Below, piece after piece: positions 1-64,000 of a stretch of DNA of 64,000 nucleotides; positions within the stretch are counted from its first letter, which is position 1, and every line of letters starts with the position of its first letter. The stretch lies in NCBI GenBank assembly GCA_000002435.2, contig CM018793.1; one strand, written 5' to 3'. The position numbers and the translations under genes were made by a program. The DNA is from Giardia intestinalis. Its lineage: Eukaryota. A model generated the notes under the pieces. It was given only the letters and a program-made list of their open reading frames with translations, was not told where the DNA came from and did not search any database.

Positions 1-3000
1 GAAGCTGCTGCGCGGCGTCGCCGTGGTCGGCAATCCCGTCGATCGCCTCTGCAAGCGCCTTCTCGCGGGCCTCGAGCTTGTCTGTAAGGGCGGCGCTTTC
101 GTCCTCGAGATGGCGAATCAAATTGTTGGCATGCTCAAGCTCACGTTCCAACGTATTTGACTTGCCCACAAGAGCCACAATATCCTTGTTGAGCTTATCT
201 CGCTCTGATAATAGAGATGATAACTGTGACTGGAGCCCTGAAATTACTTCAGGATCGTCTCGCTTATTGTCAGTCAACTGAACCCGAAGATCGTCAAGTT
301 CGCGCCGCAACTGAAGCCTCTCATCGTCTGCGCTGTTCAGAAGGGCAGATAACTTGTCCCTAACATCTTCCAATTCACAGATCTTTTCTTGTAAACTTTC
401 TCGATCCAGTTTGAGCATGGAGATCTGCTTGTTCAGTTCGATAGTAGCTTTATCTGCAAGATGAAGATTATCTATGATAGCATCTTTCTGAGATAATTCA
501 TCTTTCAATTGTTTTAGTTCTGCTTCCTTTGTATTGAGAGAATCAAGTGCAAGATGAAGTTCATCCGTTAGTGCCCTAATGCGATCATAGAGCTCCGTTA
601 TCTTGTCAGCATTGTCTGGCGACTCAAGAGATGCGTATTGCGAATCCACGACACTTGGTGCATGAAGAAGCGAATCCTGTGATCCACGTATTTTTTCTTC
701 TTGCACTGCTTGTAAGTTGCTCAATTTGGACTTGAGTTGACTAATTTCATCCAAAAGCATTGCGACGGTTTGGGATTGATCGACTGGTGCTCGTAGAATC
801 GCGGACATCTGCTCTACACGATCACTCAACTGCTCGAGATCTTTTTGGTGCCTGCGCATTAGGTTCTGATTCTCTTTGCGAGCCATCTCTGGGTCTGCAA
901 GCGCGTCTCTGCAAGCATCAAGAGACGCTACTGTGTTAGCTAAGTACTGCTTCACTACTTGATATGTTGGTTCCTTCGTGGAGAGTTCTGTCAAGACCTC
1001 TATCTCTTTCTGTGCGTGTTCAAGCCGGGCTCGCAAGTCCAGCAGCTCATTGTTGGTCTTCCTTTTGGAGGCAGTATAAGTGGCATCGGCATCTGCCTTT
1101 TCCTTTCGAAGAACTCCTAATTTATCGGATAGATCTTTAACCTTTTGTTCGTTGGAAGAGTTCTCAACTGAAAGCTTATCGTAAGCGCGTCTAATATCAA
1201 CTAGCTCGGCCTCCTTATCTAGAAGCTTATTTTGGGAAGCTGCGCATGTACTCATTGCTGTCTCAAGTTGTCGCTCCAGAGGATGAATTCGTTCATCCTT
1301 CTGCTTAAGCAAGGCCTCTAGCGAATTCTGTTCCTTGATAAGCGCGTTATTCTGCTCTTTAACGTCTTGGAGAGACTTAAGCAAAGCTTCATTCTTTGCT
1401 ACTAAATCAGCAAATTGTGGCGGTATGGGTTGTGGCGCAGATGTCTTTTCGAGATCAAGGATGTGGCGGTCTTTTTCACGTAGCTCAGCAGTAAGATTGT
1501 CAATGACCAGCTTGAGATGTTGGAGCTCAAGAGCTGCAGATTTATTTGCTTCGTTAGGTGCCGCCTCCTTATAAGTCACCAATAAGTTGTTCATGTCATC
1601 TATTTGTTTGTTCTTCTCAGTAAGCTGTGCTTTTAGATGCTGAATTTCTCCAAGAAGTCCCGTTATTTCCGACTGCAACTGGTCGATGGTGGCAAGGTTG
1701 CTCTCCTGTATCTTAGAACCAGATTTATTTAAGCGTAAAATTTCATCTGCCAGTTCCTTGATCTTCTGGTTGCGTAGCTGAATGTCATCCTCCTTAGAAA
1801 ACAGTGCAGATTGCAGACGGTCGACCTCATTCTTCAACTCATTGAGCTGTGCCTCCATAACTTTTATTGTCTCGCCATCTGAATCACTATCAGATTTATC
1901 GTGGCTTCTACTCAATAATTGCTGCCGAAGATCGAAGATTTCATTGTCCTTGTTTTCTATGTTAGCTGACATCTTCTTCAACGTGTGTCGGAGTGCGACA
2001 TTTTCGTCCTTGAGTTTTGCAACTTCCTTTCCTGCCAAATCACGCTGAGTAGCGCTTGCTGAAAGAGCCGCCTTAGATTGCTCTGAAGACATGCTAGTAT
2101 CTACTAGCTCGGCTCTCAAACGGCGAATGGTTTGATTGGCGTTGTCTAGCTTCTGCTCTAGGCCTAATATGTCACTGCGCAAGGTGTCGATTTCACGGTC
2201 CTTGGCAGATCCGGTGTCCCTGAGTTTCGCCAAGAGAATGTTCTTCTCTACTGCATCATCCTTGAGCTGATGGATTAACTGAGCCATCCCATCAGCGTCT
2301 TTGTGGAGCCGGTTGATCTCTTGCTTAAATGCATTAACTGCCGCTCCATGCGGATGGCTTGTTGCGTCATTGATGCCTGCCCTGAGCTCACTGATCATTG
2401 CAGCCTTCTTGGTATTGTCCTGACGAGACTCATCTAACTGAGCCTGCAATCTAATAATCTCCTGATTCATCTGATTGACTTGATTTTGAAGTGCCTGATT
2501 CTGGACGATTATTATTGAAGACTCATCGTTCAAAGAGGCAATCTTGCGTTCCATCTCAGTTATCTTTCTCTCAAGATCGCCTTCTATTTGGGATCGGCTA
2601 AGCATAGACAGGTCCACATTGCGACCCGGGAAATCTTTCACTATATCTACAATAGAACTGGATAAACCAAAAGAGCTGACAGTTGGGTCATCCTTACTCA
2701 GCTTTGCGGGGTCGGGAATGAGATCTGATACTACTTCTGGTAGTAGGTGAGACTCTAGAGGGTAGAGGATGCGTGCAACATCCCAGTGCTTATTCTGAGC
2801 TGCTAAAATAAGGGCTGTCTTGGCATCCTTAGAGATGTGCTCCTTCTCTCTCAACACAAGATGCTGTGCTGCCTCAAATTGTCCTGCTTCTGCTGCATAC
2901 ATTAGCGCCGTCCTGCCCATTAGATCAGTGCGACATTTCTGATAAGGTAGAAGGTTTATCGTCGAGTCGACTGCGCCAGCAGCTGCAGCAAGCATCAACG

Positions 3001-3301
3001 GCGTGCGCCCGTCTGGTAGAACAAGATTCATTTCATAGGGAACAAGGCGTTTGCAGGCCTCCCCCTCATTGCAGACAGCAGCAAGCATAAGGGCAGTATA
3101 GCCATCGTTGTTAACTAGAGAGTGCTCAAAGCAGCCTAAAAGACGAACCATTTCAATGTCACGGTTCCGGACGGCGTGCATGAGTGCAGTTTCCCCTTGA
3201 CGGTCAACGGACTTCTGGTAGGTGGGAAGGTTATACCTAACTGCCTCTACGTCGCCATTGTTAACACACGCGAACCATGCCTCCTTCGAATCCAGAAACA
3301 T
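1..3301 (-). CDS. Ankyrin-repeat plus long coiled-coil protein (Giardia 'protein 21.1'-like). 5' start at 3301 (ATG as cat 3299-3301). 3' end truncated by the window edge, more than 1100 aa in window.
   Basis: Manual reverse-strand translation from 3301 gives MFLDSKEAWFACVNNGDVEAVRYNL..GETALMHAVRNRDIEMVRLL..GYTALMLAAVCNEGEACKRLVPYE..GRTPLMLAAAAGAVDSTINLL..GRTALMYAAEAGQFEAAQHL (ankyrin repeats). It then runs as an uninterrupted heptad-rich E/K/L/Q coiled coil down to position 1 with no stop. It is absent from the ORF track only because it lacks an in-window stop. Confidence 0.85.
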   Translation of the reverse strand, partial: MFLDSKEAWFACVNNGDVEAVRYNLPTYQKSVDRQGETALMHAVRNRDIEMVRLLGCFEHSLVNNDGYTALMLAAVCNEGEACKRLVPYEMNLVLPDGRTPLMLAAAAGAVDSTINLLPYQKCRTDLMGRTALMYAAEAGQFEAAQHLVLREKEHISKDAKTALILAAQNKHWDVARILYPLESHLLPEVVSDLIPDPAKLSKDDPTVSSFGLSSSIVDIVKDFPGRNVDLSMLSRSQIEGDLERKITEMERKIASLNDESSIIIVQNQALQNQVNQMNQEIIRLQAQLDESRQDNTKKAAMISELRAGINDATSHPHGAAVNAFKQEINRLHKDADGMAQLIHQLKDDAVEKNILLAKLRDTGSAKDREIDTLRSDILGLEQKLDNANQTIRRLRAELVDTSMSSEQSKAALSASATQRDLAGKEVAKLKDENVALRHTLKKMSANIENKDNEIFDLRQQLLSRSHDKSDSDSDGETIKVMEAQLNELKNEVDRLQSALFSKEDDIQLRNQKIKELADEILRLNKSGSKIQESNLATIDQLQSEITGLLGEIQHLKAQLTEKNKQIDDMNNLLVTYKEAAPNEANKSAALELQHLKLVIDNLTAELREKDRHILDLEKTSAPQPIPPQFADLVAKNEALLKSLQDVKEQNNALIKEQNSLEALLKQKDERIHPLERQLETAMSTCAASQNKLLDKEAELVDIRRAYDKLSVENSSNEQKVKDLSDKLGVLRKEKADADATYTASKRKTNNELLDLRARLEHAQKEIEVLTELSTKEPTYQVVKQYLANTVASLDACRDALADPEMARKENQNLMRRHQKDLEQLSDRVEQMSAILRAPVDQSQTVAMLLDEISQLKSKLSNLQAVQEEKIRGSQDSLLHAPSVVDSQYASLESPDNADKITELYDRIRALTDELHLALDSLNTKEAELKQLKDELSQKDAIIDNLHLADKATIELNKQISMLKLDRESLQEKICELEDVRDKLSALLNSADDERLQLRRELDDLRVQLTDNKRDDPEVISGLQSQLSSLLSERDKLNKDIVALVGKSNTLERELEHANNLIRHLEDESAALTDKLEAREKALAEAIDGIADHGDAAQQL

Positions 3302-3306
3302 TTTAA

Positions 3307-3313
3307 ATTCACT
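3307..3313 (-). promoter_or_regulatory. Candidate Giardia-type polyadenylation signal (AGTGAAT on minus strand) downstream of the NEK kinase stop.
   Basis: The plus-strand attcact at 3307-3313 is the reverse complement of AGTGAAT (consensus AGTRAAY), about 28 nt 3' of the stop at 3341-3343. It overlaps the first codons of the next gene. Confidence 0.4.
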
Positions 3314-3340
3314 AAACTGAGCGCGGAGCTCTTTTTTTGA

Positions 3341-4795
3341 TCACGAGTAATCGTCGGCGGAGACGAGTAGCCGACAGAGCCCGAGGCATGCGTCACCCTT
3401 TTCGCCTGCTATCCGCTCAAATATCCACGATAGAAGCTCTGTCTCCCGGTCCCACGTCGTGCAGGAGTTGTCTGTCCACGCTGTTTTAGACTTATATATG
3501 TCGTTAAAGTGTGGTGGTATGTCCAACAACGTAATGTCTCTGAGCATATCTACATCTTGAAATGAGTATGTTAGGCGTACGATAGAAACCAACTGACTTG
3601 CAACGGTACTATCATGGTCCACCAGGAGCACGAGCTGTGAGAAAATGTGTGACAGAATTGGATCTGAGTTGTACTTGAATGCAGACGACGCACTCTCTGG
3701 TATATCGCCTGTCATCCGCCTGCCTGTGGAATATGTGGGGGAGGCCCCGCCTTGGCGAATACTCTGTATAGCGTTGTTTTCTGCCTCTACTCCTTGCTTA
3801 ATGTAAATATTTATCTTGCTCGTATTGCTAAATATATCTGCCTCGGAAATGGCTTGATCTGAAATACTCTTAGAAAGCCTAGATGCAAATGCATTCCCTA
3901 CTGCTGCTGTGGGAGGATCAAATGACTCTGGATGAGGTAGGTTAAGCTCGAAAATAAATGGTGCAATCAGATCATGCCCACAAAGCTGGGCAGCAGTCAT
4001 CCGCTGATCTGGGACCTGATTCAATAGGTTTAGACAGATATCTCGCAGCTTGGACGAGTATATTCCGGGCAGCTCGGGAACCTTACCGGAAACGATCTTC
4101 ATTATGAGGGTGTTAATGTTCTTGGCTTGAAACGCTGTTTTAAGGCAGAGTATCTCGAAGATCATGCACCCAAGTGACCACATATCAGACTGTGAATTGT
4201 AGGAAGTCCCCTGAATCAGCTCTGGAGACATATAGAGGGGAGAGCCTATGAATGTGGAGGCCATTGAGCCGGGGTTTATCGTGCGTGCTATTCCAAAGTC
4301 ACCTATATGCACATTGAGATCCTGATCAAGGAAGATGTTTTGAGACTTCAGGTCTCTGTGAATAAGCCCTTTGCTATGAATGTACCAGAGAGCAGATGCA
4401 AGCTGAGCAATCCACCGTAAGACCTGCGACTCCTCAAAGTGCATTTGGCTCTTGTGATGCCTCTTGATCAGTGAAGTGAGCTCCCCATGTTCGCAGTATG
4501 TCATCGCAATATACAGAAAGCCGTCCTCCTTAAAGGACTCTATGCCACGAACAATATTAGGATGGTCCATGGTCAGTAGGATAGCAGATTCTCGCTCTGT
4601 GTTCCGGACCTCTGTGTCCTGCATATCTTCCATACTAATCTCCTTTATCACAACGTGTAAGCCTGTGCGCTTATCACAGCAGAGGAAGCATTCCCCAAAG
4701 GAACCCTCCCCTATCTTTCTAATAACGGTGTAATGCTCCATGAGAGAATTTACCTTTGAATTGCCCTTCCTATTTTTTGCCCGCTTTGCTCCCAC
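3341..4795 (-). CDS. NEK-family Ser/Thr protein kinase, catalytically competent. The true start may be the internal Met at 4741 (MEHYTVIRKIGEG).
   Basis: Gly-loop IGEGSFGE, VIKEI lysine, HRDLKSQNIFL catalytic loop, DFGIAR, SPE/MSPELI APE-like motif and DMWSLGC subdomain IX. C-terminal ~200 aa non-kinase tail. The first ATG at 4795 would overlap the NOG2 stop by 26 nt. Confidence 0.9.
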   Translation of the reverse strand: MGAKRAKNRKGNSKVNSLMEHYTVIRKIGEGSFGECFLCCDKRTGLHVVIKEISMEDMQDTEVRNTERESAILLTMDHPNIVRGIESFKEDGFLYIAMTYCEHGELTSLIKRHHKSQMHFEESQVLRWIAQLASALWYIHSKGLIHRDLKSQNIFLDQDLNVHIGDFGIARTINPGSMASTFIGSPLYMSPELIQGTSYNSQSDMWSLGCMIFEILCLKTAFQAKNINTLIMKIVSGKVPELPGIYSSKLRDICLNLLNQVPDQRMTAAQLCGHDLIAPFIFELNLPHPESFDPPTAAVGNAFASRLSKSISDQAISEADIFSNTSKINIYIKQGVEAENNAIQSIRQGGASPTYSTGRRMTGDIPESASSAFKYNSDPILSHIFSQLVLLVDHDSTVASQLVSIVRLTYSFQDVDMLRDITLLDIPPHFNDIYKSKTAWTDNSCTTWDRETELLSWIFERIAGEKGDACLGLCRLLVSADDYS

Positions 4796-6983
4796 TGCGT
4801 GCCCTCACATTGGCGTAGAATTGGCTCCCAGTCTTTCCATGATCGTACCCGCCCCTGTTGCGTTTGGGAGTCTTCTGCTTTTTATAGGCTCCGGAGACCA
4901 TGATGAGGTCGTCATCACCGACAACCCCAGACAAGTATGCCCTTGTGAGCTCGCGATTCTTAGTCCTCAATAGCTTAACAGCCCTCTTTATTCCCTCGCT
5001 TGTCCCGTGGTGCTTCTTGGGCTTTGTCTTGGTATTGACAACTTCCTTTGCTTGAGCAGCTGCTACCCGCTCACCTACTGTCATTGACTTTTCAGCAGTA
5101 GTACTAGATAGCTTCTTCTTCTTAGATGCGGCTTGAGCCGGCGTGTCTCCTTGTCCAAAGACACTGTCCCAATCATCTGCCAGTCCTGTCTCTCCATCAG
5201 GGGCGGCGTCGCTCAGGTTAACCTCGTTGCTCTCAGAGTTGTTATCTATCTCAGCAACATCTCGGACGGGGCGTGATGTACCGTGGACCTCCTCCTCTTC
5301 AGACTCGGAAACCTCCTCCAATCGGTTATTGATCGCAAATGCATCGTGGACAATTTCCTCCTCATTGAAGTTGAGAGTCTTAGGAAGGAGCATTAGGTCC
5401 TGCGTATTTACGTAGTTTATGAGCTCCACATCTGTCTTGTTTCCCCACGCCTTACGCTCCTTTCCAATCGTGGCATTGTACTCATCAACCTCTTCTCGCG
5501 TGTAGGGTATAACAAAGTGTGGTATCCGTCCTCTGATAAAGTCCTCAAGGATTCTCCTTGCCACAGTTCGTGTATCTGGCTCTCCTCCCTTTAGAAGTCG
5601 GCCCTGTTTGAAAGCAAGGATTTCCAGTAGCTTGTCTACGTCTCCGTCCCACCGCTCATCCACGTTAGAAGCAGGGCGAATATTATATGTCTTGTTGATG
5701 TACTCCGGCTTCACACGCTGAAGTATGCAAGGAATAAACTTCTCCGGGAATTCCAAATACTCTGCGCGTAGAACCCCCGAAAGGACGAGGTGTATGTCTG
5801 TAGTATTTATATAGTTAAAATCGTCGATAGCTGAGCGCGCAGCGGTCGCTCGCCCTTGCGAAAGGTCAGTTCCTGTGTCATAAAGATTGCGCAGCTCATT
5901 CGGAAGCTCCAGTTGATTAGTAGCCCAAACGACACCCGGGGCATCAATGAGATTTATTCGCTTGGTCAAAGATACATATTGCCAGACCTTCGTCTCGCCT
6001 GGAATTGGCGCAGTCTTACAACTATGCTTCCCTAGCAAAGTATTTATAACAGATGACTTCCCAGTGTTCGGGTATCCGCAGAAGCCAACGGATATCTGTG
6101 CTTTGTCCCTATGTAGCTGAGCAAACTGGCGTAGAATAGAAAATACCTCATTGCGGCCGAACGGATGCTCAATGGATGCGTGGAAGGCAATTGTAGGTCT
6201 AAGCTTTGATAGTTTCGATATCCACGATGCAGTAACCCACGTTGGGACCAAATCGCACTTATTAAGCAAGTATATCATGTGCCTGTGCTCGTTCTCTGGT
6301 GTCATCATGTACCTCTCTAAAAATCTGGAGCGCGTGCCTTCTGGGTCCCGCGCATCCAGGACGTAGATGATGACATCTGAACTATCAATTACTTTGTATA
6401 TTTCAGAATAAATCCTATTTGTCTGACCTCTAATTAGTCGCGGATCGTACTCTGTCCTAAAGGCCGTCTTACGGAGCTCCCGTTGGCTCACCGTATTACC
6501 GTCTTTATCAATATCGTAGTTAGTTACTTCACTGTGTGCCGTGGACAGTATTTCTTCCGGGTTGAACGTGGTCAGTTTGCTCCTTTTCCGCTGAGCCTTT
6601 GGCCCAAAAGTGAGATGATAGGGCTCTATCTCCTGGATTCTAACAGTCTCCTGCTTTACATCATGTATAAGGGCGGTCGGTAGACGCTTGTTACGCACCA
6701 GAAATGTGTTTGGATTGTGTTCTTCGTTGGCAATCACCTCTCTCATCTTTGCAAGATCCTGCTGCCCAACGACACGTGTGTTTCCAAACCAATTCCTGGA
6801 TGGTTCAATCCGCCCGTCGAGCTGGGCAGTAGGGTTGTGATACTGTTCGTGGAGAATCTTACCTTTCTCGTCGCGCACAGGTCGAGTGTTATACATCTTC
6901 AGCCGCTTGATTGTCCGATTTGTGCGGATATTGCCCTTCTTGGCGGTCTTGCGGCCTACTATGGATGAAGCCGAGGAAACCAT
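4770..6983 (-). CDS. NOG2: Nucleolar GTP-binding protein 2 (NOG2/GNL2/NGP1), a circularly permuted GTPase involved in 60S ribosome biogenesis.
   Basis: N-terminal NGP1NT-like block (IKRLKMYNTRP..GRIEPSRNWFGNTRVVGQQDL) matches human GNL2 RRLNMYRQK..RVEPNIKWFGNTRVI. GTPase motifs are in permuted order: G4 LLNKCDLV, then G1 GFCGYPNTGKSSVINTL, then G3 IDAPGVV. C-terminal acidic/basic low-complexity tail. Confidence 0.9.
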   Translation of the reverse strand: MVSSASSIVGRKTAKKGNIRTNRTIKRLKMYNTRPVRDEKGKILHEQYHNPTAQLDGRIEPSRNWFGNTRVVGQQDLAKMREVIANEEHNPNTFLVRNKRLPTALIHDVKQETVRIQEIEPYHLTFGPKAQRKRSKLTTFNPEEILSTAHSEVTNYDIDKDGNTVSQRELRKTAFRTEYDPRLIRGQTNRIYSEIYKVIDSSDVIIYVLDARDPEGTRSRFLERYMMTPENEHRHMIYLLNKCDLVPTWVTASWISKLSKLRPTIAFHASIEHPFGRNEVFSILRQFAQLHRDKAQISVGFCGYPNTGKSSVINTLLGKHSCKTAPIPGETKVWQYVSLTKRINLIDAPGVVWATNQLELPNELRNLYDTGTDLSQGRATAARSAIDDFNYINTTDIHLVLSGVLRAEYLEFPEKFIPCILQRVKPEYINKTYNIRPASNVDERWDGDVDKLLEILAFKQGRLLKGGEPDTRTVARRILEDFIRGRIPHFVIPYTREEVDEYNATIGKERKAWGNKTDVELINYVNTQDLMLLPKTLNFNEEEIVHDAFAINNRLEEVSESEEEEVHGTSRPVRDVAEIDNNSESNEVNLSDAAPDGETGLADDWDSVFGQGDTPAQAASKKKKLSSTTAEKSMTVGERVAAAQAKEVVNTKTKPKKHHGTSEGIKRAVKLLRTKNRELTRAYLSGVVGDDDLIMVSGAYKKQKTPKRNRGGYDHGKTGSQFYANVRARSGSKAGKK

Positions 6984-7155
6984 GGAGCCTAAAGAATCTT
7001 TTTACATCGAATCTTATTGCATTCAATCTTCTGTCCGAAGTTATTGCCAATTTAAGTGTAATTTCCATAGTATGTATTTTCAGATATGTAGATTAGCCTT
7101 ACTGTAAAAATAAATATGAACAGTTAATTGTGTTAAAGATCCAGTAAAAAACTCA

Positions 7156-8778
7156 ATGATACTTGCTGTGGCTTCTCTTCTTACAGCGAGTTTAACTAAC
7201 AACATCACGATTGGTGTCCGCGAAGGAAAATATGACGAGTCAACCCCAATACAGTTTGAAGAATTTGTCAATCTCAACTTCTCAACCAATGCACTTTACG
7301 TTCCTTTTCAGTTTAAGCACACAGACTATGCGTACATGCAGGAAGCGCTCCCGATCATACTTAGCCGAGGACGCATCCCCCTATTAATATGGGACATGAG
7401 CAACTCCAAGGAACTAAACAGTGTTTACGAAAGCATCACGGATGGAAGCCAAGATGCTTATTTGAACTCCTTTGCTGATGCAGTTCTGGGTTCATTAGTC
7501 AAGGACACCGTTGTGTATGTGGCCCTGGGAAACGATATCAATACTGAAGACAGCTACTGGCGTAAGAATCCAGAGCTGTATATGCAAACAGTAGACTATG
7601 TCGCAAACAAGCTTCGCATCCGTACAAGGCTTGCGCAAGCTGCTCATGCAACAGAGCACTACCCTACGTATGAGTTCGTATTGCCTCTGGCCGTGAACTA
7701 TAAGCTTTTGCCCTCTAGCTTCGTTCCTAATGCCACGGCATATAACTATTCGCTTGTCACTGTTAGCAACTTTGGAGAGCCGGAGTGGAGCGACGCGTTG
7801 GATCTTATGATCAAGGTAGACAGTATGCTGCAGCAGAGTGAAGACGTCTTGGCCACAAAAGTCTTCATTATAGCGCGCACTGTAAGTGACAACGATACAG
7901 CAAAGAAGGCCGATTGGATAAGCGACCTAGTGGACGCGACCGTTGAGCGATGCCTGCGTATCCCTGTCCTCATCCTAGATAACGTAGAAACAGGAAAGGA
8001 TACAGGTTACTTCATGTCGGTGAATGGCGACAAGGTTGTAGGCCAGAATTCTAATGGAAAGGACCTGTTCTCTTATTGTCGCCTTCCGGACATTTTAGCT
8101 CGTGACGGAATCCACTCCTGGGTACCAGAAGAAGTAGATTCTCCTGTAGATCCACCGGTGGAGCCTAGTGATTGCAAAGCCGGTGAGCAACTAACTGATG
8201 ACGGAGTTTGCGAACCCTGCCCTGCCGGAACTGCATCCAAAGCGGGGTCAGTATGTACTCCATGTACACCAGGAACATATCAACCCAACTCAGGGTCTGG
8301 TACTTGCATCAATTGCTCTGCTGGTCAGTATCAGGATAGCTCAGGGAAGACATCATGCTTAGCTTGTTCCGTGGGCAGTTACCAAGGACTCCAAGGCGCT
8401 GAGACCTGCATCCTATGTCCACACGGACAATATCAACCAAGTCAGGGCCAAGTTGCCTGCATTCGATGTCCCGGTGAGACGACCACAGACAAGGTAGGAG
8501 CCACCTCAAGGGAGTCTTGTGTTTGTGCAGGAACCGTGGGATTTAATGAGACTTCTGGTAAGTGTGAGGTTTGCCCCAGTGGTCAGTACAAACCGCTGCT
8601 TAGTAACATATGTACAGATTGTCCAGTTCCTGATTGCAAGTGTGACAACGGAGGAACCTTCAATACTCTTACAGGACAGTGCGAAAACAACACATCCAGC
8701 AGCTTCACTAGGACTTCAGCAGCAATCTTTGTAGCAACCATTGGTGCCATTTGTGCCATTGCAGCCATTTATAGCTAG
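7156..8778 (+). CDS. Secreted or type-I membrane cysteine-rich protein. Signal peptide, a ~330-aa Cys-poor N-terminal domain of unknown function, then ~200 aa of tandem CxxC furin/TNFR-like repeats and a C-terminal TM helix. It lacks the VSP CRGKA tail.
   Basis: N-terminal MILAVASLLTASLTNN hydrophobic leader. C-terminal repeats CEPCPAGTASKAGSVCTPCTPGTYQP / CINCSAGQYQD / CLACSVGSYQG / CILCPHGQYQP / CIRCPGETT. Terminal hydrophobic AAIFVATIGAICAIAAIYS. Confidence 0.75.
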   Translation: MILAVASLLTASLTNNITIGVREGKYDESTPIQFEEFVNLNFSTNALYVPFQFKHTDYAYMQEALPIILSRGRIPLLIWDMSNSKELNSVYESITDGSQDAYLNSFADAVLGSLVKDTVVYVALGNDINTEDSYWRKNPELYMQTVDYVANKLRIRTRLAQAAHATEHYPTYEFVLPLAVNYKLLPSSFVPNATAYNYSLVTVSNFGEPEWSDALDLMIKVDSMLQQSEDVLATKVFIIARTVSDNDTAKKADWISDLVDATVERCLRIPVLILDNVETGKDTGYFMSVNGDKVVGQNSNGKDLFSYCRLPDILARDGIHSWVPEEVDSPVDPPVEPSDCKAGEQLTDDGVCEPCPAGTASKAGSVCTPCTPGTYQPNSGSGTCINCSAGQYQDSSGKTSCLACSVGSYQGLQGAETCILCPHGQYQPSQGQVACIRCPGETTTDKVGATSRESCVCAGTVGFNETSGKCEVCPSGQYKPLLSNICTDCPVPDCKCDNGGTFNTLTGQCENNTSSSFTRTSAAIFVATIGAICAIAAIYS

Positions 8779-8791
8779 GTATTTACAAATC

Positions 8792-11452
8792 TTACAAGTT
8801 GTTTGAGTGGACATGTCCTTGTATAACCTCAATAATTCGTTCGGAAAGATTGACATCTTTGTAGACAGAGCCATCAGTTGCATAGTAAATGGCCGAGCGA
8901 CCACGCTGATCTAAAATATGCGCTTCCAAGGGTGAAAGTTCCTGAACAATACGCAAATACCCTAGCTGCGCTGCCATCATCAAAGCTGTGTGCCCTTTGG
9001 ACGTCTGTGCCCCTGCTTCATAAGGTAGCAATACTCGAACAATATCTAGTTGGTCTAGTTCGGCAGCCACCATGAGTGCGGTGCGTCCATTCTGGTCGCG
9101 AATGTTGGAGAGCCGGGGAGCGAGTAAATATACAGCGGCTAGATTGTTCATGGGTACAAATCCATGAAGTGTGGCTCCACGGTTGCATTGGTCATGGAGT
9201 ACATTGGATACTCGCACCAACTTTGATCGCAAATACTCAGACAAGTGATAATTTCTGGCCTGAATGGTCACTTCGAGAACCTCGAGCCAGATTCCATCGG
9301 CGTCTTCATGTAGAATGTCATGCCGCAGACACGCTTTAGAAAATAACTCGCGAAGCAAGGTCTCTTCACATGGAATAATAGAATTCAGTTTTCGCTGTGT
9401 CACAAAGCTAACAATATACGGGTTGTCAGCCGACTCCTTGCTTTCCTCGATATCCCTAAGAACTTTATCGCGTTCACAAAGAGCTCGCTGATATAAAATG
9501 CATGCCACTCTCTCCATATTGCCAACCCCCTCTTTCCGATGGTCACTGATAACATCGCAATCGGCTAGAGGAATTTGTGCAAGGCATTGATTTAGCTCAG
9601 CAATGGCCTTATCCTTTTCTAGTAGTTCTTCTGTTAGCCGAGCTATTAGTGTCTGGGCCTCAGCAAGTGAACCTTCAAGTTCTGCTCCTGGTTGTGATTG
9701 TGATTGTGGTTGTGGTTGTGGTTGCAATGCTTGGATCTCTTCAGTGCGAGCATTTGATGGCTCAGCTTGACGCTCGAGTTGATGAAAGTTGGCCACACTG
9801 AACTCAGAAGGGTATAGAACGGAAGCGCCTGGTTGTTGAAGGGCTTCTTGCAAGAGAATGCTCAGGCGTGTGGGGTCCACCACTCGTAAATGCACACCAG
9901 GACCAACACACTCCACCTGCACGCCGTGGTCAGCTAACTGTTCTATCAGTTTGGTCAGGCTACAGGCATCATCGTCTGCTGCAGCCTTTTTGCCTTCCTC
10001 TTCTTCTAAATAGCTGTATATGGTCATTGTATCGATCATTCTTGTTTCTACATCATTGTGAGCTGCTAAAGGGATTAAGTCTGAGGTGCAACATTCAATG
10101 GAAGGTTCTTGAACATCCTGAGGATGTGTAGGGTCAGTCTGCTTAGTATCGCTCTCTGCAGCTGTTTGTCGTAGTAAAGTAATACTTTGTTTGAGCTGCT
10201 GCAACTCCGTGTTCAGGGCGTCCCGCTCATTCTGAACGACTGAAAGCCTATCGCGTATCGCTTCTGCTTCCGCTATGGCATCAAGACATGATCTTCTTAA
10301 TGTTTGTATTTCTGTACTAGCAATCTCCGTCAGTACGGAGACCTTAGCAAAGTTTTGCGAGATTATGGAAGACTCTAGGCCCAATGTCAGCAAATTAGAC
10401 TTTAGTATTGAATACTCTGAAAGCATCTGCTTGCAAATTGATTCAGCGTCGGCAGAAGCAGCAAGATTATCCTTAATCTGCGCCTCCTCAGACATATTTG
10501 GAGTCTCCACAGCGTTTGAAGTTAGTGTTAAGGATATAGGATGTACCATCTGGCCGGATGCTTGAGTAGCTGCGGTCAATTCTGTTGTGAGCCGTGCTAT
10601 TTCTTCTTCCTTTTCACACAGTTGTTTTTCCTGGGTCTTCAGCTGTTCAGTAAGGCTGCGGAGCTTTGTGTCCATAGTTTCATAGCTCTGTTTCTCGTTA
10701 CTCAGTATACTAGAAATAATGTCCTGATATTTTCTAGATTGAGATTGCTCTTTCAAGAGCTCTGCTTGAAGTGCTTTAACGGCCTCCTGTAGCATCGATT
10801 TGGTAGCCCGCGCCATCCACTCCTCCGTTAGCGTATGCGTACCCATACCAGAAGTTGCCGTAGCAATGGATTCACCGGTCTTTTTGTCCAAAGCAGAAGC
10901 AGATCCTGTTTGTACTTGTTCGGATTGATCTGCTAAGGACTCCGGCTGAATGGCTCTTGCAGACTGCTTCCGGTGTGCAAGCATCTCTACTATACGATTG
11001 TACTGAGCTGAGGTGGGTGAATGCACCGACTGAAGTACCTTCTCAACGTGTTCAGAACCAAGCTCCTCATCCCGCAGAAGAAGTTCCACTATGGAATATG
11101 CACTGGCTTCAATGGCTCTTTCCATCATGTCGACTTTCGATACTATCTGGGCAGATAGCAAATGTGGACACAGCAGGGCAAAGATATCAGCCTCATCGTT
11201 CCGCAGACATGCTTTCATGCCTTGAGTAAGTGAAGTCAGTATGGCAGTTCGCTTCTTCTCGTCACAGGCGGTCCGAAGAGTGTTGGCATAAAGATTGCAG
11301 ATTGCCGCTATGGCTTCTTTATTCGCATATAGCACTGCAATAGTTAAACTAGAATTGGTACCCTCATCCACTGCCAGAAAGTACTCCTCAAGGTGAGCCA
11401 TCACGTAGGTATTGTCTGCCCGCTTCAGCGCCGAGAACCATTGGTCACTCAT
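8792..11452 (-). CDS. Ankyrin-repeat plus coiled-coil protein (21.1-like), 886 aa, with an internal (PQ/SQ)n low-complexity linker.
   Basis: GRTALMVAAELDQLDIVRVLLPYEAG..GHTALMMAAQLGYLRIVQELSPLEA ankyrin motifs near the N-terminus. Long E/L/Q-rich coiled coil. QPQPQPQSQSQP encoded by a hexamer microsatellite. Confidence 0.8.
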   Translation of the reverse strand: MSDQWFSALKRADNTYVMAHLEEYFLAVDEGTNSSLTIAVLYANKEAIAAICNLYANTLRTACDEKKRTAILTSLTQGMKACLRNDEADIFALLCPHLLSAQIVSKVDMMERAIEASAYSIVELLLRDEELGSEHVEKVLQSVHSPTSAQYNRIVEMLAHRKQSARAIQPESLADQSEQVQTGSASALDKKTGESIATATSGMGTHTLTEEWMARATKSMLQEAVKALQAELLKEQSQSRKYQDIISSILSNEKQSYETMDTKLRSLTEQLKTQEKQLCEKEEEIARLTTELTAATQASGQMVHPISLTLTSNAVETPNMSEEAQIKDNLAASADAESICKQMLSEYSILKSNLLTLGLESSIISQNFAKVSVLTEIASTEIQTLRRSCLDAIAEAEAIRDRLSVVQNERDALNTELQQLKQSITLLRQTAAESDTKQTDPTHPQDVQEPSIECCTSDLIPLAAHNDVETRMIDTMTIYSYLEEEEGKKAAADDDACSLTKLIEQLADHGVQVECVGPGVHLRVVDPTRLSILLQEALQQPGASVLYPSEFSVANFHQLERQAEPSNARTEEIQALQPQPQPQSQSQPGAELEGSLAEAQTLIARLTEELLEKDKAIAELNQCLAQIPLADCDVISDHRKEGVGNMERVACILYQRALCERDKVLRDIEESKESADNPYIVSFVTQRKLNSIIPCEETLLRELFSKACLRHDILHEDADGIWLEVLEVTIQARNYHLSEYLRSKLVRVSNVLHDQCNRGATLHGFVPMNNLAAVYLLAPRLSNIRDQNGRTALMVAAELDQLDIVRVLLPYEAGAQTSKGHTALMMAAQLGYLRIVQELSPLEAHILDQRGRSAIYYATDGSVYKDVNLSERIIEVIQGHVHSNNL
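9688..9725. repeat. Coding hexanucleotide microsatellite (GTTGTG/GATTGT)n, ~6 units, encoding (PQ/SQ)n on the minus strand.
   Basis: ggttgtgattgtgattgtggttgtggttgtggttg read directly at 9689-9724. Confidence 0.8.
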
Positions 11453-11534
11453 GTCTTATGTGGACAACAAATTTGGCATATTCCATTGAAGTTGCAAAGA
11501 AGTTTTAACTTTAAGCTTTAGCAATAATTCGACT

Positions 11535-14500
11535 ATGGAAGAACTGCTGGCGACCATCATACTTCATGGCTCTGCTGGGGAGTTTGGACGGATATCTGCT
11601 TTGTTGGAAGAGACTGCTCAAGATGGTAGCTTCAGTGCAGATGTTCGCAGCCTCCTGCGTGCAGCCCTGGACCTCCGCTTTGACGAGATTAAGCTGGGCA
11701 TGAGCGCTCTCCGCCAACACACCTCTGAAAAGCTGGCTACCATTGCCCTGTTTATTGAGTTTGTTTATTTGAGCTCTTGTCCTCTAAAGGATAACGACAG
11801 AATAGAAGTCTTACAAAAATCCTTAGAGCTGGACTTCATCTCCATCACACTCCCTCTTCTGCTTACTATGCTTGCTGCGTCTATTATGTTCAACCCCTCT
11901 GCATTATTGCCATTTTCTAATATGATAGAAAACAAAACTGACGGGATCCTTGCCTGCTGTGCACTAGCAATCCTTTTATCGGAGGATGTACCTGACAAGT
12001 TTCACGATAAACTGAATGATTATATGAGTCCTTGCCTTAAATCGTTGTCTTCTCCTGTCATCGCTCTAGCAAACACTATGTTTTATCTTAAGTCGGATAT
12101 TTCTGCTCTTAGAGAATACCTGCCGATGGTCACAGCTCGCTATACACGCATCGGGATAGTGCTCAAGGACCTTCAGTCCCTTGTCCTCTTCGACCCATCT
12201 GCTTATGACTCTGCTGTTGAAGTCTATCGATCCACTTTACCTCCAGGCATGCAGCTCATAGATCATATCAAGCAGTCGCACTTCCCATATTCTAAAGCCA
12301 ATCAGCTTGGAGCACTGCTATCTATCGCCTGCTTTAACACAGAGTCGGATCTGAATTCAGTGCTATTTACAGCAGGAAGGCATGTTTTGCTAAAAGACAT
12401 AGGGAACGTGCATTCTCCACAGCAGCTCAGTGCTGTATGCAGCTTCCTTGTTGGGATGTTGCGTTCATGTCCACTTGTCTCTGTCTGTGACACGCTGAGA
12501 GATCTTCTTGCAGAAGTACTGAGTGATCCGAAGTTGCAGCGCACCTATAAGACCCCGCTTCAGATTCTGAAGGCATACTTATCATCAGCGAAGGCTCTGC
12601 TGCATCACGTTAATGGAAGTGATGCCGATGCAAAGACTGTCTCAGAAGAGGCATTGGCAGAGATAAAGCAGGTTACAGAGCGATTGGACTGTTCCCTTGC
12701 AGAGATCTCTATATTGGGCGTGGACAAGAACAGTCTTTTGCTAACCATAGAAGACCTAAATATCCTCGTGTTATCTCTTTCGGGGAACCATGACAAAGCC
12801 GTCAGCAAAGCGCACATGTTGGCCGATCTCGACATCGACACTAGCCTTGCAGAGCTAGATGCTCCTGCATCTCCCAGCAAGCTTCTGGCAAACGAGAGCT
12901 CTTCAAGAAGTCAATCTTCACAAGAGATTGGGCGAAATTATGTTAGTAGCCATGCTGCGATGAATGTGATTCTATCTTCTATGTCCTCCGCACACCCAGC
13001 TCGCAAGTCTCTCTTTTCAATTATGCACGGCATCCTTCCATCTCTTATTGCCAAGGCGAAGAACCCCCTCGCGAATATGATTGGTGTCGGACCACTGCAT
13101 GCCAATGTGTGCTACTCTACTCTCTTTCCTGATACACTTGCCCTTACAGTACTAAGCAAATACATTATTCATACATTGAAAACAGGCCAGGACGGGCCAC
13201 TACTAGATAATGAAGCCAAGATCCTAACAACAAGCTACAACATCATCCTTTCTCTCTTGATAAGCTCTCCAACTCTGCGGCTGGCCAATCTCCACTTGCT
13301 GAGCTTCTTGCAGGAGCATCACTCTGTCATAAAGCATCTGTATGCCCTCTCTTCTTTGGCATCAGAGCACGGTTTTGTGGGCCTGACAACGGACGAGCTG
13401 TTCCTTGCAGCGACATCGAGTAATGTTATAGGTAACACGAAAGAGGTCCAGCTCTTTCTTTCACAGGCTGTCTTACTAGATCCATCTATCGAGCAGACTC
13501 CCAAGTTTGCCAGCGTTGTTTCGAAAATCTATTCTGCTCGTGGAGACTGGAGCCAAGCCATCAAGTCCCTCTCTACAATATTAACCAGCAAGATCATCAC
13601 CTTAAAGGATGACTCTCTTGCCAATACAGAACTATTACCATTACGAGTTCACATTGCGCTTTTAAAACTCCGTCTTTTTGATGAGAGTGGGTATCATGAC
13701 TTGAAGGCGTACCTGTCTGCAGTCGATTCCGAGCTTACATCCCAGGGCAGGCGTCTCAACCCACTATCTATTGAGCCGTACAACTCTAACTTGTTCTATG
13801 TCCACATGCAGTTGTCATATCTACTTTCTAAAATGACTGTCTTCTGTCTTATTAACGCTGGCGTGGCGCAAGTCTTTAACCTTACAGATGCATCTGAAAA
13901 CCTGTTCACCGCACTGCAGACTGAATATGCTCTTTCTTTTCTTGACTCTGCGTCGGTGGTTGGAGATCTTCTTGATGCACTTACGGGAACTGATAAGAAC
14001 GCCCTACAACAAGCATCTACTTCCACCAATAGTTTCCCTTACCTTGGAGCAGCATATGGACCAGATCCTTTCCCTTTTACCGACATATTTGTTAATCCAA
14101 GTGCCACAAACATGGCATATTCGATGTCCAAATCCCTAGTGACGTCGGAAACCATGTCCTTGCACACAGCCTTAGCATTTGTTAAGCCGTACCTAAAGAC
14201 CAACAGAGAAATAGAAGACTTTGTGTGTCTCATCTCTCTTCATTTAAAAAACGATAAGGCGGCATACATACAGCACTTTCTTTTAGATAAGGATAAATCA
14301 CCGGGATCAGAGTCAGAGTTATCATATGACAATGCCTCTCCGTCGAAGCTCTTCTCACTGGCGTCTGCATACCAATTTGTTGGGAAGACCAAGGAGTCAT
14401 CCAGGTGCTTAGAGATTCTATTTACCAATCACAAGAAATATGCTAAGTCACTTTCTTTACGACCAGACTCTGCATTACTTTTCCAAGCTGTTATATCAAC

Positions 14501-17003
14501 TCTCTATGTCCGATCGCTTTGCAAAACACATTACTTTCTCAAGGCCGAGGCCATGCTAGTAGAACTCGTCACTACACTCCTGGAAACGTGGAATAGAGAT
14601 CTAACGGGGTACTCTCTATCGTACACTTTAGTTTTCTCAGAGCTGATCAGGCTTCTTTATCGCATGGGCAAAGAGGCAGATATCGCGCACCTGACAGATG
14701 CCACTGTTTTGAAGCTCACCTCTCAGTACCAGCTACCACAGACCGCAGACGTCTCTACAAATCACCTCCCTACTGATGTTGTTTTCCTGGCTGTCTATTC
14801 ACTTCGTTGCCGTATCGCTTTAAAGGATCCTGCAACTACTGTCGACGACAAAATCACGAAGCTTCAACTAGCAATTAACTGGTTCACCTCCTGTGTCGTG
14901 GTGAAGACAGGTAAGACACTTACAACCTTAGTGAGGCCGAAGGTTCTGATCCGTGACGGAGTGTTCTCGTCTAAAGAGTCAGCGATACACAATCCAGCTA
15001 TGTATCAGAACACGCAAGTGTCGAGCCCGCTGCTCGCATGCAAAGCACGAGTCCTCGCAGCCGAGATGTACCTAGAGCTCGCTTATGTATACTTGGAGTC
15101 CACCGGGATTCTTACCAACCAGGTTATTCAGCCAGACATTTCCCTTGATCCCGTGAAGAAGGGAATGGCTAAGAGTGCACTAGACTTTATAAAGCGTTCT
15201 ATCGATCTTTGCGAAAGCTCAAAGGCCTACCTGCTAGGTGCCGTATTATTCTCTGTAGTGGCAAATGACTATGTAACAGCAAACGAATATGTGAACCACG
15301 CTCTAGAGCTTCCCGTAGTCGATACTCTTGCAGAGGACTTTCATTCTCAACTCAAGCTAAAACTGAAAACAGAGGGCAATAATGAAACTGACATGGATGA
15401 TTTTAATGCAGATTTTCAAGGCTATACTGAGTCTGGTGCTGATGTTCAGGACGCTTTCAAAAGTCCGTTCGAGCAACTAGTACACAAGCTGAAAAGAGAT
15501 ATGACCTGCGATCGTGCATCCACCTTGGATACGTTCCTGATGCAGTCGTGCACCAGACAAGATCCGTGGAACCTTCATAATCTTCTTTTTGGGAAGGACA
15601 ATGACGTAGAAATGGCAGGGATGGTTCAATCAGATACGGAGACATCAGACGAACGCGGAGATGGCAGTGGATGTTACAAGGATGAGGACAACAATGATAG
15701 CAACGATTACGAATACGAAGAGGGCATGCCACTAGACTCCAAGGGAGTAAGAGTCTCTTATAATGCCGCATCTGCAGCAGAGGCAACCCTACTCGGCAGC
15801 ATGGCAAACAGTCAGTCATCACAGAATGCCCAGAGCGGCTCCAGTTTACTTGATGGATATTGGTTCCTAGGACTTGGCTTTATATGCATTAAAACGGGTC
15901 GCGTCAAGGACGGCGTCCCCTACTTAATAGCTTCTACAAAGCTGCACACCTTACAGGAATCATACAAGGCAAGAGCATACTTTGTATTGGGCACGACATA
16001 CCTCAACTCCACCCGCACACCATTGTTCGGATATCAGAGCGCCCTCACCACCAAGTCCACCTCTGCTGTGGCCATGCAGAAGATGGCCATGAAGCTATCC
16101 AAGTCCGGAGGAAACCCTGATGAAGAGAATGTAGACGAGACTGGGGACGGAGTTGTTCCGACGCTGGCGGCCATCGAGGCCCAGGAAGAGGATGTCAATA
16201 ATGCAGTCAAAAGCCTAAAGGAGCTGGAGAAACTGTCCTTCCGCAATGTGGCAGAAGCAGCGTCTCTCCACCTCGCGCTGCTATGTTATATAAAAGTAAC
16301 GGAATATAAACTCATAAAGGACAAGATCAATAGAGTTATGTTGGATGAAGGAAAGGGCGCTAAGGTCAAAGTGGTGCCTTTGGAATCTAAGAAGGACAAA
16401 ATCAAGGATGATCTAGAAGCGGCAAAAGATGACTTATTGTCAGCAATAGAAGAAATGTCCGATATGACCCCCAATATCATCGTCTTACTGACCTGCCTTG
16501 GAATCGTTTTTACCCACTTGAAGAATCATCCCAGAGCCCGCAACCAGTTCAAGCGGGCTGCAGGCATCATCCCCAGCGTCAACGAGATTATAGCCACTAA
16601 TCAGGTGACAAGATGGTTGGACTTAGACGCTGCTGTCTCGGCTAATTTAGCTCTAGCAGACCTATACATCACAACAGGGAAGTTATCAAATGCTATTAAG
16701 AGTCTCGAGGCCATCTCTCAGCAGGACCACTTGAATGCTATCTCCTACGAGCTTTACGGCCTCGTGATGGAGAAGGAAGCCAGCTACAATGATGCATGTA
16801 AGTACTACGAATCAGCTTGGCTTCTAAGCAGAGGCGCATCGACAGTGGCGTTCCGTTTGGCGTACAACTATATCAAGAGCAACAGATATGAAGATGCTGT
16901 TGTCATGTGCCAGCTAGCACTGCGAGAATGGTCTGACTATGCTAGGCTAAGGAAGGAGGTCCTATACCTGGCAGAGCGTCGCCTCCGCACAAGCTCTATA
17001 TAA
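11535..17003 (+). CDS. Very large (1822 aa) predominantly alpha-helical protein of unknown function with a C-terminal TPR-like region and an internal acidic D/E/N patch.
   Basis: Uninterrupted 5.5-kb ORF. AT-rich tract immediately 5' of the ATG. The C-terminal AISYELYGLVMEKEASYNDACKYYESAWLLSRGASTVAFRLAYNYIKSNRYEDAVVMCQLALREW has TPR-like A/Y/L spacing. No catalytic motif recognised. Confidence 0.6.
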   Translation: MEELLATIILHGSAGEFGRISALLEETAQDGSFSADVRSLLRAALDLRFDEIKLGMSALRQHTSEKLATIALFIEFVYLSSCPLKDNDRIEVLQKSLELDFISITLPLLLTMLAASIMFNPSALLPFSNMIENKTDGILACCALAILLSEDVPDKFHDKLNDYMSPCLKSLSSPVIALANTMFYLKSDISALREYLPMVTARYTRIGIVLKDLQSLVLFDPSAYDSAVEVYRSTLPPGMQLIDHIKQSHFPYSKANQLGALLSIACFNTESDLNSVLFTAGRHVLLKDIGNVHSPQQLSAVCSFLVGMLRSCPLVSVCDTLRDLLAEVLSDPKLQRTYKTPLQILKAYLSSAKALLHHVNGSDADAKTVSEEALAEIKQVTERLDCSLAEISILGVDKNSLLLTIEDLNILVLSLSGNHDKAVSKAHMLADLDIDTSLAELDAPASPSKLLANESSSRSQSSQEIGRNYVSSHAAMNVILSSMSSAHPARKSLFSIMHGILPSLIAKAKNPLANMIGVGPLHANVCYSTLFPDTLALTVLSKYIIHTLKTGQDGPLLDNEAKILTTSYNIILSLLISSPTLRLANLHLLSFLQEHHSVIKHLYALSSLASEHGFVGLTTDELFLAATSSNVIGNTKEVQLFLSQAVLLDPSIEQTPKFASVVSKIYSARGDWSQAIKSLSTILTSKIITLKDDSLANTELLPLRVHIALLKLRLFDESGYHDLKAYLSAVDSELTSQGRRLNPLSIEPYNSNLFYVHMQLSYLLSKMTVFCLINAGVAQVFNLTDASENLFTALQTEYALSFLDSASVVGDLLDALTGTDKNALQQASTSTNSFPYLGAAYGPDPFPFTDIFVNPSATNMAYSMSKSLVTSETMSLHTALAFVKPYLKTNREIEDFVCLISLHLKNDKAAYIQHFLLDKDKSPGSESELSYDNASPSKLFSLASAYQFVGKTKESSRCLEILFTNHKKYAKSLSLRPDSALLFQAVISTLYVRSLCKTHYFLKAEAMLVELVTTLLETWNRDLTGYSLSYTLVFSELIRLLYRMGKEADIAHLTDATVLKLTSQYQLPQTADVSTNHLPTDVVFLAVYSLRCRIALKDPATTVDDKITKLQLAINWFTSCVVVKTGKTLTTLVRPKVLIRDGVFSSKESAIHNPAMYQNTQVSSPLLACKARVLAAEMYLELAYVYLESTGILTNQVIQPDISLDPVKKGMAKSALDFIKRSIDLCESSKAYLLGAVLFSVVANDYVTANEYVNHALELPVVDTLAEDFHSQLKLKLKTEGNNETDMDDFNADFQGYTESGADVQDAFKSPFEQLVHKLKRDMTCDRASTLDTFLMQSCTRQDPWNLHNLLFGKDNDVEMAGMVQSDTETSDERGDGSGCYKDEDNNDSNDYEYEEGMPLDSKGVRVSYNAASAAEATLLGSMANSQSSQNAQSGSSLLDGYWFLGLGFICIKTGRVKDGVPYLIASTKLHTLQESYKARAYFVLGTTYLNSTRTPLFGYQSALTTKSTSAVAMQKMAMKLSKSGGNPDEENVDETGDGVVPTLAAIEAQEEDVNNAVKSLKELEKLSFRNVAEAASLHLALLCYIKVTEYKLIKDKINRVMLDEGKGAKVKVVPLESKKDKIKDDLEAAKDDLLSAIEEMSDMTPNIIVLLTCLGIVFTHLKNHPRARNQFKRAAGIIPSVNEIIATNQVTRWLDLDAAVSANLALADLYITTGKLSNAIKSLEAISQQDHLNAISYELYGLVMEKEASYNDACKYYESAWLLSRGASTVAFRLAYNYIKSNRYEDAVVMCQLALREWSDYARLRKEVLYLAERRLRTSSI

Positions 17004-17121
17004 CCGAGCATCTGATAAAGACCTTGATTGATAATCAACTAGACATTATTAAAACTTTATGAGATCCTAATGAACGGCTAATGCACTGCCTCGGCCTCTG
17101 CAAAGAAGCTTCCTATATTAT

Positions 17122-18297
17122 TTACGAGCCAATCTCACCAAGTACCGACTTGAATACGGGATAGGTGGAAGGAAAACTATCGCGAGGAAGAAATCCTAAG
17201 AGCTCTTCTGCTAGTGGTCGATCCTGGGGGTCGGGAGACATGCACTTCCCGATTATAATAGTAAGGAGGAGAGAATAACAAGGATGAGCGGATGCTTGGC
17301 TATTGAACCTAGAGTCTAAGCATGCGTGATCGTCAGAGTAAGTAAACTGCTGACCTGGTATCCCCGGTACCGTGAAAATGTCCGTGTCTGTGGGCAGAGA
17401 TGGTGGTTCGGGGCTGCTCGGAAGGAGGAGCAAGCACATATCAGAAAGCAGTTTCCCCAGCGACCAGATATCAGACTGTGGCGTCACTTGCATAGTGGAT
17501 GAGCCTAGCAGCTCGGGGGCTAAGTACGACTGTTGCCCATAACACATAACGCTAGAAAGAGACTCCGTGGCCGGAAAAATATGGACCTTTCCGGCAACAG
17601 ACAGAAAGATATTGTAGGGGGTCACAAAATGGCATCTCCTCTCGATTTCAGACCTCGTGGTAAAGTCGTGGAGCTCGGCAAGCATCTCCGCAACAGCCAC
17701 GAGCAGAAACCAGATAAACTCCTCAGGAATGCTGACAGCTGCCTGGCGGTGCATGTGCATCAGGCTAGCCAGAGTGATTCCGTAGCACATTCTCGTCTCG
17801 ATAAGGAGAAGAGAATGTTCCGGCATAAGCTTAGCGGAAAGGATCTGAAGCATATGCGGGCATTGGAGCTCTGAGTACATTTCGTACTCATAAAGGATCA
17901 AATTACGAATATGCACTGGGACTTTTTCAAGCAAAAGAACGTGAATCTGAACGTTCTCGCCCTCCTTGCTGGTTATTGCTCGGCACTCTGTTGCTAAATA
18001 TCCGCAAATGTTTATAAGTGTACTAGGTCCAACTGCTACCGCATCGTGCACCTCCGCATCCATAGCACTGCTTTTTAAAGGTATTATAAAATCTGTGAAA
18101 GAATACAAAGTGTTATAACAAAGAACCTGTAAAGGAGCCACAATTGGGCTAGTAAGGGCTATAGGCCTGGAGAACCAACATGGTGCATTCGCAACAACGC
18201 AGGAAGAGAGGTGTCTAATTTTCGATGCCCTGTGATTGCTAACGATAAACCTCTGGACCTTGTTTATCTGCAAGTGCATCGATCTGTCTAATACCAC
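17122..18297 (-). CDS. NEK-like pseudokinase (degenerate protein kinase domain, predicted catalytically inactive).
   Basis: Kinase-like layout with conserved subdomain IX SDIWSLGKLL and an APE-like YLAPELL. The catalytic HRDLKxxN is replaced by HFVTPYNIFL and DFG by IFPATE. No glycine loop. Confidence 0.6.
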   Translation of the reverse strand: MVLDRSMHLQINKVQRFIVSNHRASKIRHLSSCVVANAPCWFSRPIALTSPIVAPLQVLCYNTLYSFTDFIIPLKSSAMDAEVHDAVAVGPSTLINICGYLATECRAITSKEGENVQIHVLLLEKVPVHIRNLILYEYEMYSELQCPHMLQILSAKLMPEHSLLLIETRMCYGITLASLMHMHRQAAVSIPEEFIWFLLVAVAEMLAELHDFTTRSEIERRCHFVTPYNIFLSVAGKVHIFPATESLSSVMCYGQQSYLAPELLGSSTMQVTPQSDIWSLGKLLSDMCLLLLPSSPEPPSLPTDTDIFTVPGIPGQQFTYSDDHACLDSRFNSQASAHPCYSLLLTIIIGKCMSPDPQDRPLAEELLGFLPRDSFPSTYPVFKSVLGEIGS

Positions 18298-18576
18298 ATA
18301 AGCACGGTATACATTTTATTTGGGGGTGCATACAAACAGTCATAAATTGTTATACATGTTGAGTTACCCCTTTATATCTCCACATGGATGACGCGTTGCG
18401 CTCTACCCTACCCTACTCCAAATTCCTCGGCACTTCTCTCTAGCGTGCTTCGTTGACGAACCCGTACCCGCACATCCTATTCTAAGTATAAAACCCAGCC
18501 TTAAATGCATGGACATCCACTCGTTTTCTTCCATCTGTAGTTCTTATAGCTCCGGCTGTTTACAGTCTTTACCTCT

Positions 18577-20604
18577 TCAATTTCTGTTCAGGCCAGTAAC
18601 GAACTTAAGCACTGTAGAACAATTAGCAATGCGATGTGCTTCCGTGCCGAAAAGCTGCGTATCCCGCAACCGTTGTGCAGTAGGAGAAGTTGTAGAGCCC
18701 ACAGGGTCGTGTGTAATAATGTCTGATTCGGAGCCATTTGAAAGAGTTATATTGTGGTGGAGAAGAGGCTCAACAGACAACAATATTTCGTCTAAATTGG
18801 ATGCGGAAGCATCTGCCTGGGCCCCCTGCCTGAGCACTACAAAGATATTGTAGTAGAGCCCTGCTTGTAGCTGTACAATGGGTTCGCTGTCCCTAACCAT
18901 TAGTTTAGCAAATACATCCGTCAAAACGGCCACCGTATCGTGTACCGAGTCAGTGGACGTGAATTCTTCATGCTCGTTTAGGCTATCTTTTAATAGACTG
19001 AAGTACCGTTGAAGTAGCAGGTGAAGAAGCATAAGCCGAAGTGCCGGGCTATACTTGCTAAATTTGCTTGATTTTGCCAAACTCATAGTAAATAGCTCTA
19101 GTGTGTGCTGCCTGTTAGCTTGATAGTACTGAAATATGCTCAATGATGCTTCTATCCCCCTCTCTGTCCTGACTAAGTAGAGAAGTGGCTCAAAAAAGGG
19201 TAACACATCAGCTACACTAGTGGGGTATGTCACCAAGAGCGTGCTTAATTGGACAACCATCTCCTCTATGACTGCCTGGACAGACGAGGAAATCGAGAGT
19301 TCATCTAAATCTGCACTCCCGTCTCTTGTGATGCGCTGTGCTGTCAAGTCGTTGCGGAAAGAGCTGAATAGTTCGCTATCAACTGAATTGAACAGCATGC
19401 TAGGCCGCTTGTCCATAGACTCGCCCAGCAGGGCTGAGAGGATGGATTTGAAAACATTCAGTATGCGCTCTGCAAACAGGCACAGTTTGACGGCAATCCT
19501 ACCGAAGGTTTCGATGCACCTCCTGATAATGTCGGGAGACATCTCATTCAAGACCCAGTTCCCCAATCCCACAATGATTTCCTTCGCATTTGTATTATTA
19601 GAAAGATAGTACAGGATGTCCAATTTGCACAGCTTTATCGCCTTTCCGTCCGTGTAGCACGGGATAAAGTACAGAACATGGCCATTAAACAAGCTAGGGT
19701 ACTGCTGGATCAGGGCGGGCAGGCTACTCAGGGTTACATAACGTAGTTCGAAAGAATTTGAAAGAGTAAGGGTGATTAAAACTAAAAGTAACTTGCTGAC
19801 CATCCCTTCTCTCAATTTTTTATCTGGAAGCACCTCGATTGTTCTTAGTATTATTCGCAGTGAGGATATTGCTACAGAGCCATCTGTGTGCTGCACCAAC
19901 AGGAATAAACACTCAATGACAGCTTTGGCGTCCTCCACCTCAGTGATGCACCAGCCATCAAGGACCTCTAGAAGTGCAAGCACGTTCCACAGTGACGCAT
20001 CGGAGGCCTTGCGAAGGAGATCTATGCACTGATCGAGGCTCAGCCTCTCCTTGTCTACAGCAAAGAGACACCGGGACGCCACAATTGCAACGTCTACTGA
20101 TTGGTCCTTGATCAAGGCATCCAAAATGTCTAGCAGTCCTGCCTCACAAGCCTTCTGAGCATCAAGCTTGAAGATGTTGGACACGCAAACCGCCACAGCA
20201 GACCTAACATACGCATTCTCATCAGATGCAGCCTTCTTAATACATACAGATACGTTCGCTATAATCTCTGGGGTGCAAATTTCGCCCAAGGTCCTTATGG
20301 CTTGCTCACGGATCATGGGGGTGTTGCCCTGAGTTGCCTTAGTTTCAAGGGCATTGACAGCCAAAAGCAAGGCTTGTGGATCTTTGCGTCCCACATATGT
20401 AAGAAATAAATGTGCTAGAGATACTACTTCTGGATTGGTGGCCTTCGCAACTTTCGCAACCGAGGGAACCAGTTGCCGTAGATCCACTCCCCGGGCTACA
20501 GCCCCCAATGCCTCCGTCAAGGCGTTGATTTTGCAGTCATCGGCCTTGTTTCCCAGGGCTTCTGTCCACTGTTGAATGTTTGTTGTTGAGCCCATTTCCT
20601 GCAA
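18577..20604 (-). CDS. Beta-adaptin (AP complex large subunit, adaptin N-terminal trunk). At 675 aa it is short and appears to lack a C-terminal appendage/ear domain.
   Basis: [51 protein letters not shown] matches beta-adaptin [87 protein letters not shown] matches [54 protein letters not shown] matches VRKAVRAIGRCAIKV. Confidence 0.8.
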   Translation of the reverse strand: [675 protein letters not shown]

Positions 20605-20663
20605 AATATATTAAAATATAAAATAGGTGCGTTTTTAAACTCTGGCGCAAAGAATTCGCAGAC

Positions 20664-22430
20664 ATGCCGCCCCACATCATTATCAACGAAACCATGGTGC
20701 TGTCCCAGCGGCAAGACCAGCCAGAAAAGAGGTACAAGATTCTCCCACCCTCGGAGTCAATAGAGGTGCTGCGCTCAAGAGTAGACCCTCTTGAGGAGCC
20801 GCAAGCTAATGGCAGCAAGAAATACAAAATTAGCAGGTCTATGCCCACTGAAAAACTTCTTGAAGAGCTAGCGCCAATGGACGCTCACGATCAGATTTCT
20901 GATCAGCGCGTTCTCCGTCAGAGAACTAGTTCAGCGCCAGGGAAGCCCCAGATTGCAGCCCAAGTGGGCATTGCCACTGCCATATCTCCCATAAAGGAGC
21001 GTCCTGCGTCATCAAATCCGGCTGTGCGCGCTGGTGGAGAGCTAGAGCCTACTGAATACGTAAATGATCTCAAGTCGATACAAGACCCCATAGTCGAGGA
21101 GCCTGAGTCGAGTATTCTGACCGATCAGCAAGAGCAGGGTAAAGTACCAGCGAAAAGATATCACATCTTAACGATGAAAGAGAAGATAGCCATTGCGCTT
21201 AGAAATGCAGAGCTACAGAACGAGTCGATGCAGGCACGCAATCCCCCAGCAGAAGACCGCTTCGGGGTGAGAGATCAGCTCAGACAGGAAGACACCCCGA
21301 TCTTCAAATCTGTCTTAGCCAGCGAGCCCTCTAAGAGGCAGGGCGCAGTAGGAAATAAGAGGTACCGGATTGTGCGCAAGTCTGACTATCTCAGAATCTT
21401 TAAGGAACAGTCTATGAAGAGTCATGCAGTTGAAGACTCCGTCCTCGATGAGCTGGCACAACATAACGACCTAGACACGATAGGAGCAGCCAGCAATCCA
21501 CAGTATCAGCAGTACTTAGAATTTCAAAACCAATTAGCAGAACGTCGTGCACGCATAGCTGCCGCTCAGCCGACTCAAAACAATCATGCTATGGATCCTC
21601 TCGAGCTAAACGCTCTTGCCCCAGGCTCAGAAGGGCCTAAAAAGAGCAAGCACATTTTGGAAGCGCTGAAGGCACAGACACGAATCCTAAATCAATTAAA
21701 GAAGATCAAGACGGATTCCATGGTTTCAGCACTTGCTGATGCAAGCATAGACACAGGCTATCCAGCACCACCAACCTCTCAGATGAATCACAACGATCTG
21801 ATGACCAACGAAGCTATACACAACGAGATTCTCAAACGCTTGCAGGCAGACTTAGTACAGACCAAGAGTAATCCACGATCAAAAGGGGCGCCACAAGCAA
21901 CCAGCGTGACAGAGAACTCCCTGCGTGAGTCAGACATAATCGCAGGCCAGACAGAGACAGCGGGAAAGCGCTCTACTTCGCAATCAAATGTGCATCGGCT
22001 CAAAGATAAGCCTCTTGTCGACTATACCCCACCTGGGTCTGTTAACGCCAGCCTAATACAGCATTCCCCTCGTCAAACGATGAGTATATCTACAGAGATA
22101 AATTTGCCCGTCCTCAGCAGGTCCTTTGTTAACCGCTTGCTCACTGAAGCAACCAAACGTCGCGAATTTGCCGAAGAATCAATCCATGCCATCCCAGAGT
22201 TAGGCATGCTGTTCCGCAAAGCTGACACAACTGCATCTAAATTCATAACCTCATTGTCCCAGGATATCTTATCCGAATTTGTAACTGTCGTCGCAAACGA
22301 AATTATCAATGCCTTTGAGGAGGTCGTGGTGGAAGAAGCAGGTGGTCTCGAAAACTTGTCTCGAGTGTTCTCGAGCCATTACTTCTCGAGAAAAGATATC
22401 GTTAATGAAATATGTAATTCCGGATTGTAA
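20664..22430 (+). CDS. Hypothetical basic protein with five internal repeats of a K(R/K)Y(K/R/H)I-anchored ~25-aa unit, unknown function.
   Basis: The units are EKRYKILPPSESIEVL, SKKYKISRSMPTEKLL, AKRYHILTMKEKIAIAL, NKRYRIVRKSDYLRIF and KKSKHILEALKAQTRIL. No catalytic motifs. Confidence 0.55.
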   Translation: MPPHIIINETMVLSQRQDQPEKRYKILPPSESIEVLRSRVDPLEEPQANGSKKYKISRSMPTEKLLEELAPMDAHDQISDQRVLRQRTSSAPGKPQIAAQVGIATAISPIKERPASSNPAVRAGGELEPTEYVNDLKSIQDPIVEEPESSILTDQQEQGKVPAKRYHILTMKEKIAIALRNAELQNESMQARNPPAEDRFGVRDQLRQEDTPIFKSVLASEPSKRQGAVGNKRYRIVRKSDYLRIFKEQSMKSHAVEDSVLDELAQHNDLDTIGAASNPQYQQYLEFQNQLAERRARIAAAQPTQNNHAMDPLELNALAPGSEGPKKSKHILEALKAQTRILNQLKKIKTDSMVSALADASIDTGYPAPPTSQMNHNDLMTNEAIHNEILKRLQADLVQTKSNPRSKGAPQATSVTENSLRESDIIAGQTETAGKRSTSQSNVHRLKDKPLVDYTPPGSVNASLIQHSPRQTMSISTEINLPVLSRSFVNRLLTEATKRREFAEESIHAIPELGMLFRKADTTASKFITSLSQDILSEFVTVVANEIINAFEEVVVEEAGGLENLSRVFSSHYFSRKDIVNEICNSGL

Positions 22431-22453
22431 ATCCAAGCATGTAAATCGAATTA

Positions 22454-25294
22454 CTATAATTTATTACGATTGAGGGTGGCCTGGACGGCTTCTCGCTGTG
22501 CATCAGTAGCGGTGGGTGATATGAGCATTATGTAGTCACGTGCGGTGCGGTTTTCTTTATCTATTAGCTTATATTCCATGGGATAAAGGATCTCTATAGC
22601 TGGTATGTTCATGAATTTCACAGCGAGCATCAAGGCTGTGGTGCCATTCTCGTCTTGAAGTGATGCCTGCATCGAGGCGAGGCACCACACTGAAATGATA
22701 TCGTTATCTATGACGGCCTGCATAAGCTCTGTGCGGCGGTTGCCAATTCTACTGCGATGGGGAACTTGAACGCCTTCGGAGTCCCGTAAGAGCTCTGCAA
22801 TCCTGTACCGTCCCATCATTATTGCGTGGTATAAAGCTGTGTGACCATTAACATCCTTCAGCCCTGCCTCAAAGGGTATCAAATCTTGCACAAATGTGTG
22901 TCTATTGTATTCAACAGCATACATGAGTGCAGTCTTCCCAGCGGATGTTCGTTGTTTTGCATATGATATCGACTCGTTAAACTTGCTAAAATTACACTCC
23001 ACGACAGCTATCATGAGTGGTGTGAGCTCGTCAATGTTTGGTGGGATCACAGGAGCGTTTGCATATTGAAGTGAGCGGGGCGGCGAGGTAGGAAGTGTTC
23101 TGCGCTCCAGGTCCTGACTTAAAATAGCACCAGACCACTTATCTGTGCTCATGCGGGGAGTTGATACTGAAGTGCCGTTAGCGTTCCTGGTAGCTATCTG
23201 TGATATTGTTGCATTTCCTACTCTCTGGTCAGCAACCAACTGCTGCAGGGCATCAATAGAGCTAGTTGATCTAGTGGCTACCGGCTGCAGTATATGAACA
23301 GATCTCCTGCTATCATATGGCGTAATGGATCTACTAGTACGAGAAGACATATCCCGAACTGGAGTATTGTTCTTACTGAGGGAGCCCAATCCAGTAATGC
23401 TGGTTCGCAGATGGTCAATCCCAGACGACTGTCCCGCCAGGCTTTTAATGGACGCCCCTGCTATGGCCTGTATCGATTGCGTGTTGGGGAGATTGTATAA
23501 AGTCTGCGATAAGCGTGCAGTGCTCCTGCCTCCAGTTTCAATCATAGAGCCAGTCAGAATGGTGCTATTAGCCATACCAGATAGTCGCGATTCTAGGACA
23601 GGATCGTCCATGGAGTTGTCCAATGGATGCATGCCGGAATACGCTAGCGTGGGCGAAAGACACCGCGGGACCTGTGGAGATGTAATGCTACGGTCCGTCA
23701 GCCGAATACTATCCTGGTTGAAACCGTCTTCCTCTGCTTTATAACTTAAATTGCTAAGATCAATACTCTGACGATTGCTCACAGTAGTGATGTGCAAGAT
23801 GGTGTCCTTTAACTGAGTGATCTTACGTTGCAGAGCCTCGTTTTCGGTCTTTAAAACCCTGGCCGCATTCTGTCTGGCGGCACTAAGTTTATAGAGCGAG
23901 TCATAATTTGCTCGATAGCGCTTAATGGCCTCTTCAGCCGTGTTTAGCCGCGCCTTTAGTGCAGAAATTTCTAGCTCATAGTTCTGCACCCACTGAACAT
24001 CCACCTGGACCGATCTGGAGACGGTAGGGACATTTGTTGCCATACCAGTCACGACCGCAGGTTGAGAGGGTATGGATTCGCGCAGCTGCTGCTTGGTAGC
24101 GCTGCCAGACCCAACAGAGCTACGGTGAACATCCAGTGAACAAATGTCTGCAGTGGGTGTATGCCTTCCAGAACCCTGGAGCAATGCATACTCTGGAGAC
24201 ACGTGACCGCTCTGTGTTGCTGCTGCAGCTTCCTGTATCCTCGACGATCGAAAATCTTTGCTGTTAATGTCGAGCTTCTTCTTTAGCTCGTCGTTTTGGG
24301 TGTGCAGCGCACAGCATTCTCGTTTATATCTCTCTACTTCTTCACTAAAGTAGGAGTCCATGAGCTGGTGGGACGTCACCTCCTCTAGCTTTCGCTTGAG
24401 ACGATCTATCTCTGCATTTTTCTCCATGATAACTTCATCGAATTTCTGAGTTACACTAGGACGATAATACAAAGACTTCAAGATCTTTATTTCTGCGTCC
24501 TTTTTAGCTACTATCTCAGAAAGTTTAAAAGGTTCCACTGAGTTAGTAGAAGGATCGTAACCATTACTATTAGTAGACGTCGTTTGGGCCTGAACTCCTT
24601 GATCTGTAACAGTCATTTTACATGCAAACAAGTTAAGATACTGCTCACATCGCTTGCAGGGGAAGTCCTTGGTAGCGGGAATCTTGCTCTTGAGCACATT
24701 CTCAAGAGTCGTAAGCCCGCGTCTGTTGGCCAAGAGGATTGCATGGCTAATATCGCTCTGCCGGATAATCTGCGAAGATAGTATGAGGTTCACAGCAGCG
24801 CTGCTTTTAGAAATTACCGCATAGTCTAGCGCATTCATGTTATATATGTCTGTTCGCAAAACGAAGTGCTGCCTAAGAGCGTTGAGAGCATCCACGCTTC
24901 CATGCTGTGCAGCAATCATATATGCGTCCTGGCCTCTGTAATTTGAGATGGATTTTTCTGCGGAGACAAGTATCTTGCAAAATATGGGGCGATTATTCGC
25001 TGCGGCAACCATAAGAGCAGTTTCATCCTGTGCATTCTTCAAGCCTGATTCCGTTCGCTCTAGCTCTCGAACTTGGGCCTCATCGTTATTACGAACCGCA
25101 TTGATCAGAGCACTATCCTTCAATAAACTCGGGCTCATTCGACTACTTAAAATGCTGCTCCCTGCCACCAGGGGAGATTTCGGTGTTTGGCTGGCGGCTG
25201 CAGGGTCTTTTGGAGCCAAACTCTGGGCAGGTAGCATTGACAGAACAAAATTTACCTGTTTTGCCTTTACCTTTTCTTTTATATTCAGTACCAA
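22454..25294 (-). CDS. Ankyrin-repeat plus coiled-coil protein (21.1-like), 946 aa, with ankyrin blocks at both ends.
   Basis: ETALMVAAANNRPIFCKILV, GQDAYMIAAQHGSVDALNAL, GKTALMYAVEYNRHTFVQDL, GHTALYHAIMMGRYRIAELL and GTTALMLAVKFMNIPAIEIL. Central coiled coil. Confidence 0.8.
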   Translation of the reverse strand: MVLNIKEKVKAKQVNFVLSMLPAQSLAPKDPAAASQTPKSPLVAGSSILSSRMSPSLLKDSALINAVRNNDEAQVRELERTESGLKNAQDETALMVAAANNRPIFCKILVSAEKSISNYRGQDAYMIAAQHGSVDALNALRQHFVLRTDIYNMNALDYAVISKSSAAVNLILSSQIIRQSDISHAILLANRRGLTTLENVLKSKIPATKDFPCKRCEQYLNLFACKMTVTDQGVQAQTTSTNSNGYDPSTNSVEPFKLSEIVAKKDAEIKILKSLYYRPSVTQKFDEVIMEKNAEIDRLKRKLEEVTSHQLMDSYFSEEVERYKRECCALHTQNDELKKKLDINSKDFRSSRIQEAAAATQSGHVSPEYALLQGSGRHTPTADICSLDVHRSSVGSGSATKQQLRESIPSQPAVVTGMATNVPTVSRSVQVDVQWVQNYELEISALKARLNTAEEAIKRYRANYDSLYKLSAARQNAARVLKTENEALQRKITQLKDTILHITTVSNRQSIDLSNLSYKAEEDGFNQDSIRLTDRSITSPQVPRCLSPTLAYSGMHPLDNSMDDPVLESRLSGMANSTILTGSMIETGGRSTARLSQTLYNLPNTQSIQAIAGASIKSLAGQSSGIDHLRTSITGLGSLSKNNTPVRDMSSRTSRSITPYDSRRSVHILQPVATRSTSSIDALQQLVADQRVGNATISQIATRNANGTSVSTPRMSTDKWSGAILSQDLERRTLPTSPPRSLQYANAPVIPPNIDELTPLMIAVVECNFSKFNESISYAKQRTSAGKTALMYAVEYNRHTFVQDLIPFEAGLKDVNGHTALYHAIMMGRYRIAELLRDSEGVQVPHRSRIGNRRTELMQAVIDNDIISVWCLASMQASLQDENGTTALMLAVKFMNIPAIEILYPMEYKLIDKENRTARDYIMLISPTATDAQREAVQATLNRNKL

Positions 25295-25362
25295 TGGGTA
25301 AGAGCGTCAGCCACGTCAGCCATTGATAGCTAAAGTAAGAGAATTTATTACAACGTAAGCAC

Positions 25363-27822
25363 TTAGTCTGTGATGTCTGGCCCATGACTCCTGGCCAATG
25401 GTGTTGATGTGCTTCTAGATTTGCTTAGCACAGTTCCATAAAACTCATAGGGGTTCGATTTCTTCACCATATCTGCGTTGTACTTGTTCAAAGGCGAGGA
25501 GTTGCGTATCCAGCAGTTGGAAATATCTGCAACGATGCTCTTTAGTGGCGAGCGTCCATCGGCAATAACGGGGGGTTGGTAGGATGACTTTAGCAAATAG
25601 CTAGTACTCTTATTTAGCTCAGCATTCCGCTTCCCGAAGAATGCCCTTGAGTCTTCTGAAAGCGCTGTATTGGCGTACTTGGCCTTCGATTCTGTAGGCT
25701 GCGAGGGTGCCAGCTCTACGTGAGTTGAGCTGTGAACTGATAGTGGCAGTTGCTTGCCAGAAATCACCGGCCTTTCTGCGCTCAATTTGATCATTTGGCT
25801 GATGATCGCCTCTGTGTTGGATCGCCTACTCCCATAGGTTAGTACATGCCTGGTTCCCCCGGGAGCACTAGTGGTACTGTTGTCACTGCCGTGGCTGACA
25901 AAGCTGATAGAGCTCAACGTTGTGGATGAAACATCACTTGGTGCACGGTGTTCAGCATCATCAGGTCTCTGTGGCAACTCGGCCAGTTTGTCCGAGGTGA
26001 AGGATGATATGCTAGATGCCTCACGAATAGCATTCTTGATGAAACTAGCAGTGTACTTGCTAGGGGAGTCTACGCCGTCCAAGTCTTTAGCGGAAAGAGA
26101 TCTCCCGAGCGCTTCCGCGTCATCTAGCATGTCCATATCCTCGTCGCCAGCTTTAGAGACAAGGGCACATGGTTCTACATTTACGACTACTATAGGTTCC
26201 GCAGTGGAAGCCATTGTGGTACCCTGGCACTCTTTGGGAAGGCTAGGAAATGAAGCCGCGTCTGGATCGGGTCTATCAAAGCCTTTGCCTCCCTTAGACA
26301 GAATAGTCTTAGAGTCTAGGTGCGCGGTCAAGTGGAGCTCTTGTATGGCATTTTCCAAGTACACTTTCTCTAGAATTGCTGTCTTTGCTATATGCTTCTC
26401 TTTGAGCAGCTCAACGAGGAAAACAGTCAAGTTAGAGAATAAGGTTTCTGTGAGCGACTGCGCACAGTGTATATTCTCAATGGTTGAGACATTGCTAACC
26501 ATGCGAATGAGCTCATCCGCAGTTTTTAGTGTGCTTTCCTTAACCTTGGCAGCAATATCCAGGTTCTCACTACCTCCATTCTCCAAGGTTAGTACTGTAT
26601 TTCGTAACTCTGTAATTAAATTTTCTACATAATCACCAACCATAGCTTTCTCTGCTTCTGCTGTGCCAGCCTCCTTATCAAGCCTTGTCCGTGCGCTTTC
26701 AGCAACCATGTCATTAAACTTATCTAATGCTTCGTCCCTTTCTGCTGTAATCTTCTGCAATTTTGCTGCCTGTTCATCAATCTCAGCCGTTGTAAGACGT
26801 AGCTTTTCCTTTACGGTCTCTAGATCTTCAGCGCACCTATCCAGTGTTATTTTCTTCCGTAAACATTCTGCACATTGAAGGCTAGTGCGCTTGAGTCCTT
26901 CATCCGCTCTATTCACAGTCGGCTCTGCGGCTGCACTGTCAGTCTGAATAGAGGCCTCACACAAGTCTAGAGCAGCTAATACTGAAAGGTCTATTGCCTC
27001 TGCTTTGCTCCTCTCTCTTTCCTCTGCATCGTGAGTCAATCTCTGAATTTCGGTCATGAAGGCACTCAGCGTCGACACACCAGACTCGACATCCTCTGCC
27101 AGTCTTTTGTTTCTTTGCTTTTCACTGGAGAGTGACGTCTTCAGACCTTTAATACGCTTAGAATAGAATGAAGTGAGCGCCTTTCCAAGGGCTGGTGTTC
27201 CTGCTGCCTTCTCAAGTAGTTCGCATACTAGTTCATCTACATTAGTGCTATCATCTGACATAGCACCTTTGACTTGGGCTATAAGTGCTTTCATGGTTGA
27301 TGAACTGAATTTGGCAAGTGTTGTGTCCTCGCCGTGAGGTGAAGCAGATATGGAAGACAGTGACGAAGGGTCATAGGTTGCTAATAACTCTATGACTTCC
27401 TTTGAAGTGTATTCAGAGGCTAATATCCGCGCCGCCTCCAAGTCATCCTGCAATAGCATTCTGTGCTGTAAGAAGAACTTAAGTGGCTCAACATTTCCAT
27501 GTATTATCGCCGTCTCGATGGGAGACATGCCATCCTCGTCTCTCTTCAGCCACGTTCTAATGAGGAATAACTCCAAAAAGTTCGTATTCTTTGCTTCCAC
27601 TGCATAATGCAGGGCAGTCCTTCCTCTAGGGTCGCAGATATGCAGACTGTGTGGCAACAGAAGAGAAGCAAGCTTTGAGGAAGGCTGTTGAGCGACCAGC
27701 ATTAGGGCCGTCTGCCCTGTAGAGTTCTTCTCGTCAGCATGCTTGCCAACCAACTCCTCTATCTGTTTAGAGTCTTCTAGAGTGAGTGCCTGCGACCAAT
27801 CGCTCTGAAATCCAGAAAACAT
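25363..27822 (-). CDS. Ankyrin-repeat plus coiled-coil protein (21.1-like), 819 aa. It is a tandem neighbour of the 22454-25294 paralog.
   Basis: GQTALMLVAQQPSSKLASLLLPH, GRTALHYAVEAKNTNFLELFL and SPIETAIIHGNVEPLKFFL ankyrin repeats, followed by a coiled coil and an S/T-rich C-terminal half. Confidence 0.75.
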   Translation of the reverse strand: MFSGFQSDWSQALTLEDSKQIEELVGKHADEKNSTGQTALMLVAQQPSSKLASLLLPHSLHICDPRGRTALHYAVEAKNTNFLELFLIRTWLKRDEDGMSPIETAIIHGNVEPLKFFLQHRMLLQDDLEAARILASEYTSKEVIELLATYDPSSLSSISASPHGEDTTLAKFSSSTMKALIAQVKGAMSDDSTNVDELVCELLEKAAGTPALGKALTSFYSKRIKGLKTSLSSEKQRNKRLAEDVESGVSTLSAFMTEIQRLTHDAEERERSKAEAIDLSVLAALDLCEASIQTDSAAAEPTVNRADEGLKRTSLQCAECLRKKITLDRCAEDLETVKEKLRLTTAEIDEQAAKLQKITAERDEALDKFNDMVAESARTRLDKEAGTAEAEKAMVGDYVENLITELRNTVLTLENGGSENLDIAAKVKESTLKTADELIRMVSNVSTIENIHCAQSLTETLFSNLTVFLVELLKEKHIAKTAILEKVYLENAIQELHLTAHLDSKTILSKGGKGFDRPDPDAASFPSLPKECQGTTMASTAEPIVVVNVEPCALVSKAGDEDMDMLDDAEALGRSLSAKDLDGVDSPSKYTASFIKNAIREASSISSFTSDKLAELPQRPDDAEHRAPSDVSSTTLSSISFVSHGSDNSTTSAPGGTRHVLTYGSRRSNTEAIISQMIKLSAERPVISGKQLPLSVHSSTHVELAPSQPTESKAKYANTALSEDSRAFFGKRNAELNKSTSYLLKSSYQPPVIADGRSPLKSIVADISNCWIRNSSPLNKYNADMVKKSNPYEFYGTVLSKSRSTSTPLARSHGPDITD

Positions 27823-27902
27823 TCAATTTTTGCACAACCCAAGAGTTGCGCTGATGAAACGGTTTTACTAGAAGTCTCTAATTTGGAACCACACTAGGCA
27901 CG

Positions 27903-30206
27903 TCAGAAGATGGCCTGACAGGTCGCGCAAGCCGCAGAGTGGGCCTGTATCTCGTCGCAAAGCTTCTCGACAAGTGCTATCTGCTTATTGGACAATATAG
28001 ATACAATATCGGACATTGACCAGTAGAAGTTCTGTGTGCCATCGGATTGCACATGCTGCTTGTAGTAGTATGCTTGATCTTCAACTGCTGAGAATATGTG
28101 CGCTAGGCTCACACAGCTGTCTCTACTTCTGAAGCGTTGAGACAGCTTTGTGCGCTTCTGGAGACAGCTACTGAAAGCCGCGTCAAGATCCATTCGGATA
28201 GAAAGCAGATACGCCGTGTCCAAGTTGGGCTGCTTCCAATACTTTTCTAGTGTCTTGTATGAAGCTGCCCCTACTGTGTACTCTCCGGTATCTCTTTTAG
28301 AGCTCAATACTTTAGAGGGTATTATGTGCTTATTAATAATAAGAGAGCACTGCTTGCAATAAATCTTTCCTGTGTAATGACAAAAGAGGAGGCTGGCTTG
28401 TTCTTCTTGGGATGTAGTAGCCAGTGAGCAATCGCAGCCAGCGCACTTATCAGCTTGGAGGCCGCTAATTATCCTTGAGAGATTCGATGGTCTAGAATAG
28501 TCAGTAAGTAAGTATGTGTAGGTGTTGATGTTAATGTTGGGAGCGTTCTCGACACGCAGAAGTGGGGTCACGGAGCTGCTGGTTCCTGCTGCTATCTTAT
28601 CGAATGTGTAATGCTCAACGTTGAATGAGAATGTCTTGTTTGAAAACGCTGGCGCAGATGGAACGACCCCTAGATCTTTGTCCTGCCTCCCCTTATGCTT
28701 GCCTTTTTCCGCCTTTTTGAAGCCATCGCCTTCAGTGACTAAGGCAGCCAAGCGCACCCAGTAATTGACAACACCATCTGTGATAAGCGCCTTTCCGGTA
28801 AAGCTAACCATTTCGCAATCACCCTTTTCAGACAACACGGCCCTCTCTACAGGTACATCTGAGAGGACATCCATCACAAGGCCTTCGGCCTCAATTGTCT
28901 TTGTATCGATCACGGTTTCGATCACAGCGACCCTCTTTGCTATCTTCTTTATCTCGTCCTTTATCGTGGGGCACGTATCGCCGAGCAGACTCCTATTGGC
29001 ATCTGTCAACAGATTAGTCCTCGCAAAAATGGTCTTCACCTCTTCTGCTTCTGGTTTTCGATCATTGACAGAAACTGGTAGGCTTGAGGCTAAGGAGTTG
29101 TCCCCTATTGGGACGAAATCTGAAGCTGGGGATGTAGAGGACGGTTTGGACTCTATGGTTCGTGCCTCCGGCTGCATAGTCTGAGACACAGTTGGCACTG
29201 GTGCTGTTCTAAGAGATGGAGGCTGCGCTACTCTGGTGGCAGCGGCGTCCTTATTCTGCACAGAAGCGATGTTGACAGGGACCCCTGCAATTACCTGAAT
29301 AGAGGAAGATTTGGTCAAGGATTTCAGAAGAGCCGCATCATCAGCCATGGTATCCAATGAAAGAGCTTGTGCCGGTAGGTATCCTGAAGGCTTCGGCGCC
29401 GGGGCAGGAGCAGGAAGCAGCTCTGGCTTCACGGAGTCTGCTGCTGGTTGTGGCTCAGATTTCTGATCCTTCGGATTCTCATCTGGTTGTGATCTCAAAA
29501 CAGAAGGGTCTACTGAGACAGCAAGTGCTGAAGATTGTGCAATGCTTGGGGTGGGCGGAGCCTGCTGAGAAGGTTCTGCGGTGTGGATTGTAGAAGAAGA
29601 CATACTAGAGGGTGCAGTACTCTGCCGAGATGAATCAAGACCGATTTGCTCCTTGTACAATCGCTTGCCATTTATAGCAGCCAGCTGATACTCTGCTAGT
29701 GTCCCGGGGACAACATCTGCAGGGGGGAACATAGCAAGTTGAAACCTCACTCCGGAATCGTGCATACGCATTAAATATTTAATCACCTTGCCTCTCCGCT
29801 TCGCATGGCCCACGACACTCGATTCTGAATACATCTCTGGCATTGTACTTTCACAGAATCCAGTAAATAGACCTATGAATTGATCCTCTGTCAATAGTAG
29901 TCGAGTCAGTGCAAGAATCTTGGCCTGTTCGTTGGCCTGCTGCAGCTCGGGACTGGAAGTAAGTATCGGGAGGATTCTGAATGGATCCTGGAATTTTTGC
30001 TCAATGTACTCACGTATTGATGCCCAAACATACTCTTCCTTGGAGCCCTTGATGAGTATGCACGCAAGCACCTCTGCTAGCCTCTGAGTAACAGGGTCTT
30101 TATCGGTCCAGGTGCTGGCATGCCCTTCTTCACCATAGCGGACATATTCGATGAGAAAATCTAGGGCATCAACGAGGTCTGCCTCCGAGAGATCATGTAC
30201 GGACAT
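27903..30206 (-). CDS. RUN-like N-terminal domain plus C-terminal Rubicon-homology (RH/DUF4206, zinc-binding Cys-rich) domain protein. This is a Rubicon/PLEKHM/DEF8-like architecture.
   Basis: The C-terminal CAGCDCSL..FCHYTGKIYCKQCS..IPSKVL..LLSIRMDL..YYYKQHV..YWSMSDIV..CDEIQAHSAACATCQAIF matches the RH-domain pattern CAGC..CHYCG..FCQSCH..IP..L..IR..L..Y..YSL.DL..H...C..C. The N-terminal ~180 aa resembles a RUN domain. The central region is P/S/A-rich and disordered. Confidence 0.5.
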   Translation of the reverse strand: MSVHDLSEADLVDALDFLIEYVRYGEEGHASTWTDKDPVTQRLAEVLACILIKGSKEEYVWASIREYIEQKFQDPFRILPILTSSPELQQANEQAKILALTRLLLTEDQFIGLFTGFCESTMPEMYSESSVVGHAKRRGKVIKYLMRMHDSGVRFQLAMFPPADVVPGTLAEYQLAAINGKRLYKEQIGLDSSRQSTAPSSMSSSTIHTAEPSQQAPPTPSIAQSSALAVSVDPSVLRSQPDENPKDQKSEPQPAADSVKPELLPAPAPAPKPSGYLPAQALSLDTMADDAALLKSLTKSSSIQVIAGVPVNIASVQNKDAAATRVAQPPSLRTAPVPTVSQTMQPEARTIESKPSSTSPASDFVPIGDNSLASSLPVSVNDRKPEAEEVKTIFARTNLLTDANRSLLGDTCPTIKDEIKKIAKRVAVIETVIDTKTIEAEGLVMDVLSDVPVERAVLSEKGDCEMVSFTGKALITDGVVNYWVRLAALVTEGDGFKKAEKGKHKGRQDKDLGVVPSAPAFSNKTFSFNVEHYTFDKIAAGTSSSVTPLLRVENAPNININTYTYLLTDYSRPSNLSRIISGLQADKCAGCDCSLATTSQEEQASLLFCHYTGKIYCKQCSLIINKHIIPSKVLSSKRDTGEYTVGAASYKTLEKYWKQPNLDTAYLLSIRMDLDAAFSSCLQKRTKLSQRFRSRDSCVSLAHIFSAVEDQAYYYKQHVQSDGTQNFYWSMSDIVSILSNKQIALVEKLCDEIQAHSAACATCQAIF

Positions 30207-30221
30207 GTCAATTTTTTTTGC

Positions 30222-30268
30222 AACAGTGTAATGAACTCAGTGTAATGGACTCAGTGTAATGGACCTGT
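30222..30268. repeat. Intergenic tandem repeat, ~15-nt unit (tcagtgtaatggac/tgaac) x 3, between the stop of 30273-30731 and the start of 27903-30206.
   Basis: cagtgtaatgaactcagtgtaatggactcagtgtaatggac read directly. It is preceded by a T9 run abutting the ATG of the downstream minus-strand gene. Confidence 0.8.
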
Positions 30269-30272
30269 CCGG

Positions 30273-30731
30273 CTACTCATCGGGCGGGTCGACCAGGTTG
30301 ATCTCCCCGTTCAGGAATATCACAAAGATCATGATGCAACACAACATAAGAGTAACCGACATGACTAAGTGCGACACTGTGTTTATAAGCGACCAAGTGA
30401 ATGTTTCAAACTTCTCCTCCAGTGGACATCGTAACCGTCGATACACACGCTGAAACCGGCGGTTGAGGATTACATATACGGTGCCACTGACGACGATGGC
30501 GACTATTGCTAGGATTGAAAGAGCAAAGCTTAGGTATGCAAAGCCCCCCAGACTAGGGGTATAAGGGCTTCGAAACAGGACTAGGAAGAATACAGAGACA
30601 ATGCGCAAAATATTGTAATAGGTACTAAAAGACTTTTGGTTTAGATGGCTGGATAGAGCAATTTTCTCCTCGCAATCTTCTAACACCAATTTGTCAAGCT
30701 CTTCGTGCGAAAGTTCGAGTGGAAAGTACAT
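30273..30731 (-). CDS. Small (152 aa) predicted multi-pass membrane protein, unknown function.
   Basis: Three hydrophobic segments: IVSVFFLVLF, FAYLSFALSILAIVAIVVSGTVYVIL and LVMSVTLMLCCIMIFVIFL. It fills an otherwise gene-free gap on the same strand as its neighbours. Confidence 0.45.
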   Translation of the reverse strand: MYFPLELSHEELDKLVLEDCEEKIALSSHLNQKSFSTYYNILRIVSVFFLVLFRSPYTPSLGGFAYLSFALSILAIVAIVVSGTVYVILNRRFQRVYRRLRCPLEEKFETFTWSLINTVSHLVMSVTLMLCCIMIFVIFLNGEINLVDPPDE

Positions 30732-30950
30732 TGATATTTTTCATCGGGAACCCAAGGAACCTAGGATTGAGTTAGAATTATTTACATTTGCAGTTAGTTA
30801 GTATAGTTAATACTAAGGGTTGGTAGTTAGTAGACATGAAAAGAAAAAAGACCTAAGACATCTGGATGAGAGGCACTGCTTGAAGAGTTAGCCCTTAAAA
30901 CTTTGCTTTGACGATATCGGGGTTTGCTGTCCACAGCTGGACTGATGTCT

Positions 30951-32399
30951 TTATTTTATGAAGTTGCTAGGCTTAGGTAGATTTAAGTGTGAAGCGAGCG
31001 GAACATACATTGGAATGCTGTGAGCATAATCGCTACCGTCGAGGTGCTTGCTGCCATTATCCTCCTCGTCCTCGTCCTCGTCTTCCTCGTCCCCTTCGGG
31101 ATCAGGGTTTAGATCGTGTTCATCCCCATCTTCGTCAGCGTCTAAATACATCCCAAGGCCATCTATCCGATAATCATCAGCGTGGTAACCGCGGGGAGTG
31201 GGATATCTCTGAGACAAGTACATAGAGTACAGCATGGCTATGTCGAGGATGCTGTTCTCAACGGCGACATTCTTGAACCCGCGTGTTTCATAGACATCTG
31301 GGATTGGAAAGTAAGCAGGCGGGAAAACGTAGGATGCATGCGTCCTTGCCTGTATTTCATTGGCCCACTTTTCCAAGCTTCTAATGGAAAACAACTTGCT
31401 GAAGGGAGACTCCTGCTTTATTTTCTCTAGTATTTGATACTGGTCTTGAGGAGGGTACTCAATCCCACTGTCTCTCCCTCTGCGACCGTCGATGTGCATG
31501 AGGAATGCGTTGTGAGTATAGTCACCATCATCACAGAGTAAGTGAGCAGGAACCAGAACCGAATTTGAAACATTTCCGTCCATTGTACTAGCTATTAAGG
31601 AATCTACGTAAGAAAATAGTTCATGGGGCTCGCAGACTGCATAGGAATTGCCTTTAAAGGTGGATTGATGAGGGTTGTTGTAGGATCCGGATATTCCCAG
31701 TGACGACCCAGTGCTTTGAACCGGGAACTCGTCACCACCGAAGACTCCACTGTGGCCGTGGTGTGCCTGTAGGGATGCTGTGCTAGAAATGGATGAAAGC
31801 TCCGGAGACTTAAGCGTGTCTATATAGTCAGATGTATGGATGATTCCCTCCTTGTTCGACACCTTGATCAATGAATAGTTAGATGTGTCGTGCAGCACCT
31901 TCATGTGGCGCTCGTACTTCCTTTTGGAGCCCAAAAGTCGTTGGAGGTGCTTGTATTCTTCTTGTGGAATCTTAGCCTGTAGCTGTGCTGACTGGGCCTT
32001 CGTGTACCGAACGACGAAGAGGGACCAGTCTGTTCCTGAGTTCTGTGCTATTTGGTAGGCAGAACGTACCTCCTCGCTGGACGATAGAAACGGTGTTGTC
32101 GAGGTATTTAAATCTTCATGGGAATACTTTATGCGGACGCGAAAAAACTGTGATTTGAGAAAGCCTGCCTTGGTTTTATCCTGCAAGGCGATCTTTAAGC
32201 TATCCAGTGTTTGGAAATCTTCGGGACTCAGATCAATGTCATAATATGTAGCGTATCTATAGCTTGGCCTGTCAATCGAGGCATCTTGGCGGAGTGAGCA
32301 CAGCTCTATCCGGGTCCGGCGGGTGTACCCGTGCTCTGCGCCACCAAGCGAGTAGTTGTCCATCCGCAGCAGCCTTGCTTTTAATCCACGATTGGACAC
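30951..32399 (-). CDS. Hypothetical 482-aa protein with a poly-acidic (D/E) C-terminal tail.
   Basis: Long ORF with the C-terminal tail DEDGDEHDLNPDPEGDEEDEDEDEEDNG. No recognisable catalytic motif. Confidence 0.5.
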   Translation of the reverse strand: MSNRGLKARLLRMDNYSLGGAEHGYTRRTRIELCSLRQDASIDRPSYRYATYYDIDLSPEDFQTLDSLKIALQDKTKAGFLKSQFFRVRIKYSHEDLNTSTTPFLSSSEEVRSAYQIAQNSGTDWSLFVVRYTKAQSAQLQAKIPQEEYKHLQRLLGSKRKYERHMKVLHDTSNYSLIKVSNKEGIIHTSDYIDTLKSPELSSISSTASLQAHHGHSGVFGGDEFPVQSTGSSLGISGSYNNPHQSTFKGNSYAVCEPHELFSYVDSLIASTMDGNVSNSVLVPAHLLCDDGDYTHNAFLMHIDGRRGRDSGIEYPPQDQYQILEKIKQESPFSKLFSIRSLEKWANEIQARTHASYVFPPAYFPIPDVYETRGFKNVAVENSILDIAMLYSMYLSQRYPTPRGYHADDYRIDGLGMYLDADEDGDEHDLNPDPEGDEEDEDEDEEDNGSKHLDGSDYAHSIPMYVPLASHLNLPKPSNFIK

Positions 32400-32441
32400 A
32401 AAGACACGAAATTTGAAAAAAGGCCCATGTGCAGGCCTAGT

Positions 32442-32858
32442 TTACTTAGGATTGACAGCCGGACCCTCAAGGTCGTACTGGTGCGGTAGCACGGCTGCGA
32501 GTTCCTTGTTCGCACTGATGTCTGCCAAGAGCTGTCGAGTTTCACTCTGAAAAAAGCTATACAGTCTTAGATGCGCAGCAATCTTCAGCAAAGCCTGCTC
32601 GCGCGTATAAGCCTTTTGTTGCAAACACGATAGAGCTGTCTTCGGATCTATTGCATACCGCGTGCATATAGCAGTAGTCAGCTGCATGTCATAGTTGATT
32701 TGCTCTATCTCCTGCAGCAGTCTCTCTAGGCATCCTTTCAAAAAAGATACTGTTCCAACGATTCCATCCATCGCTTGTTGTATGTCGCCATAAGGAGCTT
32801 TGCTCAGCCGAGTAGAGCCTATAGAGGTGGTCTTCTGGCCTGCATTTTCCCCATTCAT
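32442..32858 (-). CDS. Hypothetical small helical protein (138 aa).
   Basis: ORF in a tight gene-dense interval. Its start codon overlaps the stop of the upstream gene (TAATG at 32856-32860). Confidence 0.4.
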   Translation of the reverse strand: MNGENAGQKTTSIGSTRLSKAPYGDIQQAMDGIVGTVSFLKGCLERLLQEIEQINYDMQLTTAICTRYAIDPKTALSCLQQKAYTREQALLKIAAHLRLYSFFQSETRQLLADISANKELAAVLPHQYDLEGPAVNPK

Positions 32859-33418
32859 TATTTTTTGATCCTATTCTGCCGTGGGTCGTTATTATTGTGA
32901 CTGTTATAATATCCTCTGTCACCTCGCTCGCCTCGCCTGAAATCTTTATTATCTCCTCGCCGAAAGTCTCGGCCGTCTCCCCGCCTATTATCTCCCTGCT
33001 TATAGGATCTGTAGCCTCGTTCCCGATGCGGATCATAAATGTTCCCTACCGTTTCGTTGAGCGCAAGAAAGCAACCCTCGACATCTGGCGGACGCATCCG
33101 CTGCCGGCTTGCCCACTGATTAAATGCTGTTCGGAAGTTATGAAGAGAACAAGCAGCACACAAGTGCATGGTGCTATAGGCAGACCACGTATTCTCGTCA
33201 AAGCCGTAGTTGAACGAAGGCGGGCCTGCGTTGCTCTCCGCAAGGGACTTGAGGAGAATAATATCGTTGGACACTACGGGGTTGCTTGCGGGAACAACGC
33301 ACCGCAGTGGGTGATTTAGTATTGCATTGTTGAAGTTAGTCACGTCTGCATCCGCATCTTCGCTGCTCTCTCCAGCATCGTGGATGAACAGCCCGGCGAC
33401 CCCTCTATCATCGGACAT
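32858..33418 (-). CDS. Hypothetical 186-aa protein with a C-terminal RG/RGD-rich tail, a putative RNA-binding-protein-like low-complexity region.
   Basis: C-terminal RERGYRSYKQGDNRRGDGRDFRRGDNKDFRRGERGDRGYY arginine-glycine repeats. N-terminal acidic region. Confidence 0.45.
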   Translation of the reverse strand: MSDDRGVAGLFIHDAGESSEDADADVTNFNNAILNHPLRCVVPASNPVVSNDIILLKSLAESNAGPPSFNYGFDENTWSAYSTMHLCAACSLHNFRTAFNQWASRQRMRPPDVEGCFLALNETVGNIYDPHRERGYRSYKQGDNRRGDGRDFRRGDNKDFRRGERGDRGYYNSHNNNDPRQNRIKK

Positions 33419-34714
33419 TTATTTTTTGTCATGTCACTACCAAACATTGTGACCACTATGTTCCAGCCCACTGGGAGCGTCAACATCACAGCAGCAGCCA
33501 TATTACCTGGTGAGCAGCCTGCAGACGACGGAATTGTCTTTGCTCATAAGTCGAATTTGTACTATTACACAGCCTCTAACAATCAGCCCCAATGTTTGGC
33601 CAGTATGCCAGGACACACCTCAACAATAATAGCCATACTCACATATAGACAATCTCCATCTAACCCCCATAGCATACTCAGCGTGAGCCAATCCGGGGAA
33701 CTGATTCTTTGGAGCTTGACCACGTCCTCGCGGTCGCCAGCAGCAGTGCAATATACCCCTTCTCTCGTTGATGTGGGGAGATTGACAACTAGACCAATAA
33801 CTTGCATAGACGCACACGACAACAACACGATACTTTTGGGCTGTACGTCCTGCATCGTAATCTGTAGGCGTTTCAGCGTTAACACGCATTTTGAGCCAAC
33901 AAATATAGAATTCTGTCATGATCAAACTGGCCAGCTCAAGCTACAGACTGATCTGGCTGATAACCGATCTATGCATGGCAATATAATAACTGCACTGCAC
34001 TTGAAGCCGCTACTACTGCCTGACACTCCTAGCTCATCTCAGCTGGCCCTGTCTGCTGCGAGCGACTCGTTGGTCTATTGTTTTTACATTTCCATGGTTA
34101 ACGTAGTCTACTATGTGGAGGTCGCCTTGAAAAACGGGCAGGACACTTCCTCGAGCCAGGGGAGAGACTACCGACCCCAGGAGCCTCAGCAGCAGAACGC
34201 ACAGCAGGCCCCCGTTCCAATGTCTCATCGTATCATATGGCGCAACGATCACCAGCCAGTAATAGATTCTATTTACTCTACCACCATTGGCAGTACTGAG
34301 TACATTTTCTTCGGTCGTCGGAATGGCAACCTGACCATATTGAGCTTCGATAAAAATGCCCAACAATATAGCCCATTGTATGACGGCCCACTGACCCCCT
34401 CGCTTCTTACTGACTTGGGAACAAATCACATGTTGCAGAATAGGTCCAGTATACGGCTTATCCAGGCGTTTGCAAAGTTCAACACGCTCTGCATTGTCTC
34501 AATGGATTCGACCGTTCTCTTTCTCAACCTAAAGAAGCTTGGCGAGTGCAGTAAGAAGATTTCTAATCTGTCTCTGCTGACCCAATCTGTCGTTAGGCAC
34601 GTTGGAAGGTACATTACTGCGTCTTTTGAGCAGCTGCATTCGGAAGCGGAGGGACCCGTTTTACGCCTCTTTGCTATGGCCCCTACCACCGATACATCTG
34701 TAGTTCTATGTTAA
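33380..34714 (+). CDS. WD40/beta-propeller-like protein (444 aa). The probable true start is the downstream Met at 33431, which avoids a divergent overlap.
   Basis: WD-like units HTSTIIAILTYRQSPSNPHSILSVSQSGELILWSL and HGNIITALHLKP. The first ATG at 33380 overlaps the divergent 32858-33418 gene. Confidence 0.5.
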   Translation: MDEQPGDPSIIGHLFFVMSLPNIVTTMFQPTGSVNITAAAILPGEQPADDGIVFAHKSNLYYYTASNNQPQCLASMPGHTSTIIAILTYRQSPSNPHSILSVSQSGELILWSLTTSSRSPAAVQYTPSLVDVGRLTTRPITCIDAHDNNTILLGCTSCIVICRRFSVNTHFEPTNIEFCHDQTGQLKLQTDLADNRSMHGNIITALHLKPLLLPDTPSSSQLALSAASDSLVYCFYISMVNVVYYVEVALKNGQDTSSSQGRDYRPQEPQQQNAQQAPVPMSHRIIWRNDHQPVIDSIYSTTIGSTEYIFFGRRNGNLTILSFDKNAQQYSPLYDGPLTPSLLTDLGTNHMLQNRSSIRLIQAFAKFNTLCIVSMDSTVLFLNLKKLGECSKKISNLSLLTQSVVRHVGRYITASFEQLHSEAEGPVLRLFAMAPTTDTSVVLC

Positions 34715-34746
34715 GGCTTCGAGGTTTTCAGCGAAATCTTCTATAA

Positions 34747-35952
34747 ATGTCTTCCTTGGCGCGCGTTAACGGGGTCATTATTTTCGCTTCACCCAGGCGC
34801 TTATTTTGCCTTACAAGCTCCCCGCTTGCTGGTACGGCGCGAGAAACCCAGTGGACACTCAAAGAATGGCATCATGGCATCGATTTGGAAGATAGAATGA
34901 TCTTAGAACTTGCTGGGGGAAGAGTGCCAGATAGAATGTCTGTCCTCGCTGTTCTTCTAGATGACAAAAGGGTCCTACTGATATGGATCCCTTCTGGCTG
35001 CCCAGACGAACCTGCGCCTGTTTCCTATTCAGTCACGTCAACTTATAGAAAGGCGTCTGCCGCTGTGATCAGCGACGGAGTTCTTGTTATATCTGATAGG
35101 TTCGGAAGCGTCTACTCGCATAGCCTTACAAGTCTAGAGCTAGATAGATCCAAACACAATGATCTGTCCACCCCCATCAACAAGGCCGTTACTTTTGCTC
35201 TGGCTGAGCCCGTCGCAGGGAGATGCACAACAATAACGTCACTGATCGCAGGACCGGACAGATCTGTTTACTTTAGCGATCGAGATGGAGTGATCGTGGG
35301 ATCTAAGATAGACTCCCTTCACGATATCCGTTGCATATGGAGCACTAAGAACACGTATCTGGAGCAGATACTACCGTGGCATTCGGGTGGTGTCCTTGCA
35401 CTTGGGGACCTTGGCATATTCCATTGTCGGTATTCGCAGGAGAAGCTATCTAGCGAGCCTGTTATATTGAATGACCAGCTGAGCAGTCCGACCGGTTCCA
35501 CTGTTCACATGTGCATGTGCATGTCTCAGCAGGGCACCGCAGTCTTTGCTGCAGTCTTAACGGTAACCACAGCCAAATTTTCGCGAAAGCTCGACATAGT
35601 GAGCCTTACAATCAGTGAGATCACAATCAGTGACGAGAAGATATCTGTCACTGAAATATTCACTTACGACATTGGAGCTTGCCTGGACTGGGAAAGTGAC
35701 ACACTCACTCTTAGGCAGCTTTCACGTAGTAAGATAATGCGCGCATACGATGTGATTCCACTCCGGGGTTCTCTAGGGCCTGTGTCGGGCGATTCCATGC
35801 CACTGTTTTTGGACAACTTGGGCACTCTTTTCTGCACCGGCACTGAGCTGGTGTCGGTCTACCCCAAAACTCTGAGCAATGAAGTCTTAGCCGAATGGGC
35901 GTGCAGTGATCGAGTGGTCATGGAGCACGGGCACCGCCAAGCGAAGCTATAG
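34747..35952 (+). CDS. Second beta-propeller-like protein (401 aa), immediately downstream and co-oriented with 33380-34714. It may be a separate gene or the 3' part of a frameshifted single gene.
   Basis: Repeated hydrophobic/DG/S-x-D strand-like units (VLVISDRFGSVYSHSL, DRDGVIVGSKIDSLHDIRCIWS). An in-frame TAA lies immediately upstream of its ATG. It is 32 nt from the upstream stop and in a different frame. Confidence 0.5.
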   Translation: MSSLARVNGVIIFASPRRLFCLTSSPLAGTARETQWTLKEWHHGIDLEDRMILELAGGRVPDRMSVLAVLLDDKRVLLIWIPSGCPDEPAPVSYSVTSTYRKASAAVISDGVLVISDRFGSVYSHSLTSLELDRSKHNDLSTPINKAVTFALAEPVAGRCTTITSLIAGPDRSVYFSDRDGVIVGSKIDSLHDIRCIWSTKNTYLEQILPWHSGGVLALGDLGIFHCRYSQEKLSSEPVILNDQLSSPTGSTVHMCMCMSQQGTAVFAAVLTVTTAKFSRKLDIVSLTISEITISDEKISVTEIFTYDIGACLDWESDTLTLRQLSRSKIMRAYDVIPLRGSLGPVSGDSMPLFLDNLGTLFCTGTELVSVYPKTLSNEVLAEWACSDRVVMEHGHRQAKL

Positions 35953-35994
35953 ACACACTCATGTTGCGCTGAATGAAGCCTGTTAGAATTAGCT

Positions 35995-36051
35995 TAAAAA
36001 ATAGCGAGAATATTAATTTTATATCCATAAACTTTGCTAAAATTCTTGTAA
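35995..36051 (+). promoter_or_regulatory. AT-rich initiator-like tract immediately 5' of the enolase ATG (Giardia-type minimal promoter).
   Basis: aaaaaatagcgagaatattaattttatatccataaactttgctaaaattcttgtaa directly precedes ATG 36052. Confidence 0.5.
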
Positions 36052-37389
36052 ATGGAGGCTCCGTCTACGATCAAGGCTATCAAGGCCCGCATGATCATCG
36101 ATTCCCGTGGGACCCCCACGACGGAGGTCGAGCTCACCACCCAGCTGGGCGTGTTCCGCGCTGCGTGCCCCTCTGGAGCATCTACAGGGATGCACGAGGC
36201 TCTCGAGCTCCGAGACAAGGACCCGAGCGCCTTCCGGGGCAAGGGGGTTGAGCAGGCTCTCGAGAATATCAGGAAGATCATTGCTCCCGCGCTGATAGGC
36301 ATGCCTGTCCGTGACCAGCGTGCGATAGACGAGAAGCTCCAGGAGCTGGATGGGACCGCGGGTAAGACCTTCAGTATCCTCGGGGCGAATGCTGTGCTGC
36401 CCGTCTCGATGGCTTGCTGCCTTGCCGCAGCACGCGAGGAGCACATCAGCCTTTATCAGTATCTTAACAGGCTTGCCAACAGCAACAGCAGCAACGTAAC
36501 AGGCGCTAGGGATGTGAGGCTTCCGGTTCCCTGCATGAACATCATCAATGGTGGGAAGCACGCTGGCAACAAGCTTGGGCCCCAGGAGTACATGATAGCT
36601 CCCACAAAGGCGAAGAACTTCATGCAGGCCATGCAGATGGGTTGCGAGGTCTACTCAAAGCTTAAGGAGATCCTCAAGGACGAGTTTGGGCTTGCGGCGA
36701 CCGCCGTCGGTGACGAGGGCGGCTTTGCTCCCAACGTTGCTGATCCAGAGGTTCCTCTCAAGTACATCACAAAGGCCATCGACGCGTGCGGGTACAACGG
36801 CCTCATGGGCATCTGCATTGATGCCGCGGCATCGGAGTTCTATTCCAAGAACGAGAACGTCTATGATTTGAACTTCAAGGATCCCGAGAACCCCAACAAG
36901 GTCAGCGGCGCTGAGCTCGCAAACATCTACCTTGGCTGGTGCAGACGCTACCCAATCGTCTCTTTTGAGGACCCGTTCGATGAGGAGGATCATACCACGT
37001 TTGCAAACTTCCTCGCTGCGCTCAGGCAGGAAGGTCTTCCGACACAGGTTGTCGGTGATGACTTGACTGTTTCGCAGGTGTCACACATCCAGAAGGCCGA
37101 AACGTACAAATCTTGTAGCGCCCTGCTCCTCAAGATCAATCAGGTCGGAACTATCACTGGTGCGATTGATGCTGCGAATCTTGCGATGTCTTATGGCTGG
37201 AGCGTCATGGTCTCACATCGCTCTGGTGAAACGGAGGACGTGTTCATTGCCCATCTGGCGACGGCTCTCGGGTGTGGCCAGATCAAGTCTGGCGCTCCGA
37301 GCCGCTCTGAGCGCTGCGCTAAGTACAATGAGCTTCTTCGCATTGAGGATAGCACCAAGATACCTTATGGTTTCGAGGCCTGGAAGTGA
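36052..37389 (+). CDS. ENO: Enolase (2-phospho-D-glycerate hydro-lyase).
   Basis: IKARMIIDSRGTPTTEVEL, ACPSGASTGMHEALELRD, SHRSGETEDVFIAHLA and ELLRIEDS are enolase signature blocks. It carries an N/S-rich insertion, ANSNSSNVTGARDVRL. Confidence 0.97.
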   Translation: MEAPSTIKAIKARMIIDSRGTPTTEVELTTQLGVFRAACPSGASTGMHEALELRDKDPSAFRGKGVEQALENIRKIIAPALIGMPVRDQRAIDEKLQELDGTAGKTFSILGANAVLPVSMACCLAAAREEHISLYQYLNRLANSNSSNVTGARDVRLPVPCMNIINGGKHAGNKLGPQEYMIAPTKAKNFMQAMQMGCEVYSKLKEILKDEFGLAATAVGDEGGFAPNVADPEVPLKYITKAIDACGYNGLMGICIDAAASEFYSKNENVYDLNFKDPENPNKVSGAELANIYLGWCRRYPIVSFEDPFDEEDHTTFANFLAALRQEGLPTQVVGDDLTVSQVSHIQKAETYKSCSALLLKINQVGTITGAIDAANLAMSYGWSVMVSHRSGETEDVFIAHLATALGCGQIKSGAPSRSERCAKYNELLRIEDSTKIPYGFEAWK

Positions 37390-37398
37390 GGTTGTGCA

Positions 37399-37405
37399 AG
37401 TGAAT
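37399..37405 (+). promoter_or_regulatory. Polyadenylation signal AGTGAAT (AGTRAAY consensus), 10 nt after the enolase stop.
   Basis: Read directly: tga ggttgtgca AGTGAAT ttttc. Confidence 0.6.
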
Positions 37406-37491
37406 TTTTCTGTGTCTTGACTTGCTAATGCTAGTGCCGGGAATGTGTTCGCATTCGTATGGTTCGCTGGCCTGGAGGACCCTGAAAATTA

Positions 37492-38454
37492 ATGTCGGTC
37501 GTCATCTCAGGAAAGATCACCGGCGTCTCGGCTGACTTTTGTGAGGCGTGCTCTCACACAGCTGTCCACATGTACAATGGCTTACTCTATTGCTTTGGAG
37601 GCGGAAAGAAAGGAAGTAACTATCTATTCCGTGTAAGCGAGAAGCTCTCTGTTTCATCGAGACGACCTATGCCATGTCTTCCCAGGACGCTGAATGCAAC
37701 CTGCATCACCAATAACAGATTATACTCTCTGGGAGGCTGCGAATCTATGTTGAACATTCACGATGGACTGATCAGCGGAGATGTATTGAGCATAATTAAC
37801 CTCGTGGATAACTCCTATTGTGAAGTTTTCTTGATAGGCGTTAAGATACCCGGACTAGTGGGTGCAACCCTCCTGCCCCTGGACTCAGCAAACATACTGC
37901 TTTGCGGCGGTGCCGATAGCTCCGGTCAAGCGTCGACAGTTTTCTATCTAATTAGTACCACTGAGTACCGCGTATCTATATACTGCGAGTTTCCGGCTCC
38001 TGGCATTGGTTCGTCATTCACCCTTGTGAACGGGGTCATTTATGCATTCGGAGGGCAGACGACAGGAGGCCTAGGAAACACCCTATACACCTTAACTGTT
38101 TCAAAAGCCACAGAAGAAAGACAATGGACGTCGCACAGAGTTCCTTCAAAGATTCCAAGGAGATACTGCCACTCTGCATGTGGGTACGAAGGCTATCTAG
38201 CTATCTTTGGGGGCCGGACAGAGACACGTATACTTAATGATATGTGGATCTACATCCCTCAATCTGATGAATGGCGAAAAATTGTCTGTCCTCCGTCTCT
38301 AGGTGGTCGATACTCAGCTCCCATGTGTGGCTTAAAAGAAGGGATTCTTGTGGCCGGCGGTATCGGGGCGCTCGCTATTTACGGCGCTCCCTTCATTGTA
38401 GAGCCGCTGTACTCCCTAACCAAAAGTCCAGTTAAACAAGTGGCACTCATATAA
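37492..38454 (+). CDS. Kelch-repeat beta-propeller protein (320 aa, about six blades).
   Basis: Recurrent Kelch GG motifs: LYCFGGGKK, LYSLGGCES, LLCGGADS, IYAFGGQT, LAIFGGRT and LVAGGIG, with W/Y spacing. Confidence 0.75.
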   Translation: MSVVISGKITGVSADFCEACSHTAVHMYNGLLYCFGGGKKGSNYLFRVSEKLSVSSRRPMPCLPRTLNATCITNNRLYSLGGCESMLNIHDGLISGDVLSIINLVDNSYCEVFLIGVKIPGLVGATLLPLDSANILLCGGADSSGQASTVFYLISTTEYRVSIYCEFPAPGIGSSFTLVNGVIYAFGGQTTGGLGNTLYTLTVSKATEERQWTSHRVPSKIPRRYCHSACGYEGYLAIFGGRTETRILNDMWIYIPQSDEWRKIVCPPSLGGRYSAPMCGLKEGILVAGGIGALAIYGAPFIVEPLYSLTKSPVKQVALI

Positions 38455-38461
38455 ATTTACG

Positions 38462-41400
38462 GTGCAAAAAGAGAGTATGTCGACCAACGATAATTTGTCG
38501 TCGTCATCTTTCGCAGAGCACGAGCCTTTAGAGGGTGACTGGCTAGATAACTTCTTGGAGGAAGATGAGGCTGGCTCCCATGCTGATGACACATTACCGC
38601 TGGATTCTGACGCTGAGCGCGAGGCTTTTGAGAAGCCCCTGCTTCCTGAGCAGCGATACTATGCCGAGCGAGCCATCGATCTCCGTAATACCCTAGAGCG
38701 GCCACAAGGGAATCGCTTTCTTGGACTATTCAATGACAGCATTCTACAAGGTCGAAGCTCCTTTCTGGATGAAAATCCATCCGAGAATACGCTTGATACG
38801 ACAATAACAGATCAGGACAGAGACAAGCTCTACCATCTAGAGTACTTGCGCAGGAGTGGCCGAAGCTGGCAACCCATAGAATACACGGATGTCAAGCTAG
38901 AAAAGGTTCAGTTTACAGACGTTGAAGGTGCCATATCTGCATTTCTAATCCGCCCCAACGATCCTATGATTCGTAAGCAAATCGTAAAGGAGTTTTATAA
39001 CTTTCTATGCATGTACACAGATACCCCATCAGTGCCCGAGCTCACCGCTAAACTCCACGATCCAGAAAGCCAAGGCAAACCCATTTCAGATTCGTACCTC
39101 AGAGACCTCCAGAGTCTTGGCCAAAGCTACACCCCTCTCGATGAAGTAACCTCCATAACTGATACGTACGTTACTAGGAAGTCACAACCAGAGTCCCGCG
39201 TACCTTATTATATATCCCAACTCCTTAATTTGTTCCAGCACCGCATTGTGGACTCGTTGACCGTGAACCTTCTGCATCTCTACAAATACAAACCGGCTCT
39301 ATGTAAGCTTGTGCTTGAGCACCCGACGGAAACAATCTCAATCATCGATGAGGCCACACTATTCTTCGTGCATCGTGTAGAGTCCAACTACATACTTTCA
39401 AATAATAGGATAACTAGTCGGTTTCTCATTCCATATCTCAAGCCAAGCGATTTAGTAGCTTTAGGAATAGACTGCGCGGAGTATGATTTACTTGAGAAGT
39501 CATGGAAGAGCTTGAAGTCTGCGTGCCTTAACAAGTACGTCCGTTTAACAGGAGTTGTCACAACAAAGAGCACTAGGCTCCCTCGCCTCTCACAGGTGAC
39601 TATGCTTTGCAGGGACTGCGGGGCTGAAATGGGTCCTTTCAACCTGTCTGCCAGAGGCACCATAACCACCAAGGAAACTGTCCGGTCTGACCAGCAGGCG
39701 ATTGCGTTTCTTCCTAAGAGGTGCATAAATGAAACGTGTCGCTCGAGCAAGCTATATATTAGTACAAGTGGAACCACTTACGAAGATTTCCAGCGCATAA
39801 CAGTTCAGGAGCCTCCTAATAGTGTTGTCAGCGGTCAGCTTCCCGAGAAAAAGGAGGTTCTTTTAACTGGGGACCTCATAGATAAGGTGAAGCCGGGAGA
39901 TATGATCGTTGTTTGCGGGGTATATCGCCACATTTACGACGGGAAACTGAATAGACGGGTTGGGTTTCCTGTCTTTTCAACCCTTATTGTAGCAAACTAT
40001 GTTGCTAAAGTCTCTGACGTTTTCTTTAATTTCACGGCAGACGACAGTGCGGCAATGACCAGATTGGCAACCACCCTCAGTGGTGATGAGCTAGACAGTT
40101 TATTTCTGAAAGCCATAGCGCCGTCAATCCACGGAATGCAGGTCGTTAAGCAGGCAATTCTCATGGCCCTGGTCGGTGGGATATCCCACGCTCTAGACGG
40201 AGGAAGTGGCCAGGCTGCCTCACGATTCACAAGAGGCGATCTCCACATGCTGATACTCGGAGATCCTGGCGTGTCTAAGTCCCAGCTTCTTAAGTATGTA
40301 CAGCATATCTCACCAAAGTGCGTCTATACCAGCGGAAAGGGTTCATCGGCGGCCGGCCTCACCGTGTCGGTTAAAAAGTCAAGCGTGACAGGAGAATTCT
40401 ACTTGCAAGCTGGGGCTCTGGTTCTTGCAAACGGTGGGATTTGCATTATTGATGAGCTGGACAAGATGAACGAGATAGATAGAACAGCTCTGCACCAAGC
40501 AATGGAGCAACAGACGGTGTCCGTAGCAAAAGCAGGCATAATATCTACTTTGGAAGCTCGTGCGGGAATCATAGCCGCGGCCAACCCCGTCAGCGGCCAG
40601 TACGTCTCCAGCCTTCCAGTGACCTGCAATCTCAACATCGGTGATGCATTGATGAGCAGGTTTGACTTGATATGTGTTGTGAAAGACATGGTTAATTATG
40701 AGACAGACCTGGCCATGTCTAAGTTTATTGTTCAGCAGCATTGCAGGGCACACCCGTATGTTGGAGAGGCCATAGACTATCTGACGATGTATAGAGAGGA
40801 GATTGGTCAATTGGAGGCTCGTTTGCAGGCGCTAGAGCAACCAGAAGACAATCAAGAAAACACAGACGCCTCAAAAGCCGTTCGCGATGAGATAGACCAA
40901 TTGAGTGGACGATACAATAGGATAGTGCAGACACTAACGAACCTGTTTGGCGTAGACCACACAGAGGCAATCCTGGGCAGAGGACTTGTTGTCGACTCAG
41001 ACTATCCAGAGTTTATTGACGGGGAGCTATCCTCTAGACAAATAGTCGACCTTATTTTGGGTGCTACTGACGCCACTGGAGATCGAGCTAACATAGGGCC
41101 AAAGCATAATAATTACATCCTCCCACAAACCTTTCTAACAAGGTACATCTTTTATGCACGAATGATGCGACCCCAGTTAACCAAAGAGTGTCAGGACATC
41201 ATCTCAAAGTTTTACACTAATGTTCGACAGATGGTCACCACCGGATGCACTCCGATTACAAATCGACAGATAGGTACTTTGTTTCGTCTTGCCGAAGCTC
41301 ATGCACGCCTACATCTGCGCAAATCCGTAACCAAAGATGATGGTAACTTTGCTATTCGACTTTTTTCTGCACTATATGTGCCACAGCAGAAGGGTGCGCT

Positions 41401-41704
41401 CCAGTATGGTGTGCAGAATAAGCTTGGGACCATTTGTAACATAGAGCGAGATAAGTTTGGCGCAATCATGGCAGTGCTTGCTGACTGCATACGTTCAGCA
41501 CAAGTGTATAAGGAGACTCAAGGTGGCTCTAAGGCTGTGAGTGAGGTTCGCATCACTCCTGCATATCTAAAAGCTGAGTGCGAAATACACAATGTAGAGT
41601 TTATTAGCGGATTTCTGCAATCTCCTGTTCTTCGGCGAGGATACACCTTGGAGTATGATGCATCTGGTACGGTTACTCACATAATTAAAAAATACGCTTC
41701 ATAA
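38462..41704 (+). CDS. MCM2-7 family replicative helicase subunit. At 1080 aa it is unusually long, with extended N-terminal and C-terminal regions. Paralog assignment is uncertain; the CxxC..CxxxxC zinc finger and AAA block are MCM7-like by eye.
   Basis: Zinc finger CRDCGAEMG..x35..CINETCRSS. Walker A GDPGVSKSQLLKYV. Walker B GICIIDELDKM. The MCM box HQAMEQQTVSVAKAGI. Sensor-1 IIAAANP. Arginine finger SRFDL. Confidence 0.93.
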   Translation: MQKESMSTNDNLSSSSFAEHEPLEGDWLDNFLEEDEAGSHADDTLPLDSDAEREAFEKPLLPEQRYYAERAIDLRNTLERPQGNRFLGLFNDSILQGRSSFLDENPSENTLDTTITDQDRDKLYHLEYLRRSGRSWQPIEYTDVKLEKVQFTDVEGAISAFLIRPNDPMIRKQIVKEFYNFLCMYTDTPSVPELTAKLHDPESQGKPISDSYLRDLQSLGQSYTPLDEVTSITDTYVTRKSQPESRVPYYISQLLNLFQHRIVDSLTVNLLHLYKYKPALCKLVLEHPTETISIIDEATLFFVHRVESNYILSNNRITSRFLIPYLKPSDLVALGIDCAEYDLLEKSWKSLKSACLNKYVRLTGVVTTKSTRLPRLSQVTMLCRDCGAEMGPFNLSARGTITTKETVRSDQQAIAFLPKRCINETCRSSKLYISTSGTTYEDFQRITVQEPPNSVVSGQLPEKKEVLLTGDLIDKVKPGDMIVVCGVYRHIYDGKLNRRVGFPVFSTLIVANYVAKVSDVFFNFTADDSAAMTRLATTLSGDELDSLFLKAIAPSIHGMQVVKQAILMALVGGISHALDGGSGQAASRFTRGDLHMLILGDPGVSKSQLLKYVQHISPKCVYTSGKGSSAAGLTVSVKKSSVTGEFYLQAGALVLANGGICIIDELDKMNEIDRTALHQAMEQQTVSVAKAGIISTLEARAGIIAAANPVSGQYVSSLPVTCNLNIGDALMSRFDLICVVKDMVNYETDLAMSKFIVQQHCRAHPYVGEAIDYLTMYREEIGQLEARLQALEQPEDNQENTDASKAVRDEIDQLSGRYNRIVQTLTNLFGVDHTEAILGRGLVVDSDYPEFIDGELSSRQIVDLILGATDATGDRANIGPKHNNYILPQTFLTRYIFYARMMRPQLTKECQDIISKFYTNVRQMVTTGCTPITNRQIGTLFRLAEAHARLHLRKSVTKDDGNFAIRLFSALYVPQQKGALQYGVQNKLGTICNIERDKFGAIMAVLADCIRSAQVYKETQGGSKAVSEVRITPAYLKAECEIHNVEFISGFLQSPVLRRGYTLEYDASGTVTHIIKKYAS

Positions 41705-41718
41705 ATCTGAGCCTCGAA

Positions 41719-44700
41719 ATGCAAATTTCCTCTGTCGATGACTGGTTTACAGCTATCGAACGGGGAGACTGGGCTACGGTAGAGTCCAACGTTGAAGTAT
41801 TTCATGGAAGCCGCAACATGATGCACGAAACTGGCTTGATGTGTGCTGCCCGCAAAGACTTTGTGGATGTGGTTAGAGTGTTAATGGAGCATGAGGCAAA
41901 GCTCCGAGATCATAATGGATATACTGCTCTTATGTTTGCGTGCGAAAACAATGCAGCGGATTCTGCAAGGCTACTCCTAGGTCTCGAAAAGCACATCTTT
42001 TTATTTGATGGCCGGACAGCCCTTCACATAGCTTGTGAGAGTAACTCAAACGCATGCGTGGAGCTTCTAGCTAGAGAGCTGGGGAGTGTGCGTGATAAGC
42101 ACGGGCGGTCAAGCCTTTTTTCGGCAGCAGAGGTGGGCAATACTACTGCTATATCCATATTGTTACTAGTAGCATCCTTTTCTAAAAAAGAGATTCAGCA
42201 AGCAAAATCCACTCTCAAAAGTCTGGGGATACCGTCTGATGAGCTTCTTTTTGATGAGCATGCAACTTTGGACTCCAACGGGTGCGCAGATGTTTCAGGT
42301 TCTCACCAGTGCCAATGCGAGCAACTGCTCTCTGCTCAGGACACGCATGACGGCGTTGTATCTGATGGCGGATCAGCCATAGAAGATGTGGTTGAAACTC
42401 CAGATCCTGTCATGCAGTTGAAGACAGAACTTAAGCGCAAGACAGCAGTAATAGAACAGCTGAATGAGGAAGTAGAAGCCATGCGAGCACAACTACATAA
42501 TGCACAGCAGCTCGTAAAGCAGAAAAACGCAGAGGTAGAGGCTCAAAATATTGCAGGAGATGTCTCAAACTCTATGTCACTATATAGATTTTTATCTCTG
42601 ACACCAGCAGTAGCACGTATCAATCTGACCACCGAACTCTCAAATGTCCTGGTGGCTGTTCCGACAGCATCACTTCCACAGAGGATGGTGACCACCGATG
42701 TCATGTGGACAAGTGACGTGCAGCATCTTCTTGATACAAAAGCGCAGGAGTTAGCCATGCTTTATGACGTACTAACTATTATTTCGGGCCTCTTTCTTGA
42801 GGTGGATGAGGACTTGGCGAAGGATCTCCTTCTTCTCTGCCACTCTTCTCGTTCAGCTTCAACGACTTACTCGCTGTATGACGGAAATGTACGCCTGGAT
42901 GGCATACTTAATTGTCTGCCTGACACAGAGAAGTTTTCGGGATCTTCGCCTTCTCTGCTCCAGCCTTTACTTAAAGGTATTAAGGAGAAGGCAAAAGCAA
43001 TTGGAAAAATCAGCAGTGCTCTCATGAAGAAGGTTCAGTCTATCTTATGGAGAGAGCAGGAGCTCACATCACAAGTAGAATATCTCGAAGAGGAACGAAG
43101 TAATCTCTTAGACAAGCTTGTTGAGGCACGCTCAGTTAGGTGTGCAGGGAATTTCGGGGCAAATGGAGAACTGACCACAGACGAAGCCATACAAGTCTCA
43201 TGTAACGATAGCCTCTTGGATAGCGTAAGAACCCTGCTCAGTGATCACAAGATATTACTCCCGTGTCCCCAATGGGACGACCTGCATCTAGAGCAGTCCG
43301 CCGCCACTTTAGGAGGCGTTGCCAGCGCTAACGCTAGCATGGCAGGAATTGACCAAAGCATGTCAGGCACCACCTTCTTAACACACGACCCTGGCGCAAC
43401 GTCTTTTACTGCATCGTATACAACTGCGGCTCGTCAAACAGTTCAAAAGAATTATGCGGCGTATGTACGCAGTCTGGAGATGAATGTAGCAAAGACAACA
43501 GCACAGCTAGCTATAATCCATCATAACTTGCAATCTAGTAGATGGAATATGACTGATTTTGGTCCACTTCTAGCTGCCTCCGAAAGGCCCAGTGGCGTAG
43601 CAGAACGATCGAGGGTAGTGACTAGTGATCGATCTACGTCTCCTGTTGCCGAATTTGAGCACAAGGGGCTTATGTTAGAGAACAAGCGCCTTAATTCTAT
43701 TATCGACGAGCTGAAACTAGCACTAAACAACACTCCTCTAGAAGCAAACGAAACAGAAGAAGAATGCTTCGAGCGGCAGCTCCGCAGATTGTCTTCATTG
43801 CCACAGTCACAACTTACCGGAAAGGGTATTGCAGTTGGTCCTCAGACCATAGAGTACCTTCGAAGGAAGCTATTAGCAGACATGCAGCCTGCAGGGCCCG
43901 CTTTCCATGTACCCATGCAAAGACCTCCCTCGCAGGCTGTGCCCTTTATAGGGTCTATGGCCCCCGACGCTGCACGGTTGCATGCCTCGTACGCTAAGCT
44001 TGCTCAGCCTGTCGATACACTCTTAGATGATCTACTGAGTAGCAATAAGCCATTACTAGAAGTTAGTGCCAAGGCCGAGATAGCAAGAAAGGATTATCTT
44101 CATCTGACATCAGGTTTGTTGCCTAATGCCACTAGCATCGAGCCTCCCTCTGTCTCCCCTGAGGATGCTCCCAGTCACTCGTCTACCCTATCTGGTGGTG
44201 TAGAGTTAGCCAGACGGTCCGCAACCCTGACTCCCCTGATGGTCGCTATTTATTCTAAATCGTTGCTCGATGTGGAGAGATATTTAGACTATGCGGGCCA
44301 AGCCAAATTAGATGGAACAACCGCCCTAATGCTTGCAGTCGAACTAGGGTTTACTGAAGCAGTCAAGGTACTTAGAAACAAAGAGAGTCGGTTTGTACGT
44401 GATGACGGAGTAACGGCTCTAAAGTTAGCTAAGGATACTGGTCACAGTGAGATTATTGCACTCCTATCCCAAAAACCAAATGAAGAAACGTCTGATAGCT
44501 CTCCAAAGATCGAAGATATGCGACTGGATTTGCACGAGGCTGCTAGAAACTTCCAAATAGACGAGCTTCAACGGCTTGCTATACCGCTAGCAAAAACCCG
44601 AGATCATAAGGGTCGCACGGCTCTTATGGTGGCTGCATCAGTAGGAAATTCTGCTGCAGTTGAGACCCTATTGCAGCTCGAAGGCGGGCTCCAAGATGCA

Positions 44701-44883
44701 CGCGGTACAACGGCCCTTATGCTGGCTGCCGAGCAGGGTCACTTGGACTGTGTGCGACTCTTATCTCCACATGAAAAAGACATTCATGATAACTCGGGAT
44801 ACGACGCGCTGTTTTACATGGCTCGAAGTAAGGTGTGCATTCCACCGGAGATCTTGCGCAAAATGCAGGAGTATCTGTTATGA
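41719..44883 (+). CDS. Ankyrin-repeat plus coiled-coil protein (21.1-like), 1054 aa, with ankyrin blocks at both termini.
   Basis: N-terminal GYTALMFACENNAADSARLLL and GRTALHIACESNSNACVELL. C-terminal GTTALMLAVELGFTEAVKVL, GRTALMVAASVGNSAAVETLL and GTTALMLAAEQGHLDCVRLL. Central coiled coil. The stop codon overlaps the stop of the convergent 44878-48378 gene. Confidence 0.8.
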   Translation: MQISSVDDWFTAIERGDWATVESNVEVFHGSRNMMHETGLMCAARKDFVDVVRVLMEHEAKLRDHNGYTALMFACENNAADSARLLLGLEKHIFLFDGRTALHIACESNSNACVELLARELGSVRDKHGRSSLFSAAEVGNTTAISILLLVASFSKKEIQQAKSTLKSLGIPSDELLFDEHATLDSNGCADVSGSHQCQCEQLLSAQDTHDGVVSDGGSAIEDVVETPDPVMQLKTELKRKTAVIEQLNEEVEAMRAQLHNAQQLVKQKNAEVEAQNIAGDVSNSMSLYRFLSLTPAVARINLTTELSNVLVAVPTASLPQRMVTTDVMWTSDVQHLLDTKAQELAMLYDVLTIISGLFLEVDEDLAKDLLLLCHSSRSASTTYSLYDGNVRLDGILNCLPDTEKFSGSSPSLLQPLLKGIKEKAKAIGKISSALMKKVQSILWREQELTSQVEYLEEERSNLLDKLVEARSVRCAGNFGANGELTTDEAIQVSCNDSLLDSVRTLLSDHKILLPCPQWDDLHLEQSAATLGGVASANASMAGIDQSMSGTTFLTHDPGATSFTASYTTAARQTVQKNYAAYVRSLEMNVAKTTAQLAIIHHNLQSSRWNMTDFGPLLAASERPSGVAERSRVVTSDRSTSPVAEFEHKGLMLENKRLNSIIDELKLALNNTPLEANETEEECFERQLRRLSSLPQSQLTGKGIAVGPQTIEYLRRKLLADMQPAGPAFHVPMQRPPSQAVPFIGSMAPDAARLHASYAKLAQPVDTLLDDLLSSNKPLLEVSAKAEIARKDYLHLTSGLLPNATSIEPPSVSPEDAPSHSSTLSGGVELARRSATLTPLMVAIYSKSLLDVERYLDYAGQAKLDGTTALMLAVELGFTEAVKVLRNKESRFVRDDGVTALKLAKDTGHSEIIALLSQKPNEETSDSSPKIEDMRLDLHEAARNFQIDELQRLAIPLAKTRDHKGRTALMVAASVGNSAAVETLLQLEGGLQDARGTTALMLAAEQGHLDCVRLLSPHEKDIHDNSGYDALFYMARSKVCIPPEILRKMQEYLL

Positions 44884-47800
44884 TTGGAAAAACTTATCTG
44901 CAATCTTGTTCTGGAGTTCTTCGATTTCAAGATCAATACTGTTGATATCTATTGAGGGGCGCTTGATGACTGGGGAAGGCTCATCCTTGGTCCGCATGTA
45001 ATTGATGACGGGCTTGATTGTAGCACTTATCCCAGACTGACTACTGAAGTCTCCGATTGCAAGACTACGACTGCCTTCTTGAAGGACATCCGCACCTGAC
45101 GGACGGGCTGCGCTGTATGCTAGATCCATTATTTGTTCCTGCATGCGTGTTTCCCGCTGTGCTAACTCTTCTTTTTGCATTTCTAGACTCATGATCTTTG
45201 TCCGTTGTGCAAAGTCGAGACCCTTGTAGTACTGGATATCCTCCTTTAAGCTCTGGACCTCAGCCTTGGCCTCTTCAGTTAGCCGCATTGACTCCTCGAC
45301 GGCAGCCTGGTGATCTGCTCTGTCTAGGGTAGCAGCCTGGTCCACTGCGCTGAGCTGGGCCCGTGTGGCCAACAGCTGTGCCTCTGTACGCGCTGTTTTT
45401 GCAATCATATCCGATTTAAACTGCTGTGCCTGCATGATTCCCTCACGCAAAAGTCTATTTGCCTCAAGCTGCTCTTGAATGGTGGTATCTCGCGCCTGAA
45501 TATCTGCTTGCAAACGTCTGTTTTGACCCAGCAGAGCATGGTGATCTGTCTGGAGGTTAGCATACTTTTCTGCAAGAGACTTGAGCTCCACACGCAGTAG
45601 GGCTATGTCAGTGAATTCCGCTTCTACATGTAAATGGTCTATGTTCCTTACTGCCTCTAGCTCCTGTTCGAGGGCGACTATCCGCTTGTCTCTGCTTGCG
45701 AGGGTATCCTCGTGAGCTTGCTGGGCACATAGTAAATCATTGTACTTGCCTTCTAATTGGGTTACCTTATCTCTGAGTGCGTGCTGGGCCGTAACGTTAG
45801 CGCTTAACTCCTTAGAAAGCACAGATATCTTGCCCTTAAGCTTCTGAACGTAGGCCTGGCCTAACTCATTGTCTCCGTCCGTCGCTTTGGCCAGGGTGTC
45901 ACGAGTCCGCAAGTACAGTGCTGACCTCAGTGAGCCCATTGCAAGCAGCGCCAGATCTCTGTTCCTGTTTGACTGCAACGATGTTAGAAGGATTGCGGTA
46001 GAGCTATCTGATGAGTACCTCCAGATCTTGAAGGACCGCTTCATCAACAATTGTGCGGCCAAAGCGTCTGCTCTGCTAGCATGTAATTCAATGAAAGCTT
46101 TAATAGCTGGATGCATAATGAGAAGGGGTGTCTGGCTTTTCCAGGTATGAAATGCCCGTTTTCGAAGAGTACTATCAAGCCTACTAACTAATAATTGTAC
46201 CATGATTCTAGTCTGTCTCATTCGGAGGTATCTCTGGACAAGAGCACCGAAGGCAGTCCTAGTGATTACCCTATTTTTCAATGCTACCATGGCCCTTATC
46301 TTTTCAGCGCGGCGAGTGTACCTCAGCAAAGAAACCCATGCCCTACAAATCAATCTCGTCCTAGTATTTAACTGTACAGTGCTCTCTGCATGCCTCATGC
46401 ACGAGATCCTTTCACGCCACAGGTTCAGGACCCCTCGGAAAGAGAGGATGTCTGTTCTCGGCGGACCATGTAGCTCCAACCAGCGAGCGTAGCGTTGGCT
46501 ACGTTCCGAGGCTCGCCGCTCTGACTCCGCACAGAGAGACAGAAGAGCGATTCTCTGAAGAATCTGCGTTTCATAATACTCTATTGCCTTGCTAAGGTCT
46601 CGACGAGTGACACTTTGGGATTTATGTGCATTCAGCTCAGAAACATGTGCCTTCCATGTAATGAAAATGTTTCGCAACCGTTGTTGAGGTAGAATGACAG
46701 TCTCTAGCAACACACTTTTGAAACAATCTTGTGAAAGCTTGCGAATTGTAGCAAAAGATCTAGACAATAAAAAATATCGATACTGTGCATGGGCATGGTT
46801 CTCGAGCTTCCCTAGCCTCATTTGAGCCCTGCAGTTCTGAACAAAGGTGTCCAATGCAGCACGCTTCATGATCCTAGTGAATAGAGCTGCAAAATGTTCA
46901 AGGCGCGCGGTTTGCTTCCGAGCGGTTGCGCTGTAATCGCCGCTATTTTCATTCAGATAACTTCCAGATGAAAAGGACTGCTGCTTGGAACTGGAATCAG
47001 AATACTTTGCACGAAGAAGAGACAATTCTTTTGCCTGTTCAGCAATGATAGATTGAAGCTCTTGAGGAGAAGAAAGAGAGTATCGATTAATGATATGTGC
47101 AAGACTGTGTGCAGACTGGTCACTGGATAAGTGGACATCTAGATCGCCAATAATCATGCCAGTGTTACTTAAATCGGAGACGTACCCGGGGCCCTTGTGA
47201 GCCTGGAATGAGTTATTGATTGAGCCATTGATTTGCTTATGAAGGCTTATGGAGGCAGAACGCTTCCTTCTGGATTCTGCAATTTGGTTATAGGCAGCTG
47301 TACTTGCTTGTGTAAGAGAGACAAGTGGATCTGGCCTTCCCTCTGTAGATGAGGGCCTAGCGGACCTAGCGTGCTCGTTCTGCTTATGTAGCTTATTCAG
47401 GGAAATAGGGTCTGGGCGGTGTCCCGAATGCATGCTTTGGGTGTCTGCCTCTGCCAATTCGCTGAAGGTTCGCATATTCATTTTGTTGGGGAAGAGCTCA
47501 ATAGAGTGAGGGGCACTTTCCGTCGCGTGCTTAAATATGTCCTTTTCATCCCTATCGGCCTCGTGTAGTGATCTGAGAATGGTGCTAGGTTGATCTCCAG
47601 GAAGGGTGGTCATGTCTCGGACTAAAGATGCATTTGATAGAGGGCGATCCCCTACCTGCGCAGTGTTCTCGATGTGCGACTGCACATCACTCGGCAGTTT
47701 GTTGCCTTCTATGTGCTGGGCCGCCTTGAGTTTCTCTCTGAGGGATTTGGGAGAAAACCTCTGTGCTATCTCCACTACACAGTTTGCTTGACGAGGCTTG

Positions 47801-48378
47801 CTAGTTGCATCAAAGCCGCCAACTACAAGCTTGGCGGCTTCTTCACGCTCAGCCTCGGTAACATCTTGCCCATCCAAAGATTGGAGAGAGGCACAGGCAG
47901 CTATGACCCTAATACGATAGTCACTTTGCCGCGCAATTCCATTTCCATCCAAGCGAAGCGTACGAAGATTAGGTAGAGCTGACAGGTACTCCAATTGAGA
48001 GATATCAACTATATCATTATATGCCAGTGAAAGAGACCGTAAGCGTGGAAACTGCGTAACTCCTGCAAGGTCCGATATCCTATTGTTGGAAAGAAAAAGC
48101 GTAGATATACCTCTGTATTGTGAAGGCAGGACGTCTATTTCCTCTATCCCCTTTTCAATAATGTTGATTTTCCCTGCAGAAAAACACGCAGGGTATTTTT
48201 CAATGTAGGTGCTCAGCAGTGTGAGAGGCCTGTTAGGCAGTTGCTTTTGAGGCTTAGCCCCTCTATTTTGTGCAGATCGAGTTCTCATGGCGTACTCTTG
48301 CTGGATAGCAGTCCGATAGAGTTGGTGAGCTACGTAACTCTTGCCGCCAGCAGGCTGCATGCTCCGGTGGGCTCCCAA
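44878..48378 (-). CDS. Leucine-rich-repeat (SDS22-like LRR) plus long C-terminal coiled-coil protein (1166 aa), a possible basal-body/centrosomal LRRCC1- or centriolin-like scaffold.
   Basis: N-terminal LRRs LFLSNNRISDLAGVTQFPRLRSLSLAYNDIVDISQLEYLSALPNLRTLRLDGNGI. C-terminal ~350 aa E/L/Q/A-rich heptad coiled coil. Confidence 0.65.
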   Translation of the reverse strand: MGAHRSMQPAGGKSYVAHQLYRTAIQQEYAMRTRSAQNRGAKPQKQLPNRPLTLLSTYIEKYPACFSAGKINIIEKGIEEIDVLPSQYRGISTLFLSNNRISDLAGVTQFPRLRSLSLAYNDIVDISQLEYLSALPNLRTLRLDGNGIARQSDYRIRVIAACASLQSLDGQDVTEAEREEAAKLVVGGFDATSKPRQANCVVEIAQRFSPKSLREKLKAAQHIEGNKLPSDVQSHIENTAQVGDRPLSNASLVRDMTTLPGDQPSTILRSLHEADRDEKDIFKHATESAPHSIELFPNKMNMRTFSELAEADTQSMHSGHRPDPISLNKLHKQNEHARSARPSSTEGRPDPLVSLTQASTAAYNQIAESRRKRSASISLHKQINGSINNSFQAHKGPGYVSDLSNTGMIIGDLDVHLSSDQSAHSLAHIINRYSLSSPQELQSIIAEQAKELSLLRAKYSDSSSKQQSFSSGSYLNENSGDYSATARKQTARLEHFAALFTRIMKRAALDTFVQNCRAQMRLGKLENHAHAQYRYFLLSRSFATIRKLSQDCFKSVLLETVILPQQRLRNIFITWKAHVSELNAHKSQSVTRRDLSKAIEYYETQILQRIALLSLCAESERRASERSQRYARWLELHGPPRTDILSFRGVLNLWRERISCMRHAESTVQLNTRTRLICRAWVSLLRYTRRAEKIRAMVALKNRVITRTAFGALVQRYLRMRQTRIMVQLLVSRLDSTLRKRAFHTWKSQTPLLIMHPAIKAFIELHASRADALAAQLLMKRSFKIWRYSSDSSTAILLTSLQSNRNRDLALLAMGSLRSALYLRTRDTLAKATDGDNELGQAYVQKLKGKISVLSKELSANVTAQHALRDKVTQLEGKYNDLLCAQQAHEDTLASRDKRIVALEQELEAVRNIDHLHVEAEFTDIALLRVELKSLAEKYANLQTDHHALLGQNRRLQADIQARDTTIQEQLEANRLLREGIMQAQQFKSDMIAKTARTEAQLLATRAQLSAVDQAATLDRADHQAAVEESMRLTEEAKAEVQSLKEDIQYYKGLDFAQRTKIMSLEMQKEELAQRETRMQEQIMDLAYSAARPSGADVLQEGSRSLAIGDFSSQSGISATIKPVINYMRTKDEPSPVIKRPSIDINSIDLEIEELQNKIADKFFQS

Positions 48379-48461
48379 ATTTTAAGTTAAGTTTTAGCTC
48401 TCTCACAAGGAAAGACCCTCAGAGATATTTACAACCAAATTGCGTCGCTGTCTCGCACGAC

Positions 48462-48920
48462 CTAGAAATAAATAGCCATCATGAGGCCCTTCTGCTTCAT
48501 GCCGCACTTTTTATAGAACTCTGCCGTGTCCGGGTCAGTATCCAGAATAACCTTGTAACAGTCGTTGTTCCTTGCCCGCTCTATCAGTGAAGTAATCAAA
48601 AAGCGCCCTATTCCTTGGTTCCGAAGAGTAAGATCTACGACAACGTCCTCGATATGACCAACAGACCGCCCTGCGTGGAGCAGCTTTGGCTCGATAATAA
48701 GTGTCGCGCATGCACAAACGGTGTCAGTTTCATCCACAACAACAGTTACGTCGTGAGATGGATTTGTGCTGACACTCTTGTAGAAGCTCACGAGCTTTTC
48801 GCGCGGAACTTCTCCCACCACGGAAAGTTGCTCCAGCAGTGTAGTCAGGCGTGAAAGGTCACGTTCCTGGATAGAGCGCAAAGAGTAGCGCCCCAGGTAC
48901 TTGGCCATCCCTCTCTGCAA
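48462..48920 (-). CDS. GNA1: Glucosamine-6-phosphate N-acetyltransferase (GNAT family), an enzyme of the UDP-GalNAc / cyst-wall polysaccharide pathway.
   Basis: ATLIIEPKLLHAGRSVGHIEDVVVDLTLRNQGIGRFLITSLIERARNNDCYKVILD..FYKKCGM aligns block for block with human GNA1 [63 protein letters not shown]. Confidence 0.8.
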   Translation of the reverse strand: MQRGMAKYLGRYSLRSIQERDLSRLTTLLEQLSVVGEVPREKLVSFYKSVSTNPSHDVTVVVDETDTVCACATLIIEPKLLHAGRSVGHIEDVVVDLTLRNQGIGRFLITSLIERARNNDCYKVILDTDPDTAEFYKKCGMKQKGLMMAIYF

Positions 48921-49007
48921 AATTCTCCAAAGGCGAAGGATAAAAAATGTGCAGACATATTACCTTTTCCCGCCTCGTCTCAGCCTTTTTGTAATAAATC
49001 TCCTCAA

Positions 49008-51095
49008 ATGTCTACAGGAGGTCTATTTTCTTCAGGCGTCTACTCTACAAACTTTGCTCCAAATCATAAAAAACACAGGTCTATGGAGGCTGCAGATCTT
49101 GTCCAGGAGCAGCCCGCCCCCATTGTGGTGATAGGGCGGAAAAACCCTAACTCCGACTCTATCCTTTCTGCGGTGGCATATGCCCATTTGCTCCAACGCC
49201 TTATGCCACATAGAACAATAACCGCCGCTGCCGCTGGCCCCATAAATGCACAAGCCTCCTACGTCTTGAAGAGGTTTAAGACAAAGAGTCCTGAAATCAT
49301 TCTCGACATCACTCCCCGTGCCCAGCATTTCAACAAGGACCAGCTAGTTGCCCTTACCGAAGATGAGCCACTGTCGCGTGCCCTGGAGCTCTACTCCATT
49401 TACAAGTTTCACGTTCTTCCGGTAATTAATAGCCAAGATCAGTGCATTGGACAGATTGCGCTGACTGACATGTTTTCTGACTTCTTGAGACCACACAGAG
49501 AGGGAGACCTCAAGAGTGTCATCACTTCCCTCAACACAGTAAAGAAGACGGTAAGGGGCCGGTTTCTCTTTTCATCGTCAATAAGCAATAAATCGAGCTC
49601 AACCCCCATGCGGCCAGGGCACGACCAGATACGACGATACAATATCATCACACCTGTAACCGTCCCGGAATATTTTGCCACCCAGACCTCCCACTTCACT
49701 CCCGAAGACTGGCAGTCTTGTATCTTCGTCGTCGGACACTATCCGGAAGTCATTGACATGATTATACGCAAAGGAGGCGGGTGTATCGTTCTCAGTCGTA
49801 GTAGCCATGTTATTGTTACTGCGAGCTCCCTGGACAGTCTTGTCAACGACAGCGACAGCAGCGACGACGAGTTTGGGGATAACGACCAGGACCCGCGAGG
49901 TTCTTTGAGCCATTCAAACTTACTGGCCACGCCATCTCTGAGCAGTTCTTTGATGACTCCAACGATAGGCGCCGTTAATACGGGAATTAGGCGGAACTCC
50001 AGTAGCTCCACCTTGTCCTCTTCACGAATCTTCACGGAGGAGCTCATCAACATGTTGAAACAAGGCAAGACGTCCGTTATCCTCACAAACATGGCCGTCT
50101 CGAGCGCAGCGATCCTTGTTAAGCAGTCCACCCCGGTCGGTCTCTACGTTAACAAGTCCAAGCACTTAATTGTGCCCGACACTATGATGCTAAGCGAAAT
50201 CAGAAAGAAGTTTGCCACGACTAAGGAGCGGGCCGTCTGTGTGGTTGACCCCTCGACAAACAAGCTCACAGGCGTTGTAACAGACATGGATCTTACAAAG
50301 AAGACACTCATCGAGGTCGTGCTTGTTGACCATAACGACATAGGCGACTCCGTTCAGGGAATAAAGTCCAGCGGGGTAGACATAATTGAAATTATAGACC
50401 ACCATAAGCTCAACAATCCCACAACACCCACTCCGATAAAGGTCACCATAGACCAGGTGGGGAGCACCTGCACCATAGTGACAAAGATGTTCCGGGACAA
50501 TGGAATTGTGCCCCCTGTGAACATCGCAGGGATCTTACTATCTGGAATAATATGCGACACCATTGGCCTCAGATCCCAGACAACAACCATATCTGATAAG
50601 AAAATGTGCGACTATTTAAGCCAGATTGTGGGAGTCAGCAGGCATGAGCTATCGCAGGAGATCTTCACAGCAAGCTCTGTCCTGATGAACTGTCAGAACA
50701 AGGAGAAACTGGTTCGTTCCGACATTCTCTCGTTCGACTTTCCAAACAAGCGCGAGAAGAAGTTTGCGATTGCAGAACTGCAGATCACCCAATACGATAT
50801 ACTCTCTCAGGGTACGCTGGCGGAGCTTCTTTCAATAGCCGAAAAGATTAAGGTGCACGACAAGTATCAGTTCGTGGCCATTCTTGCGACTAACATTGAT
50901 CCTAAGCAATCAGGATGGTCCAGCCTAATCTTCTACAGTGGCCCGGACTCCCTCATAGCTGAGCTCGGGTACACGCTGTTTAACGGAATGGATGGGATAT
51001 ACGAGTCTCGTGACATCACGAGCCGAAAGAAGCAGCTTCTCCCCCACATTCTCAGCGCGCTGAGTACTTTGGTGTTGGAGCGGGACGATTTGTAA
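49008..51095 (+). CDS. CBS-domain-containing family II (DHH/DHHA2) inorganic pyrophosphatase or exopolyphosphatase-like phosphoesterase, with a Ser-rich insert. The true start is possibly at the internal Met (MEAADLV).
   Basis: DHH motif I region VVIGRKNPNSDSILSAVAYAHLL resembles family II PPase GHQNPDTDAICSAIAYA. CBS-like LSRALELYSIYKFHVLPVINSQDQCIGQIALTDM is inserted after it. DHH motifs VLVDHNDIGDSVQGI and IIEIIDHHKL. DHHA2-like GILLSGIICDTIGLRS resembles LLAGIISDTLLFKS. Confidence 0.8.
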   Translation: MSTGGLFSSGVYSTNFAPNHKKHRSMEAADLVQEQPAPIVVIGRKNPNSDSILSAVAYAHLLQRLMPHRTITAAAAGPINAQASYVLKRFKTKSPEIILDITPRAQHFNKDQLVALTEDEPLSRALELYSIYKFHVLPVINSQDQCIGQIALTDMFSDFLRPHREGDLKSVITSLNTVKKTVRGRFLFSSSISNKSSSTPMRPGHDQIRRYNIITPVTVPEYFATQTSHFTPEDWQSCIFVVGHYPEVIDMIIRKGGGCIVLSRSSHVIVTASSLDSLVNDSDSSDDEFGDNDQDPRGSLSHSNLLATPSLSSSLMTPTIGAVNTGIRRNSSSSTLSSSRIFTEELINMLKQGKTSVILTNMAVSSAAILVKQSTPVGLYVNKSKHLIVPDTMMLSEIRKKFATTKERAVCVVDPSTNKLTGVVTDMDLTKKTLIEVVLVDHNDIGDSVQGIKSSGVDIIEIIDHHKLNNPTTPTPIKVTIDQVGSTCTIVTKMFRDNGIVPPVNIAGILLSGIICDTIGLRSQTTTISDKKMCDYLSQIVGVSRHELSQEIFTASSVLMNCQNKEKLVRSDILSFDFPNKREKKFAIAELQITQYDILSQGTLAELLSIAEKIKVHDKYQFVAILATNIDPKQSGWSSLIFYSGPDSLIAELGYTLFNGMDGIYESRDITSRKKQLLPHILSALSTLVLERDDL

Positions 51096-51205
51096 AGCAA
51101 TCTGAGTGTTTTTCTCACACTTCCTCTGTGCTGTGGTGAGCAGCAGCCTCCGCAAAGTGATCGATTGCATGCTGTGCAAGAAAATCCACTGATCCATACT
51201 TTACT

Positions 51206-51232
51206 TTCATTCTACTCTTTCATTCTACTCTT
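51206..51232. repeat. Direct tandem duplication of a 13-nt unit (tcattctactctt x 2) in an unusually long 470-nt intergenic region.
   Basis: Read directly at 51206-51231. Confidence 0.8.
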
Positions 51233-51566
51233 TAGGCGCCAAATTACAAAAGGAGACAGCTCACTGTCGAACAATCAAGGTCACTACGAGTGCACAGGAA
51301 TTCTTCATTGTTGGAAGACAGCTAGTGGGACAACCACAGCGGCCAAAGGGAGCAACAAATGCCCGACACTCCTGAGCGTTCGCCCTGTCGCATCCAACGT
51401 CTCTGCAAGTGGTCCCTCAAGGCTAGCTAAACGGTTTTTTACGGCTCTTGCTGTGTCTGATAAGGCTTGTGTAAATGCGCCGCACGGGCGGAGATCATCC
51501 ACGGTAATATCTGCCATGTCCTGGTTTACAGTATTTTTAATTAGAAGCTTTTAAGCCCTCGAAGCC

Positions 51567-53195
51567 ATGGACCTTCATTCCGCCTCGCTGCTCGGAGGGC
51601 TCGTGGTTACATTGGCTTTTTTGCTGATCCTGTATTATAAACATTTGCGGAAGACGCGGCTGCGGCTTTCCCGGGCTTCTTTGAGTGAAAAGCTATCTGT
51701 GGCCACTGGATGGATAGGCCTGACGGGAGTACGCCCAACAATGGAAGATGGCCACGTCATCAATCTTGCATTAAGATATGAGGGAGATAACTCTGAAGAT
51801 TCCTATCCAGCGGAGAATTGCCATCAGCCCTCTGTTTGCCTCTTTGGAATTTTCGACGGGCACAGCGGGACGGCATGCAGTAATTATCTTAAGACAAATT
51901 TACAGAACCTAATATCCAAGGAGCGAGATGTGTTCTATGGGGCAAGCAGCGAGGACGTATGCGAAGCGCTCTGCAGAGCCTTCCTCGCAGCAGACTCAGC
52001 CTTTGCTGACATCTTCTTCGCAGCCAACAAAAAGCACGGGGATCGATCCTCCGTGATACTCCCCACCCCAGGCTCGACAGCATGCATCGGCCTTCTGAAC
52101 AAAGACATGCTCTATGTGGCAAACGTAGGTGACTCTCGCGCAGTGCTCGGCCGTGTTAATAACGCAGACCTCTCTGTATTCCACGTCGACTTGAGCAAGG
52201 ACCACAAACCCAACCGATCTTCGGAAACAATGAGGATACTATCTGCTGGCGGCTCCGTACAGGCATCCCACGTGTCATCTAATAAGTGCCTTGTCAGCGT
52301 TGGCCCTCTTCGCGTTTGGCCAGGTGGACTCAGTGTCTCTCGCGGTATCGGGGACTTTTCTTTGAAAGCTAACAAAGAGTTAAAAAAACAGGGAATCCGG
52401 GGAGACCTCATCTCTGCGTATCCAGAAATCAGGTATACCGTGACAAACATTTGCGATCAATTTTTAGTTATTGCCTGCGACGGCGTTTATGACGTTCTCA
52501 GTAGCAAGGAGGTGGTCGAATTTGTGTACGCTAACCGACCCACAATAATGATTGATGAGATGAAAGCGGCGATGGGGCATAATACAGGTATGGTCGTTGG
52601 CTCCCATGTCGAGGATGAGTTTTCGGATTCCCCACTAGATCAATGCAGCTCCGGCTCCAGCTCCTGTCAAACGCAGAATATCACCAAATCCAAGTATCGC
52701 AATCTTTTAAGAAAGGCACTGCACGGTATAAAGCGGCTGTTTTTCCTCGTCCACCGCTTCTGTGCCGTGCTTTACTACAAGCTACTATCCACTCCACTTA
52801 ACCCCTCAGAGGCCTCAGTGGAGCTCAACGGGGGCGAAGAACCCGCCGACAACCTTGAACTCAACGAGGACATGATCCAGCAAGTTGATTGTCTGTGCGC
52901 ACAAAAGCTGGCCGAGAAACTCGCCCACCTTGCTCTAGAGCGTGAGGCGACAGATAACATAAGCGTTATCGTGGTACTCTTCCGATGGAAGGGAATAACT
53001 CCAAACACCATAGGAGGGTGGCGTGCTTATAACCAAGTGCTCACTATGCACTCGCTCAGGGAGGACGGAGACCTACGCCCACCAATACCAGACCTCTCCG
53101 ACGAGAGCTCATGTATAGCAAGAAACCACGCCGACGACGTCACTCTGTGGATCAGCAAGGACGACCCTAGTTACCCGTTTATCCGAAGCAAGTGA
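51567..53195 (+). CDS. PP2C-family Ser/Thr protein phosphatase with an N-terminal transmembrane anchor and an extended C-terminus.
   Basis: N-terminal TM LLGGLVVTLAFLLILYY. PP2C motifs FGIFDGHSG, VANVGDSRAVL, LSVSRGIGDFSLK, LVIACDGVYDVL and ATDNISVIVV. Confidence 0.9.
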   Translation: MDLHSASLLGGLVVTLAFLLILYYKHLRKTRLRLSRASLSEKLSVATGWIGLTGVRPTMEDGHVINLALRYEGDNSEDSYPAENCHQPSVCLFGIFDGHSGTACSNYLKTNLQNLISKERDVFYGASSEDVCEALCRAFLAADSAFADIFFAANKKHGDRSSVILPTPGSTACIGLLNKDMLYVANVGDSRAVLGRVNNADLSVFHVDLSKDHKPNRSSETMRILSAGGSVQASHVSSNKCLVSVGPLRVWPGGLSVSRGIGDFSLKANKELKKQGIRGDLISAYPEIRYTVTNICDQFLVIACDGVYDVLSSKEVVEFVYANRPTIMIDEMKAAMGHNTGMVVGSHVEDEFSDSPLDQCSSGSSSCQTQNITKSKYRNLLRKALHGIKRLFFLVHRFCAVLYYKLLSTPLNPSEASVELNGGEEPADNLELNEDMIQQVDCLCAQKLAEKLAHLALEREATDNISVIVVLFRWKGITPNTIGGWRAYNQVLTMHSLREDGDLRPPIPDLSDESSCIARNHADDVTLWISKDDPSYPFIRSK

Positions 53196-53262
53196 GCTGC
53201 TATCCAGAGAGAGCCAACAAATATAGCATAAGACAGACCATACGTCCATAATACCACTTCGT

Positions 53263-53868
53263 TTAGTAGCACAATCTGTAGTAGAGATGTTTCCCCGCAC
53301 TGCCCGACGTTCGTGTTATTCTGATGAGGTCCCCTGGCTTCGCGTCATACCACCGCATGATGGGATCCGACGTTTGAATGAGAGGTATTTGTGCTTCCGT
53401 GACCCGGAGCTCAGCTAAAACTCTGGCCTTTTCAGTGTTCGATAGGATGGTGTGCTTCGGTACGAGACGGTGCTTTGTGGGATTGATAAGAAACTGAGAA
53501 AAGTCGTGTATGTCTACTTCTACATCATTAATCACACGGTGCTCTGATCTACACGAGATCGCTGGACCGCCGAAGTAGACAAAGAGGCACTTTTGAACGG
53601 CCTCTTGGTCCACGTACTGCCCGATTGCTGCAGAAGCATCGACCCACGGAAGTATACTGTATACCACAGCGGTAGCCACAGGGCCCTTTGTAATGATAAA
53701 CCAGAGGGGTCGAAGGTTAGTAACGTTATCATCTATTAGTCGTCCCACCTCCTCAGCGGAGAGTCCCATCTGCTTTTCCAGGGGCCCCATCTCATACCCT
53801 CTATCGCGGTACATTTCAAGAACGACCGTATGCACGCGGGCAATGTGGTCCAGCGCAAGCGAGTCCAT
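53263..53868 (-). CDS. RPB5: DNA-directed RNA polymerases I/II/III common subunit RPB5 (RPABC1).
   Basis: The C-terminal HRLVPKHTILSNTEKARVLAELRVTEAQIPLIQTSDPIMRWYDAKPGDLIRITRTSGSAGKHLYYRLC matches the RPB5 C-terminal domain HELVPKH..L...Y.L.E.QLPRIQ..DPVA.Y.G.K.G.VVKI.R.SETSG.....R.C. Confidence 0.85.
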   Translation of the reverse strand: MDSLALDHIARVHTVVLEMYRDRGYEMGPLEKQMGLSAEEVGRLIDDNVTNLRPLWFIITKGPVATAVVYSILPWVDASAAIGQYVDQEAVQKCLFVYFGGPAISCRSEHRVINDVEVDIHDFSQFLINPTKHRLVPKHTILSNTEKARVLAELRVTEAQIPLIQTSDPIMRWYDAKPGDLIRITRTSGSAGKHLYYRLCY

Positions 53869-53995
53869 TTATTTTAAATGCAATGTCAGTAGAGAGTAAA
53901 TCGAGAGTAAACTACGAGTTGTCAGCTGCGCGGAGGCAAGGACGCTGGAAAACATATGGGGGACGTGCGCAGATTAACATGGGTGCATCAGCCAG

Positions 53996-55237
53996 GTGAA
54001 TTGCCCGGTGATTGTCGACACAGTTGAGCGGAAGGACCTTGTGCCCCCGCAGACAGCAGCAAATAAAAAAATTCAAAAATATAAAGACCTAAAAAACTGC
54101 GCACATTTGTGCCGCCAGATCTCTTGGGATCCCGAGGTGATGTCAACAGCTATCTCCTCTGGGAAGCCTTACAAATTCCACGTCAAGCTGTGCGTTTTAG
54201 ACTATCACAAGCAGACCGCAACTCCCGTATTCAGTGGGCAGATAGAGTTTTCACGCCTAGAGGAATTTATGGCAGCCATAGAGGAGCATGTTCTTGCGAA
54301 CAATGTAGTAGAGTTTAAACCAAACCACCTGTATTATAAACTGAGCAAGACCACGTTTGATCCCTTTGACAGCAAAAACATATCCTTTGTACAACGTAAC
54401 AACGGTAAGTTAATATCCCTCAACTACTATCGCAACGGGCCCGTGTCCCAGCAGGAGGTCGATAAGCGCACGCCCCCGCGCACCGTACGGCGCTCTACGT
54501 ACCATTCAGAGGAAAATGAGCAAAGGATACAAGCTCTCTCTCAGCTCCTCAGCACCAAATTTTCGGATGTCATACTGGAGCGTAGTATCTGGAACATCAT
54601 CGCGGCAGACATGCTCGTCAAAAATATAAACCCCGACACCCTTGACGCTCTTCCAGACGACTACTACACCTTTCAAGAGGCCCAGTCAATGATCAGGACG
54701 ACTCCAGCGTACATGGACGAGGGTCTTAGCACGTCAGTTAGTGACTACAGCTTCATGCAAGCACACACAAATTTACCGAGTAATTGCATCCAGACCATTC
54801 CACCGCACGACTCTGTATCTCAGCCAATGCCCTATCACGCCGCTTCCAAGACGATACAAAGCATGCAATCCGTGGAGCCTGGCCGGAAGCTTCTTTGTAT
54901 GGATTTGGTCTTCAAGAACGTTGTCATGGATGCGGTCCAGGAGATCACAGACGCGGTCCAGAAAATACAGGAAAAGTACATGTCGAGCACATACGCATGC
55001 AGCACCAATAACACCATCGGTATAGGAAGCGGAAGACAGACAGACGACGAGGAGGATGATGATGACGACCGCGTGGGGCGCGCCGTAGGGGAAGGTCCCG
55101 AGGGAGATATCGACTTACTCACTCATCGCGGGCATGATCGGGGTGCCAGAAGAAATGAGCCCGACGACGGCCCTTCAATTAGAGGTGTTTCTAGTGGTCC
55201 TCTTTCTATGCTCGGCATCGGTCCAAAGGTCAACTAG
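53996..55237 (+). CDS. Hypothetical 413-aa protein with a C-terminal acidic-then-basic charged tail, unknown function.
   Basis: Long ORF in the expected intergenic slot. DDEEDDDDDRVGRAVGEGPEGD tail. No motifs recognised. Confidence 0.5.
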   Translation: MNCPVIVDTVERKDLVPPQTAANKKIQKYKDLKNCAHLCRQISWDPEVMSTAISSGKPYKFHVKLCVLDYHKQTATPVFSGQIEFSRLEEFMAAIEEHVLANNVVEFKPNHLYYKLSKTTFDPFDSKNISFVQRNNGKLISLNYYRNGPVSQQEVDKRTPPRTVRRSTYHSEENEQRIQALSQLLSTKFSDVILERSIWNIIAADMLVKNINPDTLDALPDDYYTFQEAQSMIRTTPAYMDEGLSTSVSDYSFMQAHTNLPSNCIQTIPPHDSVSQPMPYHAASKTIQSMQSVEPGRKLLCMDLVFKNVVMDAVQEITDAVQKIQEKYMSSTYACSTNNTIGIGSGRQTDDEEDDDDDRVGRAVGEGPEGDIDLLTHRGHDRGARRNEPDDGPSIRGVSSGPLSMLGIGPKVN

Positions 55238-55325
55238 TCATAAAAGGTGTCACCTCAGACGTAAATACTATATTCACTGATCCTTTGCTTGCGTCAGTCT
55301 CGGCAGAGGAAGACCTTTCGCAAAT

Positions 55326-56732
55326 TTGAGGCTCTTTAAATTTTTCAGACGGAGCCATTTGACACACATGTCGCTAGTGCTATCGGCCCTTGGCAGCTCA
55401 GGCACTGAGAATCGTCTGCAGAGAAGCGGGAGCCGTCATAGAGGCCTCAGCTATAAGTCAGATAGGCTGAAAGTCTCTCTTGTCCTGTCGGTACCTAAAA
55501 CTGGTCCGAGTGCAGAAGAAACATTAAAGGAAGACATACGGTTCATAGACCGGCTAAAGCACCCTCATATCTCTAGGATCACGGCAGCAGTAAAGGATAA
55601 ATCGGATTATTACGAAGTATGTCTTTCAACCCACATCGAGGGGCAAACCCTCAGAGACCTTATAGATTGCAAGGCTGCAGATTCGGCTGTGATTGCAGAA
55701 GATAAGGTTTGGGCCATCTTGGCCCAACTCCTGGATGCAGCAGCTGCCTGTCAACGTCTTTACCGGTCACATCTGAATATCGCACCGTCGAACATTTATA
55801 TCTCTGACCTGTACTACGTTAAACTGGGGCGTCCGCTATTGACCAGTGAGCGGAAAGAGACGACGACCTGGTCAAGCGACACCACCCCATACAAGAGTCT
55901 AGAGGTCATCAGTGGCACATCCTTCTCCCCAGCCTCTGACGTGTGGTCCATTGGATGTATTGTCTATGAACTCTGTACTTTAACACCCCTATTCACAGCC
56001 CGATCTGTCAACGATATGCTTCAAGATCTTCAAGAGATTTCTCGCCTGGAGTTCATCCCGGGATACTCCGCAGATCTCTTTTTGCTGCTTACGCAAATGC
56101 TCGCAGTAGACGAAGCAGCTCGCATCTCTGCTTCTGACGCTCTACGACATCCACGAATCCGGCATTCTGTCGGGCAATTCAGATACAACATCGAAACAGA
56201 GTTATCAGAGCTTACCTTTGAGGACCTCCCAGAGCTCTTCACTGAGAAGAGAGTGCAAAAGCTAGGAGGCAGTCAAACGCGGAGACAGGGAGGAAGTGTG
56301 TTGCAGACCTGTGAACCCTCTACTCGGAGGGATTCGCCTTCGTGTAAGAGCCGGGTTAACGCAAGCGCCACCGCTGTGAAGGGCGCCATACGAAATCTAG
56401 CCATCTCCAGACTATCTATGAGCCTTCAGGAGTGCGTCAAGATGGCGGAGAACAAAAACACTGGGCCGTCCAGATCAGCTGTCATGGAGGACCGGGCTGC
56501 CAGGGCGATTAAACATGAAGAGTTTGATGGCCCGGTATCATCACCAGATTTGGCCATGTCTCCCGGGGAGTCTGCCATCATCAACTCTCTAGAGATTCTT
56601 CTGCGGCCTTGCGATCACGTGATGACGACCACGGAGTATGCTCGCTTGCTAGACTTGAGGCGCTGCCCTAGTTGTGGGGGCAAGGTTAAGAGCATAGAGT
56701 TTATAAACGAGCTCACGTCCATAAGGATATGA
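55326..56732 (+). CDS. NEK-like pseudokinase (degenerate kinase domain), directly upstream of an active NEK-ankyrin kinase gene.
   Basis: Kinase-like with conserved SDVWSIGCIVYEL (subdomain IX) and a kinase-like C-lobe. It lacks the Gly loop. HRD is replaced by SHLNIAPSN and DFG by DLYYVKLG. Confidence 0.6.
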   Translation: MRLFKFFRRSHLTHMSLVLSALGSSGTENRLQRSGSRHRGLSYKSDRLKVSLVLSVPKTGPSAEETLKEDIRFIDRLKHPHISRITAAVKDKSDYYEVCLSTHIEGQTLRDLIDCKAADSAVIAEDKVWAILAQLLDAAAACQRLYRSHLNIAPSNIYISDLYYVKLGRPLLTSERKETTTWSSDTTPYKSLEVISGTSFSPASDVWSIGCIVYELCTLTPLFTARSVNDMLQDLQEISRLEFIPGYSADLFLLLTQMLAVDEAARISASDALRHPRIRHSVGQFRYNIETELSELTFEDLPELFTEKRVQKLGGSQTRRQGGSVLQTCEPSTRRDSPSCKSRVNASATAVKGAIRNLAISRLSMSLQECVKMAENKNTGPSRSAVMEDRAARAIKHEEFDGPVSSPDLAMSPGESAIINSLEILLRPCDHVMTTTEYARLLDLRRCPSCGGKVKSIEFINELTSIRI

Positions 56733-56804
56733 TGTGCTTGGTTTAGTAACTTTCCAATTCTTCGCAGGATATCTGGCAAGAAATGTGAATTTTCCATTTA
56801 AAAA

Positions 56805-58550
56805 ATGTCACAAAGGCACGACTACCCAGCCCTCAAGGACTACGAGATAATCGGCTTTCTTGGCCAGGGACAGTTCGGCGCGGTCCACAAAGTTAAATCA
56901 AAGACTTCTGGGCAAATTTACGCGTGCAAAATAATGAGGTATGAGAACATGTCCCGGAAGGAGAAGCAGCTGCTTCACAGCGAAATAAACCTACATAAAA
57001 AACTATCGCACAAAAATATCGTCCAGTACTATCGCACCATACTGGGCGAAGAGTCGAAGGAAATATATCTTTTAACGGAGTACTGCGGCAAAGGCGATCT
57101 TCTCAAGTTTGTCAAGGAGTATCCTCAGAAGATCATCCCCGAGGCTACCATCTGGAACATAATGGGGCAGCTTCTGCAAGCTCTCCAGTACTGTCACTCT
57201 CCCACAAAACCAGGGTTTGACTATGGGACCGTCATTATCCACCGTGATATTAAGCCTGCAAATGTGCTTATTCGTGACGATGGCTGCATAAAGCTATGTG
57301 ATTTTGGATTTTCCAAATCTTGCGGCCTTAATGAGGTTGCCGTCACCATTCTTGGATCTCCCATGTACACGGCTCCCGAGTTGTTCAAGCGGCAGCCGTA
57401 CAACGAAAAGGCAGACATCTGGTCACTGGGATGCGTTATGCACCACGTCTGCACCCGTGCTGTCCCATTTATCGCTACTACCAAGGAAGGCCTTACGAAG
57501 CAGATCTTGGAAGACCAGAGGACCCCGCTTCCGTCTCAGTACTCAAAGGAGCTCGTAAAGTTCCTCCAATCCATGATAACGCAAGACCCAGACAAGCGAC
57601 CTAGTGCTTCAGAACTTCTTCTTTGCCCAAAGTTTAAAGAAGTGGGTGTAGTAACGGCAGAAGACCATCAGGCCGAACTGAAAGAGCCCCAAAAGGATGT
57701 CCAAGAACTCGCCACCACAATAGCACAGAAGAACTCCGAGATAGAGTCTCTTCAAGCCCAAGTAACGGAGCAGGCAAGGACCATTGAGAAACTAGAACGG
57801 CAACGCAGCAATGTAGGGGACCTTCAAAAGGTACAGGAGGAGCTGAACGCCGCTCAGCACGAACTCAAGCTTCTTGACGACACCAATAAATCCCTCAGAA
57901 TGCTATCGGACTCCAGGATGCAACTCATAATTCAATTAAGGGCGGAGATTGACGCACTCAGGGAAAAGGACACTTCACATACCAACAGCCTGGTGAGCAG
58001 CGCGCACGGAATGACCGGATTGCACATTGCAGCAAGGGGAGGAGATACAGACCAGGTGAAGAAGCTTCTATCGGCTGATGCCGGCAAAAAGACCTCCAAG
58101 GGCGAGACTGCTCTCATGTTTGCTGCTGCCAACGGTTATGATGCGTGTGTGAAGCTGCTTATTGAGGATGAAGCAGGAATTCAGGATAAGTATGGGGGCA
58201 CAGCCTTGATGCGAGCTGCGATGAATGGTCATCTTGGAGCGGTGCGGCTGCTGAAGACGGTCGAAATGGGCGTCTCTGGATCCCGCGGGGAGACGGCCAT
58301 GATGTATGCTGCATACTACGGCCATCTAACCATTGTCAAGGAGCTCAGCGTCAGTGAAAGTAAGAAGCAAATGAAGGACGGAACTACGGCTCTCATGATG
58401 GCCATCGCAGGGAATTCTCAGTCCTGCGTAGACTTCCTTCTGAAAGAAGAGGGCAAATTGTGCCGCGTCTCTGGTGAAACCCCGTTGCAGCTTGCACGGG
58501 CGATGGGCAACCAGCATCTAGCGGACCTTTTGGCTGTTGACGCAGAGTAG
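56805..58550 (+). CDS. NEK-family Ser/Thr kinase with a central coiled coil and C-terminal ankyrin repeats (active).
   Basis: GQGQFGAVHKV Gly loop, YACKIM lysine, HRDIKPANVLI, DFGFSK, APE-like YTAPELF and DIWSLGCV. Coiled-coil ELKEPQKDVQELATTIAQKNSEIESLQAQVTEQ. Ankyrin repeats GETALMFAAANGYDACVKLL, GGTALMRAAMNGHLGAVRLL and GTTALMMAIAGNSQSCVDFLL. Confidence 0.9.
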   Translation: MSQRHDYPALKDYEIIGFLGQGQFGAVHKVKSKTSGQIYACKIMRYENMSRKEKQLLHSEINLHKKLSHKNIVQYYRTILGEESKEIYLLTEYCGKGDLLKFVKEYPQKIIPEATIWNIMGQLLQALQYCHSPTKPGFDYGTVIIHRDIKPANVLIRDDGCIKLCDFGFSKSCGLNEVAVTILGSPMYTAPELFKRQPYNEKADIWSLGCVMHHVCTRAVPFIATTKEGLTKQILEDQRTPLPSQYSKELVKFLQSMITQDPDKRPSASELLLCPKFKEVGVVTAEDHQAELKEPQKDVQELATTIAQKNSEIESLQAQVTEQARTIEKLERQRSNVGDLQKVQEELNAAQHELKLLDDTNKSLRMLSDSRMQLIIQLRAEIDALREKDTSHTNSLVSSAHGMTGLHIAARGGDTDQVKKLLSADAGKKTSKGETALMFAAANGYDACVKLLIEDEAGIQDKYGGTALMRAAMNGHLGAVRLLKTVEMGVSGSRGETAMMYAAYYGHLTIVKELSVSESKKQMKDGTTALMMAIAGNSQSCVDFLLKEEGKLCRVSGETPLQLARAMGNQHLADLLAVDAE

Positions 58551-58597
58551 TGCCACTTAGCTAGTATTTAATCCGTAGTAAAAATTCAAAAATTTCT

Positions 58598-59245
58598 ATG
58601 AATCGACACGTATACTACACAAAGGAAGACGTCGCGCAGCACTGCACGGCAGATGATTGCTGGATTTCGCACCATGGGCGAGTCTTTGACTACACATCTA
58701 TCATCAAATCCAACCCAGCCAATCTCGTTGAAAGCATTGTCCGCGCTGCAGGCGGAGACATAACGTCATGGTTTAATCCTGCGACAGGAGACCCCTTTAT
58801 TATGGAGGACCCCGTCACCGGGGAGAACCTCTATCGACACCCGAATGGGCTCCCACTGCTTCATTCTTGTATACCCTACCCGGCGATGGACATGCCCGTC
58901 CCGCCTGAAACTCCGTGGTGGAGGGATAGTAGATATGAGATAGGTCTACTGAGCAAGAATTCGCGGCCACTTGAAATTCTAAACACCCTCACAGAGCATC
59001 GGCACATGATTACTGTCCCCGAGGAAGAGACGCTTGCAGAGATTGCTGCGCGGTACTCTCGGTTTAATTCTATTGCACTGACTGGGTACCGGTGGAAGTA
59101 CCTTGGAGAGGATCTGCACATGGACAAGACACTGACGGAAAACGGGATCAAGGACGAGAGAGACGTCTACCTGAAGCTCAACTGGCCTCAATCTGAGTGG
59201 TATACGCCATGTATAACGCTTATCTGGAAAGATGAGCTTATTTAG
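58598..59245 (+). CDS. Cytochrome b5-like domain protein (CYB5D1-like, 215 aa). The canonical HPGG heme-ligand motif appears absent.
   Basis: N-terminal YTKEDVAQHCTADDCWISHHGRVFDYTSII fits the cyt-b5 fold pattern (H..x.DCW..I.G.VYDxT.F). The following loop is SNPAN rather than HPGG. Confidence 0.5.
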   Translation: MNRHVYYTKEDVAQHCTADDCWISHHGRVFDYTSIIKSNPANLVESIVRAAGGDITSWFNPATGDPFIMEDPVTGENLYRHPNGLPLLHSCIPYPAMDMPVPPETPWWRDSRYEIGLLSKNSRPLEILNTLTEHRHMITVPEEETLAEIAARYSRFNSIALTGYRWKYLGEDLHMDKTLTENGIKDERDVYLKLNWPQSEWYTPCITLIWKDELI

Positions 59246-59248
59246 TCG

Positions 59249-59255
59249 AGTAAAT
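59249..59255 (+). promoter_or_regulatory. Polyadenylation signal AGTAAAT (AGTRAAY), 4 nt after the stop of 58598-59245.
   Basis: Read directly: tag tcg AGTAAAT ggttg. Confidence 0.55.
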
Positions 59256-59269
59256 GGTTGTTCGGGGGC

Positions 59270-59995
59270 TTAGTACGTTCTATAGACGCATCTCAGGCAG
59301 TGCTCTGTGTTGCTGGCGCTGCGACGCTCCATGAAGGGTGCTATGCATGAAGCTGCTGTGAAGTCATCTATGAACCCCAGGTACACCTGTCGCAGCTCCT
59401 TCATACCAACAGTGAGGCCTCCTAAACCTTTTACCGGCGGAGGCTTATAGGCCCTGTTGAAAAGATCTCCAGGTCCAAGACCCAGCTCTTCAGTACAAAC
59501 TTCGTCGGCTGTGCCCAACCGACTATTGAACCACCTAATTACCTGGTCAGACAGGGTAAGTTTTTCTCCGTTCGTACGAATAACCCTACTAAACTTTGTG
59601 AAGCGCGGAATGGGGCGATGGCCCGGTGCCTGCTGCATGATTGTTGACATGTCTATCGGGCACTTCTCTGCCAGCTGCGAAAGGTAGAGGCTGCTAGAAC
59701 TGCCAGACGCCTCGTGTGGTAAGCATAATCCATTGGAGAGGCCAAAGATCTTGCCAAATGGTAGCCTCAGTGGTGTAAATGTCTTCGAAATAGTATGAGT
59801 GATGAAGGCGTATTGCTCTTTGAACCTCTTTCCGATGTGTTGCATAGGTCCCTCTAAAGCGTCAGAATGGGATAGACTTGGTGGGGTAACCTCCCTATCG
59901 GTCAAAAATTCCATCCTGAGGGCAGATGCAACCAGGGGCCACACAACAAAGCATCCAAGCGCCGACCCCAGCAGGTCAACAGGACGAGGCCTCAT
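59270..59995 (-). CDS. Hypothetical 241-aa protein with an N-terminal hydrophobic signal/anchor-like segment.
   Basis: N-terminal LLGSALGCFVVWPLVASAL. ORF occupies the gap between flanking genes. No motif recognised. Confidence 0.4.
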   Translation of the reverse strand: MRPRPVDLLGSALGCFVVWPLVASALRMEFLTDREVTPPSLSHSDALEGPMQHIGKRFKEQYAFITHTISKTFTPLRLPFGKIFGLSNGLCLPHEASGSSSSLYLSQLAEKCPIDMSTIMQQAPGHRPIPRFTKFSRVIRTNGEKLTLSDQVIRWFNSRLGTADEVCTEELGLGPGDLFNRAYKPPPVKGLGGLTVGMKELRQVYLGFIDDFTAASCIAPFMERRSASNTEHCLRCVYRTY

Positions 59996-60060
59996 TTACT
60001 AACGACATTTCACAATGGAAAGGACATAAAATATGAAAAAGATAGGTTAGAATTTGAAGT

Positions 60061-61791
60061 TTGTTACTAAAGATCCGTGCTCGAGAAATGCGCCACAACA
60101 GTTACGAACCAAGCAGGAAACGGAACCAGACTGGTGAACAACAAACCAGAGGTTATGGTATACAAATGGTGGCAATTGAGGAGGAAAATGAAGACTCTTC
60201 GAATAATCAAGCAAATAGCTCAGAGTACATATACACAGGTGAAGAGACGGTGCACGAAGAGACATACGACAGCAGCCTCCATGAAGATGAGGCTGACCAA
60301 GCACATGGAGCCCAATCTCCACAAAATGGAACAAGTAGCGAAAATCAATCTCCGACTAAGCCTCACACAAAGCAAAGAAATGCACCCAGAAATGTTCGAG
60401 ACAAAGCACCACCCTATGGAAATGACGCCAGTACAAATACCCAACACCGACGACCAAAAGAAGAGCACCCAACGAAAGAACGAAAACACAAAAAGGATCA
60501 ACAAGAAGATTGCCGGCAGCAGGGCCAGAATCATGCTAAGCAGAGTGCTAGACGAGATGGGGAGCAGACTGTATCAAGAGCAACCACTACAAGGGAAGCT
60601 TCCAAGGCTGGGGGGAAATATATTGAACCGATTGCAGCACCAAAAGACAGACCTACACAACAACAACAGCAACAGCAGCAGCAACAACGGAACAATAGCA
60701 AAAAAACTAATCATGAATATAGCATGCAGCTTTCCACCGGAAATGACTTTTTGACCGAATCAATTCAAAGGGAAAGAGACACACGGTTTCCACACCCCCA
60801 TAGGTACCCACGAGCCAGAGAGAGTAACTCAGAGTATGCAGCCATACTGGACGACTACGCTGAACTCTACAAGATACGGATAACGATTCCAGAGGAGCAG
60901 GTGGCCATGCTATCGAGGGAGTTGAAGACCATCAAAGGGCAGGTGGTTGACATTCAAAGTCGGCTGGACGACACGTTTGCCAGCGTTCTCAGATATATGG
61001 AAGAAGGCAAGCAAGACGTGAGGCAGTTAGTCTCTAGCATGCAAGGCATAAGCAGCAACATGAGTGCGTTTTATAAAGACGTGGACACGAGGCTGCGAGA
61101 CGCCAACGAGCAGATGTCAACTAAACAGCTATCACTGAAGGCTGGACCAGAACAACAGCACAACGATACTGCCATACTAGAGCTATTTGATGCCCACTTG
61201 AAGACAACCCTGAAATCATGCTTACCTGCCTATCTTCAATCTTGTCAGACCTATCCTCCCCTCGATGGAAAGGTAAATACCAATGAGGCAGGGGGCTATT
61301 GTGAGGCAGTCGACCCCATGGCTGTCAGTGTAAGACAACTTAGAGCGCCTCTGCCACTGACAGACACTAGCTCAGTGGAAGAGAAATACAAAATATTAGA
61401 ACAAAAATACAACCGAGCACTTGTAACAATAAAGGCTATGCGCCTTACTGCCGGCCTTGACTGTGTTCCCGTGAGCACGGAGGCTGACTATTTAGAGTTT
61501 CTTAGAGAGCTAGAAAGCAGAGCTGGGCCGATAAATAGAGAATTTTCCAAGGGAAGATACATGCTGAAAATTCGAGGGATAAATGACGATACAGACGCAT
61601 ACGTAGGTATCCTTGACGTGACATCCGACGACAATATTTTGTTACGGCACAGACAACTCCCAGACACATTATCTTCAGACACCAGCGAGCAACTGAAGAA
61701 GGACATGATTATGAGGATAAACGACATGTCCTACGTGGTGCACGAGATATATGAGTCACTCTTACCACCACCTAGCACAGACAATGAATAA
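60061..61791 (+). CDS. Hypothetical 576-aa protein with a basic, Q/N-rich low-complexity N-terminal half containing a polyQ tract and a structured C-terminal half. The true start may be downstream.
   Basis: polyQ QQQQQQQQQQ encoded by CAA/CAG repeats at ~60656-60693. C-terminal coiled-coil-like VAMLSRELKTIKGQVVDIQSRLDD. The overlapping +1 frame ORF 60077-60754 is judged spurious. Confidence 0.5.
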   Translation: MLLKIRAREMRHNSYEPSRKRNQTGEQQTRGYGIQMVAIEEENEDSSNNQANSSEYIYTGEETVHEETYDSSLHEDEADQAHGAQSPQNGTSSENQSPTKPHTKQRNAPRNVRDKAPPYGNDASTNTQHRRPKEEHPTKERKHKKDQQEDCRQQGQNHAKQSARRDGEQTVSRATTTREASKAGGKYIEPIAAPKDRPTQQQQQQQQQQRNNSKKTNHEYSMQLSTGNDFLTESIQRERDTRFPHPHRYPRARESNSEYAAILDDYAELYKIRITIPEEQVAMLSRELKTIKGQVVDIQSRLDDTFASVLRYMEEGKQDVRQLVSSMQGISSNMSAFYKDVDTRLRDANEQMSTKQLSLKAGPEQQHNDTAILELFDAHLKTTLKSCLPAYLQSCQTYPPLDGKVNTNEAGGYCEAVDPMAVSVRQLRAPLPLTDTSSVEEKYKILEQKYNRALVTIKAMRLTAGLDCVPVSTEADYLEFLRELESRAGPINREFSKGRYMLKIRGINDDTDAYVGILDVTSDDNILLRHRQLPDTLSSDTSEQLKKDMIMRINDMSYVVHEIYESLLPPPSTDNE

Positions 61792-61797
61792 GGCCGA

Positions 61798-63129
61798 CTA
61801 CAGACTCCATAAGTCCCCAATGGAATCAATGCCTGGAACAGATTGAAAGGCCACACCAAGCACATCATCCAGAGTCATTGTTAATTTTCCGGAACCACCG
61901 TCCTTTCCATCTACATGCCCTGGTGCACATGAGCTACTGACAATGTATCGTGCGGCAAAATTTGTGCGACTTGCAACAGCCTGGATAATCTTTAGCACCT
62001 TGCTCCCGTCCTTGGAGTTAGTCTGCGGCCCGGTTTTGACAACCTCGACTCCTGCTTGGACTCCAAAGCCACCAGGACTTTGCTCAGAGGATACCAAAGC
62101 ACTAGCCTCATCCACAGAGCCCTGTGCTTTTATCTCTACTCCATAATCTGGCTGTGCTTGCGCCTTTTGTATACTTATAAGAACGCTCTGTGCAAGGCTT
62201 TGAATAGGAACACTGGGAGTTGCCTTCTGCACATCAAATGCAAAGGTAGCTATGGAGTAAGAGCTGAGTCCTTTTCCTCTGTGTTCCTTTGCCCTAAGTG
62301 TCTTCCTGTCGAGTTCATTGCATGGAGACAGAAACTCTTTCATATTATCGTTTGCAGGAATAGAAAAGACTAGAAGCTTATCATCAGAGCCTTTTATTTC
62401 TTTGAGCGATAGACTTAAGACATCTACATAAGGAATGCTGACATTATAAGACTCGTTAGCAGGAGAAAACCAGATAATTCTATGCGACGTGCGTACAAAG
62501 ACGCCAAGCACATTACTCACTCCTATCGCAGACACTAGTCCTATGTTGCTTATGCTGCTAAGGATTACTTCTCGAGAAAGCAATATAGGTTGTCCATCTC
62601 GAACAATAGAGGAGCGCACACGAACGCGTCTATACATGCGTGTAGTGTCATGCGCTCTATACACTGCTTGTAATATGTTAAAGAAGTTTGAATTTTGTTG
62701 AGTGAATTCTCTAGAGCTCGGTTTCAGCTCAAATTTATAACCCAGCTGATTGAATGTGGCGTGAAGTACCACGGACCTGTTGCCTGTGATGAAGAGTCCA
62801 TTGTCAGGTGGAACGCTCTCTTCCAGACCTGCCACTTTTTGTTGCCTGTCTCTGTGTAGATTGCCAACAGAGATTTTTGTAATTGTGCTGAGGCCGACAC
62901 TAATACTGTGACCGTTGGGGTCTCCACGAGAGTTCCACGCCAGCCGAAGATTGGTGAGTGTGACCGTTCCAAACCTGAGAGAGTCTAGGACCGTTGGGTC
63001 TGCCCTGACATCCTCAACGCCGTCAAAGCGCACGATTGCGTATTCTCCAGGGACTAGCACTAAGGCATCTGCTGGTGCATCAATGAGCAGCAGTTTGTCC
63101 GGCCTATTGTGAGAGAAGATCTCCTTCAT
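61798..63129 (-). CDS. BBS5: Bardet-Biedl syndrome protein 5 (BBSome subunit BBS5), with tandem PH-like DM16 domains.
   Basis: [27 protein letters not shown] matches human [62 protein letters not shown] matches [71 protein letters not shown] matches [36 protein letters not shown]. Confidence 0.85.
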   Translation of the reverse strand: [443 protein letters not shown]

Positions 63130-63153
63130 TTTTTTGATGTATTTGCAAATAAG

Positions 63154-64000
63154 TCATTTGGTCCACGAACGTGTGAGCTCCACGAACCATTGCTTGGTGT
63201 CTGTGCACATGGGCAGGAAGTCTGCAAGCTGTTTGTGCGTCGTCGCCTTGCGGTTCTCCAAAGTAAGAAGAAGGAAGGACAACACCCCAACAATCTTTTC
63301 TTCTACACAATTAGAGATTGTCTCATAGAGTCTAGAGGGAATAGCGTTTGTAACGACGTGTCTAATGTCGTGTATGAGCTCTTTTATAGACGAGAGGATG
63401 CTTATCAAGGGCTCTTTGGTCCTGGGTGCAGCCACCACGCAGCACCCAACTGCATTGCAAATGGCTGGGGTTAAAATCTCGGCAAAGATGCTTGGAAATG
63501 TGGTGGTTTTAAAGGTATCCAGGAAAAGCTCGAATTGGCCGATAATAAGACTTTGTACGCGGCGAAAGTCCTGCTTACCATTGGGGTGAGAATCGAGCAA
63601 GGGATAAACACCGCCCGAACACAACTCTCCTGCCATAGCTCCTGCTAATGTCCGCATAGCCGTATCCGCAGCTGTATTCCATGTCTCCTGAAGGCTCTCT
63701 AACAGTAATTTCTGTCTGGTACACACATTTTCACACTCGGAAGAGGCTGACTGTTGGCCTGAATGTTCTACCTCCTGGATATCAATGGCCCCTTCAGAAA
63801 CAATCGCCAAATGAGACAGTAACATCCCAGGGATATTGCTTTCAAAAGTGCTAATAGACCACAGCACACCGTATACAGTTGCTATGACACGGGGAACAAG
63901 GGGAACAACGAGCAGCTCGCTCGGGTCATATACTGTCATTTGCTTGCATGGAGACCTGTTTAGAAGAGAGTGCTGAAGTGGAAACCCACTAATTTGCGCG
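63154..64000 (-). CDS. Hypothetical protein. The ORF track puts its first ATG at 63939, but the reading frame stays open to the window edge, so the gene is probably 5'-truncated here.
   Basis: Manual translation upstream of 63939 on the minus strand (..AQISGFPLQHSLLNRSPCKQ MTVYDPSELLVV..) shows no stop before position 64000. Confidence 0.45.
   Translation of the reverse strand, partial: AQISGFPLQHSLLNRSPCKQMTVYDPSELLVVPLVPRVIATVYGVLWSISTFESNIPGMLLSHLAIVSEGAIDIQEVEHSGQQSASSECENVCTRQKLLLESLQETWNTAADTAMRTLAGAMAGELCSGGVYPLLDSHPNGKQDFRRVQSLIIGQFELFLDTFKTTTFPSIFAEILTPAICNAVGCCVVAAPRTKEPLISILSSIKELIHDIRHVVTNAIPSRLYETISNCVEEKIVGVLSFLLLTLENRKATTHKQLADFLPMCTDTKQWFVELTRSWTK

Follow-up and report, generated by a model that had tools for sequence, protein, structure and literature searches.

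The encystation-induced CEGP1 protein of Giardia intestinalis carries a predicted GH26-type head in which the catalytic nucleophile is lost

The cyst is the transmission stage of Giardia, and its wall contains a unique β-1,3-GalNAc polymer. This homopolymer accounts for about 63% of the cyst-wall filament material (PMC13315228). A synthase activity for the polymer has been described and a cyst-specific glycohydrolase activity has been demonstrated, with no gene assigned to either (PMC2924369, 2010; PMC13315228, a 2026 review). In other organisms, wall-remodelling glycosidases such as KORRIGAN (GH9), Gas/Gel (GH72), Crh (GH16) and BcsZ/PslG sit anchored on the outer membrane face and are co-induced with polymer synthesis, and all of them keep a complete catalytic pair. 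Another group, the pseudo-glycosidase lectins and receptors (chitinase-like YKL-40, Klotho/β-Klotho and XIP-I), is built on glycoside hydrolase (GH) scaffolds derived from GH18 or GH1. A third kind of protein carries GCC2/GCC3 repeats (PF07699), as in SCUBE2/CEGP1, ELAPOR1, the cysteine-rich domain of Eph receptors and Chlamydomonas Mst1, and none of these has a GH26-like head. Here we describe a Giardia protein that has features of all three. It is co-induced with polymer synthesis and predicted to be anchored like the wall-remodelling enzymes, but lacks their catalytic pair; it has a GH scaffold like the pseudo-glycosidases, although of GH26 and not GH18 or GH1 derivation; and its C-terminal 170 aa resemble the GCC2/GCC3 proteins (E=7e-19 to Mst1), with which it has the stalk only in common.

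The window analysed, a 64-kb stretch of G. intestinalis DNA, is gene-dense and intron-free, with about 48% GC. An open reading frame on its plus strand (7156..8778) runs from ATG to TAG and comprises 540 codons plus the stop. The translated product is identical to XP_001709353.1/UniProt A8B610, the 'CEGP1 protein' of G. intestinalis WB clone C6, which identifies the frame as the complete CEGP1 gene. In the S1 Table of Einarsson 2016 (PMC4807828), CEGP1 is listed as GL50803_17120 and spans 1,624 bp (CH991768:993964-995587). The identifier printed for it by Rojas-López et al. 2021 (PMC8700996), GL50803_17210, is a typographical error for GL50803_17120, and a lookup by the printed form returned nothing else. 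Orthologues in the other G. intestinalis assemblages are 85-92% identical and carry the names 'CEGP1 protein' and 'GCC2 family protein'. At the 90% level, CEGP1 also clusters with a 55-aa fragment from JGI/IMG that is called 'sarcosine oxidase delta subunit', a label that is almost certainly a mis-annotation or clustering artefact.

The protein begins with a hydrophobic stretch, MILAVASLLTASLTN (aa 1-15, 7156..7200, plus strand as for all CEGP1 features below), presumed to be a signal peptide; a similar stretch opens all homologues, and cleavage is likewise presumed. It is followed by a nearly Cys-free domain (aa 16-325, 7201..8130), predicted below to be a GH26-like (β/α)8 barrel, by a linker rich in Pro, Glu and Asp with low pLDDT, EVDSPVDPPVEPSD (aa 326-339, 8131..8172), and by a Cys-rich stalk (aa 340-512, 8173..8691) with 22 cysteines and eight CxxC motifs. 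Pfam recognized in the stalk four Ephrin_rec_like (GCC2/GCC3, PF07699) repeats (E=5e-27, 93.8 bits against a cut-off of 23.1) and a TNFR_ELAPOR1_6th unit, so that the 'furin/TNFR-like CxxC repeats' of the first-pass annotation, which was made from the sequence alone, were a fair description. By phmmer, the stalk matched mastigoneme Mst1, thyroglobulin and the Eph-receptor cysteine-rich domain in the PDB. Its Cys columns are invariant across the CEGP1 family, and in AlphaFold2 (AF2) models it forms β-hairpin repeats with pLDDT mostly 70-89. The database name 'CEGP1' reflects these C-terminal repeats alone and hides the N-terminal head.

The only strongly hydrophobic stretch of the protein (aa 517-539, 8704..8772), located by hydropathy and modelled by AF2 as a helix at 516-539, is followed by a single residue; the sequence ends ...AICAIAAIYS. 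As the first-pass annotation had pointed out, it has no CRGKA tail. Most CEGP1 homologues also end right after the hydrophobic stretch, the exception being the relative P0007, which has a tail of about 22 aa. The helix is either a tail-less type-I transmembrane anchor or a GPI-attachment signal; the one-residue tail and the preceding run of Ser would be compatible with either.

The distribution of cysteines sets this protein apart from the surface antigens of Giardia. Only two of its 25 cysteines (C266 and C308) lie in residues 1-339, the other 23 falling within 340-533; so few in the first 339 residues would be expected by chance with a hypergeometric P of 8e-9, which bears out the early impression of an essentially Cys-free N-terminal domain. 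The eight CxxC motifs are confined to residues 352-489, within aa 340-512. Variant-specific surface proteins (VSPs) have a CRGKA tail, about 11-12% Cys and CxxC motifs throughout the ectodomain, and high-cysteine membrane proteins (HCMPs), as Davids et al. are said to have defined them in 2006, have a Cys content of 10% or higher, with numerous CxxC motifs (about 20 or more) spread over the sequence. CEGP1, by comparison, has 4.6% Cys overall, eight CxxC motifs and an AIYS end, and is not cysteine-rich over its whole length, again as first noted. It might be read as an ordinary VSP or HCMP in which one repeat region had degenerated and lost its cysteines, and the CxxC motifs and single C-terminal anchor would agree with this. 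We consider that reading extremely improbable and rejected it: besides the low Cys content and the lack of CRGKA, the N-terminal domain has its own fold (by GH26 profile match and model) and its own homologues, and CEGP1 has one-to-one orthologues, 85-92% identical across assemblages and with one in G. muris, unlike variant antigens.

Two motifs in the N-terminal domain, IPLLIWDMSN (aa 74-83) and VALGNDINTE (aa 122-131), had prompted the suggestion of a TIM-barrel glycoside hydrolase, with GH5, GH26 and GH113 named for comparison. Both motifs are present in CEGP1. Searches of Pfam and NCBIfam with CEGP1 aa 1-340 and six divergent family members retrieved no GH family even at E<=10, and neither CEGP1 nor any family member matched the GH26 model PF02156 at that level. 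Single-sequence phmmer of CEGP1 against the PDB found matches to the Cys-rich repeats only. A profile built from six N-terminal domains, in contrast to the single sequence, matched the GH26 domain of Clostridium thermocellum endoglucanase H, the lichenase CtLic26A (2cip/2bv9/2v3g), with E=7e-7, the match covering positions 25-275 of the profile and residues 20-263 of the chain. The same relationship was returned by hhalign of the CEGP1 family against CtLic26A (probability 94.2%, E=1e-7). The profile of the paralogue clade alone (see below), which is too shallow, gave 2whk as its best GH26 match at a non-significant E=0.83; this clade keeps a GH26 signature, YFPGESYVDW, against HYPGDNYVDY in CtLic26A.

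An AF2 model of CEGP1 aa 1-335, built on a 12-sequence alignment, showed eight alternating strands and helices (pLDDT 72, pTM 0.77), that is, a (β/α)8 barrel of the clan GH-A type most similar to GH26 structures. The top-listed Foldseek matches of this model were all glycoside-hydrolase-type barrels, mostly from clan GH-A families, with PslG first. The model is of moderate confidence, and its most conserved loop is poorly modelled. Together, these data support a GH26 ancestry of the domain, GH26 being one of the three families initially suspected, and indicate that it is a divergent GH26-type (β/α)8 barrel, as judged from profiles and model, with about 12% identity to its closest solved relative, CtLic26A. 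An enzyme-like fold with its own homologues, rather than a fold-less region or a degenerate HCMP repeat, is therefore predicted for the head.

To compare the active sites, the catalytic glutamates of CtLic26A were identified from PDB mutant entries as E109 (mutated to Ala, in PLHEANGDW) and E222 (mutated to Gln, in IIAEFAS). GH26 enzymes have the nucleophile Glu at the end of β7. In hmmsearch, hhalign and three MAFFT modes alike, E222 aligned with Arg241 of CEGP1 (codon 7876..7878; 'IIAEFAS' against 'IIARTVS'). None of the 12 family sequences has Glu at this position: CEGP1 of G. intestinalis and its G. muris counterpart carry R, P0007 carries S, and the paralogues, like the Hexamita proteins, carry G. 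The nucleophile has thus been lost throughout the family.

The acid/base is less simply placed. The aligners (hmmsearch, hhalign, MAFFT) treated the CtLic26A segment LHEANGDWYPW as an insertion, leaving E109 without a partner. In both AF2 models, β4 of CEGP1 spans residues 119-124 and is followed by G125-N126-D127, so that N126-D127 (7531..7536) occupies the C-terminal end of β4, the topological position of the His-Glu acid/base motif of CtLic26A. We infer from the models that N126/D127 would be the structural equivalent of H108/E109, and N129 that of N111. CEGP1 has no His-Glu motif, and no family member has His at the place of H108 in either β4 alignment. Members of the CEGP1 clade have D/D/E at position 127 and again at position 132, where the paralogue clade shows T/T/Q and N/Y/Q, respectively. 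The acid/base of CEGP1 would therefore be at best an Asp (D127), limited to the CEGP1 clade. The β8 Trp of CtLic26A (W255) falls at L274 in the hmmsearch alignment. In P0009, a 26-aa insertion stands immediately before β4, as expected for the loop between helix α3 and strand β4. On the comparison with GH26 catalytic residues proposed at the outset, no member of the family can therefore use the classical retaining mechanism of GH26: the nucleophile is lost family-wide, and the acid/base lacks conservation within the family.

Despite these losses, the head is strongly constrained. Residues W79, D100, G125, N129, Y134, S244, K251, N276, E278, D282, S288, G291, G301, L304 and Y307 are invariant in the family, E278 aligning with CtLic26A E261 in hmmsearch and MAFFT. 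The most conserved segment is family-specific and lies after β8 (LDNVETGKDTGYFMSVNGDKVVGQNSNGKDLFSYCRLPD, aa 274-312, 7975..8091), where it holds the invariant N276, E278, D282, S288, G291, G301, L304 and Y307; such a long conserved loop, together with the membrane anchor and the eukaryotic Cys-rich stalk to which the domain is fused, further distinguishes CEGP1 from GH26, in addition to the replacement of the nucleophile Glu by Arg/Ser/Gly, the non-conserved His-Glu motif and the change of the β8 Trp to Leu. Among assemblages, the head is 87-92% conserved and the stalk 76-86%. The barrel and the β8 loop are thus, as judged from these comparisons, under strong purifying selection. Within this segment, aa 279-309 (nt 7990-8082; TGKDTGYF...NGD...NG..L.SY) had pLDDT below 50 in both AF2 runs, making it the worst-modelled yet most conserved part of the head; a ligand, a partner or a deeper alignment may be needed for it to fold in silico.

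These residues bear on whether CEGP1 could still be an enzyme. One alternative is that CEGP1 is catalytically active in a non-canonical way, as a glycosidase or transglycosidase that cleaves or reshapes the β-1,3-GalNAc polymer. It might then be the 'cyst-specific glycohydrolase', or an enzyme that accompanies synthesis and trims the product, like KORRIGAN, BcsZ/PslG or the fungal GPI-anchored GH72/GH16 wall remodellers. D127 would then serve as general acid/base, and either the 2-acetamido group of the substrate or E278 would replace the lost nucleophile. The clade-specific acidic D127 and D132, the invariant E278 and the capacity of a HexNAc polymer to supply its own nucleophile all speak for such activity. 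Against it, the nucleophile is lost in every member and its position is itself variable (R/S/G), and other residues of the -1 site are gone, namely the His of the 'HE' motif and the β8 Trp. Moreover, D127 was not aligned to E109 by the sequence aligners. For families that use substrate-assisted catalysis, the canonical adjacent pairs known to us are D-E, D-x-E and N-x-E, and none of these is found at β4, where Giardia has N-D, G. muris T-D and P0007 T-E. To our knowledge, no clan GH-A family uses this mechanism. An active enzyme would nonetheless fit the cyst-specific glycohydrolase activity already demonstrated (PMC2924369; PMC13315228). On balance, we regard this alternative as possible but doubtful. 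Its more specific form, in which CEGP1 is a stage-specific enzyme that cleaves or transglycosylates the β-1,3-GalNAc homopolymer on a nucleophile-less GH26 scaffold, with 2-acetamido participation and D127 as acid/base, is improbable; if true, the mechanism would be one undescribed for clan GH-A, and the protein would found a new CAZy (sub)family restricted to diplomonads. The sequence evidence suggests that a classical hydrolase is a less likely reading of CEGP1 than a non-catalytic protein or a non-canonical enzyme. A cyst wall synthase was also considered for CEGP1 and rejected, the head having a predicted luminal/extracellular GH-type fold and not that of a nucleotide-sugar glycosyltransferase.

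The distribution of the family was examined by an exhaustive phmmer search over 1.84 billion representatives, which recovered six relatives only: the Giardia CEGP1 group itself, G. muris CEGP1 (44% identity), a further G. muris paralogue that bears the annotation 'ephrin-receptor like' (23%), the Logan proteins P0007 (30%) and P0009 (24%), and Hexamita inflata proteins (26%). Word-indexed homologue searches returned Giardia and one Hexamita protein only, and a word-indexed search with P0009 returned P0009 itself only, with no named close relative in the protein collection. P0009 is encoded at locus L001 on a GC-rich, 2,253-bp contig from a single run, Logan SRR14944320, and its pre-β4 insertion is rich in Ser, Thr, Asp and Pro.

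The head, the GCC2/GCC3 stalk and the C-terminal hydrophobic anchor are common to all six relatives. The gene had first been taken for a one-off chimera with an 'unknown' domain; it is instead an annotated gene whose architecture recurs in G. muris, Hexamita inflata, P0007 and P0009, which means that the fusion is old and diplomonad-wide rather than specific to this locus, and a recent chimera was accordingly rejected. G. muris has two family members (TNJ30175.1, P0008, and TNJ27666.1, P0006), one of them CEGP1 and the other the 'ephrin-receptor like' paralogue. No G. intestinalis counterpart of this second clade was found in the exhaustive search, suggesting that the paralogue clade was lost or has strongly diverged in the G. 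intestinalis lineage. Having members in Hexamita as well, the family is not bound to the GalNAc wall of Giardia as such.

The published expression data place CEGP1 in encystation. In vitro, its FPKM stood at 10 in trophozoites and 15 after 90 min, climbed to 222 (7 h) and 723 (22 h) and was 120 in cysts, an induction of about 70-fold (PMC4807828, S1 Table). In a second time course the gene was induced at 7 h and its product was called 'the transglycosidase CEGP1' (PMC8700996), a label that we presume stems from superfamily-level database annotation. In encysting foci of the mouse small intestine, CEGP1 was up-regulated 28.5-fold (519 against 18 FPKM); in the ranking of up-regulated genes it holds third place, behind CWP2 and glucose-6-phosphate N-acetyltransferase and closely followed by UDP-glucose 4-epimerase (PMC5450421). 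CEGP1 is thus nearly silent in trophozoites and switched on alongside the cyst-wall proteins and the UDP-GalNAc pathway, in keeping with the cyst-wall role for which an expression check had been proposed. The table in PMC5450421 credits CEGP1 with a role in encystation on the authority of Faso et al. 2013; neither CEGP1 nor 17120 was found in the searched text and supplements of that encystation proteome, nor in those of an ESV/organelle proteome. The annotation of CEGP1 and its encystation induction were therefore already known, while our literature search brought up no publication that connects a Giardia protein with GH26 and none on the missing nucleophile or a diplomonad-wide CEGP1 family. 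What is new, as far as sequence comparison goes, is the GH26-derived, nucleophile-less head on an Ephrin_rec_like stalk.

The tight co-regulation also bears on the ligand. CEGP1 might serve during encystation as a surface receptor or structural component, its GH26-like head recognizing a ligand that is not the cyst-wall glycan, or being simply a folded spacer; such a ligand could be a CWP or HCNCp protein partner, a glycoprotein N-glycan or a lipid-linked sugar. We hold this to be unlikely, given that the conserved polar residues W79, D80, N129, N276 and E278 sit at the C-terminal ends of β3, β4 and β8, the places where sugar is bound in GH26 enzymes, and that CEGP1 is co-regulated most tightly with the GalNAc-pathway enzymes (PMC5450421).

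Upstream, CEGP1 has a divergent intergenic region of 172 bp (6984..7155, plus strand) as promoter in common with a minus-strand gene for an NGP1/Nog2-type nucleolar GTPase (NGP1NT + MMR_HSR1; 4770-6983), and this short region thereby links the GTPase gene with a strongly stage-regulated one. An A-rich, initiator-like sequence lies immediately 5' of the CEGP1 ATG. An exact Myb2 site (CWACAG) is absent from the 172-bp region; near-matches at five of six positions were read from the sequence as GAACAG at 7119-7124 and TTACAG on the minus strand at about 7101-7106, and across the whole window the CWACAG motif occurs at chance level. Downstream, an 886-aa ankyrin/coiled-coil ('21.1'-type) gene on the minus strand (8792..11452) is convergent with CEGP1. 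The CEGP1 stop (8776-8778) is separated from the stop of this gene by 13 bp (8779-8791), so that the 3' UTRs and polyadenylation signals of the two genes must overlap. Neither neighbour offers functional context for CEGP1.

Based on these data, we tentatively propose that the CEGP1 head binds glycan in its former active-site cleft without classical hydrolysis, and that the protein is a lectin-like pseudo-glycosidase of cyst-wall assembly, a model to which we give somewhat less than an even chance. In this model, CEGP1 would be a secretory-pathway, membrane-tethered protein, its secretion and topology being predicted from the termini; the GH26-derived barrel would be held off the membrane by a rigid stalk of disulphide-bonded GCC2/GCC3 repeats; and the terminal hydrophobic helix, as transmembrane segment or GPI signal, would provide the anchor. 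The glycan ligand would most plausibly be nascent β-1,3-GalNAc cyst-wall fibrils, and CEGP1 would tether or arrange this polysaccharide at the surface of the membrane or of vesicles while the wall is being built. Binding without hydrolysis is favoured because the nucleophile and several -1-subsite residues are lost, yet the barrel and the β8 loop are strongly constrained, and a lectin-like pseudo-glycosidase in particular because the joint loss of several active-site residues is the usual signature of GH pseudo-enzymes. Against pure binding, D127 and D132 beside β4 in the CEGP1 clade and the invariant E278, as seen in the alignments, could point to residual or non-canonical catalysis. The relatives in Hexamita, the failure to find CEGP1 in the two proteomes searched and the moderate confidence of the AF2 model, with its poorly modelled loop, also weigh against the proposal. 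Of the initial suggestion of a surface-anchored enzyme or lectin, the classical hydrolase has thus become unlikely, with the nucleophile missing family-wide and -1 residues changed, whereas a lectin or a non-canonical enzyme fits better.

CEGP1 is among the most strongly encystation-induced genes of Giardia, both in vitro and in vivo, and its GH26-type head makes it a concrete candidate for the binding or remodelling of wall glycan on the parasite surface, with no human counterpart. We know of no description of a GH26 pseudo-enzyme. If the head is non-catalytic, CEGP1 would provide an example of one; if it is catalytic, its mechanism would be unusual.

What the first reader, a model, noticed from the sequence alone, without database searches (positions are those of the whole stretch)
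27903..30206. RUN plus Rubicon-homology (RH) cysteine-rich domain protein
The C-terminal ~170 aa carries the Cys/His spacing and the hydrophobic landmarks (IP, L..IR..L, Y..YS..D) of the zinc-binding RH domain that binds Rab7-GTP in Rubicon, PLEKHM1 and DEF8. The N-terminus is RUN-like. Giardia has a minimal endolysosomal system made of peripheral vacuoles and a reduced autophagy and Rab repertoire. An RH-domain effector there raises the question of which GTPase it engages.
Basis: partly seen in the sequence, partly recalled or inferred. Interest (0 to 1): 0.6.

Follow-up and report, generated by a model that had tools for sequence, protein, structure and literature searches.

The report
Truncated Rubicon-homology protein in Giardia
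This Giardia gene really does encode a Rubicon-homology (RH) zinc domain, but the domain stops short of the zinc-finger module that binds Rab7 in human Rubicon, which fits published reports that Giardia has no Rab7; the claimed N-terminal RUN domain could not be confirmed.

Summary
The 767-aa ORF at 27903..30206 (-) is real. It is 100% identical to Giardia duodenalis XP_001709344.1/A8B5Z8, which public databases already label a zinc-RING/ribbon or RH-domain protein. The RH call holds: Pfam RH_dom scores 51.2 bits against a 28.1 cutoff, and the only significant sequence and fold match in the PDB is Rubicon RH (6WCW).

The domain is incomplete. The Pfam match covers profile positions 2-153 of 206. 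The protein ends at H756-x3-C760-x2-C763-QAIF*, which aligns to Rubicon H877/C881/C884. The last eight family-conserved Cys/His ligands and helix alpha13 are missing. Ten of Rubicon's 16 published Rab7-contact positions are deleted, and only one of the remaining six is identical.

The same end is seen in all G. duodenalis assemblages and in G. muris, so it is not an artefact. The literature reports that Giardia lacks Rab7, Rab5, Rab6 and all main autophagy (ATG) genes except VPS34 and VPS15.

Best reading: this is a remnant of a Rab7-effector family that lost its Rab7-binding module and is kept for a Rab7-independent scaffold role. It is a new variant of a known kind, of moderate interest.

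The parts
27903..30206 (-). Complete ORF of 767 aa including the stop codon; equals G. duodenalis XP_001709344.1 / UniProt A8B5Z8
29637..30206 (-). N-terminal conserved all-helical domain (aa 1-190), family unassigned.
   Evidence: 80% mean pairwise identity among assemblages. The AF2 model is all-helical but has pLDDT 50.6. No RUN signal. Not present in the G. muris orthologue.
29046..29636 (-). Ser/Pro/Ala-rich variable linker (aa 191-387). It carries an assemblage-A-specific in-frame deletion of about 75-85 aa.
   Evidence: 63% identity and an average of 55 gap columns; alignment A1
29268..29384 (-). Conserved island inside the linker (aa 275-313, GYLPAQALSLDTMADDAALLKSLTK...), containing an acidic di-leucine-like DDAALL
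   Evidence: Run of invariant columns in A1. A similar string is seen by eye in G. muris P0007 but is not significant by BLASTP.
28887..29045 (-). Two predicted helices (aa 388-440) preceding the conserved core
   Evidence: H2-19 and H26-53 of the model, pLDDT about 53; 77% identity
28497..28886 (-). Pre-RH beta-rich conserved region (aa 441-570), fold unknown
   Evidence: 78% identity among assemblages. Conserved in G. muris from aa 464. AF2 pLDDT below 50. No Pfam or PDB match.
27906..28496 (-). Truncated RH domain (aa 571-767): a FYVE-like zinc module, the helical stalk and the first His/Cys triad
   Evidence: Pfam RH_dom 2-153/206; 6wcw_A by sequence and by fold; pLDDT 66-92
28347..28445 (-). 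Zn cluster 1 region (aa 588-620). C588, C591, C617 and C620 correspond to Rubicon C721, C724, C747 and C750. C609 corresponds to C739. Rubicon H751 is replaced by S621.
   Evidence: weak Pfam FYVE hit in 2 of 5 orthologues
28113..28115 (-). C698, equivalent to Rubicon C826. This is the family-wide conserved Cys at the end of the stalk, flanked in Rubicon by Rab7 contacts N821, M822, T825 and R827.
27918..27941 (-). H756-x3-C760-x2-C763, equivalent to Rubicon H877/C881/C884. These are the last conserved ligands before the protein ends (QAIF*).
27903..27905 (-). TGA stop codon. It falls at about Rubicon position 886-890, in the middle of the Rab7-binding helix alpha12.
27864..27869 (-). AGTAAA about 35 nt after the stop, a Giardia-type polyadenylation signal. 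The next gene's ATG is at 27822.
   Evidence: Sequence; ORF list. The identity of the motif as a polyA signal comes from my own knowledge.

Best explanation
SHOWN. The gene encodes a cytosolic multidomain protein with this layout: an unassigned helical N-domain, a disordered S/P/A-rich linker, a conserved beta-rich region, and a C-terminally truncated RH domain. The RH part keeps the FYVE-like Cys4 zinc cluster 1, the helical stalk, and a C698/H756/C760/C763 set. It ends inside the equivalent of Rubicon helix alpha12. It lacks the terminal C-x2-C...C-x2-C...H-x2-C...C-x2-C finger and helix alpha13. This end is shared by every G. duodenalis assemblage and by G. muris.

INFERRED. An ancestral full-length RH protein, which was a Rab7 effector, lost its Rab7-binding module in the Giardia lineage before the muris/duodenalis split. 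This happened in step with the published loss of Rab7 and of the Beclin-1/ATG machinery. The remaining FYVE-like-plus-stalk module, probably holding two zinc ions instead of four, is kept under purifying selection. It acts as a Rab7-independent scaffold or adaptor on Giardia endomembranes. Partner binding is supplied by the pre-RH region, the linker motifs and a lineage-specific N-domain, not by the canonical RH-Rab7 surface.
For: RH identity: Pfam 51.2 bits against a 28.1 cutoff, in all five orthologues. 6wcw_A is the only PDB hit by sequence and by fold.

Truncation: Pfam coverage is 2-153/206 in G. duodenalis and 2-151/206 in G. muris. It is 1-205/206 in Rubicon-like, choanoflagellate, amoebozoan and other hits. 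Alignment A4 shows Giardia stopping at CQA(IF) where the other proteins continue with about 55 residues.

Residue mapping: Rubicon numbering was verified against all published contact residues. The eight terminal conserved ligands are absent. Ten of the 16 Rab7-contact positions are deleted. Of the six that remain, only A886=A765 is identical, and A886D was the one mutant with no effect.

Not an artefact: the same C-terminus appears in P0001-P0005 and P0007. Stops in all frames, an AGTAAA motif and the next gene's ATG follow within about 80 bp. No detached finger module is found in the window.

Constraint: 80% identity in the RH region against 63% in the linker. G. muris is 35% identical over aa 464-763, and C698, H756, C760 and C763 are all retained.

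[quoted passage not shown] Only Rab1, Rab2a/b and Rab11 are solid orthologues (PMC6953089). All main ATGs except VPS34 and VPS15 are missing (PMC8161075). In Rubicon, Zn clusters 2-4, the stalk end and alpha13 make the Rab7 interface, and zinc-finger mutants lose Rab7 binding (PMC7382272 and PMC2993745).
Against: No binding, zinc-content or localisation data exist for this protein.

The co-loss with Rab7 rests on one lineage.

A second truncated RH lineage of unknown Rab7 status exists (P0021). Truncation therefore need not be tied to Rab7 loss.

The stalk-end contact region and the H/C/C triad survive. A reduced GTPase-binding surface is therefore not excluded.

The assignment of C698/H756/C760/C763 to a single zinc site is my inference from conservation. 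The Rubicon paper describes Zn clusters 2 and 3 as Cys2His2 without listing the residues in its text, and I could not inspect model coordinates.
Confidence: 0.6

Rival explanations
1. One reading: a RUN + RH protein that acts as a canonical Rab-GTP effector. It would use the RH zinc domain to bind a Rab7-like or substitute Rab on peripheral vacuoles.
For: The RH family assignment is solid. By eye, the N-terminus has a RUN-like block (LAEVLACILIKGSKEEYVW against LVNQLDKILAHGLREEFPDYW), and hhalign picks the same block as its best alignment, though not significantly.
Confidence: 0.08
2. A retargeted GTPase effector. The truncated RH still binds a different small GTPase (for example Rab11, Rab2, Rab1, a Giardia-specific Rab, an Arf/Arl or GlRac). 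It would use the stalk end, the residual zinc site and the new hydrophobic C-terminal tail (QAIF/VALV).
For: The stalk-end segment around C698 and the H/C/C triad are conserved from G. muris to G. duodenalis. The C-terminal residues are conserved within G. duodenalis. In Rubicon this same corner contacts Rab7 switch II.
Against: Five of the six surviving contact positions are substituted: N821R, M822S, R827V, L883T and T825S. There is no experimental hint of a partner, and no GTPase gene lies nearby. The surviving surface would be a small fraction of the 870 A2 Rubicon interface.
Confidence: 0.2
3. Annotation or assembly artefact, or a decaying pseudogene. The RH domain would be cut short by a frameshift, a mis-called stop or an unrecognised intron.
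For: The domain ends abruptly in the middle of a conserved helix.
Against: The identical protein is seen on 159 contigs. The same C-terminus occurs in four other assemblage-level orthologues and in G. muris at 35% identity. All frames are closed after the stop, a polyA-type motif follows, and the next gene's ATG lies about 80 bp downstream. The ORF is intact, and the RH region is as conserved as the other folded regions.
Confidence: 0.02
4. A lipid-binding FYVE-type protein. The retained Zn cluster 1 module would bind PI3P made by Giardia Vps34 and so target the protein to peripheral vacuoles.
For: The Rubicon 708-784 region is FYVE-like (PMC7382272). Two of five Giardia orthologues give a weak Pfam FYVE hit at E=0.18. 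Giardia retains VPS34 and VPS15.
Against: The canonical FYVE PI3P motifs (WxxD, R[R/K]HHCR, RVC) are absent. The sequence reads ...LLFCHYTGKIYCKQCS... with no basic cluster. The FYVE hit is far below threshold. Rubicon's own FYVE-like region is not reported to bind lipids.
Confidence: 0.1

Closest known systems
Rubicon (RUBCN) RH domain, PDB 6WCW
   Same: It is the only significant sequence and fold match. The two share the Zn cluster 1 Cys4 set, the conserved stalk Cys (C826=C698), the H877/C881/C884 triad, and the IP, R and YS..D landmarks.
   Different: Giardia ends at about Rubicon residue 886-890. It lacks C891-C932 (eight conserved ligands), helix alpha13 with R931/R934/R938/R939, and contacts K887, F889, I890, Q895, E897 and I900. 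It has no Pfam RUN and no RUBC_PIKBD (PI3K-binding) domain. According to the literature, Beclin-1 and Rab7 are themselves absent from Giardia.
PLEKHM1 and DEF8 (other RH-domain proteins)
   Same: They belong to the same Pfam RH_dom family as Rubicon.
   Different: No PH, C1 or RUN domains were detected in the Giardia protein at E<=10. The PLEKHM1 RUN fragment (8jc5_C) shows no similarity to the Giardia N-terminus. The terminal finger needed for PLEKHM1-Rab7 binding (CGHL mutants) is absent.
Giardia muris 'Ankyrin repeat protein 2' (TNJ27645.1, P0007)
   Same: It is the orthologous core: 35% identity over aa 464-763 (E=2e-52). It has the same truncated RH (Pfam 2-151/206) and the same H-x3-C-x2-C ending.
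   Different: Its N-terminus is made of ankyrin repeats instead of the helical domain, and the protein is shorter at 618 aa.
Truncated RH protein P0021/P0008 from an unidentified eukaryote (Logan SRR20336963)
   Same: The RH domain is also cut short (Pfam 2-142/206), at a real stop with no continuing frame.
   Different: It ends even earlier, before the His/Cys triad. Its N-terminal 900 aa are unrelated, and the organism and its Rab7 status are unknown.
FYVE zinc finger (PF01363)
   Same: The retained Zn cluster 1 module is FYVE-like in Rubicon, and two Giardia orthologues give a faint FYVE hit.
   Different: It is far below the Pfam threshold, and the PI3P-binding basic motifs are absent (read directly from the sequence).

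Membership tests
RH domain (Pfam PF13901 RH_dom / former DUF4206, zf-RING_9) | Profile match above the curated gathering score | tested here: met
   51.2 bits against 28.1, E=2e-13. All five orthologues and G. muris match.
RH domain (Pfam PF13901 RH_dom / former DUF4206, zf-RING_9) | Fold similarity to the solved RH structure (6WCW) | tested here: met
   Foldseek E=2.7e-8, prob 1.00, 197 aligned columns, TM (target-normalised) 0.47, and it is the only hit with E<=0.001. The match covers the N-terminal three quarters or so of the domain.
RH domain (Pfam PF13901 RH_dom / former DUF4206, zf-RING_9) | Zn cluster 1 (Cys4) ligands | tested here: met
   C588, C591, C617 and C620 align with Rubicon C721, C724, C747 and C750 and are invariant in A4.
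RH domain (Pfam PF13901 RH_dom / former DUF4206, zf-RING_9) | C-terminal zinc-finger-like motif of nine Cys plus one His (Tabata 2010), i.e. the ligands of Zn clusters 2-4 | tested here: not met
   Only C760 and C763 (plus H756 and C698) are present. Equivalents of C891, C894, C912, C915, H920, C923, C929 and C932 do not exist. Pfam coverage stops at 153/206.
RH domain (Pfam PF13901 RH_dom / former DUF4206, zf-RING_9) | Conservation of the Rab7-contact residues (N821, M822, T825, R827, L883, A886, K887, F889, I890, Q895, E897, I900, R931, R934, R938, R939) | tested here: not met
   Ten of 16 positions are deleted. Of the rest, one is identical (A765) and one is conservative (S697).
RH domain (Pfam PF13901 RH_dom / former DUF4206, zf-RING_9) | GTP-dependent binding to Rab7 | not testable with these tools
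   This needs biochemistry. The literature reports no Rab7 in Giardia.
Rubicon (RUBCN) orthologue | N-terminal RUN domain (PF02759) | tested here: not met
Rubicon (RUBCN) orthologue | PI3K-binding domain (PF21054 RUBC_PIKBD) | tested here: not met
   It is absent at E<=10, whereas the Rubicon-like hits P0009, P0012 and P0017 have it.
PLEKHM1 / DEF8 | PH domains (PLEKHM1) or a C1 domain (DEF8) upstream of the RH | tested here: not met
   RH_dom is the only Pfam family at E<=10.
RUN domain (PF02759) | Six-helix RUN fold with the conserved blocks A-F | tested here: inconclusive
FYVE domain (PF01363) | WxxD, R(R/K)HHCR and RVC motifs for PI3P binding | tested here: not met
   The motifs are absent from aa 571-640 (sequence). 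The best Pfam FYVE E-value is 0.18, in 2 of 5 orthologues.

The most novel reading that the evidence does not exclude
The N-terminal three quarters of the RH domain (FYVE-like zinc module, stalk and one residual zinc site) would be an autonomous functional unit with an ancestral, Rab7-independent activity, such as binding a Vps34/Vps15 complex, a membrane or another GTPase. Giardia, and independently at least one other eukaryote (P0021), would have kept this unit after discarding the Rab7-binding finger. That would make Giardia a natural separation-of-function mutant. It would expose a second, so far unrecognised function of RH domains in Rubicon, Pacer, PLEKHM1 and DEF8.
Probability: 0.25. 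Interest if true: 0.6.

Novelty: new variant of a known kind. Interest (0 to 1): 0.4.

Why it matters
RH domains are known only as Rab7-GTP-binding modules of autophagy and endolysosome regulators. According to the literature, Giardia is one of very few eukaryotes without Rab7, and it lacks nearly all of the ATG machinery.

Giardia keeps an RH protein under selection, yet that protein lacks precisely the zinc-finger and alpha13 module that forms the Rab7 interface. This gives a clean example of an effector domain being remodelled after its GTPase was lost.

It also changes the experiment worth doing. The more useful question is what the FYVE-like-plus-stalk half of an RH domain does on its own, and the answer could feed back on Rubicon, Pacer and PLEKHM1 biology.

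For Giardia cell biology it offers a tractable candidate scaffold of the peripheral-vacuole/ER system. It also cautions against transferring the 'Rab7 effector' annotation from the Pfam name alone.

Tried and rejected
1. A word-indexed homologue search with the RH region as plain letters returned nothing, not even the protein itself, so one search was wasted. The N-terminal profile search found only a fragment of the same protein. No deeper N-terminal alignment could therefore be built.
3. The AF2 model of aa 388-767 resolved only the RH part. The pre-RH region stayed below pLDDT 50.
It was rebuilt without that row.
5. The AFDB50 fold search, intended to show whether other metamonads keep a full RH, was unavailable.
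6. Literature searches for Giardia plus Rubicon, for Giardia plus DUF4206, and for the protein's accessions found nothing relevant. The 2026 GlRac autophagy-like pathway paper does not mention this protein.
7. Rab7 status in other diplomonads could not be established from the papers retrieved.
8. The split-gene idea, with the missing finger encoded nearby, is rejected for this window: no matching motif in any frame and no small-GTPase gene.
9. The artefact or pseudogene idea is rejected because the ending is conserved across species.
10. A CaaX-type prenylation signal at the new C-terminus is rejected from the sequence. The last Cys is at -5 in G. duodenalis and at -6 in G. muris.
Full report
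OBSERVATION. It is 100% identical to a Giardia duodenalis protein (XP_001709344.1, KAE8305073.1, UniProt A8B5Z8). NCBI calls this a 'putative zinc-RING and/or ribbon domain-containing protein'. UniRef calls its orthologues 'Rubicon Homology domain-containing protein'. The organism guess and the bare existence of an RH domain are therefore correct, and both are already in public databases. I found no paper that discusses the protein.

THE RH DOMAIN IS REAL. Pfam finds a single family in the protein: RH_dom (PF13901), E=2e-13, 51.2 bits against a gathering score of 28.1, at aa 608-765. All five G. duodenalis-group orthologues match it. A sequence search of the PDB finds only 6wcw_A, the human Rubicon RH domain crystallised with Rab7-GTP (E=3.4e-4 with the single sequence, 4.3e-7 with a five-sequence profile). 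An AlphaFold2 model of aa 388-767 is confident over the RH part (pLDDT about 66-92 for aa 571-767). In a Foldseek search of the PDB, its only significant match is again 6wcw_A (E=2.7e-8, probability 1.00, 197 aligned columns).

THE RH DOMAIN IS TRUNCATED. The Pfam match covers profile positions 2-153 of 206 and runs to the last residues of the protein. I recovered the human Rubicon RH sequence from 6WCW through a Rubicon-like bridge protein. I then fixed the numbering as chain position + 695. This offset reproduces every residue named in the structure paper: T825, L883, A886, K887, F889, I890, Q895, E897, I900 and R931/934/938/939.

In the alignment of Giardia proteins with seven full-length RH domains (A4), Giardia H756/C760/C763 align with Rubicon H877/C881/C884. 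The protein then ends (…CQAIF*) at about Rubicon residue 886-890. All full-length members continue for about 55 residues: KGF-C-x2-C … C-x2-C-x4-H-x2-C … C-x2-C, followed by a basic helix.

The family-wide conserved Cys/His fall into three groups. The first is C721, C724, C739, C747, C750 and H751. The second is C826, H877, C881 and C884. The third is C891, C894, C912, C915, H920, C923, C929 and C932. Giardia keeps the first group except that H751 is replaced by S621. It keeps all of the second group and none of the third. The 'nine Cys + one His' zinc-finger-like motif that Tabata et al. used to define the Rab7-binding core (PMC2993745) matches C881…C932 in my alignment. That match is my inference. 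Giardia has two of those ten residues.

WHY THE TRUNCATION MATTERS. According to the crystal structure paper (PMC7382272), Rubicon RH is L-shaped. Zn cluster 1 is FYVE-like and distal to Rab7. [quoted passage not shown] Of the 16 contact residues named there, 10 have no Giardia counterpart because the chain has ended. These are K887, F889, I890, Q895, E897, I900, R931, R934, R938 and R939. Of the six remaining positions, only A886=A765 is identical, and A886D was the one mutant without effect. T825 becomes S697. The other four are changed: N821R, M822S, R827V and L883T. Point mutations in the deleted region (K887D, F889D, the 4R-to-D set, and the zinc-ligand CGHL mutant) abolish Rab7 co-localisation in human cells.

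THE TRUNCATION IS NOT AN ARTEFACT. The identical protein is seen on 159 contigs. Orthologues from other assemblages (P0002-P0005, 68-82% identical) end with the same H-x3-C-x2-C-Q-x-I-F*. An exhaustive HMMER search of 1.84 billion representatives found the G. muris orthologue (P0007, TNJ27645.1; E=9.5e-45). It is only 35% identical over aa 464-763, yet it ends the same way (H-x3-C-x2-C-GVALV*; Pfam 2-151/206). In the window, the stop is followed by closed frames, an AGTAAA motif (a Giardia-type polyA signal, from my own knowledge) and the next gene's ATG about 80 bp downstream. No detached finger module is encoded elsewhere in the window. The RH region is as conserved among assemblages (80%) as the other folded parts, and more conserved than the linker (63%).

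THE RUN CLAIM. I could not confirm it.
- Pfam RUN is absent at E<=10 from the full protein and from each of the five N-termini.
- A profile of the N-terminal 190 aa finds no RUN structure in the PDB. A Rubicon-like RUN domain does find the PLEKHM2 and PLEKHM1 RUN chains there.
- hhalign against a Rubicon-like RUN sequence and against a small RUN profile gives probabilities of 0.24% and 0.28%.
- A shuffle-calibrated Smith-Waterman test gives z=-1.1 to 1.8 for Giardia against RUN, compared with z=5.9-17.6 for RUN against RUN.
- The G. muris orthologue carries ankyrin repeats at its N-terminus instead, so this domain is not part of the conserved core.

A very divergent RUN fold is not excluded, but nothing measurable supports it. 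The PI3K-binding domain of Rubicon (PF21054) and the PH or C1 domains of PLEKHM1 and DEF8 are also absent. The protein is therefore an RH-family member but not an orthologue of any named RH protein.

CELLULAR CONTEXT (from the literature). [quoted passage not shown] Only Rab1, Rab2a/b and Rab11 group solidly with orthologues (PMC6953089). All main ATGs except VPS34 and VPS15 are reported missing, so Beclin-1/ATG6 is absent too (PMC8161075). Both known partners of Rubicon are thus reported absent from Giardia.

INTERPRETATION. The following is shown: a conserved Giardia protein whose only recognisable domain is an RH domain lacking its Rab7-binding finger and alpha13. The following is inferred: an ancestral Rab7 effector lost that module in the Giardia lineage, alongside the loss of Rab7. 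The residual module consists of FYVE-like Zn cluster 1, the stalk, and probably one more zinc site formed by C698/H756/C760/C763. Together with the conserved beta-rich pre-RH region (aa 464-570), it survives as a Rab7-independent scaffold. What it binds is unknown.

The main live rival (about 0.2) is that the surviving stalk-end corner now binds another small GTPase. A PI3P-binding FYVE-type role is unlikely, because the basic PI3P motifs are missing. A second truncated RH protein from an unidentified eukaryote (P0021) shows that the N-terminal part of RH can persist alone elsewhere. This supports the idea that it is an autonomous unit, and it also weakens a strict link between truncation and Rab7 loss.

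VERDICT. RH is present, RUN is not supported, and a 'Rab7-type effector' role is unlikely. The protein is a new variant of a known kind, because the domain annotation is already public but the truncation and its fit with Rab7 loss appear undescribed in the searchable literature. Interest is moderate (0.4). The finding is a tidy, testable case of effector remodelling after GTPase loss and a possible handle on a second RH function. It rests on sequence and model evidence from one lineage only.

Noticed in passing
window 29046-29636 (-), aa 191-387; alignment A1 columns ~300-388: Assemblage-A proteins (this window and DHA2) are 767 aa, while orthologues from other assemblages are 829-883 aa. The difference is an in-frame indel of about 75-85 aa in the Ser/Pro/Ala-rich linker.
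   Followed up: partly
window 29268-29384 (-), aa 275-313: A conserved island in the otherwise variable linker (GYLPAQALSLDTMADDAALLKSLTKSSS...) contains DDAALL, which matches acidic di-leucine patterns ([DE]xxxL[LI] / DxxLL). G. muris P0007 has a similar-looking ALTETFDDDLLLSSLPK by eye, but BLASTP does not report it. It may be a short linear motif.
   Followed up: partly
window 28497-28886 (-), aa 441-570: A beta-rich region just upstream of the RH domain is conserved among assemblages (78%) and in G. muris from aa 464. It has no Pfam or PDB match and AF2 pLDDT below 50, so the fold is unknown.
   Followed up: partly
P0007 (G. muris TNJ27645.1) aa 1-130, compared with window aa 1-190: The G. 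muris orthologue has ankyrin repeats at its N-terminus where G. duodenalis has an unrelated helical domain. This indicates domain replacement, or a different gene model, between the two Giardia species.
   Followed up: partly
L001 1678-5109 (Logan SRR20336963), protein P0021: An unidentified eukaryote encodes a 1143-aa protein whose RH domain is also truncated (Pfam 2-142/206). It ends ...ALEKCV* before the His/Cys triad, with no continuing frame. Its neighbours are a MAPK-like gene and a beta-lactamase-fold gene.
   Followed up: partly
window 25363-27822 (-) and 22454-25294 (-): The two genes immediately downstream on the same strand are ankyrin-repeat proteins (819 and 946 aa), presumably of the large Giardia ankyrin-repeat family. 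No functional link to the RH gene is evident.
   Followed up: no
window 30273-30731 (-) and 30951-32399 (-): The upstream neighbours have no Pfam family. One is a 152-aa ORF with hydrophobic, transmembrane-looking stretches. The other is a 482-aa ORF with an acidic C-terminal tail.
   Followed up: no
window 28765-29184 (+): A 139-aa TTG-start ORF lies antisense inside the RH gene. It is most likely a chance ORF in the opposite frame of a coding region.
   Followed up: no

What the first reader, a model, noticed from the sequence alone, without database searches (positions are those of the whole stretch)
49008..51095. Bacterial-type CBS-DHH-DHHA2 (family II) pyrophosphatase in a eukaryotic chromosome
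The domain order is a DHH N-terminal motif, then a CBS insertion, then DHH motifs III/IV, then a DHHA2 substrate-binding motif. That order is the hallmark of bacterial CBS-PPases such as those of clostridia. I am not aware of it as a standard eukaryotic architecture, since yeast PPX1 and prune lack CBS domains. In a PPi-dependent glycolytic parasite, a nucleotide-regulated family II PPase or exopolyphosphatase would be metabolically relevant and is a plausible lateral gene transfer. The gene also carries a eukaryote-style Ser-rich acidic insert (SLDSLVNDSDSSDDEFGDNDQD..SSSSTLSSS) where bacterial CBS-PPases have the DRTGG module.
Basis: partly seen in the sequence, partly recalled or inferred. 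Interest (0 to 1): 0.65.

Follow-up and report, generated by a model that had tools for sequence, protein, structure and literature searches.

The report
Giardia pyrophosphatase paralog with altered metal site
This Giardia gene is a known bacterial-type, nucleotide-sensing pyrophosphatase homolog, but it is the copy that has swapped two of its metal-binding residues, so it may not be the ordinary enzyme its annotation says.

Summary
The ORF and its DHH–CBS–CBS–DHH–DHHA2 order are real. This is Giardia duodenalis GL50803_8163 (XP_001709328), already annotated as a Mn-dependent pyrophosphatase.

Three corrections:
- The CDS starts at 49083 (670 aa), not 49008.
- The Ser-rich insert does not replace the DRTGG module. 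It is a disordered loop inside a DRTGG-like fold whose sequence has degenerated.
- Motif I is not intact. It reads GRKNPNSD where bacteria have GHxNPDxD, so two of the three protein ligands of metal M1 (His→Arg, Asp→Asn) are replaced.

This R/N state is fixed in every ortholog, including G. muris. It is absent from about 280 bacterial homologs and from the second Giardia paralog (GL50803_8074, fully canonical, ~57 kb away). The gene is expressed and is as constrained as its paralog. Spironucleus, Hexamita and an unnamed diplomonad also carry degenerate copies, and the first and last also have a canonical one.

Most likely it is a catalytically attenuated or altered CBS-PPase paralog, possibly a partner of the canonical enzyme. 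The lateral transfer is plausible but predates the diplomonad radiation, and the donor is unresolved.

The parts
49083..51095 (+). Revised CDS of GL50803_8163 / XP_001709328.2 (670 aa plus stop), the divergent 'R/N' CBS-PPase paralog
   Evidence: ORF. The start codon is conserved only at 49083. The 670-aa sequence matches XP_001709328.2 exactly. The gene ID comes from adjacency to GL50803_14651 and the 2088-nt model length.
49008..49082 (+). Non-conserved 25-codon ORF extension; most likely 5' leader or promoter, not coding
   Evidence: In three other isolates the ATG is missing and the frame contains stops.
49134..49157 (+). DHH motif I, GRKNPNSD. Arg44 (49137-49139) replaces the M1 His ligand, Asn48 (49149-49151) replaces the M1 Asp ligand, and Asp50 (general base / M2 ligand) is kept
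   Evidence: Ungapped HMMER alignment to solved family II PPases. Residue table. Of 312 homologs, 284 have His at the first position and 284 have Asp at the second. Ligand roles from PMC7062746 and PMC13219714.
49308..49502 (+). CBS1 domain. The ribose-phosphate motif reads GQIALTD here and GQI(S/T)LTD in orthologs
   Evidence: Pfam CBS. Motif definition from PMC11172384. Alignment.
49503..49805 (+). Linker plus first half of a sequence-degenerate DRTGG-like domain (GHYPE where bacteria have GDRxD; LSRS where they have TGG)
   Evidence: Alignment. hhalign probability 70%, E 4e-5. β-α-β units in the AF2 model. Foldseek to 3l2b/3l31 with target TM 0.81-0.83. Pfam DRTGG is negative.
49806..50021 (+). 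Ser/Asp-rich low-complexity insert (aa 267-338): a disordered loop inside the DRTGG-like domain and the fastest-evolving segment
   Evidence: pLDDT below 50 over model residues 241-313. dN 0.21-0.27, against 0.004-0.09 in the other segments. Both Giardia paralogs have an insert in the same loop.
50022..50306 (+). Second half of the DRTGG-like domain followed by CBS2 (ribose-phosphate motif GVVTDMD)
50307..50642 (+). C-terminal part of the DHH domain with intact motifs: Asp441 in DHN (50328-50330), D464-H465-H466 (50397-50405) and Asp517 (50556-50558). This is the most constrained segment
   Evidence: Residue table. dN 0.004-0.03.
50643..51077 (+). DHHA2 substrate-binding domain with the SRKKQ signature (aa 672-676, 51021-51035)
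   Evidence: Pfam DHHA2 at 29 bits, just above the 27-bit cutoff. SRKKQ is kept here but reads SKNNQ in G. muris.
48909..49082 (.). Divergent promoter region shared with the glucosamine-6-P N-acetyltransferase gene. It contains an invariant TCTACAG (49011-49017, matching the Myb2 motif CWACAG) and the A-rich element CATAAAAAACACAG (49065-49078)
   Evidence: Four-isolate alignment. Motif definition from PMC8700996. GL50803_14651 is a Myb2 ChIP target. The motif is not enriched in the window.

Best explanation
GL50803_8163 is the divergent member of a pair of diplomonad CBS-domain family II pyrophosphatase paralogs.

It keeps the whole fold: a split DHH domain, two CBS domains flanking a DRTGG-like module, and DHHA2. 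It also keeps the CBS ribose-phosphate motifs, the M2 metal ligands (Asp50, Asp441, His465, Asp517), His466 and the SRKKQ substrate signature. It has replaced two of the three protein ligands of the M1 metal (His→Arg44, Asp→Asn48).

Family II PPases generate their nucleophile on a water held between M1, M2 and a substrate-borne metal, and an Arg side chain cannot ligate a metal. The canonical trinuclear mechanism therefore cannot operate unchanged.

The most likely reading is a catalytically attenuated or mechanistically altered protein that still binds adenine nucleotides and probably PPi. It would work alongside the fully canonical paralog GL50803_8074 in nucleotide-gated PPi homeostasis, possibly inside mixed tetramers.

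Shown: the homology, the substitutions, their fixation, purifying selection, transcription, and the existence of the canonical paralog. Inferred: reduced or altered catalysis, nucleotide binding, and any hetero-oligomer.
For: - The substitutions are read from ungapped alignments to solved enzymes and from multiple alignments.
- M1 is ligated by one His, Asp12 and Asp72 in Shewanella numbering (PMC7062746). The active-site set is His8/Asp12/Asp14/Asp72/His94/His95/Asp146, and a single D14N change costs 4,000-10,000-fold in kcat/Km (PMC13219714).
- R/N is present in all window-clade orthologs examined, including G. muris at 49% identity. Of 312 homologs, 284 have His and 284 have Asp at these positions. 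Full-length deviants are almost all diplomonad copies.
- Only 14 sites have every ortholog differing from an otherwise conserved state. Most are V/I/L swaps, and the two ligand changes are among the few radical ones.
- The gene is not decaying. dN/dS is about 0.03, and dN equals that of the canonical paralog in a matched genome pair (0.087 versus 0.092). The remaining active-site segment is the most conserved part. There is no significant rate acceleration.
- Both genes are transcribed and co-induced in vivo: FPKM 199/104 for 8163 and 926/244 for 8074. Expression is also seen in the encystation series.
- NCBIfam NF011443 scores are graded. Canonical diplomonad copies score 318-369, the window clade 294, and the dead Hexamitinae copies 212, against a cutoff of 335.
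- Degenerate copies recur across diplomonads. Spironucleus has a canonical plus a dead copy. Sample SRR31929897 has a canonical copy plus two tandem D149N copies. Hexamita has several dead copies.
- Bacterial CBS-PPases are obligate tetramers built from separately dimerising catalytic and regulatory parts (bioRxiv 10.1101/2020.04.07.028951). That makes mixed oligomers structurally conceivable.
Against: - No biochemical data exist for either Giardia paralog in the literature I could search.
- Asn can still ligate Mn2+ or Mg2+ through its amide oxygen. I found no direct mutational data for the His9 or Asp13 positions.
- I could not inspect coordinates of the AF2 model, so the geometry of Arg44 and Asn48 is not verified.
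- Strong conservation of the rest of the active site would also fit a still-active enzyme.
- The hetero-oligomer idea rests only on co-expression and analogy.
- Orthology between the window clade and the dead Hexamitinae copies is not supported. Bootstrap is 9-36% and no shared derived residues were found.
Confidence: 0.5

Rival explanations
1. It is an ordinary, fully active nucleotide-regulated CBS-PPase isozyme, as annotated. Asn48 still binds M1 and Arg44 is tolerated. The two paralogs differ only in expression or regulation.
For: - Five of seven metal/catalytic residues and SRKKQ are intact.
- The active-site segment is the most constrained part of the gene.
- There is no rate acceleration.
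- Significant DHH, CBS and DHHA2 hits.
- A published review treats the catalytic residues as conserved.
Against: - His and Asp at these positions are essentially invariant in about 280 bacterial homologs and in all canonical diplomonad copies.
- Arg cannot coordinate a metal.
- A D→N change at the neighbouring ligand costs about 10^4-fold.
- The G. muris ortholog has also lost the Arg-Lys of SRKKQ (SKNNQ), and Pfam no longer detects its DHHA2.
- The protein fails every NCBIfam equivalog cutoff, while the G. duodenalis canonical paralog passes one.
Confidence: 0.25
2. It is an enzyme with changed chemistry. One option is a Mg2+-only, binuclear (M2 plus substrate metal) PPase in which the Arg44 guanidinium takes over the electrostatic role of M1. 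Another is a hydrolase for a different phosphoanhydride, such as polyP or a nucleotide.
For: - The substitutions are targeted rather than part of general decay.
- The M2 site, His466 and SRKKQ are retained.
- The DHHA2 domain shows a non-significant excess of lineage-specific changes (21 versus 13).
- The DHH superfamily covers PPases, polyphosphatases and nanoRNases (fold hits).
Against: - There is no direct evidence.
- SRKKQ, the PPi-binding signature, is kept in G. duodenalis, which argues against a new substrate.
- It is lost in G. muris, which argues against any single conserved substrate site.
Confidence: 0.15
3. It is a decaying pseudogene, an assembly artefact or bacterial contamination.
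For: None beyond the two substitutions.
Against: - The 670-codon ORF is intact in many independent assemblies; the 90% identity cluster is seen on 177 contigs.
- Synteny with eukaryotic neighbours (GNA1, LRR protein) is conserved in other isolates.
- dN/dS is about 0.03.
- It is transcribed.
- GC content matches the rest of the window.
Confidence: 0.02

Closest known systems
Bacterial CBS-domain family II pyrophosphatases (e.g. Clostridium perfringens cpPPase, Desulfitobacterium hafniense dhPPase; NCBIfam PRK14869)
   Same: Same domain order: DHH-N, CBS1, DRTGG-type module, CBS2, DHH-C, DHHA2. The regulatory-region fold matches 3l2b/3l31 with target TM 0.81-0.83. The CBS ribose-phosphate motifs, M2 ligands, DHH triad and SRKKQ are present.
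   Different: His→Arg and Asp→Asn at the M1 site. The DRTGG signature is lost, so Pfam is negative. A 72-aa disordered Ser/Asp-rich loop sits inside that module. Only about 30% identity, and all curated equivalog cutoffs are missed.
Giardia paralog GL50803_8074 (XP_001709297 / A8B5T0, 691 aa)
   Same: Same architecture, with an insert in the same DRTGG loop and the same 2-residue insertion before DHH. Same chromosome, about 57 kb away. Co-expressed and co-induced in vivo. Equally constrained.
   Different: 36% identity. 8074 keeps all seven metal/catalytic residues and passes NF011443. It has 2.3-4.7 times more mRNA.
Degenerate CBS-PPase paralogs of other diplomonads (Spironucleus salmonicida V6LS84; Hexamita inflata A0AA86NBB2 and A0AA86UZS7; tandem D149N pair from sample SRR31929897)
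   Same: They belong to the same diplomonad clade, are retained full-length and have altered active sites. In Spironucleus and SRR31929897 they sit beside a canonical copy.
   Different: Those copies have lost far more: DHN, DHH and the motif IV Asp in the Hexamitinae copies, or a different single ligand (Asp149→Asn) in the tandem pair. Orthology with the window clade is unresolved.
Canonical (CBS-less) family II PPases (B. subtilis, Streptococcus, Shewanella)
   Same: Catalytic DHH and DHHA2 domains (PDB E 2e-31; Foldseek E 2e-21).
   Different: They have no regulatory insert, they form dimers, and all ligands are intact.
Eukaryotic DHH/DHHA2 proteins: yeast PPX1 exopolyphosphatase and prune
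   Same: The DHH + DHHA2 fold (Foldseek E 3e-12 to 2qb6/2qb7).
   Different: They have no CBS or DRTGG. They are not detected by sequence at E<=0.01. The window gene is clearly not part of that eukaryotic lineage.

Membership tests
Family II (DHH/DHHA2) inorganic pyrophosphatase | DHH domain followed by a DHHA2 domain | tested here: met
   Pfam DHH 57 bits and DHHA2 29 bits, both above cutoff. PDB family II PPases at E 2e-31. Foldseek E 2e-21.
Family II (DHH/DHHA2) inorganic pyrophosphatase | Complete set of metal/catalytic residues: His9, Asp13, Asp15, Asp75, His97, His98, Asp149 (B. subtilis numbering) | tested here: not met
   The states are R, N, D, D, H, H, D. Both changed residues are M1 ligands.
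Family II (DHH/DHHA2) inorganic pyrophosphatase | C-terminal SRKKQ substrate-binding signature | tested here: met
   SRKKQ at aa 672-676. Orthologs vary: SRKRQ, SRRRQ, and SKNNQ in G. muris.
Family II (DHH/DHHA2) inorganic pyrophosphatase | Score above NCBIfam's curated equivalog cutoff | tested here: not met
   Best scores are 303.9 against a cutoff of 483, and 294.5 against 335. The G. duodenalis canonical paralog scores 369 and passes NF011443.
Family II (DHH/DHHA2) inorganic pyrophosphatase | Mn2+/Co2+-dependent PPi hydrolysis | not testable with these tools
   Needs an enzyme assay and a metal analysis.
CBS-PPase subfamily | Pair of CBS domains inserted within the DHH domain | tested here: met
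   Two Pfam CBS stretches between DHH-N and DHH-C. Fold match to the cpPPase regulatory region.
CBS-PPase subfamily | DRTGG domain between the CBS domains (present in most members, not all; needed for activation by Ap4A) | tested here: inconclusive
   Pfam PF07085 is not detected, even after deleting the insert. hhalign gives 70% probability. The fold-level match to 3l2b/3l31 covers the whole target with TM 0.81-0.83, but the AF2 input alignment contained DRTGG-bearing bacterial sequences.
CBS-PPase subfamily | [quoted passage not shown] | tested here: met
   CBS2 reads GVVTDMD. CBS1 reads GQIALTD, with Ala in this isolate and Ser/Thr in orthologs.
CBS-PPase subfamily | Homotetramer with allosteric regulation by AMP/ADP/ATP/Ap4A | not testable with these tools
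   Property described for the bacterial enzymes.
Laterally transferred bacterial gene in Giardia | Nested within, or sister to, a specific bacterial group to the exclusion of other eukaryotes | tested here: inconclusive
   Diplomonads are monophyletic (98.5-99%). Barthelona is adjacent to them (39% and 95.5%). No bacterial sister is resolved, and only NJ trees were possible. Other protist CBS-PPases were not available to me.

The most novel reading that the evidence does not exclude
Diplomonads maintain a two-component PPi-control system. One component is a catalytically competent CBS-PPase (GL50803_8074 in Giardia). The other is one or more active-site-degenerate paralogs (GL50803_8163 in Giardia; fully dead copies in Spironucleus and Hexamita). 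The degenerate copies would assemble with the active one into mixed tetramers and act as nucleotide- or PPi-sensing regulatory subunits. This would throttle PPi hydrolysis in organisms whose glycolysis runs on PPi. It would be a pseudoenzyme-partner arrangement not described for any pyrophosphatase.
Probability: 0.2. Interest if true: 0.65.

Novelty: new variant of a known kind. Interest (0 to 1): 0.4.

Why it matters
Giardia uses PPi as an energy currency (PPi-dependent phosphofructokinase and pyruvate phosphate dikinase), so uncontrolled PPi hydrolysis would be wasteful. How these parasites keep PPi high while still removing biosynthetic PPi is not settled.

Recognising that Giardia has one canonical and one M1-altered CBS-PPase changes which gene should be studied as 'the' Giardia family II PPase. 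A recent review modelled the altered copy, XP_001709328.2. It also suggests a regulatory layer and a straightforward experiment: assay both proteins, with back-mutations. Mammals lack family II PPases, so both proteins are possible drug targets.

Tried and rejected
- **Paralog in the window.** tblastn finds only one locus. The paralog lies about 57 kb away.
- **Pfam DRTGG.** Scans of the full protein, of an insert-deleted regulatory region and of an isolated DRTGG-like segment were all negative. phmmer of the regulatory region against the PDB gave only E 0.06 to 3l2b/3l31. The fold-level match was needed.
- **Mutational data for His9/Asp13.** The literature searches returned irrelevant papers. 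I used the Shewanella structural and mutagenesis papers instead.
- **Orthology with the dead Hexamitinae copies.** Shared-derived-residue counts were inconclusive, as were the bootstrap bipartitions (WIN+dead 9%, WIN+Giardia-canonical 36%).
- **Naming a bacterial donor.** Opitutales are the best hits. The tree shows they are merely short-branched, and the diplomonad stem attaches deep in the bacterial tree. Barthelona's best hits are Desulfuromonadales, yet it does not group with them in the tree.
- **Segmental duplication.** Both paralogs seemed to be followed by a PP2C gene. I dropped the idea because the assemblage-A canonical locus has no PP2C within 10 kb.
- **Myb2-type motif enrichment.** TCTACAG occurs 10 times in the window against 9.7 expected. 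Only its conservation across isolates is informative.
- **Alignment-profile search for more eukaryotic members.** It returned only bacteria beyond the Giardia copies.
- **Model geometry.** The AF2 coordinates could not be read, so the position of Arg44 and Asn48 was not measured.
Full report
**Observation.** The window is Giardia duodenalis DNA. The 695-codon ORF at 49008..51095 (+) exists, and its translation matches GenBank entries named 'manganese-dependent inorganic pyrophosphatase' exactly (XP_001709328.1, ESU39704.1). The 670-residue form that starts at Met26 is the re-annotated XP_001709328.2 / KAE8305086.1. Pfam finds a DHH domain split across residues 39-514 (2.8e-15), two CBS stretches (1.2e-10) and DHHA2 (1.4e-6). 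NCBIfam's CBS-type PPase models (PRK14869 series) hit at E 2e-90, but below every curated cutoff. Solved family II PPases match at E 2e-31 in two blocks that flank the insert.

**Gene boundaries.** I aligned the upstream region with three other Giardia isolates recovered through their orthologous proteins (loci L001-L003). The ATG at 49008 is not conserved, and the upstream frame in those isolates contains stop codons. The ATG at 49083 and an A-rich element immediately before it are conserved. The CDS is 49083..51095 (670 aa). Residue numbers below refer to the 695-aa ORF.

**Identity and expression.** In a genome-ordered expression table, GL50803_8163 lies directly beside GL50803_14651, a glucosamine-6-phosphate N-acetyltransferase on the chr5 reverse strand. 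That is the arrangement in this window. The divergent neighbour at 48462..48920 (-) matches GNA1 structures at E 9e-22. In another dataset GL50803_8163 has a 2088-nt model, equal to this ORF.

- It is transcribed at FPKM 104 in vitro and 199 in mouse-gut foci.
- Its level rises less than two-fold during encystation.
- One peptide was reported in a mitosome-enriched fraction.

**What is already known.** A 2024 review, citing Baykov et al. 2017, states that CBS-containing family II PPases occur in Giardia and several other protists. It models XP_001709328.2, notes its extra N-terminal region and internal loop, and treats the catalytic residues as conserved.

**The DRTGG question.** The evidence is as follows.

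- In alignments the blocks on both sides of the insert align with the bacterial DRTGG region: IFVVGHYPE...IVLS against IIIVGDRQD...LVIT, then ...TSVILTNMAVSSAA against ...VSVIISPYDSATTA.
- Pfam's DRTGG model detects nothing in any Giardia copy, even after the insert is deleted. It scores 62 bits on the nearest bacterial homolog.
- Profile-profile comparison gives 70% probability (E 4e-5) over the first half.
- An AlphaFold2 model (pLDDT 80.8) folds both flanks into regular β-α units. The insert (model residues 241-313) stays below pLDDT 50.
- Foldseek matches the C. perfringens CBS-DRTGG-CBS crystal structures 3l2b/3l31 at E 2e-13, with target-normalised TM 0.81-0.83 over the whole 233-residue target. 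The CBS pair alone could not give that score.

The module is retained as a fold, has lost its signature residues, and carries a disordered loop. One caveat applies: the AF2 input alignment contained DRTGG-bearing bacterial sequences. The canonical Giardia paralog has an insert in the same loop, so the insert predates the duplication.

**The metal ligands.** Motif I reads GRKNPNSD where bacterial enzymes read GHxNPDxD. Arg44 and Asn48 replace the residues equivalent to B. subtilis His9 and Asp13. The published Shewanella work assigns M1 to one His, Asp12 and Asp72. It lists His8, Asp12, Asp14, Asp72, His94, His95 and Asp146 as the core, and reports a 4,000-10,000-fold loss for D14N. Two of the three protein ligands of M1 are therefore gone. 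Asp50, Asp441, His465, His466, Asp517 and SRKKQ remain.

Of 312 homologs of at least 400 aa that I collected, 284 have His and 284 have Asp at these two positions. The full-length exceptions are diplomonad copies, one bacterial cluster with Asp→His, and one truncated sequence. All window-clade orthologs show R/N, including G. muris at 49% identity. The G. muris protein has also changed SRKKQ to SKNNQ.

**The paralog.** Giardia has a second copy, GL50803_8074 (XP_001709297, 691 aa).

- It is 36% identical to the window protein and lies about 57 kb away on the same chromosome, outside this window.
- It keeps every canonical residue and passes NCBIfam NF011443 (369 bits against a cutoff of 335). 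The window protein scores 294.
- G. muris has both copies, so the duplication predates the split between G. muris and G. duodenalis.

**Selection.** Nei-Gojobori estimates give dN/dS of about 0.03 for both paralogs. Synonymous sites are saturated, so the ratio is approximate. In a matched genome pair, dN is 0.087 for the window gene and 0.092 for the canonical one. The DHH-C segment carrying the remaining ligands is the most conserved (dN 0.004-0.03), and the insert is the fastest (0.21-0.27). Relative-rate tests against bacterial outgroups show no significant acceleration. Only the DHHA2 domain shows a non-significant excess (21 versus 13 unique changes).

Only 14 sites have all window-clade orthologs differing from an otherwise conserved state. 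Most of them are V/I/L exchanges, and H→R and D→N are among the few radical changes. This looks like targeted remodelling of one metal site in a well-maintained protein, not decay.

**Wider pattern.** An exhaustive search of 1.84 billion representatives found further eukaryote-type relatives, which I identified by exact look-up.

| Organism | Canonical copy | Degenerate copy or copies |
|---|---|---|
| Spironucleus salmonicida | V6LU25 | V6LS84 (dead) |
| Hexamita inflata | none among the sequences I retrieved | two dead types, in several copies (e.g. DHN→GCS, DHH→DVN) |
| Unnamed diplomonad-like organism (SRR31929897) | 742 aa | two head-to-tail copies with Asp149→Asn |

Degenerate copies therefore recur in every diplomonad lineage examined. 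Giardia, Spironucleus and SRR31929897 also carry a canonical copy. Whether all this traces to one ancient duplication is unresolved.

**Origin.**
- Neighbour-joining trees with bootstrapping recover diplomonad monophyly at 98.5-99%.
- The metamonad Barthelona sits next to the diplomonad stem, with 39% support in one taxon sample and 95.5% in the other. Its best BLAST-type hits are Desulfuromonadales. Long-branch attraction cannot be excluded.
- The diplomonads' best bacterial hits are Opitutales/Verrucomicrobiota. These simply have short branches, and no bacterial sister group is resolved.

A bacterial origin is plausible, but the transfer is old, at least pre-diplomonad, and the donor is unknown. 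I could not obtain the other protist CBS-PPases to test for a single eukaryotic origin.

**Mechanism.** Bacterial CBS-PPases are tetramers whose catalytic and regulatory parts each dimerise. They are stabilised by the transition-metal cofactor, inhibited by AMP/ADP and activated by ATP. Only DRTGG-bearing forms are activated by Ap4A. The window protein keeps the CBS ribose-phosphate motifs, so nucleotide binding is likely.

With M1's His and Asp replaced, and Arg unable to ligate a metal, the trinuclear nucleophile-generating centre cannot form in the canonical way. My estimates are as follows.

- About 0.5: a catalytically attenuated or altered protein acting with the canonical paralog. Both genes are co-expressed and co-induced in vivo. 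I give the specific mixed-tetramer version about 0.2.
- 0.25: a normally active isozyme.
- 0.15: an enzyme with changed metal use or substrate.
- Effectively excluded: a pseudogene or contaminant.

None of the functional statements is shown. They need enzyme assays.

**Verdict.** The added value here comes down to five points:
- the corrected start codon;
- the retained but degenerate DRTGG-like fold;
- the fixed loss of two M1 ligands in this paralog, which I did not find reported;
- a canonical partner gene nearby;
- recurrent degenerate copies across diplomonads.

Noticed in passing
window 49011-49017, within the intergenic region 48909-49082: An invariant TCTACAG, matching the experimentally verified Giardia Myb2 motif CWACAG, lies in the 174-bp divergent promoter shared by the PPase gene and the glucosamine-6-P N-acetyltransferase gene. 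The latter is GL50803_14651, reported as a Myb2 ChIP-seq target. The motif is conserved in four isolates while the surrounding sequence is not, but it is not enriched in the window (10 found, 9.7 expected). The PPase mRNA rises less than two-fold in encystation.
   Followed up: partly
window 48462-48920 (-): The divergent neighbour is a GNA1-type glucosamine-6-phosphate N-acetyltransferase (PDB 1i1d, E 9e-22). The listed ORF starts at a TTG. Orthologs are 148 aa, so the real start is probably the ATG at 48908. This is the weakly regulated GNA paralog, not the strongly encystation-induced GL50803_14259.
   Followed up: partly
L008:4381-6957 and L008:7182-9422 (Logan SRR31929897); L006:10001-12229 (same sample): An unidentified diplomonad-like organism carries two head-to-tail CBS-PPase genes (858 and 746 aa). 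Both have the motif IV Asp→Asn, and one has also lost SRKKQ. A canonical 742-aa copy sits on another contig. The organism was not identified.
   Followed up: partly
proteins P0094/P0237/P0238, P0101/P0318 (Hexamita inflata); P0098 (Spironucleus salmonicida): These are full-length CBS-PPase homologs with thoroughly destroyed active sites (e.g. DHN→GCS, DHH→DVN, Asp149→Gln or Ala). SRKKQ is still intact in the P0094-type Hexamita copies and in the Spironucleus copy. They are present in multiple copies and annotated as 'inorganic diphosphatase'. They form a 100%-supported clade.
   Followed up: partly
protein P0099 (Barthelona sp. PCE, KAL0229683.1): This deep-branching metamonad has a CBS-PPase with a recognisable DRTGG domain (Pfam-positive) and its own acidic insert. 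Its best hits are Desulfuromonadales, yet it groups next to the diplomonads in NJ trees. The gene model appears truncated at the N-terminus, starting inside motif I.
   Followed up: partly
L007:12045-13979 (-) versus L007:10001-12076 (+); the same in L004 and L005: At the canonical paralog's locus, the convergent downstream gene call overlaps the 3' end of the PPase CDS by about 32 nt in three isolates.
   Followed up: no
window 51567-53195 (+): A 542-aa PP2C-type protein phosphatase with an N-terminal hydrophobic segment lies directly downstream, after a 471-nt spacer that is long by the standard of this compact genome. An apparent PP2C near the assemblage-B canonical paralog (L004) was not seen in the assemblage-A locus (L007), so I dropped the idea of a segmental duplication.
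   Followed up: partly
proteins P0064/P0065 (ENA metagenomes, cluster of 93 members): This bacterial CBS-PPase cluster has the Asp13-equivalent replaced by His (states HHDDHHD). It is the only abundant bacterial deviation at the metal ligands among 312 homologs.
   Followed up: no
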